Shown here: piece after piece, positions 1 through 35,334 of the stretch
Position numbering within the stretch: the stretch's first letter is position 1
Layout of the letters: the number at the start of each line of letters is the position of its first letter
Virus record (IMG/VR): IMGVR_UViG_3300045938_000009
Coordinates: 1 to 35,334 of that record
DNA: 35,334 nt
Direction: 5' to 3' (one strand)
Source of the DNA: a virus
Made by a program: the position numbers and the translations under genes
The notes under the pieces: generated by a model
What the model saw: only the letters and a program-made list of their open reading frames with translations
Told to the model about the DNA's origin: nothing
The model's database searches: none

Positions 1-749
1 TGTGTACGTGGTTTCAACTGTAGAGCGATACCGAGTGCGTCCTTGTGGAAGGCAACACCAGTTTCTTGTACAGGAGTACCAGCAACGCTAGGGAAGTTCT
101 GAGACATAACTACGTCAAAGCCGTAGATTGTACCAGTCTTACCGTTAACGATTGCTTGACCAGTTCCAAGAGCGTCGTAACGTACGTACTTGTCGATTGC
201 AAGCATTTGACCGTTTTGTGTTGGGCCAAGTGCAAGTGTTCGGTCAGTAGTAGGTGCTTTAGCGATGTCGAGCTTAACCTTAGCAGACAAGATAGTCGCG
301 TCAGTAAGTGCAGTACCGAATGTACCAACAGCAGTCTGAGTTGAACCAAGCTTTAGCTCTGTAAGGATAGTAGTGTCGATTGCCTCAGCGATTGCGTAAG
401 CCGCAGCCTTAGTAAATTCAGAACGAAGGTCAGCTTTCGCTTGGATCTTCGCGATGTCTTCAATAAGGTATGAACTTTCGTAGTGCTGGTCAATAGGGAT
501 AGTAACAGATGTAGCAGTTTGACCGTTAAGTGTAACCTGTGTGTTAGGAAGCTTAACGTTTGCGCTTGCTAGTGGTACGAATGGTACTACAACGCTTTTA
601 CCGTAGTCTGATACTTCTGCGTCAAAGTGCTTAACACGATCAACAAGGATCAAGTTAGACTTCAAAATGTCCATGACGTCGTTAGCCCATACTGATGGTG
701 CAAACTGAGTCGTAGTTGTAACGGTCTGGTTTCCAGTTCCGAGTGGCAT
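1..749 (-). CDS. Major capsid protein, T7 gp10-like (5' part; ORF wraps through the window ends and finishes at 35105)
   Basis: Absent from the ORF track because it runs off the window edge. A - strand ATG at 749 follows GGAGAA, and the frame is open down to base 1 (MPLGTGNQTVTTTTQFAPSVWANDVMD...). The segment IPIDQHYESSYLIEDIAKIQAKADLRSEFTKAAAYAIAEAIDTTILTEL parallels T7 gp10 ITIDGLLTADVLIYDIEDAMNHYDVRSEYTSQLGESLAMAADGAVLAEI (recalled from memory). Bases 1-127 equal 35208-35334, so the frame joins 35105..35334 for a total of 852 nt. Confidence 0.85.
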   Translation of the reverse strand, partial: MPLGTGNQTVTTTTQFAPSVWANDVMDILKSNLILVDRVKHFDAEVSDYGKSVVVPFVPLASANVKLPNTQVTLNGQTATSVTIPIDQHYESSYLIEDIAKIQAKADLRSEFTKAAAYAIAEAIDTTILTELKLGSTQTAVGTFGTALTDATILSAKVKLDIAKAPTTDRTLALGPTQNGQMLAIDKYVRYDALGTGQAIVNGKTGTIYGFDVVMSQNFPSVAGTPVQETGVAFHKDALGIALQLKPRT

Positions 750-774
750 GTGAATGTTCTCCAATAGTTATAAA

Positions 775-1533
775 CTACGAAGCTAAAATGCGCTCAAGTG
801 TGGCCTGGTTCTGTGGGTTCTGACGCCCTTCTGTTCCGAGGCTAGCGTACCATTGTTCTACGTTGTCTTTAGTCAAAGATGTAGAGGTCTGCGCTGAACT
901 TGCACCGCCCTTAACTGCCGTAGCAAGTTGTTTGTTTGCAAGTTTCTTAAGGGCTTCTTGGCCACCTTCGTTTCGGATAGCATCTTTGTCTATCTTCTGT
1001 GCTGGGACTGCAATTGCACGGAACTCATCAAGTGTGAGTAAGCCATTAGTCAGTAGTTCTGCTGCACGTGGGTTTTTCTGTGCGTACTCACCCATAGCTG
1101 CATCTTCTTCTGGTGTAACGTTGTTAGCTTCCTTCCAGTTGCGGATGACCTTCTCATTCTGTAACTGCGTTGCAATGGCTAGTGCCTGCTCTGCTTGTGA
1201 AGCGTTCGGGTCATTTGCTGGCGCAGTAAGCTGCTTCTCTAGTTCACTTGCTTGTTGTGCTTTGGTATGGAATGATTTCTCTGCTTCCCTCATGGACTTT
1301 AAAGCTTTCGCTTGTCCTTCAGGAGTGGATAGGTCAATACCTTTTTTCGCTGCCCATTCACTTAAGTCATCTTCGGCTGAGTTGTCTGATTGCTCAGGCT
1401 CTTCCTCTTGACCCTCTGGTGTCTCTGTCGTAGTTTCGACTGCCGTTTCTTCGATCTGCTCTTCTGGTTGTGTCTCTTCAACGCCAGTGACTACAGATGC
1501 GTCTACTTCGGGTGTAGTTTCATCTTCGTTCAT
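775..1533 (-). CDS. Putative scaffolding protein
   Basis: 252 aa with an acidic E/T/P-rich N-terminus followed by an Ala/Gln/Lys-rich helical region. It lies between the portal and capsid genes, like T7 gp9. The call rests on position and composition only. Confidence 0.55.
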   Translation of the reverse strand: MNEDETTPEVDASVVTGVEETQPEEQIEETAVETTTETPEGQEEEPEQSDNSAEDDLSEWAAKKGIDLSTPEGQAKALKSMREAEKSFHTKAQQASELEKQLTAPANDPNASQAEQALAIATQLQNEKVIRNWKEANNVTPEEDAAMGEYAQKNPRAAELLTNGLLTLDEFRAIAVPAQKIDKDAIRNEGGQEALKKLANKQLATAVKGGASSAQTSTSLTKDNVEQWYASLGTEGRQNPQNQATLERILAS

Positions 1534-1642
1534 TGTTGCTCCTTAATTGTTTGCTGCACCTTTTAAGGGGTGCTAATGAGGTAGAACATAATCACTTTGG
1601 ACGGGTAATTATTTATATGGTGTTCCACCCCAATAGCAACGC

Positions 1643-1927
1643 TTAAACTGTACTATCGCCCTTAGACTTTAGCTTCTCCTTTAGCATCTTAACGAGTGAC
1701 GGGCTAGACACAATAGTTTGCGCGGTCTGAAAGTAAGACAGTTCATCATCGTATGCTGTGGCCTTCACGCTTAACGCACGGCTTTCTGCTTCTGAGATGT
1801 TCATTAGTCCAGCTTTCTTGCGATACTCGTCTCTAATGCGCTCTAAACGGGTGATATAGTGCTTTCCCCATTCACTCTGTACGAACTTAGTAGCCTCTTG
1901 TGCTACAGCTAGTGAGTTATCAGCCAT
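1643..1927 (-). CDS. Hypothetical protein (94 aa) between portal and scaffold
   Basis: Its ATG overlaps the portal stop (TAATG at 1925-1929). The protein is helical and K/E-rich with no recognisable motif. Confidence 0.6.
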   Translation of the reverse strand: MADNSLAVAQEATKFVQSEWGKHYITRLERIRDEYRKKAGLMNISEAESRALSVKATAYDDELSYFQTAQTIVSSPSLVKMLKEKLKSKGDSTV

Positions 1928-3705
1928 TAGACTGGTGCTCCTGTTGGTGAAAGTTGTGGCGCAGGAGGAAGCGCACCAGCCATAGGATCAGCAGGTAATG
2001 CGTTAGGGTCGAGTGGCATACCAGTTGCAGGGTCTACAGCGCCCTCTGCGATTGGGTCTGGTTCAGGTGGGGTAATGATAGCGTCAATGTCCTCTTGTGA
2101 TAGGTCAAATATCTTAGGAAGGAGAATCTTCTTGATCTCGTCTAGGTTGTTCGTAGGGTCTTGGATAAGAATCTGGTACGCTTGTAGGTTTTCCTTCTTA
2201 GCGTTTGCCTTTTTGTTCTCGGAGTCAATCTCGAGTGATACGTTAGGAGTCCAGTCACCTGTGTAGTCAGCAGGATCAAACACTTGTGTGTTCTTAGGAA
2301 GGTTCAACATGTCACCGCTAGGCATTTGGAACTCAGTGTCAACAGCTGCTTCCATACCTTCAGCAGATACTACCATAGGTTCAGTTATGTAAAGCTGAAT
2401 CATACGGAAAAGTAATTGACCCATGTAAAAGAAGCCGTCTTTCTCGAGCATACGGGCTTTAATCTCAATACGCTGTGAAGCCTGGTTAAGTTGTGCGTTC
2501 ACCTCTGTTGCAGTGGTGTTCTTGACGTTAGCCGCACCCTTAGCTACTTGGTCGATAGCTGTAGTCTCACGGATCTCGTTCTTGATATTCATGCGCTCAT
2601 TGAATGAGTTAGCAGGCAAAATAGGAGGCGAGTAGAAGCCCATTGTTCCATCTTTGAATGGGTAAACGGTGTCAGGGTCATTGTTGATTAGGTCAAGCCA
2701 GTCCTCGTTTGCAGGGTCTAACCAGCGTTGAGGGGCAAGCTGCTTGATAATATAGTCACCTTCTTGATTGTCCATGTCATTCAAACGCTCTTGCAGTGCT
2801 GCAATAGGTTCGATCTCACTCTTACCGTAGAAAAGAGATACATCAGTGTAGTTACGTAAGAATACGAAAGGAAGTAATCCCTTAGGGTTCTTGTCGCCAC
2901 GTTCCTGTGCTTGGATCTTGTAAGGGTTATCAATCTCTTCGATGATGAACTTGCGGTTAAGCATTGTAACCACTTTGTCCATATCCCAGATCTCGATAAG
3001 CTCTACCTGGTGGTCGGCAGCGTCAGGCATAGTAGAACCCATAAACATATTCTTAATGTCTTGGTCTGTGTCATCCTTCTTCATTGAACCAATTTCTTCC
3101 TCAGTAGGAAGGTTGAAGCGTTTGATAAGATCGCCGTATGTCTTTGATTCTTCGTCAGTGTCTACCACTTCGTAGGTCTTTAGCTCATCCAGCGTTGAGT
3201 AATAGCGGCGGCCAGCATAGCCTAGGTTCTCAGGGCTTGTAGCAGTTGGGTCGATAATAGCATCCCTAATAGAGAAGTGAATCATACGAGGACGGTCAAT
3301 ATCCCAATAGAAGAATAGTGCAGCAGTACCTACTTTAAGGTTTTCCTTCTCTGCTTCGTAGATCTTTACATCCCAACGGTCAGCTTCCCAGAAGTCATCC
3401 AGTAGAGAGTTAAGGGGTTCAACCTTCTTCTGTTGCATAGGGTCATACGGTGTCCAGTCAAAGCGTGGTCGTGAGTTACCAAGTGCAGCAGCCATAGTCT
3501 CGACAGTAGAGAATACCATTGGTACGAACGTATCAGTTAGCCCACCGTCATATGATTTACGTACACGCTGGTTGTTATAAAGCTTCCAGTCACGTTCCCA
3601 GCGATAGTGCCATGAGTCTTTCGCATAGTTCCAAGAGTCGTTAAAACGCTTCTTAGTTTTATCTAATACTTCGTTTTTCCCATCAATTTTCTTAGACTTT
3701 GCCAT
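1927..3705 (-). CDS. Portal protein
   Basis: 592 aa, immediately downstream of the large terminase and upstream of scaffold and capsid. The C-terminal tail is Pro/Ala-rich. Size and synteny are typical of portals. Confidence 0.8.
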   Translation of the reverse strand: MAKSKKIDGKNEVLDKTKKRFNDSWNYAKDSWHYRWERDWKLYNNQRVRKSYDGGLTDTFVPMVFSTVETMAAALGNSRPRFDWTPYDPMQQKKVEPLNSLLDDFWEADRWDVKIYEAEKENLKVGTAALFFYWDIDRPRMIHFSIRDAIIDPTATSPENLGYAGRRYYSTLDELKTYEVVDTDEESKTYGDLIKRFNLPTEEEIGSMKKDDTDQDIKNMFMGSTMPDAADHQVELIEIWDMDKVVTMLNRKFIIEEIDNPYKIQAQERGDKNPKGLLPFVFLRNYTDVSLFYGKSEIEPIAALQERLNDMDNQEGDYIIKQLAPQRWLDPANEDWLDLINNDPDTVYPFKDGTMGFYSPPILPANSFNERMNIKNEIRETTAIDQVAKGAANVKNTTATEVNAQLNQASQRIEIKARMLEKDGFFYMGQLLFRMIQLYITEPMVVSAEGMEAAVDTEFQMPSGDMLNLPKNTQVFDPADYTGDWTPNVSLEIDSENKKANAKKENLQAYQILIQDPTNNLDEIKKILLPKIFDLSQEDIDAIITPPEPDPIAEGAVDPATGMPLDPNALPADPMAGALPPAPQLSPTGAPV

Positions 3706-3748
3706 GTAGTTATATAATGCTTCAGTTTTAACCGTTTGTCCAGTGTTT

Positions 3749-4984
3749 TTATAAAGGTCGGGAATGTTTCGCTCTTGCTACCCATGCACTAGACTTGATC
3801 CTAGCCACCCCGCGACTTGCTTTCATAGCATCAAATGCGTATCTCACTGCGTCCATAGAGTTAGACCATTCATGTACACTATCGTCAGGCTTCCGTGTCT
3901 CTCGACCTTCTTTATCTAATCCCCACTTATAGTTCAAGTAAGCCGTATATGTCTTTACGCTGCGTGATGTAATACTAATTTGTTGATCTTTAACATACCC
4001 AATACCTTGTTCAACGCTGTCTGCTCCCTTAGTAACGGCAATGATATTTATACCGTAGTTGTATATCTCATCAATACTTTTAGGCTCTGCGCTATCAGCT
4101 ACTACTAAAGCCTTAGGCTGGTTATCTAATATGTCAGCTATTGCCTTGTTACTTAAACCTTTTTGATACGCTATCTCGTCAATGATATAGCCGCCGTTAT
4201 AGTAGTAAAGAGCCACGATGACGGTAGGGTCAACTGAGTAACCAAAGTCCACACCGTAACGCTCTAGACGTGCCTCGTGAGGTATCTCATCAATCTTAGC
4301 CCAGTTATTATAGATCCTACCCTGTAATGTATTAGGCATACCCAGCCATTTATGTTTATAAAGTGCAGGTCGTTTCTCTTTATCATCTTCAACTTCAAGT
4401 AAAAGCTCACTAGGCATATAACCGTATTTAATACCAATATCATAATTTAGATTTAAGATAAGTGTGTTTGGACGTCCTTCAACTACTAAGCGTACATGCA
4501 CAGGGTCTTCTTCTTCAAGTCGGTTGTAAGTATAGATAATTTGAGAACCAGGCTTACGGACTGTAGGCGTTAGGATCTCAATGCTTGTTTTAGATATAGT
4601 TTGCGCTTCTTCTATCCAAGCAATGTCTATGCCCTCAATGGATTTAATACTCTGTTCGTTCCTATGTAAACCTTTAAATATAAAATCTGATCCGTTAACT
4701 GTGTTTACAATAGAGTTCTCTGTCACTCTAAATCCTGTTAATTCGTACTTGTTGATAAGATCTGCTAACAATTGATGAGATGATTCACCAATAGAGTTTT
4801 GGAACTCACGACCACATAGTACACGTGTCTTTTCTTGCATTGCTCTAATCAAAAGAAAGCGTGCAACCGTATGAGACTTTAAAGAGAAACGACCACCGTA
4901 TACAGCAGCCTCACGCCAATCTCTATCGAAGAGACGTTTGTATTCAATTGGTATCTGTATTGTCTTTTGGTTCATCTTGTCCAA
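3749..4984 (-). CDS. terL: Terminase large subunit (PBSX/XtmB-like type)
   Basis: 411 aa with a deviant Walker A (YGGRFSLKS), VLCGREFQNSIGESS, a Walker B-like motif (DIAWIEEAQ) and a nuclease-half motif (GVDFGYSVDPT). The start may be the internal ATG at 4975. Confidence 0.9.
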   Translation of the reverse strand: MDKMNQKTIQIPIEYKRLFDRDWREAAVYGGRFSLKSHTVARFLLIRAMQEKTRVLCGREFQNSIGESSHQLLADLINKYELTGFRVTENSIVNTVNGSDFIFKGLHRNEQSIKSIEGIDIAWIEEAQTISKTSIEILTPTVRKPGSQIIYTYNRLEEEDPVHVRLVVEGRPNTLILNLNYDIGIKYGYMPSELLLEVEDDKEKRPALYKHKWLGMPNTLQGRIYNNWAKIDEIPHEARLERYGVDFGYSVDPTVIVALYYYNGGYIIDEIAYQKGLSNKAIADILDNQPKALVVADSAEPKSIDEIYNYGINIIAVTKGADSVEQGIGYVKDQQISITSRSVKTYTAYLNYKWGLDKEGRETRKPDDSVHEWSNSMDAVRYAFDAMKASRGVARIKSSAWVARAKHSRPL

Positions 4985-5450
4985 TAAACTGCACTAATAC
5001 AGGTAATTTATCACCACCGCTAGTTAAGTCTGTTTCTGTCTTGTCTTTCCAGCCAAAGTTGTTTTTCAAGTTGAAGATAGCACCAGATTGATTGCTGGTT
5101 TCCATTAGTCGAGTCTCAACATCTTCTTGTACTCTTTCACGAGCATCTTTTATAGTGCCGAAATATTCATCTCGTTTACCGTAGTTTAAAAGAGTATCAC
5201 GGTCTATCCCTAAGCGTCTAGCAAGCCCAGACATTGTATAAGGAGCAGGTGAACTGATCTCCATGTTGTCGCCTAGATCTTTGATGTAAATGCTCTTAGT
5301 GCGGTTGTCACACCAGTCAAAGTATTCATCAATAACCTTAGCTAACTCTTCATTAGTTTTAAAGAGTAAAGGCCGCCCAACTGGATTTTTAGTAGACGAC
5401 TGAGTTGTAAGATCTTTGTCTTGCTCTGTCATATGTTCGTATAATACCAC
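4944..5450 (-). CDS. terS: Terminase small subunit
   Basis: 168 aa. GRPLLFKTNEELAKVIDEYFDWC plus the HTH-like YTMSGLARRLGIDRDTLLNY resemble small terminases. It overlaps the terL start. Confidence 0.7.
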   Translation of the reverse strand: MVLYEHMTEQDKDLTTQSSTKNPVGRPLLFKTNEELAKVIDEYFDWCDNRTKSIYIKDLGDNMEISSPAPYTMSGLARRLGIDRDTLLNYGKRDEYFGTIKDARERVQEDVETRLMETSNQSGAIFNLKNNFGWKDKTETDLTSGGDKLPVLVQFIGQDEPKDNTDTN

Positions 5451-5725
5451 TAATGTTTGATAAAAGAAAAGAGGCGTTTTATTCTTTGTAGGATTGTTTC
5501 TTTCTTGTTAAACCAAATACTTCCAGACCATACGGGTTTGTAGTCTGGTATATCCCATTGAACTAACTCCCATTTACTCGAAGGACGATTGTACTCATAC
5601 CCTTCAAAATCTTCTTTACCTAAAATAACACCTTTAAGTCCACCCCAATCTACAATTTTATCACCGCGTTTAAACTTAACATTTCCGTCATTCATTTCTT
5701 TTTGCTGAATAGGTTCTTTAGCCAT
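5450..5725 (-). CDS. Hypothetical protein (91 aa)
   Basis: ORF in the co-directional operon; its stop abuts the terS start. No motif recognised. Confidence 0.6.
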   Translation of the reverse strand: MAKEPIQQKEMNDGNVKFKRGDKIVDWGGLKGVILGKEDFEGYEYNRPSSKWELVQWDIPDYKPVWSGSIWFNKKETILQRIKRLFSFIKH

Positions 5726-5832
5726 TTTCTTAATCCCCTTTGTCTACGTTGTTTAATCAATGCAAGTATCTCTTCTACTTGCTGTTTGTATTTACGTTCT
5801 CTGTACGATTGTCTATGAGGTTTCTTTTTCAT
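5692..5832 (-). CDS. Possible small basic protein (46 aa)
   Basis: Hand-translated as MKKKPHRQSYRERKYKQQVEEILALIKQRRQRGLRKWLKNLFSKKK. It fills an otherwise empty gap and overlaps the next start. Below the ORF-track size cut-off. Confidence 0.3.
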   Translation of the reverse strand: MKKKPHRQSYRERKYKQQVEEILALIKQRRQRGLRKWLKNLFSKKK

Positions 5833-5846
5833 GTGTAGCTATTATA

Positions 5847-6191
5847 CTAAATGTTTTCTGAGAGGTATCTTATAGGGTCTTCTGCTATTACCATTGAGCG
5901 AAGATTAACTTTCCAATTCTCAGCAATTACAACGTCCAAACCATCGTAAAGCATAATAGTATCTCCTGTTGTGTCCATATCAGAAACTTTTTGTTTTCCC
6001 CATAATGCCTTAGCAAAGTGATGATTATATTTAATCATAGGTATTGATAAGCCATGTACATTAAACGAAGGATCAATTAGTAAACTAACATCTTCCCAAG
6101 CGATTGATTTAGCCTGCTCAGACATAGTTCCTTTACATCCATTATCAATAGCTTTCTGTATAGCCTTCTCTAATACTTCTTTATCGCTCAT
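5847..6191 (-). CDS. Hypothetical protein, paralog of 6188..6496
   Basis: 114 aa. It shares KAIxKAxxNG, FAKALWGxxKV and a YLxENI C-terminus with its neighbour. Confidence 0.65.
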   Translation of the reverse strand: MSDKEVLEKAIQKAIDNGCKGTMSEQAKSIAWEDVSLLIDPSFNVHGLSIPMIKYNHHFAKALWGKQKVSDMDTTGDTIMLYDGLDVVIAENWKVNLRSMVIAEDPIRYLSENI

Positions 6192-6496
6192 ATATTCTCC
6201 TCTAAGTATTTAACACGATTCCACCGAACAGCCATAGCTTTTACATGTGCTTTCCAGGCTATCTCCTCATATGTATTGCCCCACTCTGCTAATACAGGTA
6301 CATTTACTTTTTCTTCACCCCAAAGAGCCTTTGCAAACGCTACATCGAACAGTAGTGTGTCTAGGTATACGGTCTTCTTACTGCCGAAGATTATATACTC
6401 TGCTTCTGGTGGCATATCAAAGTCTATACATCCGTATGAGTCCCAGCCATTTTTTTGCGCTTTACGTATGGCTTTAGTGACTATGGTTTTATTCAT
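6188..6496 (-). CDS. Hypothetical protein, paralog of 5847..6191
   Basis: 102 aa carrying the same motifs as its neighbour. The junction between the two is an ATGA overlap. Confidence 0.65.
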   Translation of the reverse strand: MNKTIVTKAIRKAQKNGWDSYGCIDFDMPPEAEYIIFGSKKTVYLDTLLFDVAFAKALWGEEKVNVPVLAEWGNTYEEIAWKAHVKAMAVRWNRVKYLEENI

Positions 6497-6596
6497 GGCA
6501 AATCACACAACCGTATTCATCAAACTCATACTTACTATTACCCTTTGTTACTATTCCCTTCTTCTTCCAGTGTCCGTGTAGTATTCTGTGTAGCAT
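6489..6596 (-). CDS. Possible micro-ORF (35 aa, His/Cys-containing)
   Basis: MLHRILHGHWKKKGIVTKGNSKYEFDEYGCVICHE. Its ATG directly follows the upstream stop, and its own stop overlaps the next start. Confidence 0.3.
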   Translation of the reverse strand: MLHRILHGHWKKKGIVTKGNSKYEFDEYGCVICHE

Positions 6597-6815
6597 TTAT
6601 TGCTCCTTAATTACGAATTTAGATAACTTAGACATTCTATCCTCCCAGTCATCTGCTATGTGTAAGTTATCTTTAGATAACCCATATTTATCAAATATAT
6701 TCATAGCAGATTCACCAGCTCCCATAAAATCGTGACCAAATGTACCACTACAATATTGTTCATACATTTGGCATAAAGAATAAAGGATTATAAACTCATT
6801 GTTAGTTAACTTCAC
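6597..6815 (-). CDS. Hypothetical protein (72 aa)
   Basis: ORF-track entry lying within the operon; no motif recognised. Confidence 0.6.
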   Translation of the reverse strand: MKLTNNEFIILYSLCQMYEQYCSGTFGHDFMGAGESAMNIFDKYGLSKDNLHIADDWEDRMSKLSKFVIKEQ

Positions 6816-6979
6816 TCGTTTATCCCCTCAAAATCTAATAATTGATACGTTACCTGAATTACCCTTCCACCTAATCTTTCTATACGAGCGTTGGCTACTT
6901 CAAGTCCTAAAGACTCACTGAACTGCTTTGTTTGCTCTTGTATCTCTACTGCTAGGGTCATTGGTTCGTTATCTCTCAT
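6812..6979 (-). CDS. Hypothetical protein (55 aa; shortened from track ORF 6812..7063)
   Basis: The internal ATG at 6979 follows AAAGGA at good spacing. The upstream 28 codons (MRVYLRHSAYFQYLQ...) look non-genic. Confidence 0.5.
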   Translation of the reverse strand: MRDNEPMTLAVEIQEQTKQFSESLGLEVANARIERLGGRVIQVTYQLLDFEGINE

Positions 6980-7098
6980 GTGGGTAGTCCTTTGTTGCGT
7001 CGTATACGAATAGTGCAACTGTAAATACTGAAAGTATGCTGAATGGCGTAAATATACACGCAATTACTATTGCTGCATCTCTTAGTAGTAAATGGCTT

Positions 7099-7314
7099 TT
7101 AGTTGTCATACGGAATCTCCACAGTCTCAGGAAATTGGTTCCTATATACTTTCTTTGCTTCTTTAGGCTTCATGAGACCGTCTAGAATCACATCACAAAG
7201 CGCAGTGCCTACTTTCATGCGTAAGTCCCTACGAGCTTGCTGCTGTGCTTCGTATGCGGCGTCAGCCTCTTCTTGAATACGCCGTGGTGACTTCCATGTC
7301 TCTTGCTTTTCCAT
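7099..7314 (-). CDS. Hypothetical protein (71 aa)
   Basis: ORF-track entry that abuts the whiB-like stop. Confidence 0.6.
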   Translation of the reverse strand: MEKQETWKSPRRIQEEADAAYEAQQQARRDLRMKVGTALCDVILDGLMKPKEAKKVYRNQFPETVEIPYDN

Positions 7315-7565
7315 TACTCTTCAAATCCCCTCATTCGTTTACGTTCCTCAGCAGACAAGCCGCCAGCGATGCCGTGTACATCACGCTCTGTTAGCTCGTT
7401 GCGTAGTGCGTCGGTTAAGCAGTCATTGACTACAACACAGTTTGCGCAAATCTTCTTAGCAAGTGCGACTCCGTGTCTGTCAGTAGGGAAAAGTGCTTCA
7501 GGGTCTGTCGAACTGCAATTCGCTTGTTCGTACCAGTTAGGATTGGTTAGTAGACGTTCAGACAT
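7314..7565 (-). CDS. whiB: WhiB-like (Wbl) Fe-S transcription factor
   Basis: 83 aa with four Cys spaced as in the family (C16...C41xxC44xxxxxC50), a GIAGG turn in place of the GIWGG turn typical of the family, and a basic tail (EERKRMR). Confidence 0.85.
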   Translation of the reverse strand: MSERLLTNPNWYEQANCSSTDPEALFPTDRHGVALAKKICANCVVVNDCLTDALRNELTERDVHGIAGGLSAEERKRMRGFEE

Positions 7566-7896
7566 TTACATACTCCCCGCATTCTAAGCACTGTTTTTGA
7601 GGTGGATTAGACATTAACATTACGTTACTGAATCGGTGTGTATGGACTGGCTCTAACTCTTTTAGCCTATGCAAATAATCAGTTCTAAGCTTTCCGTGGA
7701 CTATCTCACCAGTGCTAAGCTTGAACATGTCGTTGTACATACGCTCCGCGATACGTTCTTGTACCATTAACTTTTCAATAGCAGCAATGGCTTGTTTCTT
7801 ATCAATACCATGCTCACTTATGGAATCATAAAACTTTATCAGCTCTTCGAGTATCTGCTCTAATTCGCTAGACTGTGTATTGGTTGATTCAGTCAT
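7558..7896 (-). CDS. Hypothetical protein (112 aa) with C-terminal CxxC
   Basis: ORF-track entry ending in CLECGEYVNV. Confidence 0.6.
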   Translation of the reverse strand: MTESTNTQSSELEQILEELIKFYDSISEHGIDKKQAIAAIEKLMVQERIAERMYNDMFKLSTGEIVHGKLRTDYLHRLKELEPVHTHRFSNVMLMSNPPQKQCLECGEYVNV

Positions 7897-8144
7897 TTTA
7901 TTCTCCTTAATAGTTTTTCTATTTCACTTTCTGAAAGTTTCCATCCAAAATCTCTATAATGTGCTGGATTAAAATGCAACATCCCTTTATCGACAAGATT
8001 TTGTAACGCCGCAACACCTTCTTTGTTGTCTCCCCAAAATCCAAAGGTACTTATTTCGTGATGATATGCTCCAAAAGCACCTTTAAATTTACGACGAGCA
8101 ATAGCCATTATCTTGCGTTCAAGATCGCTGTCGTATTTACTCAT
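7893..8144 (-). CDS. Hypothetical protein (83 aa; start moved to ATG 8144)
   Basis: GAGGAG lies 7 nt upstream of the ATG at 8144. The track ORF extends to 8159. Confidence 0.6.
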   Translation of the reverse strand: MSKYDSDLERKIMAIARRKFKGAFGAYHHEISTFGFWGDNKEGVAALQNLVDKGMLHFNPAHYRDFGWKLSESEIEKLLRRIK

Positions 8145-8204
8145 TACTCGTCTCCTCAATTACTATTGGTGGGTATGGCAGAGGCCAGTTCTCTAGGTCA
8201 GGAT

Positions 8205-8327
8205 TCATGAGTGACCACCACCAACAAGCGCAGTAAACCCTACTATGAATACAATTACCCCTGCAACTGCTAGGGTAGCTACTACCCATTCAGCTACTTG
8301 TATTGTTATTCGTTTAGCTTTACTCAT
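8205..8327 (-). CDS. Possible small membrane protein (40 aa)
   Basis: MSKAKRITIQVAEWVVATLAVAGVIVFIVGFTALVGGGHS contains one clear TM helix. AAGAAGG lies upstream. Confidence 0.35.
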   Translation of the reverse strand: MSKAKRITIQVAEWVVATLAVAGVIVFIVGFTALVGGGHS

Positions 8328-8390
8328 AACGCCTTCTTGATCTCTGCTAATGTGCGATCATATTCTAAATAAATGCGGAACTTACTTAAT

Positions 8391-8609
8391 TTACTCGGTT
8401 TCATCTTGTTTCTTTCTTAGTAGCCCGTTAATTTTGCCGTGTTTTGCTGCTAACTCTCGGTTCACTGCAAATCCTTTAGGCTTCGTTGACTTCTTAGAGC
8501 CTCCTATAGCACCCCTTTGACGCATTGCTTCTCTGTAACCTTCTAGTGATCCGTACTTAGCTATCTCTGTAGCTTGACGTTTTAATCGTGATTCTTCGCT
8601 GTAAACCAT
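8391..8609 (-). CDS. Small basic protein with degenerate KGG-type motif
   Basis: 72 aa. GAIGGSKKSTKPKGFAVNRELAAKHGKING resembles the GG...GF...A..KGG repeat of stress-induced KGG proteins. Confidence 0.5.
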   Translation of the reverse strand: MVYSEESRLKRQATEIAKYGSLEGYREAMRQRGAIGGSKKSTKPKGFAVNRELAAKHGKINGLLRKKQDETE

Positions 8610-8917
8610 TAGTCCTCCTGCCCGTTAATTTGTCGCATATACGTTCGACCGCTGTATTCGTCGCGGTACTCTTCAAACTTATTAAACCGCTCTTGCTCTA
8701 CTTCTTCTGTGCCAGGGTATTTATCCCTTAGTTGACGGCGTACTCGTGTAATTGACTCAGCTACGGTTAGTTCCATAAACTTCTTCTTCTGTTCTGGTGT
8801 CATAATGAAACCCTCAGAAGCCCAATATGCACCGAGTAGTGCTTTGTCACTATCACGTAGCTTTGGGTTGTCGGCTAGAAGCTGCTCAACCTTTTCTTTT
8901 ACATTACTTCGTGACAT
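8609..8917 (-). CDS. Hypothetical protein (102 aa; start at ATG 8917)
   Basis: TAATG overlap with the upstream stop. The track extension (MGTRRTTRRACRGRKI) lies inside the upstream gene. Confidence 0.6.
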   Translation of the reverse strand: MSRSNVKEKVEQLLADNPKLRDSDKALLGAYWASEGFIMTPEQKKKFMELTVAESITRVRRQLRDKYPGTEEVEQERFNKFEEYRDEYSGRTYMRQINGQED

Positions 8918-9105
8918 TATTTTTCGTCCTCTACAGGCTCTTCTGGTAGTTCTTCTTGTACCCACTCATAACCAACAACTTCTAATTCAGTACCAAGTTC
9001 GTCGTCTAAAGAGCTAATACCGTATATTGGCTTAGAGTACCAAACTCTTCCTTTAGAATCTAAAAGTTTACCACTATCCATCTGAACAATTTTTACTTTA
9101 CTCAT
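8917..9105 (-). CDS. Hypothetical protein (62 aa)
   Basis: ORF-track entry, coupled to its neighbours. Confidence 0.55.
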   Translation of the reverse strand: MSKVKIVQMDSGKLLDSKGRVWYSKPIYGISSLDDELGTELEVVGYEWVQEELPEEPVEDEK

Positions 9106-9235
9106 CTTCTAGTAGCTCCTCTGCTTGCTCTACAAGCTCTTCAAACTCACTTCTCTTACTTAGTAGCCAATAAGCATCTTCCTTAGTTGTAAGGTCGTAG
9201 CCTGCTGCTTCAATTACTTCTAGTAAAGTCGTCAT
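9098..9235 (-). CDS. Possible small acidic protein (45 aa)
   Basis: MTTLLEVIEAAGYDLTTKEDAYWLLSKRSEFEELVEQAEELLEDE. It has TAATG coupling at its 5' end and overlaps the next ATG at its 3' end. Confidence 0.4.
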   Translation of the reverse strand: MTTLLEVIEAAGYDLTTKEDAYWLLSKRSEFEELVEQAEELLEDE

Positions 9236-9462
9236 TATGCTTGGCACTCCTCTACTGCTACAGTTTCGATCATCTCATCACAGTTATCGCAAACGTATGC
9301 GTACCCCGTGTATTCCGCCAGACTCTCACGCTCAAAAGCTTCGCCTGTTACTGTCTCGCGGTGAATGTGTAAGTGGTCACATTCAAACTCTGTTGTGCCT
9401 TGCCCTATTGCTACAAGGCTGTACTGTGATTCGTGGTGTTCAATTGGAACTGATTGTGTCAT
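9235..9462 (-). CDS. Hypothetical Cys/His-rich protein (75 aa)
   Basis: Contains CDHLHIH ... CDNCDEM. It is the first gene behind the promoter at 9497-9525. Confidence 0.6.
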   Translation of the reverse strand: MTQSVPIEHHESQYSLVAIGQGTTEFECDHLHIHRETVTGEAFERESLAEYTGYAYVCDNCDEMIETVAVEECQA

Positions 9463-9496
9463 TGCTTATCCCTTCTGGTGATTTGCTTATGTATTT

Positions 9497-9525
9497 ATAT
9501 TAGCATAACCAAGTGCAGAATACAA
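9497..9525 (-). promoter_or_regulatory. Sigma70-type promoter (family E): TTGTAT-N17-TAATAT
   Basis: On the - strand, -35 is at 9525-9520 and -10 at 9502-9497. The leader ...CACCAGAAGGGATAAGCAATG follows. Confidence 0.6.
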
Positions 9526-9534
9526 TGCTTTTGC

Positions 9535-9562
9535 TAAAGAAAAAGAACGCGTTATGCGTTCT
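9535..9562 (-). terminator. Intrinsic terminator after the 9552..9812 gene
   Basis: The - strand reads AGAACGC-ATAAC-GCGTTCT followed by TTTTTCTTT. The stop codon sits in the loop. Confidence 0.65.
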
Positions 9563-9812
9563 CATCTGTTTTCTTATTTTTGCGTGATTTTGTACCACCT
9601 TTTATCGACAACGCTCTTAGGCGTTCAGGGTCATTCTCGGCCATGTATTTGAAGCCGCCTTTACCTACTCCGTTTGTTCCACCACGTTTTCCGATGGTGC
9701 GGTAGAAGTCAGGATCACGCTGTAAGTTCCTGAATGCTGCAAGCTTTGCTCCTGTAGCACCGATGACGTTACCCTCTTTATCGTATATATATGTTCCACT
9801 AATTCCTGCCAT
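9552..9812 (-). CDS. KGG-motif (general-stress-protein-like) small protein
   Basis: 86 aa. GKRGGTNGVGKGGFKYMAENDPERLRALSIKGGTKS matches the GG..GGF..M...PE....A..KGG..S repeat pattern. Confidence 0.65.
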   Translation of the reverse strand: MAGISGTYIYDKEGNVIGATGAKLAAFRNLQRDPDFYRTIGKRGGTNGVGKGGFKYMAENDPERLRALSIKGGTKSRKNKKTDENA

Positions 9813-9938
9813 TTATAGTCCTTTCAACCAACTCACCCACTGATAATACGGTGAGTAAGCTTTAAATGTGTTTCTTGTTAATGTAAGCTCTGTAAGCATT
9901 GCGTCTAGTTGTCCGTTTATTGGTTCTAGGTTATTCAT
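9813..9938 (-). CDS. Possible micro-ORF (41 aa)
   Basis: MNNLEPINGQLDAMLTELTLTRNTFKAYSPYYQWVSWLKGL. It exactly fills the gap between neighbouring genes and overlaps the upstream stop. Confidence 0.4.
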   Translation of the reverse strand: MNNLEPINGQLDAMLTELTLTRNTFKAYSPYYQWVSWLKGL

Positions 9939-10131
9939 TAGATAAATCCTTTACCCAGTCTGGTATAGAATAAAAATCTCCTTCTGCTATTTCTTCGCCA
10001 CACATTTTACACGATACAGTCCACCAAAAATCACCAGAATCATAAGGTGGTTCAGAAGTTCCGATCATACCATCTGTATATTCATATTTTTCATGTTTGC
10101 AGTCTTTTATGTTCATCCCTTGCACTCCCAT
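9931..10131 (-). CDS. Hypothetical Cys-containing protein (66 aa)
   Basis: Contains CKHEKYEY ... CKMCGEE, a possible zinc ribbon. Confidence 0.6.
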   Translation of the reverse strand: MGVQGMNIKDCKHEKYEYTDGMIGTSEPPYDSGDFWWTVSCKMCGEEIAEGDFYSIPDWVKDLSNE

Positions 10132-10188
10132 AGGTGTTGTAACCCATCTTTAAACATTGCTGCTGTTACGTTTGCGTTGCTGTACGCA

Positions 10189-10707
10189 TCAATCATATTG
10201 ATTAACCCAATTCTCTTTCATTTCAATAGTTGTTTTTATTCTATGGCAATAGTCACACAATACTTGACCATTATTTACATCTAGTAATTGTTTTCTATCT
10301 TTCATATAAGGTACTATGTGATCTGCTTGTATTTTCCCGCCTCTTTGACTGCACCATTGGCAAGTATAGTCATCTTTTTCATACACTTTCTTTCGCCACT
10401 CTTTATATTCTTGAGTATTTCTTAGACTGACACGTAGTGTCGTTACACCACCACGCCAACTAGGATTATTTACACCCAACTTTTGCGCTCTTAATTTAGC
10501 TTTAGTTTCTAAAGAAGTAGGTAATCCTTTTCTTGAACCTTTTTTGTAGGTGCATTGTATTGAACAGAATCGTCTAACTTTATACACATAGTCTAGTTCT
10601 TTAAGAGTTTTGGTGGTTACTTTATCGCACACTTCACATTTCCAAGTAACGGTTTTAACGCCATTAACTATTGGCTTATAGGATTTATGCCCTTTTGTAT
10701 ACGTCAT
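10189..10707 (-). CDS. HNH endonuclease
   Basis: 172 aa with an HNH core (CQWCSQRGGKIQADHIVPYMKDRKQLLDVNNGQVLCDYCHRIKT) and an N-terminal CxxC pair. Confidence 0.85.
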   Translation of the reverse strand: MTYTKGHKSYKPIVNGVKTVTWKCEVCDKVTTKTLKELDYVYKVRRFCSIQCTYKKGSRKGLPTSLETKAKLRAQKLGVNNPSWRGGVTTLRVSLRNTQEYKEWRKKVYEKDDYTCQWCSQRGGKIQADHIVPYMKDRKQLLDVNNGQVLCDYCHRIKTTIEMKENWVNQYD

Positions 10708-10724
10708 AGTAACATTATATATGG

Positions 10725-11117
10725 TTAATTACATTCCCACAAGTTTGAAGCGCCGTCTCTGAACATCTGCGCTGTCACATTAGCGTTAGCTTCGGCGTTA
10801 AAAACACTTGACCCATGATAACCATACTTTGTAGCTCTTGAAGACCAGTAATTATTAAGGTGCTGAAACAATCCTGACGGAAAATCTTTACCATTTTCGC
10901 TGTAATTGTAATTCACTGCTTGAGGGTTTAAAGTACTTTCACATTTAGCGATCTGTACAAAATGCTCTTCGTCTATACCGTATTTACGTGCTGCTTGTAG
11001 TACAATAGCCTCTACGTCCGTGACTACCTCGCTGGTATTAGCCTGTGACGGTGCTAGAGGCTCTGTAACAACTACTTCCGCAATAACTGGTACTTCTTCC
11101 GTCTTTACTTCTTGCAC
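10725..11117 (-). CDS. Lytic transglycosylase (SLT-like domain)
   Basis: 130 aa. IAKCESTLNPQAVNYNYSENGKDFPSGLFQ fits the SLT signature ES..NP.A....G..GL.Q. It has a GTG start and no signal peptide. Confidence 0.7.
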   Translation of the reverse strand: MQEVKTEEVPVIAEVVVTEPLAPSQANTSEVVTDVEAIVLQAARKYGIDEEHFVQIAKCESTLNPQAVNYNYSENGKDFPSGLFQHLNNYWSSRATKYGYHGSSVFNAEANANVTAQMFRDGASNLWECN

Positions 11118-11131
11118 AGTAGCGACGGGGA

Positions 11132-11338
11132 CTACTGAGCGTCTTTTGACGTAAGTTCTTTGTACTGTGCTGTTACTTGACTACGTACGTTTGAATCAAA
11201 GTCGCTTCGGATCATCCAACCAGTGATTAAACCAGCTAGGGCGATTGTAACCGCTACGATGATTGCGTATGGTACAAGTAACTTAATTTCTACTGTACGT
11301 GCTTGTTTGCTCTTAATAACTTTTTCTTGCTTACTCAT
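11132..11338 (-). CDS. Small single-pass membrane protein (68 aa)
   Basis: TM helix LLVPYAIIVAVTIALAGLITGWMI. It is the first ORF downstream of non-coding locus A. Confidence 0.6.
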   Translation of the reverse strand: MSKQEKVIKSKQARTVEIKLLVPYAIIVAVTIALAGLITGWMIRSDFDSNVRSQVTAQYKELTSKDAQ

Positions 11339-11345
11339 TTTGTTT

Positions 11346-11990
11346 CTCTTTTCTTTTTTTGTATTCAGTCAGTGCATGGCTGCTAGTAGGAATTAGCCAG
11401 GGTGGAATCGAACCTCCCGAACTGCGATACGCGGCCTCCTTTTCTGAAGCTATCTACTACTAGCTAACTATATAAACACACCGACAGGGCGACTCTTAGT
11501 TGGGAAACTCAAGCCCTAATGTGGGTGGTATTCCGCTGTTTATATAGCCATGTGGAGCGTACAAGTATTCATCAATAGCGTGACTTACTCAAGTATAGCT
11601 ATTTAACTCGACGGTTTTCACACCGCTTATACGTCCATGTACTGACTGAATTGTTAATGTGTAATTAAGCGCATGGGGCTGCCGCTGCTTACTTGTCCTT
11701 GGATTTCAAGTCCACGTATCCACTCGTTAGGTTTCCCGTTGAAATGAGTCCCCGTAGCTTAGTCAAACAAGTAGTTTCAACTGCGGCCCACTGCGCTTAA
11801 TTGTTAATGTTTGTTTGACTGTTCGTCGTCCAAGCCCAGTTCCGTTTAGAGTTTCGTATAATACTACTTGCTATCGGCTGTGGCTTGGGTGATGAACAGT
11901 CAAACGGTTTCCTCTGCGTATCTTTGTGCTAGATGTTCGGGTGCATATCATCCCTGTTTCGCTTTGGTTGTACCCCTTCTTCGGTGGTAT
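11346..11990 (-). ncRNA. Candidate large structured non-coding RNA or long structured leader (locus A, about 645 nt)
   Basis: No - strand ORF of 60 aa or more lies across 11339-12037. A TTGACA-N17-TACTAT promoter sits at 11997-12025. Long-range helices: 11363-11379/11635-11651, 11382-11389/11457-11464, 11663-11673/11792-11802 and 11811-11836/11882-11907. Ordered blocks are shared with 32382-32849. Strand is assigned from the promoter only. Confidence 0.5.
11393..11466 (-). other. tRNA-like acceptor/T-arm element inside locus A (not a canonical tRNA)
   Basis: The - strand reads TAGCTAG...GGAGGTTCGATTCCACC-CTGGCTA-A. That gives a 7-bp acceptor-like stem with one G.U, and a T-arm with a TTCGATT loop and one A.A mismatch. 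Total length is 74 nt, but I could find no D-arm or anticodon arm. Confidence 0.35.
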
Positions 11991-11996
11991 GTCTCT

Positions 11997-12025
11997 ATAG
12001 TACTACACCATTGCGCTTATGTCAA
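11997..12025 (-). promoter_or_regulatory. Strong sigma70-type promoter driving locus A: TTGACA-N17-TACTAT
   Basis: -35 at 12025-12020 and -10 at 12002-11997 with an exact 17-nt spacer. It sits directly after the ninG-like stop. Confidence 0.7.
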
Positions 12026-12037
12026 TACTAATTGTGC

Positions 12038-12568
12038 TTATTGTTCAAGTTTTTTGACTTCACCCCTGTAAAAATCTATTAGTTCAATGATCTCTTTTGT
12101 CTTTATTTTGAGTACTTGGCGGCTTTTTACCTCTAATTGGTCTACAAATTCACGTCCATACGTATCTATCATCCACCTAGTGTAATTTATATAATTACCT
12201 TTAAGAAACACATTACATGCTGCGTCTTGAATGTGACAGTTGTCTATATCCCACCTAGTAGGATAACGACCACGTGAGAAGAAATGACCATTTTGCTGTT
12301 CCTTCCAAGGCTTTGAATTACCGCAGGTGACACAAGTACCAATGCCGTTTACTGACTTAGACATACGTATATATACAGAAAAGATAGAGTCTAGCTGCCG
12401 AACGTAGTAAGAACGGGTCTTTTGCTTAGGTTTTGGTACTTTAGTTGACTTACTAACCGTCTTTTTAATTGCCGTTCGCTGTAGGGGCTTACGTGGCTTC
12501 GTAGGACAAAAAGCAGCAGTGTGATAGGTACTGCTGCATAGTTTGCATGGGTTAGACTTAATTGTCAT
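12038..12568 (-). CDS. ninG: NinG/Rap-like recombination endonuclease
   Basis: Zinc knuckle CKLCSSTYHTAAFCP, basic linker, CVTCG...GHFFSRG...RWD..NCHIQDAACN, as in lambda NinG-family proteins. The start is taken at MTIKSNP (12568); the track extends to 12598. Confidence 0.8.
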   Translation of the reverse strand: MTIKSNPCKLCSSTYHTAAFCPTKPRKPLQRTAIKKTVSKSTKVPKPKQKTRSYYVRQLDSIFSVYIRMSKSVNGIGTCVTCGNSKPWKEQQNGHFFSRGRYPTRWDIDNCHIQDAACNVFLKGNYINYTRWMIDTYGREFVDQLEVKSRQVLKIKTKEIIELIDFYRGEVKKLEQ

Positions 12569-12674
12569 ACGAATCAAGAATAAACTTACCAAAACCATTC
12601 ATGCTTGGTACTTGTGAAAGTGCTCGGCATATCTCTAAATAATTACTGTATGCTTCGTTAATTTCTTGCTTCAC
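12558..12674 (-). CDS. Possible micro-ORF (38 aa, GTG start)
   Basis: GGGGGA precedes the GTG. Translation is VKQEINEAYSNYLEICRALSQVPSMNGFGKFILDSYDN. Its stop overlaps the ninG-like ATG. Confidence 0.3.
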   Translation of the reverse strand: MKQEINEAYSNYLEICRALSQVPSMNGFGKFILDSYDN

Positions 12675-12690
12675 TATATCCCCCTATTTT

Positions 12691-12784
12691 CCTGATCCCC
12701 TCTCAATGTTTGACCCCATACACATAAAGCCTAGAAAGTGCGTTGAGAGCGAGATCAGGTGTCTCTAAGAGTGGGCTTAGAGAC
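12691..12784 (-). other. Two adjacent hairpins in an intergenic leader
   Basis: H1 is 12761-12769/12776-12784, a 9-bp stem. H2 has arms at 12691-12706 and 12743-12759 (CCTGATC and CTCTCAA segments pair). Neither is followed by a U-tract. Confidence 0.35.
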
Positions 12785-12798
12785 TTCCTAATTGTAAC

Positions 12799-12957
12799 TT
12801 ATTTTTCGAATATCTTTCCTACTAACCAACCAATACCTACTATAATTCCCATGATAGCGTAAATAATAATTGCAAATACAATGCGTAGTATAAATAGCCC
12901 TACTGATACACCAATTACAATGATAATGATTAGAAAGATTAGTGATCCAATGTCCAT
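12799..12957 (-). CDS. Possible small hydrophobic membrane protein (52 aa)
   Basis: MDIGSLIFLIIIIVIGVSVGLFILRIVFAIIIYAIMGIIVGIGWLVGKIFEK contains two TM helices. It starts 1 nt after the erf stop. Confidence 0.45.
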   Translation of the reverse strand: MDIGSLIFLIIIIVIGVSVGLFILRIVFAIIIYAIMGIIVGIGWLVGKIFEK

Positions 12958-12958
12958 A

Positions 12959-13600
12959 TTAGTTTGCTCCGTTTAAGTTAGTTGGGTCTGATTCAAGCGC
13001 ATCCATTACTAAGTGCGCATCTTCTAGGCTATCAATGGTATTCTTCTCTAGCACCATAGTAATAAATGTTTTCTTCTGGTCTGGTCGGTTGTAGTCGTGT
13101 GCAATAAGAGTTTCGTTAATCTCTACTTTTGCACGTGCTAGACGGTCTGCGTCTGTTTCTCCCATAGGTGAAGGGCCTTGCTTTACTTCTTCTGTACGGT
13201 TGCGTATTTCTTTAGTAGCTTTAGGCTTTACTTGCTCACCTGCTGCATCGGGATCTGAGTCTGTGACTAGTCCAAGGGCAGCACTAAGAGCGTACCGCTT
13301 CATGTAAGTGATAGCCGAACCTAATACCTGAAAGTCGTTCATTCCCTTTAGCTGTACGCCTTGTGGAATTGCTGCAAGTGATTCAATTGATTCACCAGAC
13401 TCTACGTGAAAGATGATAGTCTTTAGGTTTGTACCTTCTAAAAGCTGTGTAAAGCCTAACTGGTACTTCTGCATGTAGTGGTTAACTGTATCAATAGTTT
13501 CTCCCCAATCTGCGTATGAGTAGCCGTAGCCTGTTGTACCTTTAAAGATGTGAGGTACTTCCTGCTGGAATCCTGCAATTGCTTTGTATAGTTCTTTCAT
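12959..13600 (-). CDS. erf: Erf-family single-strand annealing protein
   Basis: 213 aa. GYSYADWGETIDTVNHYMQKYQLGF and ITYMKRYALSAALGL are typical of ERF-superfamily recombinases. Confidence 0.85.
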   Translation of the reverse strand: MKELYKAIAGFQQEVPHIFKGTTGYGYSYADWGETIDTVNHYMQKYQLGFTQLLEGTNLKTIIFHVESGESIESLAAIPQGVQLKGMNDFQVLGSAITYMKRYALSAALGLVTDSDPDAAGEQVKPKATKEIRNRTEEVKQGPSPMGETDADRLARAKVEINETLIAHDYNRPDQKKTFITMVLEKNTIDSLEDAHLVMDALESDPTNLNGAN

Positions 13601-13698
13601 TATTTACTTCCGTCTATTAAATTAAGTATTTTTTCAGCTAAATACACACTAAGAAAAAAAGAAATTATAAATATGAGTGCAAGCAATAGATACTCCAT
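13600..13698 (-). CDS. Possible micro-ORF (32 aa, one TM helix)
   Basis: MEYLLLALIFIISFFLSVYLAEKILNLIDGSK, with TAATG coupling at both ends. Confidence 0.35.
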   Translation of the reverse strand: MEYLLLALIFIISFFLSVYLAEKILNLIDGSK

Positions 13699-13781
13699 TA
13701 AACTCTCGGCTTTACTGTATAACTAATACCATCTGTAGTACCTAATGGGTAAAAGCTTTTAATATATGTTACTTGAATCAT
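13698..13781 (-). CDS. Possible micro-ORF (27 aa)
   Basis: MIQVTYIKSFYPLGTTDGISYTVKPRV. It has ATGA coupling upstream and TAATG coupling downstream. Confidence 0.25.
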   Translation of the reverse strand: MIQVTYIKSFYPLGTTDGISYTVKPRV

Positions 13782-13969
13782 TTGTTTTCTACCTTAAATG
13801 CTGGAATTTTTTTGGTCAAATATTTATCAGCAAATTCTTGAATTGTATCTAATGCATCTAACATTGCATCCATATCTACTTTTGTTGGTTTGACTTTTAA
13901 TTTTACTTCTAGTTCTACTTTTTCGTTATAACTTATTTCTTGACTGTAGTTTAATTCAAATACGCTCAT
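13778..13969 (-). CDS. Hypothetical protein (63 aa), first leftward early gene
   Basis: ORF-track entry lying directly behind the promoter at 14000-14028 and a family-E leader. Confidence 0.6.
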   Translation of the reverse strand: MSVFELNYSQEISYNEKVELEVKLKVKPTKVDMDAMLDALDTIQEFADKYLTKKIPAFKVENK

Positions 13970-13999
13970 TGCAATCCCTTCTGTTTGATTGATACTCTA

Positions 14000-14028
14000 A
14001 TAGTAACACATGCTTACGCTAAATACAA
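14000..14028 (-). promoter_or_regulatory. Leftward early promoter (family E): TTGTAT-N17-TACTAT
   Basis: -35 at 14028-14023 and -10 at 14005-14000. The leader is TAGAGTATCAATCAAACAGAAGGGATTGCAATG. Confidence 0.7.
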
Positions 14029-14034
14029 CACCTA

Positions 14035-14063
14035 TTCACAAAATAACCTACAAATGTTATACT
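14035..14063 (+). promoter_or_regulatory. Rightward promoter: TTCACA-N17-TATACT, back-to-back with the leftward promoter
   Basis: -35 at 14035-14040 and -10 at 14058-14063. The two -35 boxes are 6 bp apart. Confidence 0.6.
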
Positions 14064-14071
14064 TTACAGAT

Positions 14072-14160
14072 AAGCACCCTTACGCAGTCGGTCTTTCTTT
14101 GAGTAAGCATACCTTTCTCTTTGCAATATCCCTTCTACCTGCAATAGGGTGCTTCTTTTT
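14072..14160 (+). promoter_or_regulatory. Leader hairpin plus U-tract (possible attenuator or terminator) ahead of 14223 gene
   Basis: AAGCACCCT (14072-14080) pairs with AGGGTGCTT (14146-14154) and is followed by CTTTTT. An inner GCAG/CTGC pairing extends the rod. The loop is long, at 65 nt. Confidence 0.4.
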
Positions 14161-14175
14161 GTAGTAATATAAAGT

Positions 14176-14198
14176 TAGCACTTTCACATTCCCAGCCA
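14176..14198. repeat. Left arm of 23-bp inverted repeat bracketing ORF 14223..14477
   Basis: TAGCACTTTCACATTCCCAGCCA matches the reverse complement of 14491-14513 at 22 of 23 positions. Confidence 0.85.
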
Positions 14199-14222
14199 AG
14201 CCAAGAAAAGAGAAGAATAGTT

Positions 14223-14477
14223 ATGTCAGGAAAAGACGAAGTACAGCAAGAAACAGATACACCGCGAGACTCTCGTACAAAATATTATTCAGAAAGTATT
14301 GAGACGCAAATTGAAGGTTTTCTGTTAGGCAAGGTATTAACAATAATTGATGCCTCATATAGTGATCAAGTTCAAAGAAATGCAGTTAAGTCTTTAATCA
14401 AAGACAAATTCCATGCACAGCTAGACTACTACCTGAATCGAATTGGGTATGCTAACAGTGAAGACTTACGTAAATAA
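14223..14477 (+). CDS. Hypothetical protein (84 aa)
   Basis: + strand ORF behind a purine-rich RBS (AAGAGAAGAA). No motif recognised. Confidence 0.65.
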   Translation: MSGKDEVQQETDTPRDSRTKYYSESIETQIEGFLLGKVLTIIDASYSDQVQRNAVKSLIKDKFHAQLDYYLNRIGYANSEDLRK

Positions 14478-14490
14478 TTAAATAATCCTT

Positions 14491-14513
14491 TGGCTGGGAT
14501 TGTGAAAGTGCTA
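14491..14513. repeat. Right arm of 23-bp inverted repeat
   Basis: TGGCTGGGATTGTGAAAGTGCTA. Its core TTGTGAAAGTGCT recurs at 12612-12624. Confidence 0.85.
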
Positions 14514-14520
14514 TTATAAT
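14509..14520 (+). promoter_or_regulatory. Possible extended -10 promoter (TGCTATTATAAT)
   Basis: A TGn motif precedes TATTAT, and this overlaps a TATAAT. It would start a roughly 70-nt transcript ending at the 14557-14598 hairpin. Confidence 0.4.
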
Positions 14521-14556
14521 TACATAAAGGAAACGTTGTCTGCTGTCCAAACTGAA

Positions 14557-14598
14557 TAAAGACGTGCTATAACCTGTCGGCATGTCTTTATTTATTTG
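14557..14598 (+). terminator. Hairpin terminator candidate T1
   Basis: An 11-bp stem (14557-14567/14580-14590) with one G.T, followed by TTTATTTG. An A-tract upstream suggests it could act bidirectionally. Confidence 0.5.
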
Positions 14599-14722
14599 TA
14601 TTGCTATTTAAAAAGCTTTCGTTTAATCTAAGCGTGTATAAATAACTTTGTCGTTCGCAGCGCACTTGTTTATAAGCACCTTACGCCTTCTTTTGGAAGA
14701 GTCAAATAACAAACATTGAACT

Positions 14723-14760
14723 GAGCTAGACGGCTACACACCTCCTAGCTCTTTTCTTTT
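14723..14760 (+). terminator. Intrinsic terminator candidate T2
   Basis: GAGCTAG/CTAGCTC stem (14723-14729/14745-14751) with a 15-nt loop, followed by TTTTCTTTT. Confidence 0.6.
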
Positions 14761-14763
14761 GTC

Positions 14764-14792
14764 TTGAACATTAGCGCGTTGTGATGTATAGT
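14764..14792 (+). promoter_or_regulatory. Promoter TTGAAC-N17-TATAGT
   Basis: -35 at 14764-14769 and -10 at 14787-14792 with an exact 17-nt spacer, in an ORF-free region. Confidence 0.65.
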
Positions 14793-14863
14793 AGGTGTTA
14801 CGGTATCAACACAATCTTCAAATTTTATGTTGATACCTAGAAAGACTGATTAGCTCTAGGGTA

Positions 14864-14892
14864 TTGCAAATCACTCATCTTGCGTCTATAAT
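14864..14892 (+). promoter_or_regulatory. Near-consensus promoter TTGCAA-N17-TATAAT nested inside the candidate sRNA
   Basis: -35 at 14864-14869 and -10 at 14887-14892. The predicted start near 14899 coincides with the right arm of the 15-bp helix. Confidence 0.65.
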
Positions 14893-14915
14893 AAGTGACG
14901 AAGATTGTGTTGATG

Positions 14916-14943
14916 AAGCGCCCCTAGTGGGCGTTTTTCTTTT
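14916..14943 (+). terminator. Canonical intrinsic terminator T3
   Basis: GC-rich stem AAGCGCCC/GGGCGTTT with a 5-nt loop, followed by TTTTTCTTTT. Confidence 0.8.
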
Positions 14944-15039
14944 GCCTTGATTCGCGCGGATCTTGGTTACTCATAAACATATTGTGCCGTACCTATGTAA
15001 TTAGGGTTATTAAGTGCGGCTAGAAAAAGGGGTTAATTC

Positions 15040-15315
15040 ATGTATTCCACCAAGCAACTAGTTAGTAGTAACAAGGAACTTGAACAACTAGTAAGTAGTA
15101 AGCAGTTAACTAGTTTTGATATTCAGAATAGGGCATTAGGAATTGCAGAAGGTCTTACTTCAATAGTAGAACCAAACAATATGACTGCGTGGTATTGCAA
15201 GGCTTATAAGACATTAGGTGAACACAAGTACTCGGCGCTAGTGAGTATGGCAAAACAAGGGCGTAATCCAAAAGCTTTATTTGGCTGGTTACTTAAACAG
15301 GAGTTAAACAAATGA
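15040..15315 (+). CDS. Hypothetical protein (91 aa) with N-terminal tandem repeat
   Basis: AAAGGGG RBS. The QLVSS(N/K)KEL repeat is encoded by a 17-nt direct repeat at 15054-15070 and 15084-15100. Confidence 0.65.
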   Translation: MYSTKQLVSSNKELEQLVSSKQLTSFDIQNRALGIAEGLTSIVEPNNMTAWYCKAYKTLGEHKYSALVSMAKQGRNPKALFGWLLKQELNK

Positions 15316-15665
15316 GAGAATTAAAGTTTAGAGCATGGGACATTAACGATAATAAGATGATCAACTCACACGACTTTTATTTAAGTGGCCAAGGAGATGA
15401 AGCGTTAGGAGTCAATGCTAATAAAAGGTCAATAGTTCCTTTACAGTATGTAGGATCTAAAGACAAGAATGGTGCTGATATATACGACTCTGACATTGTT
15501 AAAGACAAAGAAGGTAGGATAATATTAGTTCAGTGGGATGACGAAACCGCATCGTTTGCTTTAGTGAATGACAAATGGTTATTCAGACACTGGTTTCATG
15601 AAGCAACCAACCAAGCCGATGTAGAAGTAATCGGCAACATGTATGAAAACCCTGAACTCTTGTAA
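15312..15665 (+). CDS. YopX-family protein
   Basis: MRELKFRAWD start and a VIGNMYENPELL end are hallmarks of YopX-like phage proteins. ATGA coupling to the upstream gene. Confidence 0.8.
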   Translation: MRELKFRAWDINDNKMINSHDFYLSGQGDEALGVNANKRSIVPLQYVGSKDKNGADIYDSDIVKDKEGRIILVQWDDETASFALVNDKWLFRHWFHEATNQADVEVIGNMYENPELL

Positions 15666-15679
15666 TATACACTTGGTTA

Positions 15680-15688
15680 TGCTATTAT
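15680..15688 (+). promoter_or_regulatory. Possible extended -10 promoter (TGCTATTAT) giving a leaderless mRNA
   Basis: The hexamer ends at 15688 and the ATG of the next gene begins at 15695, 7 nt away. There is no SD sequence in between. Confidence 0.35.
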
Positions 15689-15694
15689 GCAGAT

Positions 15695-16198
15695 ATGAAG
15701 AGAAAGACCGTATACATCGCAACACCAATCATACTCGCTGGTTTACTATCAGGAGTAGCATTTTTAAACATTAACCAGGAGAAGCCAGTGGTAAAAGAGC
15801 AAGCTAAAGTTGAAGTAGTAGAACAGGAAGTTAAGCCCGTAGAAGCTCCTGTAGAGGAAGTAACACAAGAAGTGGTTAATGAGCCAGTTCAAGTAGCACA
15901 AGCTCCTGCAGTAGCCCCAGAACAGCCTACAGTGACTATTCTTAGCACTCAGGAATACGCTAACCAGTATTTAGATATGACAGTACCACGTGCGCAGCAA
16001 TGTTTAGACGCTATTGTAGCTACATGGCCTGCACGATTTGCTGAGGGCGTACGAGAAGCTAACATTAAGGGTTTACGAGCATTTGCCAATATCTGTACTA
16101 CAGGAATGGATGAGCCTAATAAGCAAACGGCCATTATCTATAGGTATGGTGCTAATGGTGAGTTCTTTGACAGCCAGCTAGCAATTAGCAAACATTAG
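15695..16198 (+). CDS. Membrane-anchored extracytoplasmic protein (167 aa)
   Basis: N-terminal TM anchor (VYIATPIILAGLLSGVAFL), a Pro/Glu/Val-rich linker, and a C-terminal globular part with two Cys. Confidence 0.7.
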   Translation: MKRKTVYIATPIILAGLLSGVAFLNINQEKPVVKEQAKVEVVEQEVKPVEAPVEEVTQEVVNEPVQVAQAPAVAPEQPTVTILSTQEYANQYLDMTVPRAQQCLDAIVATWPARFAEGVREANIKGLRAFANICTTGMDEPNKQTAIIYRYGANGEFFDSQLAISKH

Positions 16199-16234
16199 TA
16201 TTAGAATATACCTACAATTAACAAGGAGTCGTTT

Positions 16235-16504
16235 ATGACAGAACATATTGTTGATAATAGAGAAACATCTATTACATCTGTACCGCACTACAAAGTGTCT
16301 AGGATTAAATACGGGCATCCAGAAGATGATATAAGATACTATTACGTGTTAGAAAAAGTGGAATTAGACGGTAAGTTCGCAGGTTGGCGTAATGCAATTG
16401 ATAAAGCTTACACTCACAGTACGTCCGCATATGCTGCAATGGGTAGACTATTTCAAGAATATATAAAAGATCATAATATGGAATTACCATATAGAGAAGT
16501 CTAA
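16235..16504 (+). CDS. Hypothetical protein (89 aa)
   Basis: AAGGAG RBS. It is the last rightward gene. Confidence 0.65.
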   Translation: MTEHIVDNRETSITSVPHYKVSRIKYGHPEDDIRYYYVLEKVELDGKFAGWRNAIDKAYTHSTSAYAAMGRLFQEYIKDHNMELPYREV

Positions 16505-16513
16505 AAATAAAAC

Positions 16514-16545
16514 AGACCCTCGCTAAATACGAGGGTCTTTAGTTT
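16514..16545. terminator. Bidirectional intrinsic terminator between convergent units
   Basis: AGACCCTCG/CGAGGGTCT 9-bp stem with a 7-nt loop, flanked by T-rich runs in both transcript orientations (an A-rich run on the + strand upstream). Confidence 0.8.
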
Positions 16546-16558
16546 ATCTGCCACTGTA

Positions 16559-16825
16559 TTATTTAACTACAGTTTGGTCTCCTGATGCACCACCGCCAGC
16601 TTTTCCAGCAACAACGCTAATACCAATAGCTCCAAGAGCGTATATAAGACCTTGTGCAATGCTAATGTCGGTTAGACCAATCAATACGTCAATAAGAGCA
16701 ATAACAAGCCCTACGACGAATGCTAATATAACTGTAACCCAACCCTGTACTTGTGGAACTCCCATCTTAATAAGTTGCGTCAATGCAACAATTACTAGTG
16801 GAATGAACAAACTTGCGTCTACCAT
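16559..16825 (-). CDS. Putative holin
   Basis: 88 aa with two or three TM helices and a charged C-terminus. It is the last gene of the late operon, directly after the endolysin. Confidence 0.6.
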   Translation of the reverse strand: MVDASLFIPLVIVALTQLIKMGVPQVQGWVTVILAFVVGLVIALIDVLIGLTDISIAQGLIYALGAIGISVVAGKAGGGASGDQTVVK

Positions 16826-16836
16826 TATGAACTCCT

Positions 16837-17529
16837 TTAATTAACCTTACGATATACAGTATACTCTACTGCTTCGTAACCGTTAGTATTACCCTTGTCT
16901 GCCAGTTGCTTCTTTAAATCTTCTACTTCTTTACGAGCAGCGTTTAAAGCTGATTGCAAAATATCATTAGATTTAACCGCTGATTCTACAGATCCACGCG
17001 CTGCGTTAAGTGCAGACTGCAATATTTCGGTATTTTTACGTTCCGCATTTAAAGCTGATTGCAATACTTCTTCTACGTTTGTCGCCATATCTTCCTCCAC
17101 TACTTTTACTTTACCTATGTACTCACTCCACCCTAGATATTTACAGCCGTTATTACTCCGAGCATACATATCTATGAGATTTAATAAGTTTGGGTGTATA
17201 TAACCTGTATCGTGATACCCAGTCATTGTAGACGATGCTACTCGCCCATCCTCCAGTTGTAAGGCTACATGTCCAGCAGTTGTACTGCCTAGAGAAAAGT
17301 ATAGTGCTACCCTTACACCTTTAGGCGGTAAAGCATCATGATTACCACCTTTATAATTATCACTCCACGCTGAACTTGCAGATCTATAAACTCCATACGT
17401 CATGTATGTTCCGTCGTTTTGCTTCTTAGGAGGAGTTGCAACGCCTATAGTACCTTCTACGTATCCTTCACATAGTCCTCCGTAATACGGCACATTTGGA
17501 TTAGGTGTGACTATTTGCTTGTAAGACAT
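16837..17529 (-). CDS. Putative endolysin (CHAP/NlpC-P60-like peptidase) with C-terminal coiled-coil repeats
   Basis: Candidate catalytic Cys (YYGGLCEGYV) and His (TAGHVALQLEDG). The C-terminus has three copies of ILQSALNAxR. Confidence 0.6.
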   Translation of the reverse strand: MSYKQIVTPNPNVPYYGGLCEGYVEGTIGVATPPKKQNDGTYMTYGVYRSASSAWSDNYKGGNHDALPPKGVRVALYFSLGSTTAGHVALQLEDGRVASSTMTGYHDTGYIHPNLLNLIDMYARSNNGCKYLGWSEYIGKVKVVEEDMATNVEEVLQSALNAERKNTEILQSALNAARGSVESAVKSNDILQSALNAARKEVEDLKKQLADKGNTNGYEAVEYTVYRKVN

Positions 17530-18284
17530 TATATACCTACTATTCCTCTTAAACCTGTTACGGTGTTCTGTGTAATCGTTATTATACTCTGGATTAAGCT
17601 AGGAGACGCTTCAGGAGTTGCTGCTGGTGTCTGTACTACTTGAGTCGTTACTTGTTGCTCTTGAGGTTCTGTGTTAGGTATAGGGGCTTGTGCAGGCTCT
17701 TGCACGGTAATTGTGTTAGATAGATTATCAGTTGAGTTGAGCTGTACGCCAGGTTGTGCATTTCTAATAGCTTCTAGCTGTCTGTTTATGAGGCTTAGTT
17801 GATCTGCAATGTTAGGCTTCTTTATTTCAAAAGTATCGCTATACCCTTCTACTGGTATACAACGTCCAATAAAGATACAGTAACGTACTTGAATCAGTAG
17901 TTTGTATTTACCTGCTGGAACTTCAAGACCTACAGGTAGGGTAATAGGCTTTTTCGTAGTCCTACAGCCTGTGATACCGTCTAGGGTTTCAAGATTAGGG
18001 TTAGATGATAGTTCAATAGCGTTAATGTCTGTGTTTTCAGGGATTAAGAAGCGTCGTGTGTACGTTTCTGTTCCCTTACCAACGTATCTACAGTAATCCA
18101 CATTATATTTAATTGATGATCCTGCGGTTACTTCTCCTACTAGGTTAATCTTACGTATTTCAGCTACGTTAAAAGGGAAGGCGTACATGAATATTATTCC
18201 AGCAATAATAAGGATTGAAGCAAGGGCAATGAATGCACTAAAGTATTTCGATACGAACCGCATTACTTTACTAAATATTCTCAT
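17529..18284 (-). CDS. Membrane-anchored protein (251 aa)
   Basis: N-terminal TM helix (FSAFIALASILIIAGIIFMYAF) and a Thr/Gln/Pro-rich C-terminal region. Confidence 0.65.
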   Translation of the reverse strand: MRIFSKVMRFVSKYFSAFIALASILIIAGIIFMYAFPFNVAEIRKINLVGEVTAGSSIKYNVDYCRYVGKGTETYTRRFLIPENTDINAIELSSNPNLETLDGITGCRTTKKPITLPVGLEVPAGKYKLLIQVRYCIFIGRCIPVEGYSDTFEIKKPNIADQLSLINRQLEAIRNAQPGVQLNSTDNLSNTITVQEPAQAPIPNTEPQEQQVTTQVVQTPAATPEASPSLIQSIITITQNTVTGLRGIVGI

Positions 18285-18655
18285 TATGATGCTCCTAGTG
18301 CTGGTATAACCTTAGCAGCATTTAAAATTATGAATCCAAGTATGGTTACTACAAGTATAGATATAATAGCTTTTGATACTCCTGAGTTTAGCGCGTTAGC
18401 AACTTTTACACCACCTGCATTAACGATCTTTTCAAGTTCGTCCAATCGAGTTTCAACGTCTCCATTCACCTTCTGTTGAAAGTCTCGGTCTTTATCATAG
18501 TCCTGTTGATGTACATAGGAAAAGGTGTCCATCTTCTTTTTAATGGCTTCAATGCCTGGAATAACCACCTCATCTTGGCGTTGAGCAAGGCTATTAACCT
18601 TTAACTCAAGGTTGTTAACCGTTATTTGTAAGTCTTTGTTTGTTGTAGCAGGCAT
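18284..18655 (-). CDS. Tail-anchored membrane protein (123 aa from ATG 18655)
   Basis: Coiled-coil N-terminal part and a C-terminal TM helix (AIISILVVTILGFIILNAA). TAATG coupling. Confidence 0.6.
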   Translation of the reverse strand: MPATTNKDLQITVNNLELKVNSLAQRQDEVVIPGIEAIKKKMDTFSYVHQQDYDKDRDFQQKVNGDVETRLDELEKIVNAGGVKVANALNSGVSKAIISILVVTILGFIILNAAKVIPALGAS

Positions 18656-19122
18656 TATTCTACGCACCCCGTAACAAACTTTTCACAAGGTATAAATACT
18701 TGAGGAAAATCGTCTGATGATTTCTTAGATGTTAAATCACCTCTTTCATTCCAGTCATAGACTATATCATCTGCACTATTACCTTTTTCACCTTTACATT
18801 GATTTACTTCAAAATAGCAAGGTGGTGTTTTCCCGTCTTGGCCTAATAAAGGTACTTCTTTAATTACTTGCTGAGTAACAGTATTGGCAAAACTAATTGC
18901 ATTTGCGCCATCAAAGTAGTCTACGTTCTTTACGGGTGTCCTAGCGTCTTTACCATTTTCGCCCTTGTATACAATTACTTGTGGCTCTTTAGTGACATTT
19001 GCAATCTGTTGTTTAAGTTCACTTACTGTAACGCTTGCGCTGTAAGAAGTATAAAATGTACCAAAGGAAAATAAAACTACTAGCAAAACGCCAGCAGTTT
19101 TTAATTTGCCCACTCGGTTCAT
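18655..19122 (-). CDS. Signal/TM-anchored protein (155 aa from ATG 19122)
   Basis: N-terminal hydrophobic segment (AGVLLVVLFSFGTFY) and four Cys in the C-terminal half. Confidence 0.6.
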   Translation of the reverse strand: MNRVGKLKTAGVLLVVLFSFGTFYTSYSASVTVSELKQQIANVTKEPQVIVYKGENGKDARTPVKNVDYFDGANAISFANTVTQQVIKEVPLLGQDGKTPPCYFEVNQCKGEKGNSADDIVYDWNERGDLTSKKSSDDFPQVFIPCEKFVTGCVE

Positions 19123-19123
19123 G

Positions 19124-19450
19124 TTAGTTACCAAACCTCAAGAACATTTGAGGCATAGTAGCAGGTGCTGTAGTTATATTAAATGTAGCATTTCCGCTAG
19201 CAAAACCAGTCCACGTCCCTTCTAAAATAACTGCACCACTTGAGTCACGTAGCTGAATAGCTTTTCCAGCAGTAATAGCTGAATCATTATCAGGGAATAC
19301 ATGTTGATTTCCACCACTAATAAATCCACGCATATGTTTTAGCCCAGTTCCAGCTATTTCAATGTTCATCCAAGTCGCGGTTATACCGATGCTTGTTGTT
19401 TTGATTCCCGTTCCACCTAGAAACGTTGCTAATCCTTGGTTTTCTGCCAT
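19124..19450 (-). CDS. Hypothetical virion-module protein (108 aa)
   Basis: ORF-track entry with Gly/Thr/Ala-rich composition. Confidence 0.6.
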   Translation of the reverse strand: MAENQGLATFLGGTGIKTTSIGITATWMNIEIAGTGLKHMRGFISGGNQHVFPDNDSAITAGKAIQLRDSSGAVILEGTWTGFASGNATFNITTAPATMPQMFLRFGN

Positions 19451-19507
19451 GTAACTCCTTGTGTCTTTAATGTACCATTGATTGTAATCTCATGGTAGTG
19501 ATAATTG

Positions 19508-19684
19508 TTACGTTTGTGGTATTGTAGGTTGTTTCACATTAAATATTTGTAGACTCCGTTCAATCTCCTCATAAATAATAGTTACTTCTGTCGGCCTGAA
19601 TAAGACAAACAGAAAGAGTGTCACAAACATTACAAAACTGATTACAAGTACCAAGCCAGCAGGTGAGAGCTTGTACTTCTTCAT
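19508..19684 (-). CDS. Possible small membrane protein (58 aa)
   Basis: MKKYKLSPAGLVLVISFVMFVTLFLFVLFRPTEV... The ATG directly follows the upstream stop. Confidence 0.45.
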   Translation of the reverse strand: MKKYKLSPAGLVLVISFVMFVTLFLFVLFRPTEVTIIYEEIERSLQIFNVKQPTIPQT

Positions 19685-20332
19685 TTATATAGTACCTAGC
19701 ACGATCCCTCGTACATCAACACCGTTAGCTGCACTCGTGACGTTCACAAGTCCTAAAATAGCCCCAGCCATCTGATTTACGTTACAAGTAATACTCTTTT
19801 TATCTGCCGCCACAGCCACGTTGTATACCTGATAGTTATTACCTGTTCCGTATGCGTTAATCACGATACCTTCGGGGTATATTGTGGAAAATATAGCATT
19901 ACCTGTGGATAAACCGTTATCAGTAAGCCAGAGTGTCGCAGCCCCGTTGGTTACTGCGGTTTTGCATAGGTATGGAATGATCCCATTAACCATTACTCCG
20001 CTAACATATGCTTTGCGACGGTTTTGCTTAATAGAGGTATCTACTGCTTTTTGAGTTGGAATAACATTATTAGAGTCTGCTGAAAATGAAGGGTCAGGGT
20101 CAATCATTGACAATGTTACTAAATTGTTTGGGTTCTTAGGATAAACATACCCATTAATAGACGTTTGAATAGCAGAGCGATTTGTTTCTGTTATATTACC
20201 TGTTACCGAAACTGTATAATCTGGTTGCATTTCTGCCAGAACTGCTATGCTGATGTCAGTCGTAATTTTCTTGCTTAGTCCATCTGCGTCTATTGGGTCA
20301 GCTAATCGTGTAAAACCTGTTAGTGTTGCCAT
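19685..20332 (-). CDS. Fibre-like structural protein (215 aa)
   Basis: Thr/Asn/Val/Gly-rich, beta-type composition, within the fibre gene cluster. Confidence 0.55.
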   Translation of the reverse strand: MATLTGFTRLADPIDADGLSKKITTDISIAVLAEMQPDYTVSVTGNITETNRSAIQTSINGYVYPKNPNNLVTLSMIDPDPSFSADSNNVIPTQKAVDTSIKQNRRKAYVSGVMVNGIIPYLCKTAVTNGAATLWLTDNGLSTGNAIFSTIYPEGIVINAYGTGNNYQVYNVAVAADKKSITCNVNQMAGAILGLVNVTSAANGVDVRGIVLGTI

Positions 20333-20341
20333 AATTCCTCC

Positions 20342-20863
20342 TTAAATTAAACCCATCATGCCGCCAGTGCCAAGGTTTACGGCTACTGGTGGTGCTACAC
20401 TTGAATAATCCACATCTGCATATATAAATGAAGCTCGTTCACCTGCACCATTTACTTTCTTTAATCCAAAAGCCGTAGTAGACAGATCACCTACCGTCCA
20501 TGCCGCACTTGTACCAGGGTTCGTAGTAAATACACTTGTTCCATACTCATATACATTGTTTGTAGACGGTGAGAACGGCGTTCCTTCGTATGTAGTACTA
20601 CCAATTGTTACAGTGCTAACTGTTTGCGCTAAAACAGGGTCAAGTTTAAGAGTAGATGCACCAACTGTTACGGAGTTAATTGTTGATCCTGCTGGAACTG
20701 TTGAAGCGTCTACAAGGAAACGCATGTAGTTATCTGCCGTAGGAGAGTAGACCGCAGAGGCTGCGCCATCATCAGTCGATAGCTTTGCAACCGTTACAGG
20801 GCCTTCTGCATCCCACCCAGCGGATGCAACGAGAGAGTTAGGAATAAGCCTAACTAAAGTCAT
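20342..20863 (-). CDS. Fibre-like structural protein (173 aa)
   Basis: Thr/Ser/Ala/Val-rich, within the fibre gene cluster. Confidence 0.55.
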   Translation of the reverse strand: MTLVRLIPNSLVASAGWDAEGPVTVAKLSTDDGAASAVYSPTADNYMRFLVDASTVPAGSTINSVTVGASTLKLDPVLAQTVSTVTIGSTTYEGTPFSPSTNNVYEYGTSVFTTNPGTSAAWTVGDLSTTAFGLKKVNGAGERASFIYADVDYSSVAPPVAVNLGTGGMMGLI

Positions 20864-21819
20864 TAGATATTCCTTACGTAGCTTGCGTTGATCTTAATTG
20901 AAGCCACGGATGTTCCACATTGAGCTGTCCATGCAGTATTTACTGTCGTTTGCTTATATGCCGCAGACTCATTAAGCATAAACCCTCGTGTATCTCCACC
21001 AGGCACAAAGAAGCTAAAACGAGGAGTACCAGCAGCTACATCTCTAATCACTACTTCAGTACCAGTAGTGGAAGTATTAGTAATAATTATTGCGAATACA
21101 TCATTAAAGGTTGCAGCGGTTGCCGTTACAATAGTTGTCTCAGTCGTTGAGCTTGTGATTGTTGTTGCTTGATCGCCTTTTAAGTCACGAATAGATTGTA
21201 CTGTAACTTGTTTACCAACTTTGTCAGTAATGAAGTCAGAACGTGCTGCAGTGGTAACGGCAGTAGGGTTCGTTGTATACGCCTTACCGCCTACCTTTAA
21301 TGGGTTTCCTGCGTCTGCTGTACCATTGGCTACAGTACCAACAATGCTCCATGTTCCTGACTGTCCAGCGGTTACTGAACCAGATACGGTCTGCACTGCT
21401 GGTGTCCACTGAGCAGAGGTTACGAATAATACAGATAAAGTACCAGACGTAAGTGCTTGTACGCGAATACGAACTTGCTCGTAGCCCATTAAAGGAGTAA
21501 TGATGTATGTTGCCGTTCCGTTGGTTGGAATAACTGCGGAAAGAACACCAGTAGGTGTAGCTGTGTTCGCTTGATAAGCTGGAACGTTAACCCATGTACT
21601 ACCCGTTGCAGGCAAAGCTTCAAAAGCAATGTTCATTCCTGCGTGTGCTGCTCCTGATAGCTGTACGGTGGTTGAACCTACTCCCATCAGATCAGTGACT
21701 ACTACTGTGCCGTTCACTGCATTAACAGTACCTGTTACGTTTGCTTGCGGTGCTGAAACGATGGTAGGCACTATATCTTTACCACCTATGTTACGTACGG
21801 GAATTTGATTTAATGCCAT
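20863..21819 (-). CDS. Fibre-like structural protein (318 aa from ATG 21819)
   Basis: MALNQIPVRNIGG... Thr/Ala/Val/Gly-rich. The start lies 1 nt after the tail-fibre stop; the track extends to 21867. Confidence 0.55.
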   Translation of the reverse strand: MALNQIPVRNIGGKDIVPTIVSAPQANVTGTVNAVNGTVVVTDLMGVGSTTVQLSGAAHAGMNIAFEALPATGSTWVNVPAYQANTATPTGVLSAVIPTNGTATYIITPLMGYEQVRIRVQALTSGTLSVLFVTSAQWTPAVQTVSGSVTAGQSGTWSIVGTVANGTADAGNPLKVGGKAYTTNPTAVTTAARSDFITDKVGKQVTVQSIRDLKGDQATTITSSTTETTIVTATAATFNDVFAIIITNTSTTGTEVVIRDVAAGTPRFSFFVPGGDTRGFMLNESAAYKQTTVNTAWTAQCGTSVASIKINASYVRNI

Positions 21820-21820
21820 A

Positions 21821-23749
21821 TTATATAGCCCTCCATGTTGTGCCGTCGGAGAAGAACTCGTAAGCATCTCCAGGCTTAATTGTTGAAATATCTGTAGAAC
21901 CAGCTACAGCCTGTGTAATTGTACCCGTATTTTTAAGGGTGTAACGGTTTGTATTACCAGATGCTGTTGGAAGAGTAAAAGTATATGCTACTGCGTCATT
22001 CCAGTAATAAATATAATCTACTAAAGAACTTGATCCACCTGTCATAGAAGCAGTGATAGCGGCTATTGAACGTGTGATACCCGAACCGCCACCGCCGCCA
22101 CCGCTATACTGGGGAATATTAAGCGTAGATCCAACGAGAGTAGCCGCCCCACTCGTACCCACAGTAGTTAAACTAATTATATCTTGTTTTAAAGCGAGTG
22201 CAGTATTAACTTGACCCCTTGTAGTTACGTTAGTGTCAACTGTTGCATCATTAGCTGTTAGTTGACCAGAGGCTGTACGACGCGCGAGGGTGTTATTACC
22301 AGCGAGTGAGGAATAAAGCGTGGTAGTTTCTGAGCCGTTAAGCCTGCTATATACCTCAGCAGTGTTCGTAGAGGTGCTTTGTTGAACCTTGGTGGCTAAA
22401 GAAGCGTTAACAGAGCTTGTAGTCGCATAGGGAGATAAGTCTTGATCTCCTGTATTTGTACCCGATGTATTAGATATGACTGTAGCCTGTGCGTCTGTAA
22501 CGTATCTCTTATTCGTTGAGTCGGCAATATCAGCAGTTGTAGCATCTACTCCTGCGGTAACTAAGCCCTTTGCGTCGTAGGTAATCTTAGTCTTAGTAGA
22601 AGCTGTAATGTTTGCATTAGGAACAACGCCTACATTTGCATTTGTAGCAATTCCAGCAAGCTTTGTCTTTTCTGTTGAAGTGTAAGCTTTGTTAGTTGTT
22701 CCGTCTGGTACAGCATCTTGGTTCAATGTTTGAAATGTCTTATCACCCCTGTAATACTGTGCTGTTGTTCCCGTGCTAATAACAGGCTCTTTTGTAGCGT
22801 CTGTTACAGTGATATTAGATGTACCGTCAAACGCTACGCCGTTGATATTTCTAGCAGTAGTTAATTTAGGAGATGATACAACCGTTAAAACTGGTGTAGT
22901 AGTCGGATTAGTAATAGTTAAGTCAGATGATGATGATGATACGTTAGTAACAGTTCCAGACCCCCCGCCAGAACCTGATACTGGTAAGTCTCCACTACCT
23001 AGGATGCTAACACCGTTGATTGTCTTAATATTAGTGCCAGATACCAAAGTAGCCTGCTTACCAGCAAGTCCAGGAACGGTAGGAGATGCAGCAGTTCCAG
23101 CCAAATCACCAGCTAACTGAATAATACCTTTAGTTGTAGTTGTGGCATCTGATACTGAACCACCGCCGCCAGTTGAACTAATAATAGGGTTTTTTGGATC
23201 AGCGTTATTAACTGTAATGTTTGTACCAGCTACAATAGTGTCCACTTGACCCTTAGTGTTAAGTGCGGTTTGTGTAGCCGTGCTAACTGGTTTATTGGCG
23301 TCAGAAGTGTTGTCTACGTTTCCAAGTCCTACATCGCCTTTAACGAGAGTAACTACACCAGTTTTACCTGCAACAGATTGTACAGGCCCTACAGAAGCGG
23401 CTTGTGCTGAGTTTACGTAGCCAGCAGGGTTGGAAGCGTCGTACTTGGCGTTGAGAGCCGTTTGAGTAGCCGAGGAAATGGGTTTAGATGTATCACTGGT
23501 GTTATCGACGTTAGAAAGACCCACATCTGATTTAGTGAGGGTCTTAAAGCTTGCATCATAGTTTGTGCTTGAGTTCTTAGCAAGTACCTGTCCAGTAGTA
23601 CCCCCAGTTGGAAAACCCACACCAGCTTCTCCAGGGTTACCTTGCGGCCCAGCAGGGCCTGCTTGACCTTGCGCTCTTACATAGGCTTTAACTACTATCG
23701 TTTTAACAATAGCTTTTACTTGATTCCTATTGTTATTAACCTGTGCCAT
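21821..23749 (-). CDS. Tail fibre protein with collagen-like and phage fibre repeats
   Basis: 642 aa. GQAGPAGPQGNPGEAG forms Gly-X-Y triplets. There are two copies of DVGL(S/G)NVDNTSD..KP(I/V)S.ATQTALN.K, the classic phage tail-fibre repeat, plus poly-Gly hinges. Confidence 0.85.
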   Translation of the reverse strand: MAQVNNNRNQVKAIVKTIVVKAYVRAQGQAGPAGPQGNPGEAGVGFPTGGTTGQVLAKNSSTNYDASFKTLTKSDVGLSNVDNTSDTSKPISSATQTALNAKYDASNPAGYVNSAQAASVGPVQSVAGKTGVVTLVKGDVGLGNVDNTSDANKPVSTATQTALNTKGQVDTIVAGTNITVNNADPKNPIISSTGGGGSVSDATTTTKGIIQLAGDLAGTAASPTVPGLAGKQATLVSGTNIKTINGVSILGSGDLPVSGSGGGSGTVTNVSSSSSDLTITNPTTTPVLTVVSSPKLTTARNINGVAFDGTSNITVTDATKEPVISTGTTAQYYRGDKTFQTLNQDAVPDGTTNKAYTSTEKTKLAGIATNANVGVVPNANITASTKTKITYDAKGLVTAGVDATTADIADSTNKRYVTDAQATVISNTSGTNTGDQDLSPYATTSSVNASLATKVQQSTSTNTAEVYSRLNGSETTTLYSSLAGNNTLARRTASGQLTANDATVDTNVTTRGQVNTALALKQDIISLTTVGTSGAATLVGSTLNIPQYSGGGGGGSGITRSIAAITASMTGGSSSLVDYIYYWNDAVAYTFTLPTASGNTNRYTLKNTGTITQAVAGSTDISTIKPGDAYEFFSDGTTWRAI

Positions 23750-24096
23750 TAGCAGTCATTTCCTTCTGGTGGTATAACTTCTACGATTGAAGGGTCGAAT
23801 TGGATGCTGGTAAGTTGGTTACTTGTGTCTTTGTATCGAGCATACCAGTGATACTCACCAAGTGGGATGAGTGAGGCCGTGCTAGTAATCGTAAAGTCAA
23901 AGCTTGTTACGTTTGCGGCAAGGCTCGTGAGTTGCACTGTAATAAGTGCTGTAGGGTCTAAGTAAACGTCAGGTGGGTTAGAAGTCGTAGGAACAACAAA
24001 CAAGGCTACAGAAGCCCCCAGAGTGTTTGTAAATGCAGTATTAGGTACTGATATTACTTGAATGTCACCGCGTGTAATGGTTGCTTGATTGCTCAT
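23749..24096 (-). CDS. Hypothetical structural protein (115 aa)
   Basis: ORF coupled to the tail-fibre gene start, with beta-rich composition. Confidence 0.55.
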   Translation of the reverse strand: MSNQATITRGDIQVISVPNTAFTNTLGASVALFVVPTTSNPPDVYLDPTALITVQLTSLAANVTSFDFTITSTASLIPLGEYHWYARYKDTSNQLTSIQFDPSIVEVIPPEGNDC

Positions 24097-25016
24097 CAGG
24101 CGGCCTCGTATCTGAGGTTAAAGGAGAAAATTGTACCAGCCGCAAGAGTACCAATAGGCTTTGATGCACTAAGCTGTACTAAACGAGTATCTGTCGGTGA
24201 GTTAGGTACAAAGGCTGTAGCTGTTCCGCTAGTAGCCCATAGTGTTACACCTGAGTAGGATTCCGAACCTGGTTTGTCAAAATAAGCTACACCAAGTACT
24301 GAGTGAAGCGTATTATATGTCGATACAGAGACAGTAGGAAGGCTAAAAGATACTGCACCAGTCACGGCTGTTGTACTACCGAAAACTATAGTTAGTTCAG
24401 CATCTACGTTTTTACCAACTTGAGTATATCGAGCCGTTACTGTTCCGTTTCCTAAAGTTAAGTTTGTCCATGATACGTTCCAAGTGCGACGAGCAGAGCC
24501 AACTGATGTTGGGCGCAGGTCGTATATGTTTGTAATTGTAGAGCCATTGGTTACAACCTTCGCAAGCATTACGTAGCCAGCAGGTGTAGCAGGTTGAGCT
24601 GCATTATTGGTCTGTGGGCTATACTGAATTGCTCCGTTGGAATCTACATAAACATAGGTATCTCTTGATGCTGTAAATGCGTTAGAGGTAACTGCTGCAA
24701 CTTGTAAACGTTTACCAGATACATATGCTACGCCAGAAGTCATAGTACCAGTTAATCCGCTTGTAAGTGACCAGATAAGGCCAGAAGCTACTAGGTCACC
24801 GACTGTTTCACTTTCTCTTGTCTCGGGGTTTGATGATATGTCAGAAGCGGAAGCAGGAAGAGTACCAGCGGATATCTTAGATCCACTAATAGTATTGATA
24901 TTTGCATCGTCAAGTTGTCCGTTAACGACTGCTGCAAGAGCATTAGGCCCTTGGTTAACAGATAGAGCTGTTACTTCGTCGTTAGGGTTTACTTGAGGAA
25001 CGGTAACAGTTGGCAT
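24096..25016 (-). CDS. Fibre or tail-associated structural protein (306 aa)
   Basis: Thr/Ser/Ala/Val/Gly-rich. It lies behind a family-L promoter-leader. Confidence 0.55.
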   Translation of the reverse strand: MPTVTVPQVNPNDEVTALSVNQGPNALAAVVNGQLDDANINTISGSKISAGTLPASASDISSNPETRESETVGDLVASGLIWSLTSGLTGTMTSGVAYVSGKRLQVAAVTSNAFTASRDTYVYVDSNGAIQYSPQTNNAAQPATPAGYVMLAKVVTNGSTITNIYDLRPTSVGSARRTWNVSWTNLTLGNGTVTARYTQVGKNVDAELTIVFGSTTAVTGAVSFSLPTVSVSTYNTLHSVLGVAYFDKPGSESYSGVTLWATSGTATAFVPNSPTDTRLVQLSASKPIGTLAAGTIFSFNLRYEAA

Positions 25017-25028
25017 GTATCATCTCTT

Positions 25029-25078
25029 CCCCGTCCGTGTGTTATCTTAAATATAACATTGAAAGGACGATTGTTAAA
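25029..25078 (-). promoter_or_regulatory. Late-type promoter-leader cassette (family L)
   Basis: The - strand reads TGTTATATT-TAAGATAAC-ACAC-GGACGGGG (extended -10) and is near-identical to 28221-28248. Confidence 0.5.
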
Positions 25079-25083
25079 TAGTC

Positions 25084-27357
25084 TTATTGTCCATATTGGG
25101 CAAGAATTGATGTAAGGTCAGTACTTCCCCCTCCATATTGTGCTGTGTTCTGAGCGGCTACTTGTAGTTTACGTCTGAGTTCTGCAAACTTTTGTGCTGC
25201 TACCTCTGGATTGTCATTAACTCTTGGTAATGAATCAATGAAAGCCTTAGCATCAGCATCTGTAACTTGACCACCTCCGTTTACAGCTTTCGCAAGCTGA
25301 GTAAGGCTAGAGTTTAATTGGCTATTATATAAATCAACATTATTATTTGCTCCTACAGCTCCAAGTAAATTCTGGACAGCTCCACCGATGCGTCCACTTC
25401 CACCGCCAGTTTGTGCAAACAAGTTTTCGAGTTGGTCTACTGTATTTATAGCATTTGCAGAAGTTGCCAATCCTGTACGAGCAGTAGCACCTAGTGCGCC
25501 TTCACCTGTTTTAGCTTCGTAGTCGTTAATACGGTCGTATAGATCAGATAATGTTGCATATCCTTTAGTATCGCCAGCAGATAGCGCGTTAGTCATCTGA
25601 GCAGCTACATCTTGCAAGCTAATACCGAATGGATTAGTAGGCTGCGGCGCTTCACCTGTTCCTAATGTGCTAGGGTTGAGGTCTTGCTGTGCAAATAGTG
25701 GGTTACTTTGTAGTGATGCATAGTCCTCAGCGGTTAGACCTTGTTCATCTAGTTGCATTTCTGGTGCTGTATCAGCTGTAAGAATACGGCCTGCACCTTG
25801 TCGAGCTGCTAGAGGTAATACGCCTTGACCAGCTGCACGTGCGCCTGTGGATAGTCCGCCACCTTGTAAACCACGTCCAAGACCTGCAATAGCACCAGCT
25901 GCGGTAGGAGTTGCTGCATCAATAGGTGCGCCAAGTAAGTTGAGAGGGTTGCGAACAAACGATCCAAGGCTGTTGGTTAAATCTTTGCCACCTAGTGTAC
26001 GGCTGCCTTCTGCTTGTCCTGTTGCACGGTCGATTTTACCAAGATCAACAAAGTCACGTTTCATAGTACGTAGTTGGTTAATGTTTTTAACACCACCAAG
26101 TTCGTTTGCGATCTTACGGTAGGCGTCTGCCTGCGCTTTATTACCAGCTGCCGCTAAGTCATCAGCACGGAAGAGAAGATCGTCACGACCAGACTTGATA
26201 AGAGTAGGCAATGATTCATTAACGCCAGGTGATTTATAAATAGATTTCTCTAGGTTATTTGCAAGGTTATTATAAATACCAGCAATTTGCTTTTGTGCAG
26301 GTGTAGCCGTTAATGCTGAATCACTAATACTTCGCGCTGTGGCACGAAAATTGTTTGCTTGGTCAAATGCAGCCGTAGGGTTAGCTAATGTGCTGAGTGA
26401 GCCAGCTGAACCGCCGTACATTGTCGTACTAGCGTTTTTAACGTTGCGTAAGATGCTTTTACGTTCTGTATCGCTAAGAAGTGAACCTTTATCATCAATA
26501 AGCTTTTGAGCAGCTGTGCGAAGGTCATCAACTTTGACACCCTTTGAGCTTTCAACGGATGCACGGGTAAGAGTGTCTAGTAAGCTATCATCACCAGCAC
26601 CAGTAAGACCTCGGGATACTTCCGCCATGTCATCTAGGTTAGTAAGCCCAGTCCGCTTGTTAACGTTTCCGAATGTATTTATTTGACTACCAATACCGTT
26701 ACGGCGTGCTTGTGCGTTTGTCATACCAGTCTGAGAAGCAAGCATTTTATTACCAGTGTTCTCAAGTGAAGTACCAAGTTTGTTACCTAGCTTACCAGCC
26801 GTTGCAGGCGTGTTGGTTAGCCCGTACTTAGCAGCCGTACCTTTGCTAACTGTAGAAGTTCCAGCCTGTTGCAATAATTCACGTGCGCTAGTCTTACCAA
26901 TTCCTGTTGCTGCTTTAGCACCAGCCTTTAATACCTTGAATCCAGCACCAAGAGGAGTAGAGGTAACACCACCTAGTAATGCCTCTTGTGCAACACCTTT
27001 ACCTAAATCTTGTTCACCTTCAACAGCGTTTTGACCAACCTTACCAAGTGCAGAACCACCAGCACCACCAGCGATAGCACCAAGTAGACCACCAACTGCC
27101 GTACCAAGTACAGGAACAACAGAACCTAAGGCCGCACCACCAGCTGCGCCTGCTAATGCTCCACCGATACCACCACCTGTAGGAATAAGAGATGTTAAGA
27201 AGTTACCGCCACCCTTTTTAGGTGCGGCGTTCTTATTCTTTAATTCACTTAGAATACGTTGCTGTTCTTGTCGGCGGTAGTACTCATCCCATGATTGTGA
27301 CCCACCAGTTTGTGCTGCTTGAGAGGCTTGATTGTTCCAGTCATCTATAAAACTCAT
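25084..27357 (-). CDS. Large Gly-rich internal virion/ejection-type protein
   Basis: 757 aa with a Gly/Ala-rich hydrophobic block (GGIGGALAGAAGGAALGSVVPVLGTAVGGLLGAIAGGAGG). Its position is equivalent to the T7 internal core proteins. No enzymatic motif seen. Confidence 0.55.
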   Translation of the reverse strand: MSFIDDWNNQASQAAQTGGSQSWDEYYRRQEQQRILSELKNKNAAPKKGGGNFLTSLIPTGGGIGGALAGAAGGAALGSVVPVLGTAVGGLLGAIAGGAGGSALGKVGQNAVEGEQDLGKGVAQEALLGGVTSTPLGAGFKVLKAGAKAATGIGKTSARELLQQAGTSTVSKGTAAKYGLTNTPATAGKLGNKLGTSLENTGNKMLASQTGMTNAQARRNGIGSQINTFGNVNKRTGLTNLDDMAEVSRGLTGAGDDSLLDTLTRASVESSKGVKVDDLRTAAQKLIDDKGSLLSDTERKSILRNVKNASTTMYGGSAGSLSTLANPTAAFDQANNFRATARSISDSALTATPAQKQIAGIYNNLANNLEKSIYKSPGVNESLPTLIKSGRDDLLFRADDLAAAGNKAQADAYRKIANELGGVKNINQLRTMKRDFVDLGKIDRATGQAEGSRTLGGKDLTNSLGSFVRNPLNLLGAPIDAATPTAAGAIAGLGRGLQGGGLSTGARAAGQGVLPLAARQGAGRILTADTAPEMQLDEQGLTAEDYASLQSNPLFAQQDLNPSTLGTGEAPQPTNPFGISLQDVAAQMTNALSAGDTKGYATLSDLYDRINDYEAKTGEGALGATARTGLATSANAINTVDQLENLFAQTGGGSGRIGGAVQNLLGAVGANNNVDLYNSQLNSSLTQLAKAVNGGGQVTDADAKAFIDSLPRVNDNPEVAAQKFAELRRKLQVAAQNTAQYGGGSTDLTSILAQYGQ

Positions 27358-27364
27358 AATATCC

Positions 27365-28201
27365 TTAGAATGTTGGCACTCTTATGCCTTGGTTGTTAGT
27401 GACTATCTGTGTACCACGTTGTGCGTTATTAGCATATGTACCAGTTGCGCCCACTGCGGTTAGTGCAGCCTTCACGTTTGCTGGTGCATTACCAAACTTA
27501 GCGTCGTTACCAACATATTGAAGCGCGATTTTAGCATTTTGATCACCGTCTTTTGCAAGTTGTGTAAGTACTTCACGATAACCACGCCCAGTCAGCTGTG
27601 AGTACTGAGCAGCGTTAATTGCTTTACCTGTGCCGTCAAAGAAATTAAAACCACCATTAGCATTTTTATCAATTCGTGCAGCACCAGGTGTTGCACCTGT
27701 TGGGTTACCACCTCCGCCACCGCCACCAAAGTTGTACTGACGAGCTGCGTCAGCTGCCGCACGAGCTTGAGCTGCTTGCTGTTCATTGAACTGTCGAATA
27801 GACTCCTGAAATTGTCGCTCTTGGAAGTCACGAGATAGGTCAGTATCGTAGATTGATTGAGCCTGTGAACGCTTCTCACGGTTAAGAGACGCAAGAGACT
27901 CCTGTAATGATAGCTCTTTGTTTGCACCAGTTGCTTTTAAGTTAGCGATTGCGGGTGCGTACTCAGTAGCGGCGTACTGTGCTTGTTCACCTAGAGGAAT
28001 ACCACCAAAAGCTACACCAGTACCACGACGACGAGCTGAGTTAAGAATATTAGTGTTAGCTTGTCCTAGCTTTGCGTCTGCTTGTTGTACACCTGCTTCA
28101 ATTTCACCAGGAATGGCGTTTAAACGGGTATTTAAAATGTTCTCGCTTGAAGAGTAAGAGGGGTTAAGTTCTGCAAGGATTTGATCTAATGATCGTGCCA
28201 C
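27365..28201 (-). CDS. Internal virion-type protein (278 aa)
   Basis: GTG start. A Gln/Ala-rich coiled segment, a GGGGGGG run, and a position within the internal-protein block. Confidence 0.5.
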   Translation of the reverse strand: MARSLDQILAELNPSYSSSENILNTRLNAIPGEIEAGVQQADAKLGQANTNILNSARRRGTGVAFGGIPLGEQAQYAATEYAPAIANLKATGANKELSLQESLASLNREKRSQAQSIYDTDLSRDFQERQFQESIRQFNEQQAAQARAAADAARQYNFGGGGGGGNPTGATPGAARIDKNANGGFNFFDGTGKAINAAQYSQLTGRGYREVLTQLAKDGDQNAKIALQYVGNDAKFGNAPANVKAALTAVGATGTYANNAQRGTQIVTNNQGIRVPTF

Positions 28202-28220
28202 TAATGTAATTCCAGATTAA

Positions 28221-28268
28221 CCCCGTCCTAGTTATCTTAAATATAGCACGAGAAATAGTACTGGTAAA
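28221..28268 (-). promoter_or_regulatory. Late-type promoter-leader cassette (family L)
   Basis: The - strand reads TTTACC-N17-TATATT preceded by TGC (extended -10), then TAAGATAAC-TA-GGACGGGG. Confidence 0.5.
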
Positions 28269-28274
28269 GCATAT

Positions 28275-28691
28275 TTATACGAATGGCGATAGAAAGGTGT
28301 TGACTTCAAATGTAAACACCTGATCTCCCGCTTCTGTAACGAGAGGATCAGTGTAAGGATTGTATATAACTAGTTCAGCACGTAAGGTATTAGGCCCAGA
28401 GCGACGAAGGTACGCGTTGTTGTTATAGATTGTTGGTGAACCTGCTGTACTTCCAAACCTGAGCGTAGATAGCTGTAGTGTAGAGTAAAAGGCGTTTCCA
28501 TCTTTACTTGAGGCTATTCTAGCCCGTTCACTTGCCCCAATCTTACCAACTGTAAAGTCTTGACCCTGTGTGTAGTTTGTACTACCTGGAACAACTATGC
28601 CACCTGGTAAAGTGAGACTAAAGGTAATAAACCCGTCATTCTTTAATGTGGCGTAGTCACTTGATGCAATAAATGATTCAGGTTTAGGCAT
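28275..28691 (-). CDS. Hypothetical virion protein (138 aa)
   Basis: ORF-track entry, coupled within the tail module. Confidence 0.55.
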   Translation of the reverse strand: MPKPESFIASSDYATLKNDGFITFSLTLPGGIVVPGSTNYTQGQDFTVGKIGASERARIASSKDGNAFYSTLQLSTLRFGSTAGSPTIYNNNAYLRRSGPNTLRAELVIYNPYTDPLVTEAGDQVFTFEVNTFLSPFV

Positions 28692-29359
28692 TAGTTATCC
28701 AGATATACGCGTAAATGTATACGCATGTTAGGGTTGCTATCGAATGTTAACTGAATAGAAGTAGCCGTAACAATACAATAGAATATACCGATACCGAGGT
28801 CGGCCACAACCGTTGGTGAAATCTCTCCGTTTCTCTCTTGCCAGCATAATACTTGTGGCCTATACCCTAAGTTATGTATCACGTTCTGTATACCGCCTGC
28901 TCCTGCTGGTTGTGTGTATATCTGGTTAATGAACAGCTTGGAGTAATTGTAATCTGTACTAAAAGCAAAAGTGTCTGCTTGGTTGGCTGTTGAAGGTGTC
29001 ACTACGTCTTTGTCTGCTGGTAAGAACGCATAGATACGGTAATAGAAGGTGACGGGTGCATTAGTATTATTCGTAGTTGAGACAAGAATACGTGTAGCGT
29101 CTGAACTGATACCGTTATTGATAGCAAACGGACTACCACCTAACGGGCCAGATCCAAAGTCGTATGAAGTTGTGAAGTTAGGATCAGTTGACCACGTTCC
29201 AAGCGGTAATATACCGAATGTAAAGCCATGGGGTATCATTTTATCCACAAAGTCGAATGAATTGATTACAAACGACCCTTCGGTCTTAAATATAATCTTA
29301 TCTAAGGGAAAATCTGTATTAAGTAAGAAGCTTTTAGCTTTCGTAACATCAGCAGGCAT
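28691..29359 (-). CDS. Hypothetical virion protein (222 aa)
   Basis: ORF-track entry, coupled within the tail module. Confidence 0.55.
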   Translation of the reverse strand: MPADVTKAKSFLLNTDFPLDKIIFKTEGSFVINSFDFVDKMIPHGFTFGILPLGTWSTDPNFTTSYDFGSGPLGGSPFAINNGISSDATRILVSTTNNTNAPVTFYYRIYAFLPADKDVVTPSTANQADTFAFSTDYNYSKLFINQIYTQPAGAGGIQNVIHNLGYRPQVLCWQERNGEISPTVVADLGIGIFYCIVTATSIQLTFDSNPNMRIHLRVYLDN

Positions 29360-29360
29360 G

Positions 29361-29714
29361 TTAACCTCCTAATTCTGTTAGCACGTTCTTCCCAGTCTTA
29401 ACAGTCCAGTGACCCATGCGCCCATCGTCAGGTGCTTGACCGTCTAGGGCTACAGGTACACCGTCTTGATAGTACAAAGTACCAAACCTAGCTGGATTAT
29501 CTTGGTATCTACCTTGAAAAATACCGTTTGCTGCAATGTCTCCGTACTGAGTACCCGTTAAATCGCCAATCTTGCCAATAAGTACAGTGTTATCACCACT
29601 ACCGAACTTCTTTGTTACTGCTTCTGCGTCTAGCTTTCGGAAGTTATTGTTAATAGCCTGCAACTGAGCTGCGGTACTTGTGTTAGGGCCAATAGGAGAA
29701 AACTGATTAGGCAT
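29361..29714 (-). CDS. Hypothetical virion protein (117 aa)
   Basis: ORF-track entry immediately after the gp12-like gene. Confidence 0.55.
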   Translation of the reverse strand: MPNQFSPIGPNTSTAAQLQAINNNFRKLDAEAVTKKFGSGDNTVLIGKIGDLTGTQYGDIAANGIFQGRYQDNPARFGTLYYQDGVPVALDGQAPDDGRMGHWTVKTGKNVLTELGG

Positions 29715-31684
29715 CAGTCAAGCCTTTGTACTTCAACTGTCATTACTTCGGAATCAAACTCAAAGGGTTCACGTGCCGCGACGTGCTGGTAAATGCGTTG
29801 TAGACGGTTAAACGTGCCTGGAATCCAAAGGTTTTTAGGAGTTACGATGCGTTGACCTGCGTACTTCACGCCAGTATTAAAGCGTAGACCTGTGTTATAC
29901 CGTCCACCTTGTCCTGATACGTCTACATCGCGGTACACTGGATTGTTTGCAAAGTCTTTATCGTAGCCTGCTTGTACAGAATAAGAACCTGACACGGAAG
30001 GGAGTTGTGGACGTTGCTTCGGTATTCTCTTTAGTTGGCTAGGCGTGTCAAAGTGTGAGTACGCTGTGTATAACGCTGTTTGCAGTTGGTCACCTAGGTT
30101 GTGGTAGTCATTAGTTGAACGTTCTCCGTAGTACAAAGCCCCTACTCGGTTGCTTGCCTGTATAAAGGTGTCATCCTGCGTAGCGCGTCCAAAGGTACGA
30201 CCGATGATAGTCTTTTTATCAAGGCTTTCGTATAGATTAAGAGCTAAGTTATATACAAAACACTCTGCGTTGTCTGCTGCACCTACTGGTGTATACCAAA
30301 TGTATAGGCGGTTATTGAACACATCTAGGTTAATACTCTCTTTATTCACAATGGCGCGGTAGTCTTCAAGAAAGTCCTCGGCAAGGTTGCGCTCTTCTGA
30401 ACCGTTGAACTGCCAGACACCCTCATCATCTGCGTGATAAATATAGTTAGAGTCGTATACCAATGATTCCTGTGAGAATGTACCACGTTGTGACGGCGCG
30501 TCATCATCTTGGAAGGTGTCATTGTCTGAACCGAGTAGTAAACGCTTGTTTCTCTTTGAGAAGAAGTAAAGCACACCGTTAAGAGGAGCCATAGCCCGTA
30601 GACCGTCGGCATTCTTAGGCCCAGGCATGTAAAGGAAGTCAGTAGAAGTAAACTTATCGTACTCTGCAAAGTTAGAGTAGTTAACTGCTGTAGGGTCAGC
30701 GTCGTTCGTGTAAAATATCAACCCCTTGTGAGACATGATATTATTAGGGATAACTGGAACGTCTGTAATCTGAGTGACAGTGGTGAAGTCCCACTTATAA
30801 GGCTTTTCAAGACCATTAGTCCAGCGAATTATGTCCTGATCCATTGAGAAACGGTATTTAGTTGCACCTGCTGCCATGCCAGACTTAATAACTGCGGTCG
30901 TACCGTTAGCGTTTGCCTCGTACATTGTGTCATTGAAAGCAAAGATAGTTCGCACCTGTCCATTAGGTCGGTATGCTTTAAATAAGCCCTTAACAGTACC
31001 GTTTGTAGATGTATAGACGTTTACGTTAGCTGCGAATGTCGTAGAAGTCCACACTAGACCGTCTGTGATGCTCTGTAGCGCGGTTGTTGCGGAAGTCGTC
31101 GTACTTATCTCATACGTTCCCATCTGTTCATTCTGCGCCCTTACAACCACGTAGTACTGAGTACCGTTTGTAATCAATGGGGCTTCAAGAAAGTATGAAG
31201 GAATGTATGTAAACGATGAAGTAACCGAAGATGCAGGAATTGAAGAGCGTCCAAGTAGTACGCCAGGCATACCAGCGGCGTTTGTGTATAGCTCTACAAG
31301 TAATACACCTTTACTTGCCATACTTGAACGTAGTCGAACGTCAACACGGGTCACTCTGTTCGTAGATGTAGCTGTCACACGCTGTGCTATAGCGTTAGTT
31401 GCACTTAATGTGAACGTACTTGCACCAGTAGTAGAAAGAACAGATGCGTTTGAAGCCTCACCGATAGGAGTAGTAAAACGGTCAAGCCCTCGGCGCGTCT
31501 TATATCGTCCAATGTTAATCATACGAGCGTCAATAGCCGCGACAAGCTCCGTGTTCTTTACGTCATCATTGTCTTTATATGAATTAACACCGTCTTTAAA
31601 TGACAGTGATTGCGTTTGCCCCTTCTGAGTAGTTATTGAAGGTACAGGAGTACGATAGCCAAACCTAGAACGTACCATTGCCAA
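29714..31684 (-). CDS. Tail tubular protein B-like (nozzle) protein
   Basis: 656 aa, the second gene after the capsid block, following a roughly 230-aa protein as in the T7 gp11-gp12 order. The call is by size and synteny only. The start may be ATG 31678. Confidence 0.55.
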   Translation of the reverse strand: MAMVRSRFGYRTPVPSITTQKGQTQSLSFKDGVNSYKDNDDVKNTELVAAIDARMINIGRYKTRRGLDRFTTPIGEASNASVLSTTGASTFTLSATNAIAQRVTATSTNRVTRVDVRLRSSMASKGVLLVELYTNAAGMPGVLLGRSSIPASSVTSSFTYIPSYFLEAPLITNGTQYYVVVRAQNEQMGTYEISTTTSATTALQSITDGLVWTSTTFAANVNVYTSTNGTVKGLFKAYRPNGQVRTIFAFNDTMYEANANGTTAVIKSGMAAGATKYRFSMDQDIIRWTNGLEKPYKWDFTTVTQITDVPVIPNNIMSHKGLIFYTNDADPTAVNYSNFAEYDKFTSTDFLYMPGPKNADGLRAMAPLNGVLYFFSKRNKRLLLGSDNDTFQDDDAPSQRGTFSQESLVYDSNYIYHADDEGVWQFNGSEERNLAEDFLEDYRAIVNKESINLDVFNNRLYIWYTPVGAADNAECFVYNLALNLYESLDKKTIIGRTFGRATQDDTFIQASNRVGALYYGERSTNDYHNLGDQLQTALYTAYSHFDTPSQLKRIPKQRPQLPSVSGSYSVQAGYDKDFANNPVYRDVDVSGQGGRYNTGLRFNTGVKYAGQRIVTPKNLWIPGTFNRLQRIYQHVAAREPFEFDSEVMTVEVQRLD

Positions 31685-32381
31685 TACCTAGCGTTCCTTG
31701 GTATGTTCCAGCGTTGCCGTATGATACGCCGCGAGTACGAGACTTACCAGGCCCCATTTTACGAGTACCGTAACGTCCCTGCATGTCATCAGATAAGTCC
31801 TCAATACGTCGTTCATGTAGTGCTGCAATGTCGTAGTTCTCTCGGAATTGTTCAATGCCAGCTAATCCACCCTTAACAAGGATGTCTTTATATTCAAGTG
31901 GAATTTGAGGTGTTGAAGTTGTCGAGTCAGTAAGCCGCTTTGGTCGAGCAATGTATTGAATCTTAATTGTGTATTCTTTATCGAGTGGCGCAGGGAAGTA
32001 GAAAGACCCATTGTAGTCTGTGTAACTCATTGCAGGGCTTTGGTTGGCACTCTCAGGATCAGGCCAGCTGTCGAAGAAGTCAGCGGATGCAACGTAGTTC
32101 GGCTGGTAGACAGTCGGTCGTGCTGTAGTCTCATCAACTAGGATAAGTCGCACAATCTGTTGGTGGTCACAGTCGTAATCATAGGTAGTGTCACCTTCTG
32201 ATAGTATAGCTTCCTCTGTACCTTCGAGGAACTTAAAGCGTTGGCGGCCTAGTACTGAGTCTTGCGTACGTTGTACATATTCAAGCACAAGGTCACGAGA
32301 AAACTCAGAATCTTTAGACTGAGTAATAATTGAGTCAATTACCGATGCTGTGTTGTAACTTGCCACTAAGACTCCGTACAC
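31665..32381 (-). CDS. Tail tubular protein A-like (adaptor) protein
   Basis: About 233-238 aa, at the gp11 position. A more likely start is the GTG at 32366, which follows GGAG by 5 nt. Confidence 0.5.
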   Translation of the reverse strand: MYGVLVASYNTASVIDSIITQSKDSEFSRDLVLEYVQRTQDSVLGRQRFKFLEGTEEAILSEGDTTYDYDCDHQQIVRLILVDETTARPTVYQPNYVASADFFDSWPDPESANQSPAMSYTDYNGSFYFPAPLDKEYTIKIQYIARPKRLTDSTTSTPQIPLEYKDILVKGGLAGIEQFRENYDIAALHERRIEDLSDDMQGRYGTRKMGPGKSRTRGVSYGNAGTYQGTLGIGNGTF

Positions 32382-32425
32382 CGTCCATTACTTAGATAAT
32401 AGCATATAGCGTGTAGGAATGTTAA
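32379..32425 (-). promoter_or_regulatory. Probable late-type promoter-leader cassette (family L, diverged)
   Basis: The - strand reads TGCTATTAT-CTAAGTAAT-GGACGGTG, aligning with TGYTATATT-TAAGATAAC-..-GGACGGGG. Confidence 0.4.
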
Positions 32426-32429
32426 ATAT

Positions 32430-32815
32430 AATTCAGTAAATACATGGATGCTAGTAGCAAGTGCCTGACTATTTAACCTATATGGATTCAGAACAACTTA
32501 ATGTCTCTGGTCATAGCTCAAGATTACTACTAGCTGACTATCAAATAAGGTACGGCGTCACGTCTAAAGCATGCGCTTCTCCAAATCCTATTTAGTCATG
32601 TTGAACATATAAGACAAGGATTTGCATGTGGAGATTGCGCTCTCGATATTGCTATCTATAGTTTTTCACCTTGTTGTCACCTTGCATACTGCGTTGCTAA
32701 CCTACACCAGCCGAACGCAGCTTATGATCTGTGTAGTCAAGCGTCTACCTATTCCGCCACTTATATGTCCATGTATGCACTGAATTGTTTAGTTGCTATC
32801 CCTTCTTGGTGGATA
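32430..32815 (-). ncRNA. Candidate structured non-coding RNA (locus B, about 385 nt), paralog of locus A
   Basis: No track ORF in any of the six frames across 32382-32849. The promoter is at 32821-32849. A closing helix pairs 32430-32447 with 32769-32786. The stem 32450-32457/32527-32534 is identical to the one in locus A. Nested helices occur at 32573-32582/32630-32640 and 32583-32589/32617-32623. Confidence 0.45.
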
Positions 32816-32820
32816 TACTC

Positions 32821-32849
32821 ATATTAACACACGCTTACGTTAATTACAA
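32821..32849 (-). promoter_or_regulatory. Family-E promoter driving locus B: TTGTAA-N17-TAATAT
   Basis: -35 at 32849-32844 and -10 at 32826-32821. It directly abuts the stop of the glycosyltransferase-like gene. Confidence 0.7.
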
Positions 32850-33449
32850 TTAGATAATTTTAATCTTATGAAAGCCATCGTTTACTTCTTTAGCACCGTA
32901 CTCGACTATCTTGCGTTGATGGCACTCATTCTTAGTAACTCCTATGGGTATACCAAGCTCTCGTACTTGTAGGAAGAAATGCACGTCATGCTGCCCGTAT
33001 ATCTTCTCACGTGGGTCACGCTTACCAATTAGCTTACCCTCTGGTGAGTAAATTGTATCAGTTTTAAATATAGGCATCTCTATTAGTTCAAACACACCGC
33101 GTTCAACTAATAAACAGCCTGTACCCGTGTATAACACCTTCCCTTCATTGTCATACTCTACGCACTTCTTACCTTCCACGGGTGGATAATCAGATGTGGC
33201 AATGGGCGCACCAAGGTCAATCAGCTCCTGTAAAATACCTTTAGGTAATACCATGTCCTCTTCTACGATCCATATATGAGAGAAGCCATCTTGTACTATC
33301 TTATCAAGTGGTTCATTGAAGCACTCAGGTATAGGTCGAGAGTGTGAGAAAAACAATTGATAATCAAAGGGTGCTACCTCACGTAGCACCTCTTCAATAG
33401 TCTCAGAGAAGATCAATCCACGACTAGGTAGAATGATCGCAATTCTCAT
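32850..33449 (-). CDS. Glycosyltransferase-like protein (GT-A-type features)
   Basis: 199 aa. MRIAIILPSRG is an N-terminal beta-strand/loop typical of GT-A folds, and IWIVEEDMVL could be a DxD-like acidic motif. This is motif-level evidence only. Confidence 0.5.
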   Translation of the reverse strand: MRIAIILPSRGLIFSETIEEVLREVAPFDYQLFFSHSRPIPECFNEPLDKIVQDGFSHIWIVEEDMVLPKGILQELIDLGAPIATSDYPPVEGKKCVEYDNEGKVLYTGTGCLLVERGVFELIEMPIFKTDTIYSPEGKLIGKRDPREKIYGQHDVHFFLQVRELGIPIGVTKNECHQRKIVEYGAKEVNDGFHKIKII

Positions 33450-33913
33450 TATTTGCTTACTGATCGCTTTGTAAAGCTAGTATCAGCCTTTGCAGCTTTA
33501 CGTACAGCATCTTTTTCTTCTGTGGTGTCAGCGTCTTTAACAGTTAGGCTAGACTTTGGGCGTTCGCCTTCTGATAGTTCATCCTCGTTAAGTGCGCGGA
33601 AGTTCTTAGGCTCTTTGCCGCCAAGTTGTGAACGTCCTTCAACCTTAGCTTCTTTTGGTACACCTACACCGTTATCAAAACGTGTTGGCTCTACGTACTC
33701 ACCAGCCTCTGCATCAGCAGGGATTGGGTCGAGATCAGCAGGGTTGCCGCCTTCATAGACTTGTTTAGCCACGCTGTTACCTGTTTCAGTTTCGTTAACG
33801 CTGTCGTGATGTGAGTTATCAGCAGTGTTAATCTTTACAGGGTTTGCGTCAATGTTCGCAAGTTGCTCTTCGACTGTTAGGAATCGTGTTCCTTCTTTTT
33901 GTTCTTTAGCCAT
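33449..33913 (-). CDS. Acidic/Lys-rich, probably disordered protein (154 aa)
   Basis: Low-complexity E/K/D/A/T composition, with TAATG coupling to the GT-like gene. Confidence 0.6.
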   Translation of the reverse strand: MAKEQKEGTRFLTVEEQLANIDANPVKINTADNSHHDSVNETETGNSVAKQVYEGGNPADLDPIPADAEAGEYVEPTRFDNGVGVPKEAKVEGRSQLGGKEPKNFRALNEDELSEGERPKSSLTVKDADTTEEKDAVRKAAKADTSFTKRSVSK

Positions 33914-33924
33914 TGTATCTCCTA

Positions 33925-33946
33925 CGCCGTCCTTATCTTTAGTGTA
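33925..33946 (-). promoter_or_regulatory. Fourth, diverged copy of the family-L leader
   Basis: The - strand reads TACACT-AAAGATAAG-GACGGCG ahead of the ATG at 33913. Confidence 0.3.
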
Positions 33947-33949
33947 CTA

Positions 33950-34204
33950 CTATTTAGTAAGTTCAGACTGTAATTTATTTAACGCTTTAAGAGCTTTGGC
34001 AAGAGTCTTGTTCTGCTTCTCTAGCTCTTTGATCTTAGTATCAACGGTTTCTTTTTCGTGATCTTCCCACTCTGCGTTCTTGTTGATGTAAATGTCTACC
34101 TCGTTACGGATTGAAATAGCTTCCATCTCTGTAATTTGTGTCTCTACGTATGATAGTTTCTTTTGTGCAGGTGTTTGTAGTGCTTCTCTAATTGTTCCAG
34201 GCAT
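33950..34204 (-). CDS. Coiled-coil protein (84 aa)
   Basis: K/E-rich heptad-like sequence. Confidence 0.6.
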   Translation of the reverse strand: MPGTIREALQTPAQKKLSYVETQITEMEAISIRNEVDIYINKNAEWEDHEKETVDTKIKELEKQNKTLAKALKALNKLQSELTK

Positions 34205-34533
34205 TATTTGTTCCCCTTTTTAAATACTAATGATCTCATATCTTCTAAGTGCTTATTGGTTGCTTGTAGCAAACCTTCATTCTTGAAGTCACTTTGTGTC
34301 TTTACCCCAGCCGCAGATATTCCCTCGGCAAGGGCTTTTAGCTGGTCAGGTTCAAGAAAAGCAAATGATATTTCTTCCTCATTTTTGTCAATTTGTTCCC
34401 CTGTCAAAGTATGTATCATTTCACCATTATTAGAAATAAATACTCTGCCCTCTTTAGTTCGCTTTGTAAGATAGATGTAATACCCCATCCTAACAATTGA
34501 ATCAACAATCTTTACTTCCCACTCACCAAACAT
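34204..34533 (-). CDS. Hypothetical protein (109 aa)
   Basis: AAGGAGAA RBS; no motif recognised. Confidence 0.6.
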   Translation of the reverse strand: MFGEWEVKIVDSIVRMGYYIYLTKRTKEGRVFISNNGEMIHTLTGEQIDKNEEEISFAFLEPDQLKALAEGISAAGVKTQSDFKNEGLLQATNKHLEDMRSLVFKKGNK

Positions 34534-34574
34534 TATTTCTCCTTAGTGTTGTCCAATATTGTGAAACTATTTTA

Positions 34575-34727
34575 CTATAAAATATTTTCTTTTACCATTT
34601 CAGGTATGACACTATCTGCCCAGTACTCAATTAGATCATCTAACTTAGACTTTATTTGTTTACCAGAAAGTTCAACTCCTCTTTCGAGGTAAGAGTCATA
34701 AATTGATTGTGATAATTTCTTTTCCAT
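34575..34727 (-). CDS. Small protein (50 aa), below the ORF-track cut-off
   Basis: MEKKLSQSIYDSYLERGVELSGKQIKSKLDDLIEYWADSVIPEMVKENIL. It is preceded by a family-E leader, GAAGGTAATCTAATAAGAAGGGATTGCAATG. Confidence 0.5.
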   Translation of the reverse strand: MEKKLSQSIYDSYLERGVELSGKQIKSKLDDLIEYWADSVIPEMVKENIL

Positions 34728-34754
34728 TGCAATCCCTTCTTATTAGATTACCTT

Positions 34755-34783
34755 CATTGTATACCATATTTAATTTTTAAGTT
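34755..34783 (-). promoter_or_regulatory. Possible family-E promoter copy (TACAAT -10, weak -35)
   Basis: It aligns base-for-base with the 35027-35055 promoter-leader. The -35 lies inside the upstream ORF. Confidence 0.4.
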
Positions 34784-34997
34784 CACCAGCGTTAAATAAC
34801 TCTAAAGTCAATTTTAATAAAGCAACTACATCACTATCATCTGCATTGTTATACGCTATTTTCCCATCTTTATAGTATCGAGCATTCCATTGTAGATTCT
34901 CTACCGCATAATGCAAATTAAGATGTAACTCAGTACCATTGTAGTTGATTTTTTTAGGAAGCTTTGCCATCAAATATTTGGATATGTCATCGCTCAT
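34770..34997 (-). CDS. Hypothetical protein (75 aa)
   Basis: First gene behind the promoter at 35027-35055; no motif recognised. Confidence 0.6.
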   Translation of the reverse strand: MSDDISKYLMAKLPKKINYNGTELHLNLHYAVENLQWNARYYKDGKIAYNNADDSDVVALLKLTLELFNAGELKN

Positions 34998-35026
34998 TAT
35001 TAATCCCTTCTGGTTAGATTACCCTC

Positions 35027-35055
35027 ATTATATCACATGGTTATGCTAATTACAA
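35027..35055 (-). promoter_or_regulatory. Family-E promoter TTGTAA-N17-TATAAT
   Basis: -35 at 35055-35050 and -10 at 35032-35027. The leader is GAGGGTAATCTAACCAGAAGGGATTAATAATG. Confidence 0.7.
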
Positions 35056-35057
35056 GA

Positions 35058-35084
35058 CAAACAAAAAGACCCCCGAAAGGGTCT
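35058..35084 (-). terminator. Intrinsic terminator after the capsid gene
   Basis: The - strand reads AGACCC-TTTCGG-GGGTCT followed by TTTTTGTTTG, about 20 nt after the capsid stop. Confidence 0.8.
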
Positions 35085-35104
35085 GATTGTATTACAGGGA
35101 AGGA

Positions 35105-35334
35105 TTAGCTTCGGACTGCAACTGAGAATGTAGGACGTAGAGTCTTTACACCGAATACTGTATCGACTGTTAATAGCCAACCTAGGTATTCCTGCTTGTA
35201 CTGCGCTTGTGTACGTGGTTTCAACTGTAGAGCGATACCGAGTGCGTCCTTGTGGAAGGCAACACCAGTTTCTTGTACAGGAGTACCAGCAACGCTAGGG
35301 AAGTTCTGAGACATAACTACGTCAAAGCCGTAGA
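35105..35334 (-). CDS. Major capsid protein, 3' part (continuation of 1..749)
   Basis: ...GFDVVMSQNFPSVAGTPVQETGVAFHKDALGIALQLKPRTQAQYKQEYLGWLLTVDTVFGVKTLRPTFSVAVRS. GFDVV and VAFHKDALG parallel T7 gp10 GFEVV and LFMHRSAVG (recalled from memory). The M in the track ORF is internal. Confidence 0.85.
   Translation of the reverse strand, partial: YGFDVVMSQNFPSVAGTPVQETGVAFHKDALGIALQLKPRTQAQYKQEYLGWLLTVDTVFGVKTLRPTFSVAVRS
35208..35334. repeat. 127-bp exact duplicate of window bases 1-127 (circular closure overlap)
   Basis: Direct comparison: both copies start with tgtgtacgtggtttcaactgtagagcg and end with gtcaaagccgtaga. Confidence 0.95.

Follow-up and report, generated by a model that had tools for sequence, protein, structure and literature searches.

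A putative tagged, modular leader ahead of phage lysis genes contains a candidate four-way-junction RNA with covarying helices

To our knowledge, few RNAs are as poorly understood as the large structured ones that phages carry (GOLLD, ROOL), of which only a handful of families is known. The put RNAs of phage HK022 are double stem-loops of ~70 nt placed right after a promoter; the T7 R sites, the 5' stabilisers of phage SP82 and the STAB-SD elements are single hairpins of ~50-60 nt, the latter two working as cis stabilisers in Gram-positive bacteria. Y RNA-like RNAs (YrlA) combine a long closing stem with a tRNA-like domain that bears a T arm, and the PeSL cassettes of T4-type phages consist of a promoter and a short stem-loop, are repeated, intergenic and variable in presence and position, and bracket small ORFs. 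GOLLD sometimes harbors tRNAs in its linker, and both GOLLD and ROOL are found near tRNA islands (PMC12286853). For the boxA element a consensus GYTCTTTAANA has been given (PMC5725501), a stalk enclosing a structured RNA and serving as an RNase III substrate has a precedent (PMC10250234), and 10,006 unnamed candidate structured RNAs have been mined from IMG/VR (PMC10690425).

Here we describe a gene-free region (locus A) of a 35,334-nt window, which comprises positions 1 to 35,334 of the viral record IMGVR_UViG_3300045938_000009. Its features are as follows:

11339-12037, minus strand: gene-free region of ~700 nt, ahead of the lysis genes
11997-12025, minus strand: sigma-70-type promoter TTGACA-17-TACTAT, directly past the stop (12038) of the NinG-like gene
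11973-11987, minus strand: purine-rich Shine-Dalgarno-like leader box CCACCGAAGAAGGGG, start codon missing
11813-11905, no strand assigned: H1, a long hairpin with 24-nt arms, 88% complementary
11799-11810, minus strand: tag copy 1, ACAUUAACAAUU, directly 5' of H2
11663-11802, minus strand: H2, a 140-nt hairpin with base AAUUAAGCG / CGCUUAAUU (folding z -4.7)
11649-11660, minus strand: tag copy 2, ACAUUAACAAUU, directly 5' of D3
11363-11651, minus strand: D3, predicted four-way-junction RNA
11635-11651/11363-11379, minus strand: D3 helix P1, 17 bp
11626-11634/11557-11565, minus strand: D3 helix P2, 9 bp
11551-11556, minus strand: D3 joining segment J2/3
11541-11550/11465-11474, minus strand: D3 helix P3
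11456-11464/11382-11390, minus strand: D3 helix P4
11404-11414, minus strand: T-loop-like GGUUCGAUUCC in the P4 tip of D3, closing stem imperfect with one A.A mismatch (by eye)
11380-11381, minus strand: D3 joining segment J4/1
11339-11362, minus strand: A-rich spacer from D3 to the start codon (11338) of the gene for a 68-aa membrane protein

The initial annotation had reported no minus-strand ORF of 60 aa or more at 11339-12037, and indeed none exceeds 26 aa; the longest stop-free stretch of the sense strand amounts to 43 aa, and the plus-strand ORFs (57-67 aa) were all judged spurious. The accompanying claim that the genome is otherwise gap-free does not hold, since further gaps lie at 32382-32849, 14478-15039, 8160-8390, 19451-19684 and 34534-34769. 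A protein-coding gene was rejected as a reading of locus A: a check for conserved frames among the D3 homologs found none shared, their lengths (247-437 nt) differ through indels in the arm tips, and variation falls in these tips and in paired, compensating positions. The near-consensus promoter proposed behind the NinG-like stop matches at 10 of 12 positions (12025-11997). Promoters are likewise placed after NinG in the relatives L123, L126 and L129, and the late leaders of L123 (~130 nt) and L126 (~220 nt) retain this promoter with H1, H2 and D3 absent. As for the RBS-like box, which had been assigned to a recurring family, CCACCGAAGAAGGGG does stand at 11987-11973 with no start codon after it, but the exact box is present only once, a variant (CCACCAAGAAGGGA) being found in locus B (32799-32812); the late leaders of L123, L126 and L129 contain boxes of the AGAAGGG type that lack an ATG, and the box may act as a 5' stabiliser. 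From its sequence we infer that locus A serves the lysis/late operon as an untranslated leader of ~660 nt, with transcription that would run leftward from the promoter (12025-11997). The genes of this operon come in the order membrane protein, lytic transglycosylase, HNH and onward.

Locus A is strongly structured in silico, with a folding z of -10.4 (20 shuffles) or -7.4 (60 dinucleotide shuffles), as compared to +0.3, -0.2 and +1.9 for three coding controls of similar length. Together with the promoter and the lack of ORFs, these values bear out the earlier description of a promoter-driven, non-coding, structured RNA region that leads the membrane-protein/transglycosylase operon. On the other hand, the single fold of ~650 nt that had been suggested is replaced in our models by a chain of three separable modules (H1, H2 and D3), each predicted to fold independently; relatives elsewhere were found for H2 and D3 only. 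The four helices listed previously are all present, namely 11363-11379/11635-11651 (P1 of D3), 11382-11389/11457-11464 (P4 of D3), 11663-11673/11792-11802 (base of H2) and 11813-11836/11882-11905 (H1). Of the proposed alternative pairing, the 8-nt complementarity between 11762-11770 and 11813-11820 is genuine, while support from conservation is absent. H1 is private to this phage, no homolog having been found in relatives, and is predicted at -40.8 kcal/mol (z -7.8) on the minus strand and -48.9 kcal/mol (z -8.6) on the plus strand, its stability being greater on the strand opposite to the leader sense. H2 belongs to the commonest class of tagged hairpins, with homologous hairpins in L125, L128, L129, L140, L143, L153 and L165.

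The 12-nt direct repeat that had been noticed at 11649 and 11799 was recovered as two exact copies of AATTGTTAATGT, and proved to be a tag that recurs in ~25 related phage contigs, always in gene sense and directly 5' of long-range helices that are unrelated in sequence, so that the tag stays constant while the helices vary. Its exact 11-mer (CATTAACAATT) is present at 10 related loci, in gene sense every time, and at none of 119 unrelated loci. With a relaxed tag-plus-helix detector, which is contaminated by chance matches, the relatives yielded 26 sense and 1 antisense occurrences, whereas unrelated DNA gave 22 and 19; over the other tagged hairpins, the G.U versus A.C strand bias is mixed. 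Behind most tagged hairpins, within 10-25 nt, come an A-rich stretch (similar to the spacer at 11339-11362), an RBS and an ATG, and the spans of tagged helices range over ~100-460 nt. The tag was rejected as a sigma-70 promoter, since inspection of the compiled flanks by eye showed no correctly spaced -35 element. Judged by sequence, H2 and D3 are members of a family of tagged long-range helices that occupies intergenic regions in a small clade of siphoviruses of 35-40 kb.

Among the tagged modules, D3 is the elaborate one. Its relation to a second locus of the window (locus B), suspected beforehand, is confirmed in that B is a true paralog of part of A (i.e. of D3):

32431-32785, minus strand: locus B, D3 paralog
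32769-32785/32431-32447, minus strand: locus B helix P1
32760-32768/32605-32613, minus strand: locus B helix P2
from 32589 to 32535, minus strand: locus B helix P3
32526-32534/32450-32458, minus strand: locus B helix P4
32783-32793, minus strand: locus B tag variant
32741-32760, minus strand: GUGGCGGAAUAGGUAGACGC in the P2 tip of locus B, 19 of 20 bases equal to the U8-G9-D-arm stretch of E. coli tRNA-Leu
32821-32849, minus strand: promoter-like TTGTAA-17-TAATAT upstream of locus B, one of four repeat copies

A further promoter-like site (32425-32396, for the next gene) brackets locus B on its downstream side. Copies of D3 were recovered from A, B, L001, L002, L111, L167 and L172, and reduced or divergent forms from L123, L165 and L151 (L175 being a truncated record), which amounts to about eight homologs outside the window and ~10 carrier contigs in all. 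The conserved core is modelled as a 17-bp closing helix (P1) stacked on P2, with P3 stacked on P4 (45 bp and four arms altogether, with hypervariable arm tips and no predicted pseudoknot), and its constraint spans phages in which the flanking protein is only ~50-65% identical. As only ~10 contigs carry D3, covariation rests on seven sequences, in whose core alignment (trimmed by hand around the helices under test) 97.1% of the cells pair and both sides change in 17 of the 45 pairs; none of 500 shuffles attained any of five measures, and slid controls paired at 19-37%. P1 itself (17 bp with at most one mismatch, its 5' strand contiguous with the 9-bp P2, 26 bp together) covaries at 9 of its 17 pairs. 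One G.U wobble is kept in 5 of the 7 D3 sequences and, by our own tally, a six-sequence alignment holds 13 G.U cells against 4 A.C cells on the sense strand, a bias that is only modest, and covariation by itself does not tell RNA helices from DNA hairpins. The helices of D3 thus covary among homologs, one of the points on which the initial annotation had let its structured-RNA reading depend.

Relative to Rfam, D3 is a previously undescribed four-armed candidate RNA, which, like H2, may overlap with the unnamed candidates of PMC10690425. At gathering score, Rfam gave no match in the window or in 9 related loci, and at E values up to 10 (locus A, locus B and L167) it returned just chance-level matches to miRNAs, snoRNAs and leaders. 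No match was found by blastn against INPHARED phages, relatives of the portal-like protein are only 21-28% identical, and the D3 5' end, used as a DNA pattern against GTDB genomes, gave zero matches. A scan of IMG/VR with a 15-nt pattern returned ~120 loci, mostly by chance, among them L111, which later proved real. Run with default filters, the core covariance model R1 found locus B in part only (model positions 21-107) and missed L167, in which the inserts are long; such copies were recovered by motif scans. Resemblances of D3 to 16S rRNA 1050-1075 and of the H2 base to 23S rRNA helix 1 are treated as coincidental, given that no Rfam rRNA model matches.

Pieces of tRNA are embedded in the arm tips of the D3 family. 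T-loop-like stretches are also present in L111 (AGUGAGUUCGAAUCUCACU) and L151 (CAGGUUCGACUCCUG), T arms were recognised in A, L111, L151, L165 and L123, and the D-arm-like 20-mer of locus B (GUGGCGGAAUAGGUAGACGC, compared with a verified E. coli tRNA-Leu reference sequence) recurs in L167 and L151. Both parts of a tRNA-like module are consequently represented (a stem-closed T-loop of the form GUUCRANYC, and a D-arm that includes the GG motif). A tRNA or tmRNA identity was nonetheless rejected: ARAGORN at default settings detected a tRNA gene neither in the window nor in any of 44 related loci, Rfam gave no tRNA match, and a cyano_tmRNA match at 11370-11417 (E 0.77, 12.3 bits) fell far below the gathering score of 70 bits. 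With introns allowed and an 80% threshold, ARAGORN produced weak matches on both strands alike, which were for this reason discarded as evidence for tRNA genes; a sub-threshold cloverleaf in the 11404-11414 region emerged only at -ps80, and sub-threshold Leu-like cloverleaves were noted in L165 and L167.

The placement of D3 differs between genomes. It starts ~345 nt after the promoter in the 5'UTR of the membrane-protein gene (as in L167, likewise before a membrane-protein gene), follows the transglycosylase gene in L001 (where an intrinsic-terminator-like hairpin with a U-run comes next, by eye), stands between cistrons in L002, L165 and L111, and lies between two promoter-like sites in locus B. 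In L123 just a decayed remnant of 80 nt is left, so the module is dispensable in at least one phage. Given this range of positions (5'UTR, 3'UTR, intercistronic, between two promoter-like sites), we read D3 as an insertable, autonomous RNA module, and not as the regulator of one gene.

Taken together, we give roughly even chances to the view that locus A is a tagged three-module leader from which D3, as an autonomous module, is excised via its closing helix to act in trans. D3 would fold co-transcriptionally, and its closing helix would play the part that the leader-trailer stalk has in rRNA and tRNA precursors, and be cut by a double-strand-specific RNase. Such a cut would release a stable D3 particle of ~260-290 nt and leave the downstream lysis mRNA with its own structured 5' end, and the freed RNA could then target, in trans, a host factor specific for tRNA-like elbows. 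D3 is probably excised through the closing helix, and we infer transcription itself, cleavage within P1, stability of the product and any trans activity. At 17 bp, P1 is short for RNase III unless it is stacked on P2 (26 bp in total).

A purely cis-acting leader, in which the Shine-Dalgarno-like box and the hairpins are mRNA stabilisers or processing punctuation and no trans RNA is made, seems to us rather unlikely. An endonuclease would cut the AU-rich tag and the next hairpin would cap the downstream cistron against a 5'-exonuclease, which suits the gene-sense orientation of the tagged hairpins, the RBS and ATG that follow most of them, a box without start codon close to the 5' terminus of the late leader, in this phage as in relatives, and a tag that is kept while helices differ in sequence. 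It leaves unexplained, however, the nucleotide-level conservation of the D3 junction and the tRNA pieces; moreover, D3 of L001 precedes a terminator-like hairpin and not a gene, the gene after locus B has a promoter-like site of its own, and H2 and D3 in tandem would be redundant as 5' caps. We regard as unlikely a processive antitermination or RNA-looping device (akin to rrn boxA with its leader-trailer helix, or to HK022 put), in which RNA polymerase would acquire host NusB/NusE or a phage factor at a boxA-like tag, protecting the untranslated RNA from Rho and keeping hold of the 5' strand up to the appearance of its distant partner. In its favour, UUAACAAUU is common to the tag and to the boxA region of the E. 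coli rrn leader (TGCTCTTTAACAATTT, confirmed ~100 nt upstream of 16S), closer variants exist in L001 (CCUUUAACAAUU) and L172 (GAACUUUGACAAUC), and the copy of L168 (UGCUCUUUAACAAUC) fits the consensus; furthermore, the 5' strand of a long-range helix comes directly after the tag, just as boxC comes after boxA (PMC10250234), and an intrinsic terminator lies at 9563-9543 (1.8 kb downstream, ahead of the packaging genes). Yet the usual tag (AACAUUAACAA) agrees at 7 of 11 positions, lacking positions 1-3 (G-Y-U), with a boxA consensus (PMC5725501) that may not be that of the host, and was not accepted as a boxA; the canonical L168 copy sits inside a hairpin instead of before one, no terminator was found inside the locus A leader, and D3 is not promoter-proximal in the manner of the put RNAs.

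Improbable in our judgement is the possibility that the modules are inverted-repeat cassettes acting at the DNA level (MITE-like, or resembling the PeSL recombination linkers of T4), which spread between phages with the RNA fold as a by-product. Presence and position do vary among close relatives (filled and empty sites in L140 versus L126, the decayed L123 copy), a helix brackets two small ORFs in L129 just as an inverted repeat within the window brackets the ORF 14223-14477, HNH endonuclease genes adjoin D3 in L167 and lie ~650 nt downstream of it in the window, and H1 and some hairpins fold equally well or better on the other strand. A transposase-binding end would, though, not need the compensatory changes by which the arms differ, the 26 to 1 gene-sense orientation and the conserved G.U wobble point to RNA, and by eye no target-site duplication was seen at the L140/L126 or window/L126 junctions, nor a transposase among the proteins scanned, so that an identity as MITE or transposon was set aside. 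That the locus is a functionless remnant of a decaying phage tRNA gene cluster (i.e. pseudo-tRNAs) is decidedly improbable: the 19/20 tRNA-Leu match of B, L167 and L151, the T arms in five members and the Leu-like cloverleaves would be expected of one, but the junction core is conserved at the nucleotide level, its helices are maintained by compensatory change, and the identity of the 20-mer in distant phages indicates purifying selection and not decay. A replication origin, raised by the initial annotation for want of a recognisable initiator and otherwise favoured only by the non-coding nature of the region and its many inverted repeats, is hardly credible, since there are no iterons or tandem repeats in 10500-17000 (three trivial ones elsewhere), locus A shows no AT trough (GC 0.42, the AT-richest stretch being 13501-15000) and close relatives lack the modules at this site. 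The boldest reading would be that these phages copy the logic of the rRNA operon, the boxA-like tag recruiting host antitermination/looping machinery and the stalk being processed to give a new class of tRNA-mimicking four-armed particles that act on host translation or tRNA processing during infection; this we hold to be unlikely.

The host of this phage clade is probably to be sought in the Saccharibacteria (candidate phyla radiation), and the carrier phages thus appear to infect ultra-small symbiotic bacteria, in which gene regulation is, as far as we know, almost unstudied. D3 adds to the phage RNAs a covariation-supported family with a simple and tractable core (45 base pairs, four arms) and embedded tRNA fragments, within an unusual modular grammar in which many long-range helices, unrelated to each other, are introduced by a single short tag. 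Should the tag load host factors, it would offer a compact handle for making long-range RNA helices in vivo, and should D3 be released as a particle, it would merit cryo-EM and consideration as a possible new RNA of host takeover or anti-defence.

In comparison with described systems, D3 resembles GOLLD and ROOL in being phage-borne and non-coding, with many helices, tRNA material and a conserved next to a variable part, but it is a simple 45-bp four-way junction with no true tRNA genes nearby; the analogy drawn initially does not extend to kinship, as neither Rfam model matched even at E=10 (locus A, locus B and L167). The parallel with HK022 putL and putR, compared by description, lies in a single phage having two paralogous RNAs, one per operon and each behind a promoter, and breaks down on the distance of D3 from its promoter (~345 nt), on its 3'UTR or intercistronic position in relatives and on a leader devoid of terminators. 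RNase III sites and 5' stabilisers share the intercistronic, gene-sense hairpins with long regular stems and the Shine-Dalgarno-like box without start codon, whereas the spans here reach ~100-460 nt and the D3 core is conserved and multi-armed. With YrlA, D3 has in common the long closing stem and the tRNA-like domain with a T arm; it is two to three times larger, with four arms and no Rfam match, and no Ro/Rsr gene was seen among the window proteins scanned. PeSL cassettes vary in presence and position among related phages and bracket small ORFs as the tagged modules do, although the tag is not a sigma-70 promoter. In the rrn operons boxA stands 18-19 nt before its helix, and the tag abuts it, enclosing ~100-450 nt of non-ribosomal RNA and sometimes small ORFs; in both cases, a short conserved single-stranded motif with UUAACAAUU at its end is found immediately 5' of a long-range helix, and this helix encloses a structured RNA and keeps covarying as its sequence changes (PMC10250234).

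The sequence features that the initial annotation had described at locus A (the ORF-free leader region on the - strand, 11339-12037) were all found where it had placed them, and its proposal of a non-coding structured RNA region was borne out. The fold z-score lies far below shuffles and coding controls (-10.4 for 11339-12000 and -7.4 for 11339-12037, the latter with our own dinucleotide shuffles; between -0.2 and +1.9 for three coding stretches of similar size). Its description of the genome as otherwise gap-free was overstated, since several other gaps are present in the window, two of which are also structured (locus B, a second D3-like region, z -3.2; 14478-15039, + strand, z -3.3). Minimum-energy and centroid folds concur on three separate domains in locus A, each significantly stable when folded alone:

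11813-11905: H1, hairpin with 24-nt arms
11663-11802, - strand: H2, 140-nt hairpin with base AAUUAAGCG/CGCUUAAUU
11363-11651, - strand: D3, multi-branch domain with a 17-bp closing helix

The previously noted 12-nt direct repeat (ACAUUAACAAUU), hereafter the tag, has its copies immediately 5' of H2 and of D3. Locus A is a real, non-coding, modular structured RNA leader containing D3.

The window ends are identical (bases 1-127 = 35208-35334), indicating a circular assembly of ~35,207 bp (~35.2 kb), and the - strand carries nearly all genes, which around locus A are arranged as follows:

Upstream: Erf-like annealing protein gene
12038-12598, upstream: NinG/Rap-like gene
11132-11338, downstream: 68-aa membrane protein gene
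10725-11117, downstream: lytic-transglycosylase-like gene
Downstream: HNH endonuclease gene
Further downstream: small terminase, large terminase and portal genes

Lambdoid phages carry the late promoter and its leader in the stretch that separates the nin region from the lysis genes, and by its flanking gene order locus A occupies the same position. Relatives of the transglycosylase-like protein occur in two Candidatus Saccharibacteria MAGs, and also in ~50% GC contigs of assemblies labelled Arthrobacter and Paeniglutamicibacter; on account of the MAG relatives and the window GC (35-47%), the phage host is probably a member of Saccharibacteria. One Saccharibacteria MAG contig carries two copies of the transglycosylase region, 38 kb apart (L168 and L169), and in the related locus L129 a long pentapeptide-repeat protein gene lies 3' of the transglycosylase gene (~6560-6960). 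A promoter-like repeat of ~31 nt is present in the window in four direct copies (13996-14026, 16500-16530, 32817-32847 and 35023-35053), with an inverted fifth near 9490-9525, adjoining a terminator at 9563-9543.

Locus B (32431-32785) is paralogous to D3 and not to the rest of the leader: its closing helix is the same as that of D3, with differences compensated, as are the three inner helices and the junction strands. Further copies came from scanning for motifs, from retrieval anchored on proteins and from a covariance model:

L001 and L002, IMG/VR contigs: full copies
L111, IMG/VR: five-way variant
L172, IMG/VR: copy
L175, IMG/VR: copy, 5' part only in the record
L167, genome assembly labelled Arthrobacter: copy
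L165: three-way variant
L151: divergent copy
L123: decayed remnant, 80 nt

D3 is a new RNA family, represented twice in this genome, and has the following core:

P1: 17 bp
P2: ACAUAUAAG/CUUAUAUGU, contiguous with P1
Joiner from P2 to P3: UCAACA, 6 nt
P3: UGGCUAUAUA/UAUAUAGUCA
P4: GCUAGUAGU/RCUACUAGC, contiguous with P3
Joiner after P4: AG, 2 nt

The three hairpin tips (few nt to ~190 nt) are mostly unalignable. In all copies the P1 3' strand begins with CCA (window junction 11377-11381); A-CCA comes after the P4 stem in L111, resembling a tRNA 3' end, and the other copies have one additional base before CCA (AG-CCA or AU-CCA). Just 3' of D3, L167 (4614-4672) and L172 (~11925-11985) share a hairpin with identical loop GGUGAUGCCCACCCUUACC and compensated stem, another conserved RNA module.

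In an alignment of seven D3 copies with trimmed tips (the trimming being our choice), standard pairs fill 97.1% of cells, and 17 of 45 pairs show changes on both sides (P1 9, P2 2, P3 4, P4 2). None of 500 shuffles matched any of the five measures used, and sliding the partner columns by 1-3 lowered pairing to 19-37%. The initial annotation had named shared reading frames and helices without covariation as signs against a structured RNA; across the seven sequences the helices covary, and the copies (247-437 nt through tip indels) have no common reading frame and are thus not coding.

H1 has no relatives among the related loci. It is 8 kcal/mol more stable when folded on the + strand than on the gene-sense strand, three A.C mismatches of the latter being G.U pairs on the former, and no + strand promoter was seen for it. 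A 26-codon ORF (11871-11951, - strand; AGGGA five bases upstream), without conservation in relatives, extends into the H1 5' arm, and its translation would open the hairpin. The ORF-free gap at 14478-15039 (562 nt, + strand, z about -3.3) folds into three hairpins, each followed by a U-run (14915-14937 also being in the terminator-scan list), and a long-range helix of 15 bp, possibly as a region for a small RNA or for immunity control. A 24-nt inverted repeat (96%; 14176-14199 / 14490-14513) flanks the + strand ORF 14223-14477, a helix-around-ORF layout that recurs in L129 (~5052-5477) around two small ORFs.

H2 and D3 belong to a wider grammar of tagged hairpins, in which the tag is general. 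Among loci retrieved via the transglycosylase-like protein, the motif (A)CAUUAACAAUU stands directly 5' of long-range helices (100-460 nt span) whose stems are unrelated in sequence (e.g. AAUUAAGCGUAGUAGUGC, AAUUCAAGUGUGUG, AAUUCAUACAGUU, AACUUGAUUACC). The exact 11-mer was found in 10 related loci, gene-sense every time, and was absent from all 119 unrelated viral loci (1.05 Mb); the combination of tag and helix is seen in relatives 26 times in sense and once in antisense orientation, as against 22 and 19 times in unrelated DNA, where a helix follows ~9% of motif matches by chance. Most tagged hairpins are followed 3' by an A-rich stretch, RBS and start codon, and some tagged helices enclose small ORFs (L129). 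In L167 (3720-4163) a small HNH endonuclease ORF separates a tagged hairpin from D3 and stops 12 nt short of the latter.

These modules are gained and lost: L123 and L126 have the same post-NinG promoter with leaders of only ~130 and 220 nt, respectively, from which H1, H2 and D3 are absent, and L140 and L126 look like the occupied and the vacant version of one site for tag plus hairpin. D3 itself lies in the 5'UTR ahead of the membrane-protein gene (window and L167), 3' of the transglycosylase gene and 5' of a hairpin with U-run, by eye an intrinsic terminator (L001), between cistrons (L002, L165 and L111), or, at locus B, downstream of a promoter-like repeat (32849-32821) and upstream of another promoter-like site (32425-32396), the latter serving the following gene.

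Fragments resembling tRNA recur in the tips. Those of P2 in locus B, L167 and L151 start with stem-UG-GCGGAAUAGGUAGACGC, a stretch identical at 19/20 bases to the U8-G9-D-arm of E. coli tRNA-Leu (sequence verified), and T-arm-like GGUUCGAAUCC-type hairpins lie within the P4 tips of locus A and L151 and within the L111 P2 tip, and adjoin D3 in L165 and L123. Just 5' of the L165 variant (2561-2655) there is a cloverleaf resembling tRNA-Leu(UAA), sub-threshold in score, whose T arm, CAGGGUUCGACUCCCUG, is perfect. Neither ARAGORN nor Rfam found a complete tRNA or tmRNA, and ARAGORN at lowered threshold gave weak matches only, on both strands.

Mainly because its gene context varies, we read D3 as a self-contained RNA module rather than a regulator of one gene. 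We give about even credence to an autonomous module whose release would go through the closing helix, as with precursors of rRNA and tRNA, and which would act via its tRNA-like tips. A purely cis role in stabilisation and processing is rather unlikely. That D3 consists of decayed tRNA genes could be argued from the tip fragments and is very improbable, as is, to a similar degree, a DNA-level cassette. Covariation in seven sequences is compatible also with DNA hairpins. In a six-sequence version of the analysis, G.U cells outnumber A.C cells by 13 to 4 on the gene-sense strand (our tally), and one P3 G.U pair is retained in 5/7 copies, which favours an RNA read in gene direction. The replication origin suggested initially for locus A found no support and is scarcely credible.

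No Rfam 15 model reached its gathering score on the window or nine related loci, and none of relevance appeared at E up to 10; the membership in GOLLD or ROOL that had been entertained therefore fails, and the analogy with HK022 put breaks down on size and position. Both the tag and the boxA region of the E. coli rrn leader (verified upstream of 16S) contain UUAACAAUU, and boxA stands before the rrn leader-trailer helix much as the tag does before its own (PMC10250234); against the consensus GYTCTTTAANA, however, 7/11 positions match and positions 1-3 (G-Y-U) are missing (PMC5725501). We take this likeness as a lead, not as membership, and boxA-like antitermination as an improbable function. 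In L168 (5347-5362), UGCUCUUUAACAAUC, located inside a long hairpin, fits the boxA consensus. In general character the region still resembles GOLLD and ROOL: it is carried by a phage, is ornate in structure and has tRNA material associated with it (PMC12286853).

Follow-up and report, generated by a model that had tools for sequence, protein, structure and literature searches.

Locus B and its flanks

The window analysed here is a viral DNA of 35,334 nucleotides (IMG/VR record IMGVR_UViG_3300045938_000009), in which the larger open reading frames (ORFs) encode terminase, portal, adaptor, tail, Erf, NinG, HNH and SLT proteins by PHROG and Pfam matches, and the larger unannotated proteins match nothing in Pfam. 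No reverse transcriptase and no TnpB or IscB, the proteins by which a retron, DRT or omega-RNA locus would be recognised, turned up among the larger ORFs in either database. Searches of cultured phages by megablast and blastn, using the region, locus B and a core-only query, returned neither a close relative nor a carrier of the core, and the best TerL match is 38% identical.

Locus B, on the minus strand at 32382-32849, is non-coding. All six frames are interrupted by TAA, TAG and TGA alike and, since every frame contains all three stop codons, a recoded protein gene is rejected as well. The locus had been described as free of ORFs; the sole one listed is a 53-aa antisense TTG ORF at 32622-32783. 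What had been called an accessory island upstream of B is better described by its borders, with the major capsid gene on one side and an SU10-type head-tail adaptor gene on the other, which place B at the boundary between the head and tail modules. Nor is B the remnant of a decayed protein gene, a possibility raised in the original prediction: two relatives, L005 and L006, lack B and have no gene at its position, only an intergenic stretch of 58-60 bp.

The 5' edge of the B insertion carries a promoter-like TTGTAA-N17-TAATAT, read from the sequence exactly where it had been placed (32821-32849, minus strand). It matches the consensus at 8 of 12 positions, falls below the threshold of the promoter scan, by which it went unreported, and lies within the segment absent from L005 and L006. 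The leader motif behind it, CCACCAAGAAGGG (32800-32812, minus strand), is similar to the leader CCACCGAAGAAGGG (11987-11974, minus strand) of the genome's second locus, A, as had been proposed, but the two differ by a 1-nt indel. A's leader stands downstream of a late promoter, TTGACA-N17-TACTAT (11997-12025, minus strand; scan and sequence read); both promoter and leader are conserved in the relative L040, where the similar motif CCAAGAAAGAAAGGG again lies downstream of the late promoter. On the other side of B, the predicted late-type promoter at 32396-32425 (minus strand) is real: the scan gives TTAACA-N18-TATTAT with a TG-extended -10. This tail-operon promoter is downstream of B and outside the insertion, and its -10 is conserved in the relatives without B (TGCTAATAT in L005, TGGTATATT in L006).

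The suggestion that B could be a separate transcription unit fits these observations less well. The scan found no terminator-like site on the sense strand within or after B, the tail-operon -10 downstream of B is kept in relatives without B, and other members of the family described below occupy gaps of about 2-25 nt between genes. Taken together, these points make read-through and co-transcription of B likelier, and locus B is probably not a separate transcription unit.

A four-way junction and its family

Within locus B lies a complete four-way junction of 357 nt (32430-32786; this and all following parts on the minus strand), delineated by a match to the covariance model R1 and by the consensus fold. 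The closing helix P1 pairs AAUUCAGUGCAUACAUGG (32769-32786) with CCAUGUAUUUACUGAAUU (32430-32447) and includes one G.U pair and one C.U mismatch; the helix is as originally described in both A and B, save for this mismatch, which had not been listed. P2 follows directly, its acceptor-stem-like 5' strand ACAUAUAAG (32760-32768) separated from its 3' strand CUUAUAUGU (32605-32613) by arm 1, a variable stretch of 146 nt (32614-32759) that starts UGGCGGAAUAGGUAGACGC and ends CAAAUCCUUG. The joining segment J2/3, UCAACAU (32598-32604; family consensus NC(AA/UU)CAU), leads into P3, formed by GACUAAAUAGG (32587-32597) and the bulged CCUUAUUUGAUAGUC (32536-32550). P4, supported by family covariation as well as by the consensus fold, pairs GCUAGUAGUAA (32524-32534) with UUGCUACUAGC (32450-32460) around the variable arm 3 (32461-32523), which is significantly similar to none of the other arms; the junction is completed by J4/1 (AU), after which comes the CCA of P1. 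The R1 score of B is low (20.3 bits, E = 0.018) because arm 1 is 146 nt long. Forcing the family consensus fold on B costs only 1.2 kcal/mol (-103.0 versus a minimum free energy of -104.2 kcal/mol), and B folds better than its shuffled sequences (z = -3.1), with the fold closed by the helix of the 5' and 3' ends.

Locus A contains the genome's second copy, an element of 289 nt (11363-11651, minus strand; R1 match of 79.7 bits; positions of P1 to P4 confirmed on the sequence) that likewise is closed by its 5'/3' helix and folds better than shuffles (z = -4.2). A smaller module, A0, stands in tandem upstream of it (11663-11802, minus strand), closed by AAUUAAGCGCAGUGG/CCAUGCGCUUAAUU, and both A0 and A are preceded by the flank ACATTAACAATT. 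The 8-bp stem GCUAGUAG/CUACUAGC reported for both loci is confirmed, with 69 nt between its strands in B and 67 nt in A. The ordered blocks said to be common to A and B are likewise present, with one exception: CTCCACATG (32634-32626) is rejected by the family alignment as a homolog of CTCCACATGG in A. The latter corresponds to the P2 3' strand plus J2/3, and its counterpart in B is GTTCAACATGA at about 32606-32596. A and B are thus two copies of one fold, as the term paralogues implied, but not the products of a recent duplication: only the junction core is common to them, and the arms and outer P1 are completely different. Because the arms are unrelated, a MAFFT alignment of full-length A and B was misleading, and anchor-based trimming was used instead.

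The original prediction had pointed to further homologs as the way to learn whether P1 and the 8-bp stem covary. Searches of viral, metagenome and genome collections yielded 15 further distinct members, all from uncultured phage or prophage sequences, and both helices do covary among them. The 17 distinct members are A, B, L003, L008, L015, L023-L026, L028-L031, L033, L036, L042 and L046; beyond these, L034 is a partial member, L029 and L033 each have a further copy in tandem, and two pairs (L015 and L027, L023 and L032) are identical copies with identical flanks. L036 is a prophage region of Antrihabitans sp. YC2-6, and the compact members L015 and L024 measure 257 and 246 nt. Membership is defined by P1 to P4 in order and by the motifs CAUGG|AC.UAUAAG, CUUAUAUGU-NC..CAU-GGCUA, UAGUC-A-GCUAGUAG and CUACUAGC-NN-CCAUG, and both A and B hold all family blocks in the family order. 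Chance matches of the pattern scan in coding DNA were discarded (L002, L004, L022, L035, L037, L038, L043-L045 and L047-L049), as were loci with no second motif or no R1 match (L007, L009-L014 and L016-L021). Across the family, whose elements are about 230-470 nt long with no predicted pseudoknots, a closing P1 of 17-19 bp joins the 5' and 3' ends, and P2 (ACAUAUAAG/CUUAUAUGU), P3 (GGCUAUAUAAG/CUUAUAUAGUC) and P4 (GCUAGUAG/CUACUAGC) radiate from the junction.

Covariation carries the case for this fold. At the 50 pairs of the structure 92.1% of the cells are paired, compared with 23-41% when the partners are slid (for the helices overall, about 92% against 19-44%), double changes occur at 20 of the 50, and none of 500 shuffles attains the observed score; these figures come from a structure drawn by eye from the same, mutually related sequences, with hand-trimmed arms. 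Compensatory changes are found at 11 of 18 pairs in P1, 5 of 9 in P2, 5 of 11 in P3 and 4 of 12 in P4, and P2 and P3 are 98.7% and 95% paired, respectively, in the 17 sequences. In alignment A5, where MAFFT gapped the outer P1 5' strand, only the inner P1 was counted, and the statistics for the outer P1 were taken from alignment A2. The likeness of A and B therefore extends beyond promoter and leader into four covarying helices, and the claim that the two loci keep a conserved nucleic-acid fold, and are not junk, is borne out by 17 members. At the same time, sequence conservation in the junction-proximal helices goes far beyond the needs of pairing, which could mean a recognition site for protein or at the DNA level.

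The original prediction left undecided whether RNA or DNA is folded, and the evidence now leans clearly towards RNA. Across the family pairs there are 42 G.U and 20 A.C combinations, 8 of the latter at a single conserved P1 position, and in P3 alone the count is 18 to 1; the excess of G.U over A.C identifies the gene-sense strand as the folded strand. A DNA-level element, such as a signal for replication or packaging, a fold of the single-strand-origin type or a mimic of a Holliday junction, might account for the strongly conserved helix sequences at the junction and for the position of A beside the recombination genes Erf and NinG/Rap. Such an element would not be expected to conserve G.U (G.T in DNA) on one strand, to confine its T-arm motifs and its tRNA match to the sense strand, or to follow the direction of transcription wherever flanking genes are recognisable, and the two copies sit at unrelated positions in a 35-kb genome and are dispensable in relatives. 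We consider a function of this kind very improbable. Overall, we are highly confident that this is a real, covarying, sense-strand RNA family with B as a member.

Arms, neighbours and distribution

P2, P3 and P4 are each capped by an arm that is free to vary in length and sequence, from 18 to 238 nt. They are mosaic: a comparison of 47 arms yields no more than 6 similar pairs. That the inserts of A and B are unrelated holds true of these two loci, whose arms differ completely, but not of the wider family: the first 20 nt of B arm 1 are identical to those of arm 1 in L036, and 19 nt resemble L003. We take this start, UGGCGGAAUAGGUAGACGC, to resemble the D-arm of a class II tRNA (tRNA-Leu), and the end of the same arm, CAAAUCCUUG, resembles a T-loop. 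Motifs of the T-arm consensus GGUUCGAAUCC number 5 in 5.4 kb of elements, against 0.07 in shuffles and 3 per 136 kb of flanks, with none on the antisense strand of the elements; arm 3 of A contains a tRNA-type T-arm, GGAGGUUCGAUUCCACC (11401-11417, minus strand; motif scan and sequence read). In L026 the Rfam tRNA model (RF00005, gathering score 29) matches exactly on the P2 arm with 36.2 bits, so that P2 is there the acceptor stem of a sequence passing the Rfam tRNA threshold, one to which ARAGORN assigns an aberrant 2-nt 'anticodon'.

These features raise the question of whether the elements are degenerate phage tRNA clusters, with P2, P3 and P4 as the acceptor stems of three former tRNAs that are now mostly pseudogenes and are kept together by complementary flanks. 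The L026 match and the enriched T-arm motifs are what such an origin predicts, P2 and P3 are 7-bp AUAUAAG/CUUAUAU stems followed by one nucleotide, like an acceptor stem and its discriminator, and able to serve as acceptor stems like those of tRNA arrays, and a CCA stands 2 nt after P4. Nonetheless, ARAGORN reports no tRNA for A, for B or for 13 of 16 elements, even with the threshold relaxed to 85%, and no tRNA or tmRNA gene was found in the window. Most arms are not tRNAs, and near-identical 'acceptor' sequences are reused for different arms, across units and across contigs of 38-54% G+C, which is unexpected for decaying tRNAs that had different identities. Moreover, what is conserved is the junction that joins the units, together with J2/3 and P1, and not the 'tRNA bodies', the opposite of pseudogene decay. 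We therefore regard descent from a decaying tRNA cluster as highly unlikely.

In their genomic setting, the elements run in the gene sense at the roughly one dozen loci whose flanking genes can be recognised, where they occupy leaders of operons or short gaps between genes; same-strand ORFs lie about 2-25 nt away in L023, L028, L029 and L033, and an RBS and start codon follow 10-40 nt downstream in A, L023, L024, L025, L028 and L031. SLT or lysozyme genes adjoin A, L015, L028 and L029, as well as the small module in L040, and the endolysin-type neighbour of L023 is a weak match below the Pfam cut-off. An all-against-all BLAST of same-strand ORFs within 5 kb revealed no protein family common to all loci. 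The families it found in subsets of loci are YopX-like, KGG-repeat-like, Erf, NinG, holin-like and SLT, where YopX and KGG are tentative labels of our own.

A cis-acting leader or intergenic regulator, never released as free RNA, would be at home in such positions, controlling the lysis genes downstream of A and the adaptor and tail genes downstream of B through mRNA stability, through insulation or enhancement of translation, or through processive antitermination of the HK022 put type. The elements are always sense-oriented and in many members lie directly upstream of an RBS; A, B, L024, L025 and L036 follow a promoter, or a terminator and promoter, and precede the first gene; and A and B have promoter and leader motif in common. 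Locus A, after NinG and before the lysis genes, occupies the place of Q, PR' and tR' in lambdoid phages, and no Q-like ORF is found there. The parallel with put, itself present as two paralogous copies per phage, is that two related non-coding elements each follow a promoter at the start of a long operon, in a lambdoid-like genome without the usual protein regulator at that position. However, put is about 70 nt long and consists of two stem-loops, and for neither A nor B did the scan find, within or behind the element, a terminator-like site on the sense strand at which an antiterminator could act. Nor is there a recognisable expression platform, the distance from P1 to the RBS varying from 10 to more than 100 nt and the RBS lying outside the conserved pairing; these findings lead us to reject a riboswitch reading of A and B and to disfavour antitermination. 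The element precedes the holin in the window but follows the endolysin in L015 and L029, ahead of unrelated genes; the junction is missing from close relatives in which that promoter and leader are kept, a dispensability that again differs from put; and arms of up to 238 nt with an embedded tRNA would be unusual for riboswitch-like regulators. Regulation purely in cis seems to us unlikely.

Presence and absence among relatives bear on another possibility. B is missing from L005 and L006, as are A0 and A from L040, the relatives without elements are 70-74% identical in a flanking protein, and the position of the element shifts within the NinG-lysis region among related phages. The module is thus accessory, and one might see in it a selfish, ORF-less element spread by transposition or recombination, of the MITE, ERIC, BOX or Correia type, with P1 as its terminal inverted repeat and an RNA fold that merely renders insertion harmless inside operons. 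The polymorphism at both window loci and the shifts of position are in keeping with this, as are the transcribed intergenic location, the terminal complementarity, the modular-mosaic build and the occurrence of modules in tandem arrays. There is also a conserved 5' flank, (A)CATTAACAATT, a TTAAC-like 3' flank is frequent, and the empty site of L005, ATAACAATCATTC, resembles the latter. Yet there is no clean target-site duplication, the flanks showing just loose TTAAC-like similarity, and neither near-identical copies at unrelated sites nor an identical multi-copy set, A and B being alike in the core only; these two counts weigh against a MITE reading in particular. The B indel exceeds the unit bounded by P1 and takes in promoter and leader, the loci have no transposase or partner gene in common, and tRNA-like arms set the family apart from repeats of these types. 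The internal helices P2-P4 covary, which terminal repeats leave unexplained, and the strand-specific G.U excess, together with the strictly sense orientation at about a dozen loci, speaks for selection at the RNA level. A selfish element of this kind therefore strikes us as quite unlikely.

Comparison with known RNAs and a possible role

The four-way-junction family is absent from Rfam 15, whose models take in GOLLD, ROOL, tmRNA, YrlA, group I and II introns, ribozymes and riboswitches. The whole window gave no match at the gathering threshold; at E <= 10 nothing was found for B and only implausible miRNA and snoRNA matches for A, and in 18 related loci the only match was that to tRNA in the one L026 arm. 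Full-text literature searches turned up no account of the fold; the 2023 IMG/VR catalogue of 10,006 candidate RNAs is limited to motifs of 30-151 nt.

The reading we favour, tentatively and at slightly less than an even chance once its inferred steps are included, is that B is a gene-sense structured RNA module of this family, co-transcribed with its neighbours and excised as a scaffold with cargo arms. B would be transcribed by read-through out of the head genes or from a weak promoter of its own, within an RNA that continues into the adaptor and tail operon, and its core would act as a constant chassis that holds and stabilises the variable cargo arms. Host RNases would probably then cut out the element. 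In T7 mRNAs and rRNA operons, a long duplex of flanking sequences allows RNase III to excise a structured RNA from a polycistronic transcript. P1 of the family, with 17-19 nearly perfect base pairs and continuous with P2 on the 5' strand, might resemble such a processing helix; stacked on P2 it is a putative RNase III-type substrate, although P1 by itself falls short of the 20-22 bp or so commonly given for the substrate duplex of E. coli RNase III. The tRNA-like arms are in turn putative substrates of RNase P/Z-type enzymes. Excision of this kind is predicted to yield a stable RNA late in infection and a defined 5' end for the downstream mRNA. The excised RNA is a candidate decoy for tRNA-binding or tRNA-cleaving factors, or a candidate self-assembling scaffold. 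Against this reading count the sequence conservation around the junction noted above, the failure to find a co-occurring partner protein, and the fact that close relatives live without the element, so that neither late transcription nor lysis as such requires it.

Large structured RNAs without known function are rare, and two of them, GOLLD and ROOL, recently proved to be RNA-only nanocages. The excision scheme proposed here may find its parallel in these RNAs, which, like the present family, are encoded by phages or prophages, have no known function and possess a large covarying structure with a conserved part and variable regions. Both are phage-borne; in GOLLD, tRNAs are sometimes found in a linker, and expression goes up at lysis (PMC12286853). 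To set beside these linker tRNAs and the expression at lysis, the family has one Rfam-grade tRNA arm and many members adjacent to endolysin genes. The differences are also clear: the family gives no match to these Rfam models at E <= 10 (B and A) or E <= 1 (13 member loci), its elements are about 230-470 nt long, compared with about 580 and 800 nt for the ROOL/GOLLD pair, it is a simple four-helix junction without predicted pseudoknots, and it sits in operons, whereas GOLLD and ROOL sit in tRNA islands. A helix of the 5' and 3' ends combined with a tRNA-like module bearing a T-arm is also known from YrlA RNA and the tRNA-like domain of tmRNA. The family is unlike these as well, being much larger, with three arms on a four-way junction, no match to Rfam and no Ro/Rsr or SmpB context in sight.

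For annotators, the family accounts for stretches of 0.3-1 kb or more that carry no ORF in several genomes of uncultured phages. It may, in addition, offer biotechnology a natural RNA scaffold. More speculatively, and as a possibility we still think rather doubtful, it may represent a new class of phage RNA, one in which a four-way-junction chassis serves to express, stabilise and exchange diverse cargo, tRNA-like modules included, late in infection, and which might decoy tRNA-directed host defences or form higher-order RNA particles like those of GOLLD and ROOL. With its compact, cleanly covarying fold of about 250-450 nt, three defined sites that take arbitrary inserts and, in one case, a tRNA, the family is an experimentally tractable model for the question of what links ornate phage RNAs with tRNA-like modules and with lysis or late genes.

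A covarying four-way-junction RNA

All six frames of locus B (32382-32849, minus strand) and of locus A (11339-12037, minus strand), the two copies in the window, are closed by TAA, TAG and TGA, and because all three stop codons close every frame, neither locus is a recoded gene. In the predicted fold of each, a long helix connects both ends, and each region is more stable than its shuffled versions (B, z = -3.1; A, z = -4.2). The motifs listed in the original prediction, which paired the two loci as diverged copies, lie where it placed them, with some corrections to how they were read. The leader blocks are shared but separated by an indel; the B site TTGTAA-N17-TAATAT, taken as a promoter, agrees with the consensus at just 8/12 positions and went unreported in the promoter scan; the closing helix of B is real but carries one more C.U mismatch than first given; and the A and B copies of the "CTCCACATG" block are non-homologous.

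An alignment of the core in 163 columns, anchored on conserved blocks with variable stretches cut out, reads as a four-way junction. The 5' strand of the closing helix P1 (...ACAUGG) is followed by P2 (ACAUAUAAG / CUUAUAUGU), which encloses arm 1, by J2/3 (UCAACAU), by P3 (GGCUAUAUAAG / CUUAUAUAGUC), which encloses arm 2, by a single A, by P4 (GCUAGUAG.. / ..CUACUAGC), which encloses arm 3, and by two nucleotides and the P1 3' strand (CCAUG...). Across 15 sequences, 92.1% of the paired cells are complementary, against 23-41% with slid partners. The homolog search that had been proposed as a check on P1 covariation gave both-sided changes in 11 of that helix's 18 pairs, among 20/50 overall. The observed covariation was reached by 0/500 shuffles, for a structure derived from the same mutually related, manually trimmed sequences on which it was tested. 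With the divergent L042 and L046 added, compensated pairs rise to 5/9 in P2 and 5/11 in P3. In B, the consensus fold is 1.2 kcal/mol costlier than the unconstrained optimum.

The strand of the fold can also be read from its mismatches. G.U cells outnumber A.C cells by 42 to 20 overall and by 18 to 1 in P3, and 8 of the A.C cells sit at one conserved P1 position. This excess indicates that the folded strand is the gene-sense strand and points to RNA; the earlier expectation of a functional RNA or DNA fold thus holds for the fold and narrows toward RNA, and the same strand asymmetry conflicts with a signal acting at the DNA level. Overall, the A/B family is a covarying, sense-strand four-way-junction RNA.

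Two further features of the core deserve mention. In L031 (1100-1180, plus strand), the true P1 5' strand (AAAUUCAAUUAAUACAUGG) lies ~50 nt upstream, and a hairpin (GUGCUUAAA...UUUAAGCAC) with a second CAACAUGG copy is inserted ahead of P2, so the P1/P2 boundary also accepts insertions. The conserved 5' strands also form three-codon mini-ORFs in all members (window 32771-32760 and 32600-32589, minus strand), AUG GAC AUA UAA at P1/P2 and AUG GCU AUA UAA at J2/3-P3 (AUG ACU AAA UAG in B), with the early stop lost in L015 and L031. No Shine-Dalgarno sequence precedes them, and they are probably incidental to the sequences of the helices.

Interchangeable arms and small modules

The arms are interchangeable and partly tRNA-like. 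They range from 18 to 238 nt, and only six pairs among 47 show similarity. The first 20 nt of B arm 1 are shared with L036 and L003, and we take them to resemble a class II tRNA D-arm. A tRNA-type T-arm motif (a 5-bp stem with a UUCRANN loop) occurs 5 times in 5.4 kb of elements, as at 11417-11401 (minus strand) in arm 3 of A, against 0.07 in shuffles; the flanks hold 3 in 136 kb, and the antisense strand of the elements none. The whole P2 arm of L026 reaches 36.2 bits against the Rfam tRNA model, whose gathering score is 29; P2 forms the acceptor stem, and ARAGORN reports a tRNA whose anticodon loop is aberrant. The majority of arms do not qualify as tRNAs, and the window yields none with ARAGORN. 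A decaying tRNA cluster would account for the T-arms; what is conserved, though, is the inverse of what decay would leave.

Smaller modules, each with a closing helix and the ACATTAACAATT flank of the main element, stand in tandem. Module A0 (11802-11663, minus strand), upstream of A, has 140 nt closed by AAUUAAGCGCAGUGG/CCAUGCGCUUAAUU and is preceded by the 12-nt flank; others occur in L024 and L015, and downstream of the element in L029, L033 and L036. TTAAGCG(C/T)AGT opens A0 and the modules of L024 and L015, and TAAGCG(C/T) directly follows the -35 in the promoter spacers of A (11997-12025), B (32821-32849) and L025. Besides A0, the A leader contains a near-perfect 93-nt hairpin (11813-11905, minus strand). 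L039 and L040, relatives lacking A, carry a ~120-nt module after the endolysin gene (L040 5385-5515, plus strand; CATTAACAATTCAAGTGTGT...ACACACTTGAATAAC, interior GGAGGGTAGCCAAAAGAGTAATCTGCGGC), whose interior is similar to that of P4 arms in L036 and L034; arm sequences thus also circulate as stand-alone modules.

An accessory element of late and lysis regions

Homologs were sought in three collections by exact-pattern scans built from blocks common to A and B, and chance matches in coding DNA were dropped after inspection. IMG/VR yielded L003, L008, L015, L042, L046 and the distant L001, the JGI metagenomes L023-L034, and bacterial genomes only L036, from Antrihabitans sp. YC2-6. A covariance model of the core recovers these members again. 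It also reveals second tandem copies in L029 and L033, and its count for the window is exactly two. INPHARED cultured phages contain no match to B or to the core. L036 (NZ_JAEMNW010000001.1, about 4400-7060), the sole member from the genome of a cultured organism, is in a region of few ORFs and about 50% G+C, with ~300 nt more of structured-looking RNA before the next gene. A protein of ~130-150 aa (MREIKFRAWD...GNIYENPELL), presumably YopX-like, is encoded no more than 2.2 kb from the element in L008, L025, L026 and L036, and is absent near other members, the window included.

The element is biased to late and lysis regions. Bases 1-127 of the window recur exactly at 35208-35334, which makes it a closed circular phage genome of about 35.2 kb (~35,207 bp), read mostly on the minus strand. 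The capsid gene runs across the circle junction, and the same adaptor gene is present on a 35,237-bp Logan contig. A is flanked by NinG/Rap on one side and by a holin-like gene with an SLT transglycosylase on the other, the place occupied in lambdoid phages by Q, PR' and tR'; an HNH endonuclease gene (10189-10707, minus strand) stands about 650 bp downstream of A, past the lysis genes and far from those for terminase. Erf, NinG, holin and endolysin are common to the window, L015 and L029, but the latter two carry the element after endolysin, and in L028 it follows a small membrane-like ORF, just upstream of a Phage_lysozyme2-domain gene. The neighbours of B, on the downstream side of the capsid gene, are a conserved 199-aa gene and then, after B, an SU10-type head-tail adaptor (31665-32381, minus strand; 238 aa, Pfam SU10_adaptor). 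Judging from ATG GCA GAT TAC in L006, the adaptor probably begins at the GTG at 32366 and not at 32381.

Wherever genes are recognisable, the ORFs on both sides are on the element's strand. In L023, L028, L029 and L033 the gap to the upstream stop or downstream start is about 2-25 nt; in A, B, L024, L025 and L036 the element comes after a promoter or after a terminator and promoter together; a ribosome-binding site and start codon often come 10-40 nt past it. A cis-regulatory leader controlling the adjoining gene is possible, but there is no expression platform and no constant target gene; no sense-strand terminator-like site was found in or after A or B.

The distribution of the element is accessory. 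L005 and L006, relatives with adaptors 70-74% identical, have 58-60 bp at the B position against 468 bp in the window and keep the extended -10 of the tail operon just downstream, while L039 and L040 (NinG 72% identical) keep the A promoter and leader and are missing both A0 and A. Since promoters and leader persist without the junction, neither late transcription nor lysis requires it. Such indels would fit a MITE-like selfish element, but internal covariation and strict orientation do not, and identical copies and target duplications are lacking.

No family in Rfam 15 matches A or B, including at the permissive E <= 10, and the fold is likewise missing from the searchable papers, a comparison that leaves aside a 2023 catalogue of short IMG/VR motifs. 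Its closest analogs are GOLLD and ROOL; it is homologous to neither. Both are ornate, phage-borne RNAs. GOLLD linkers sometimes contain tRNAs, and expression of GOLLD goes up at lysis (PMC12286853). We envisage that the junction RNA would be co-transcribed with its flanking operon, excised through the P1 duplex by an RNase III-type activity, possibly cut further at the tRNA-like arms by RNase P/Z-type activities, and built up as a stable RNA. We rate the element as one of the large structured, tRNA-associated phage RNAs, a kind already known, in which the constant core may serve as a chassis for variable cargo.
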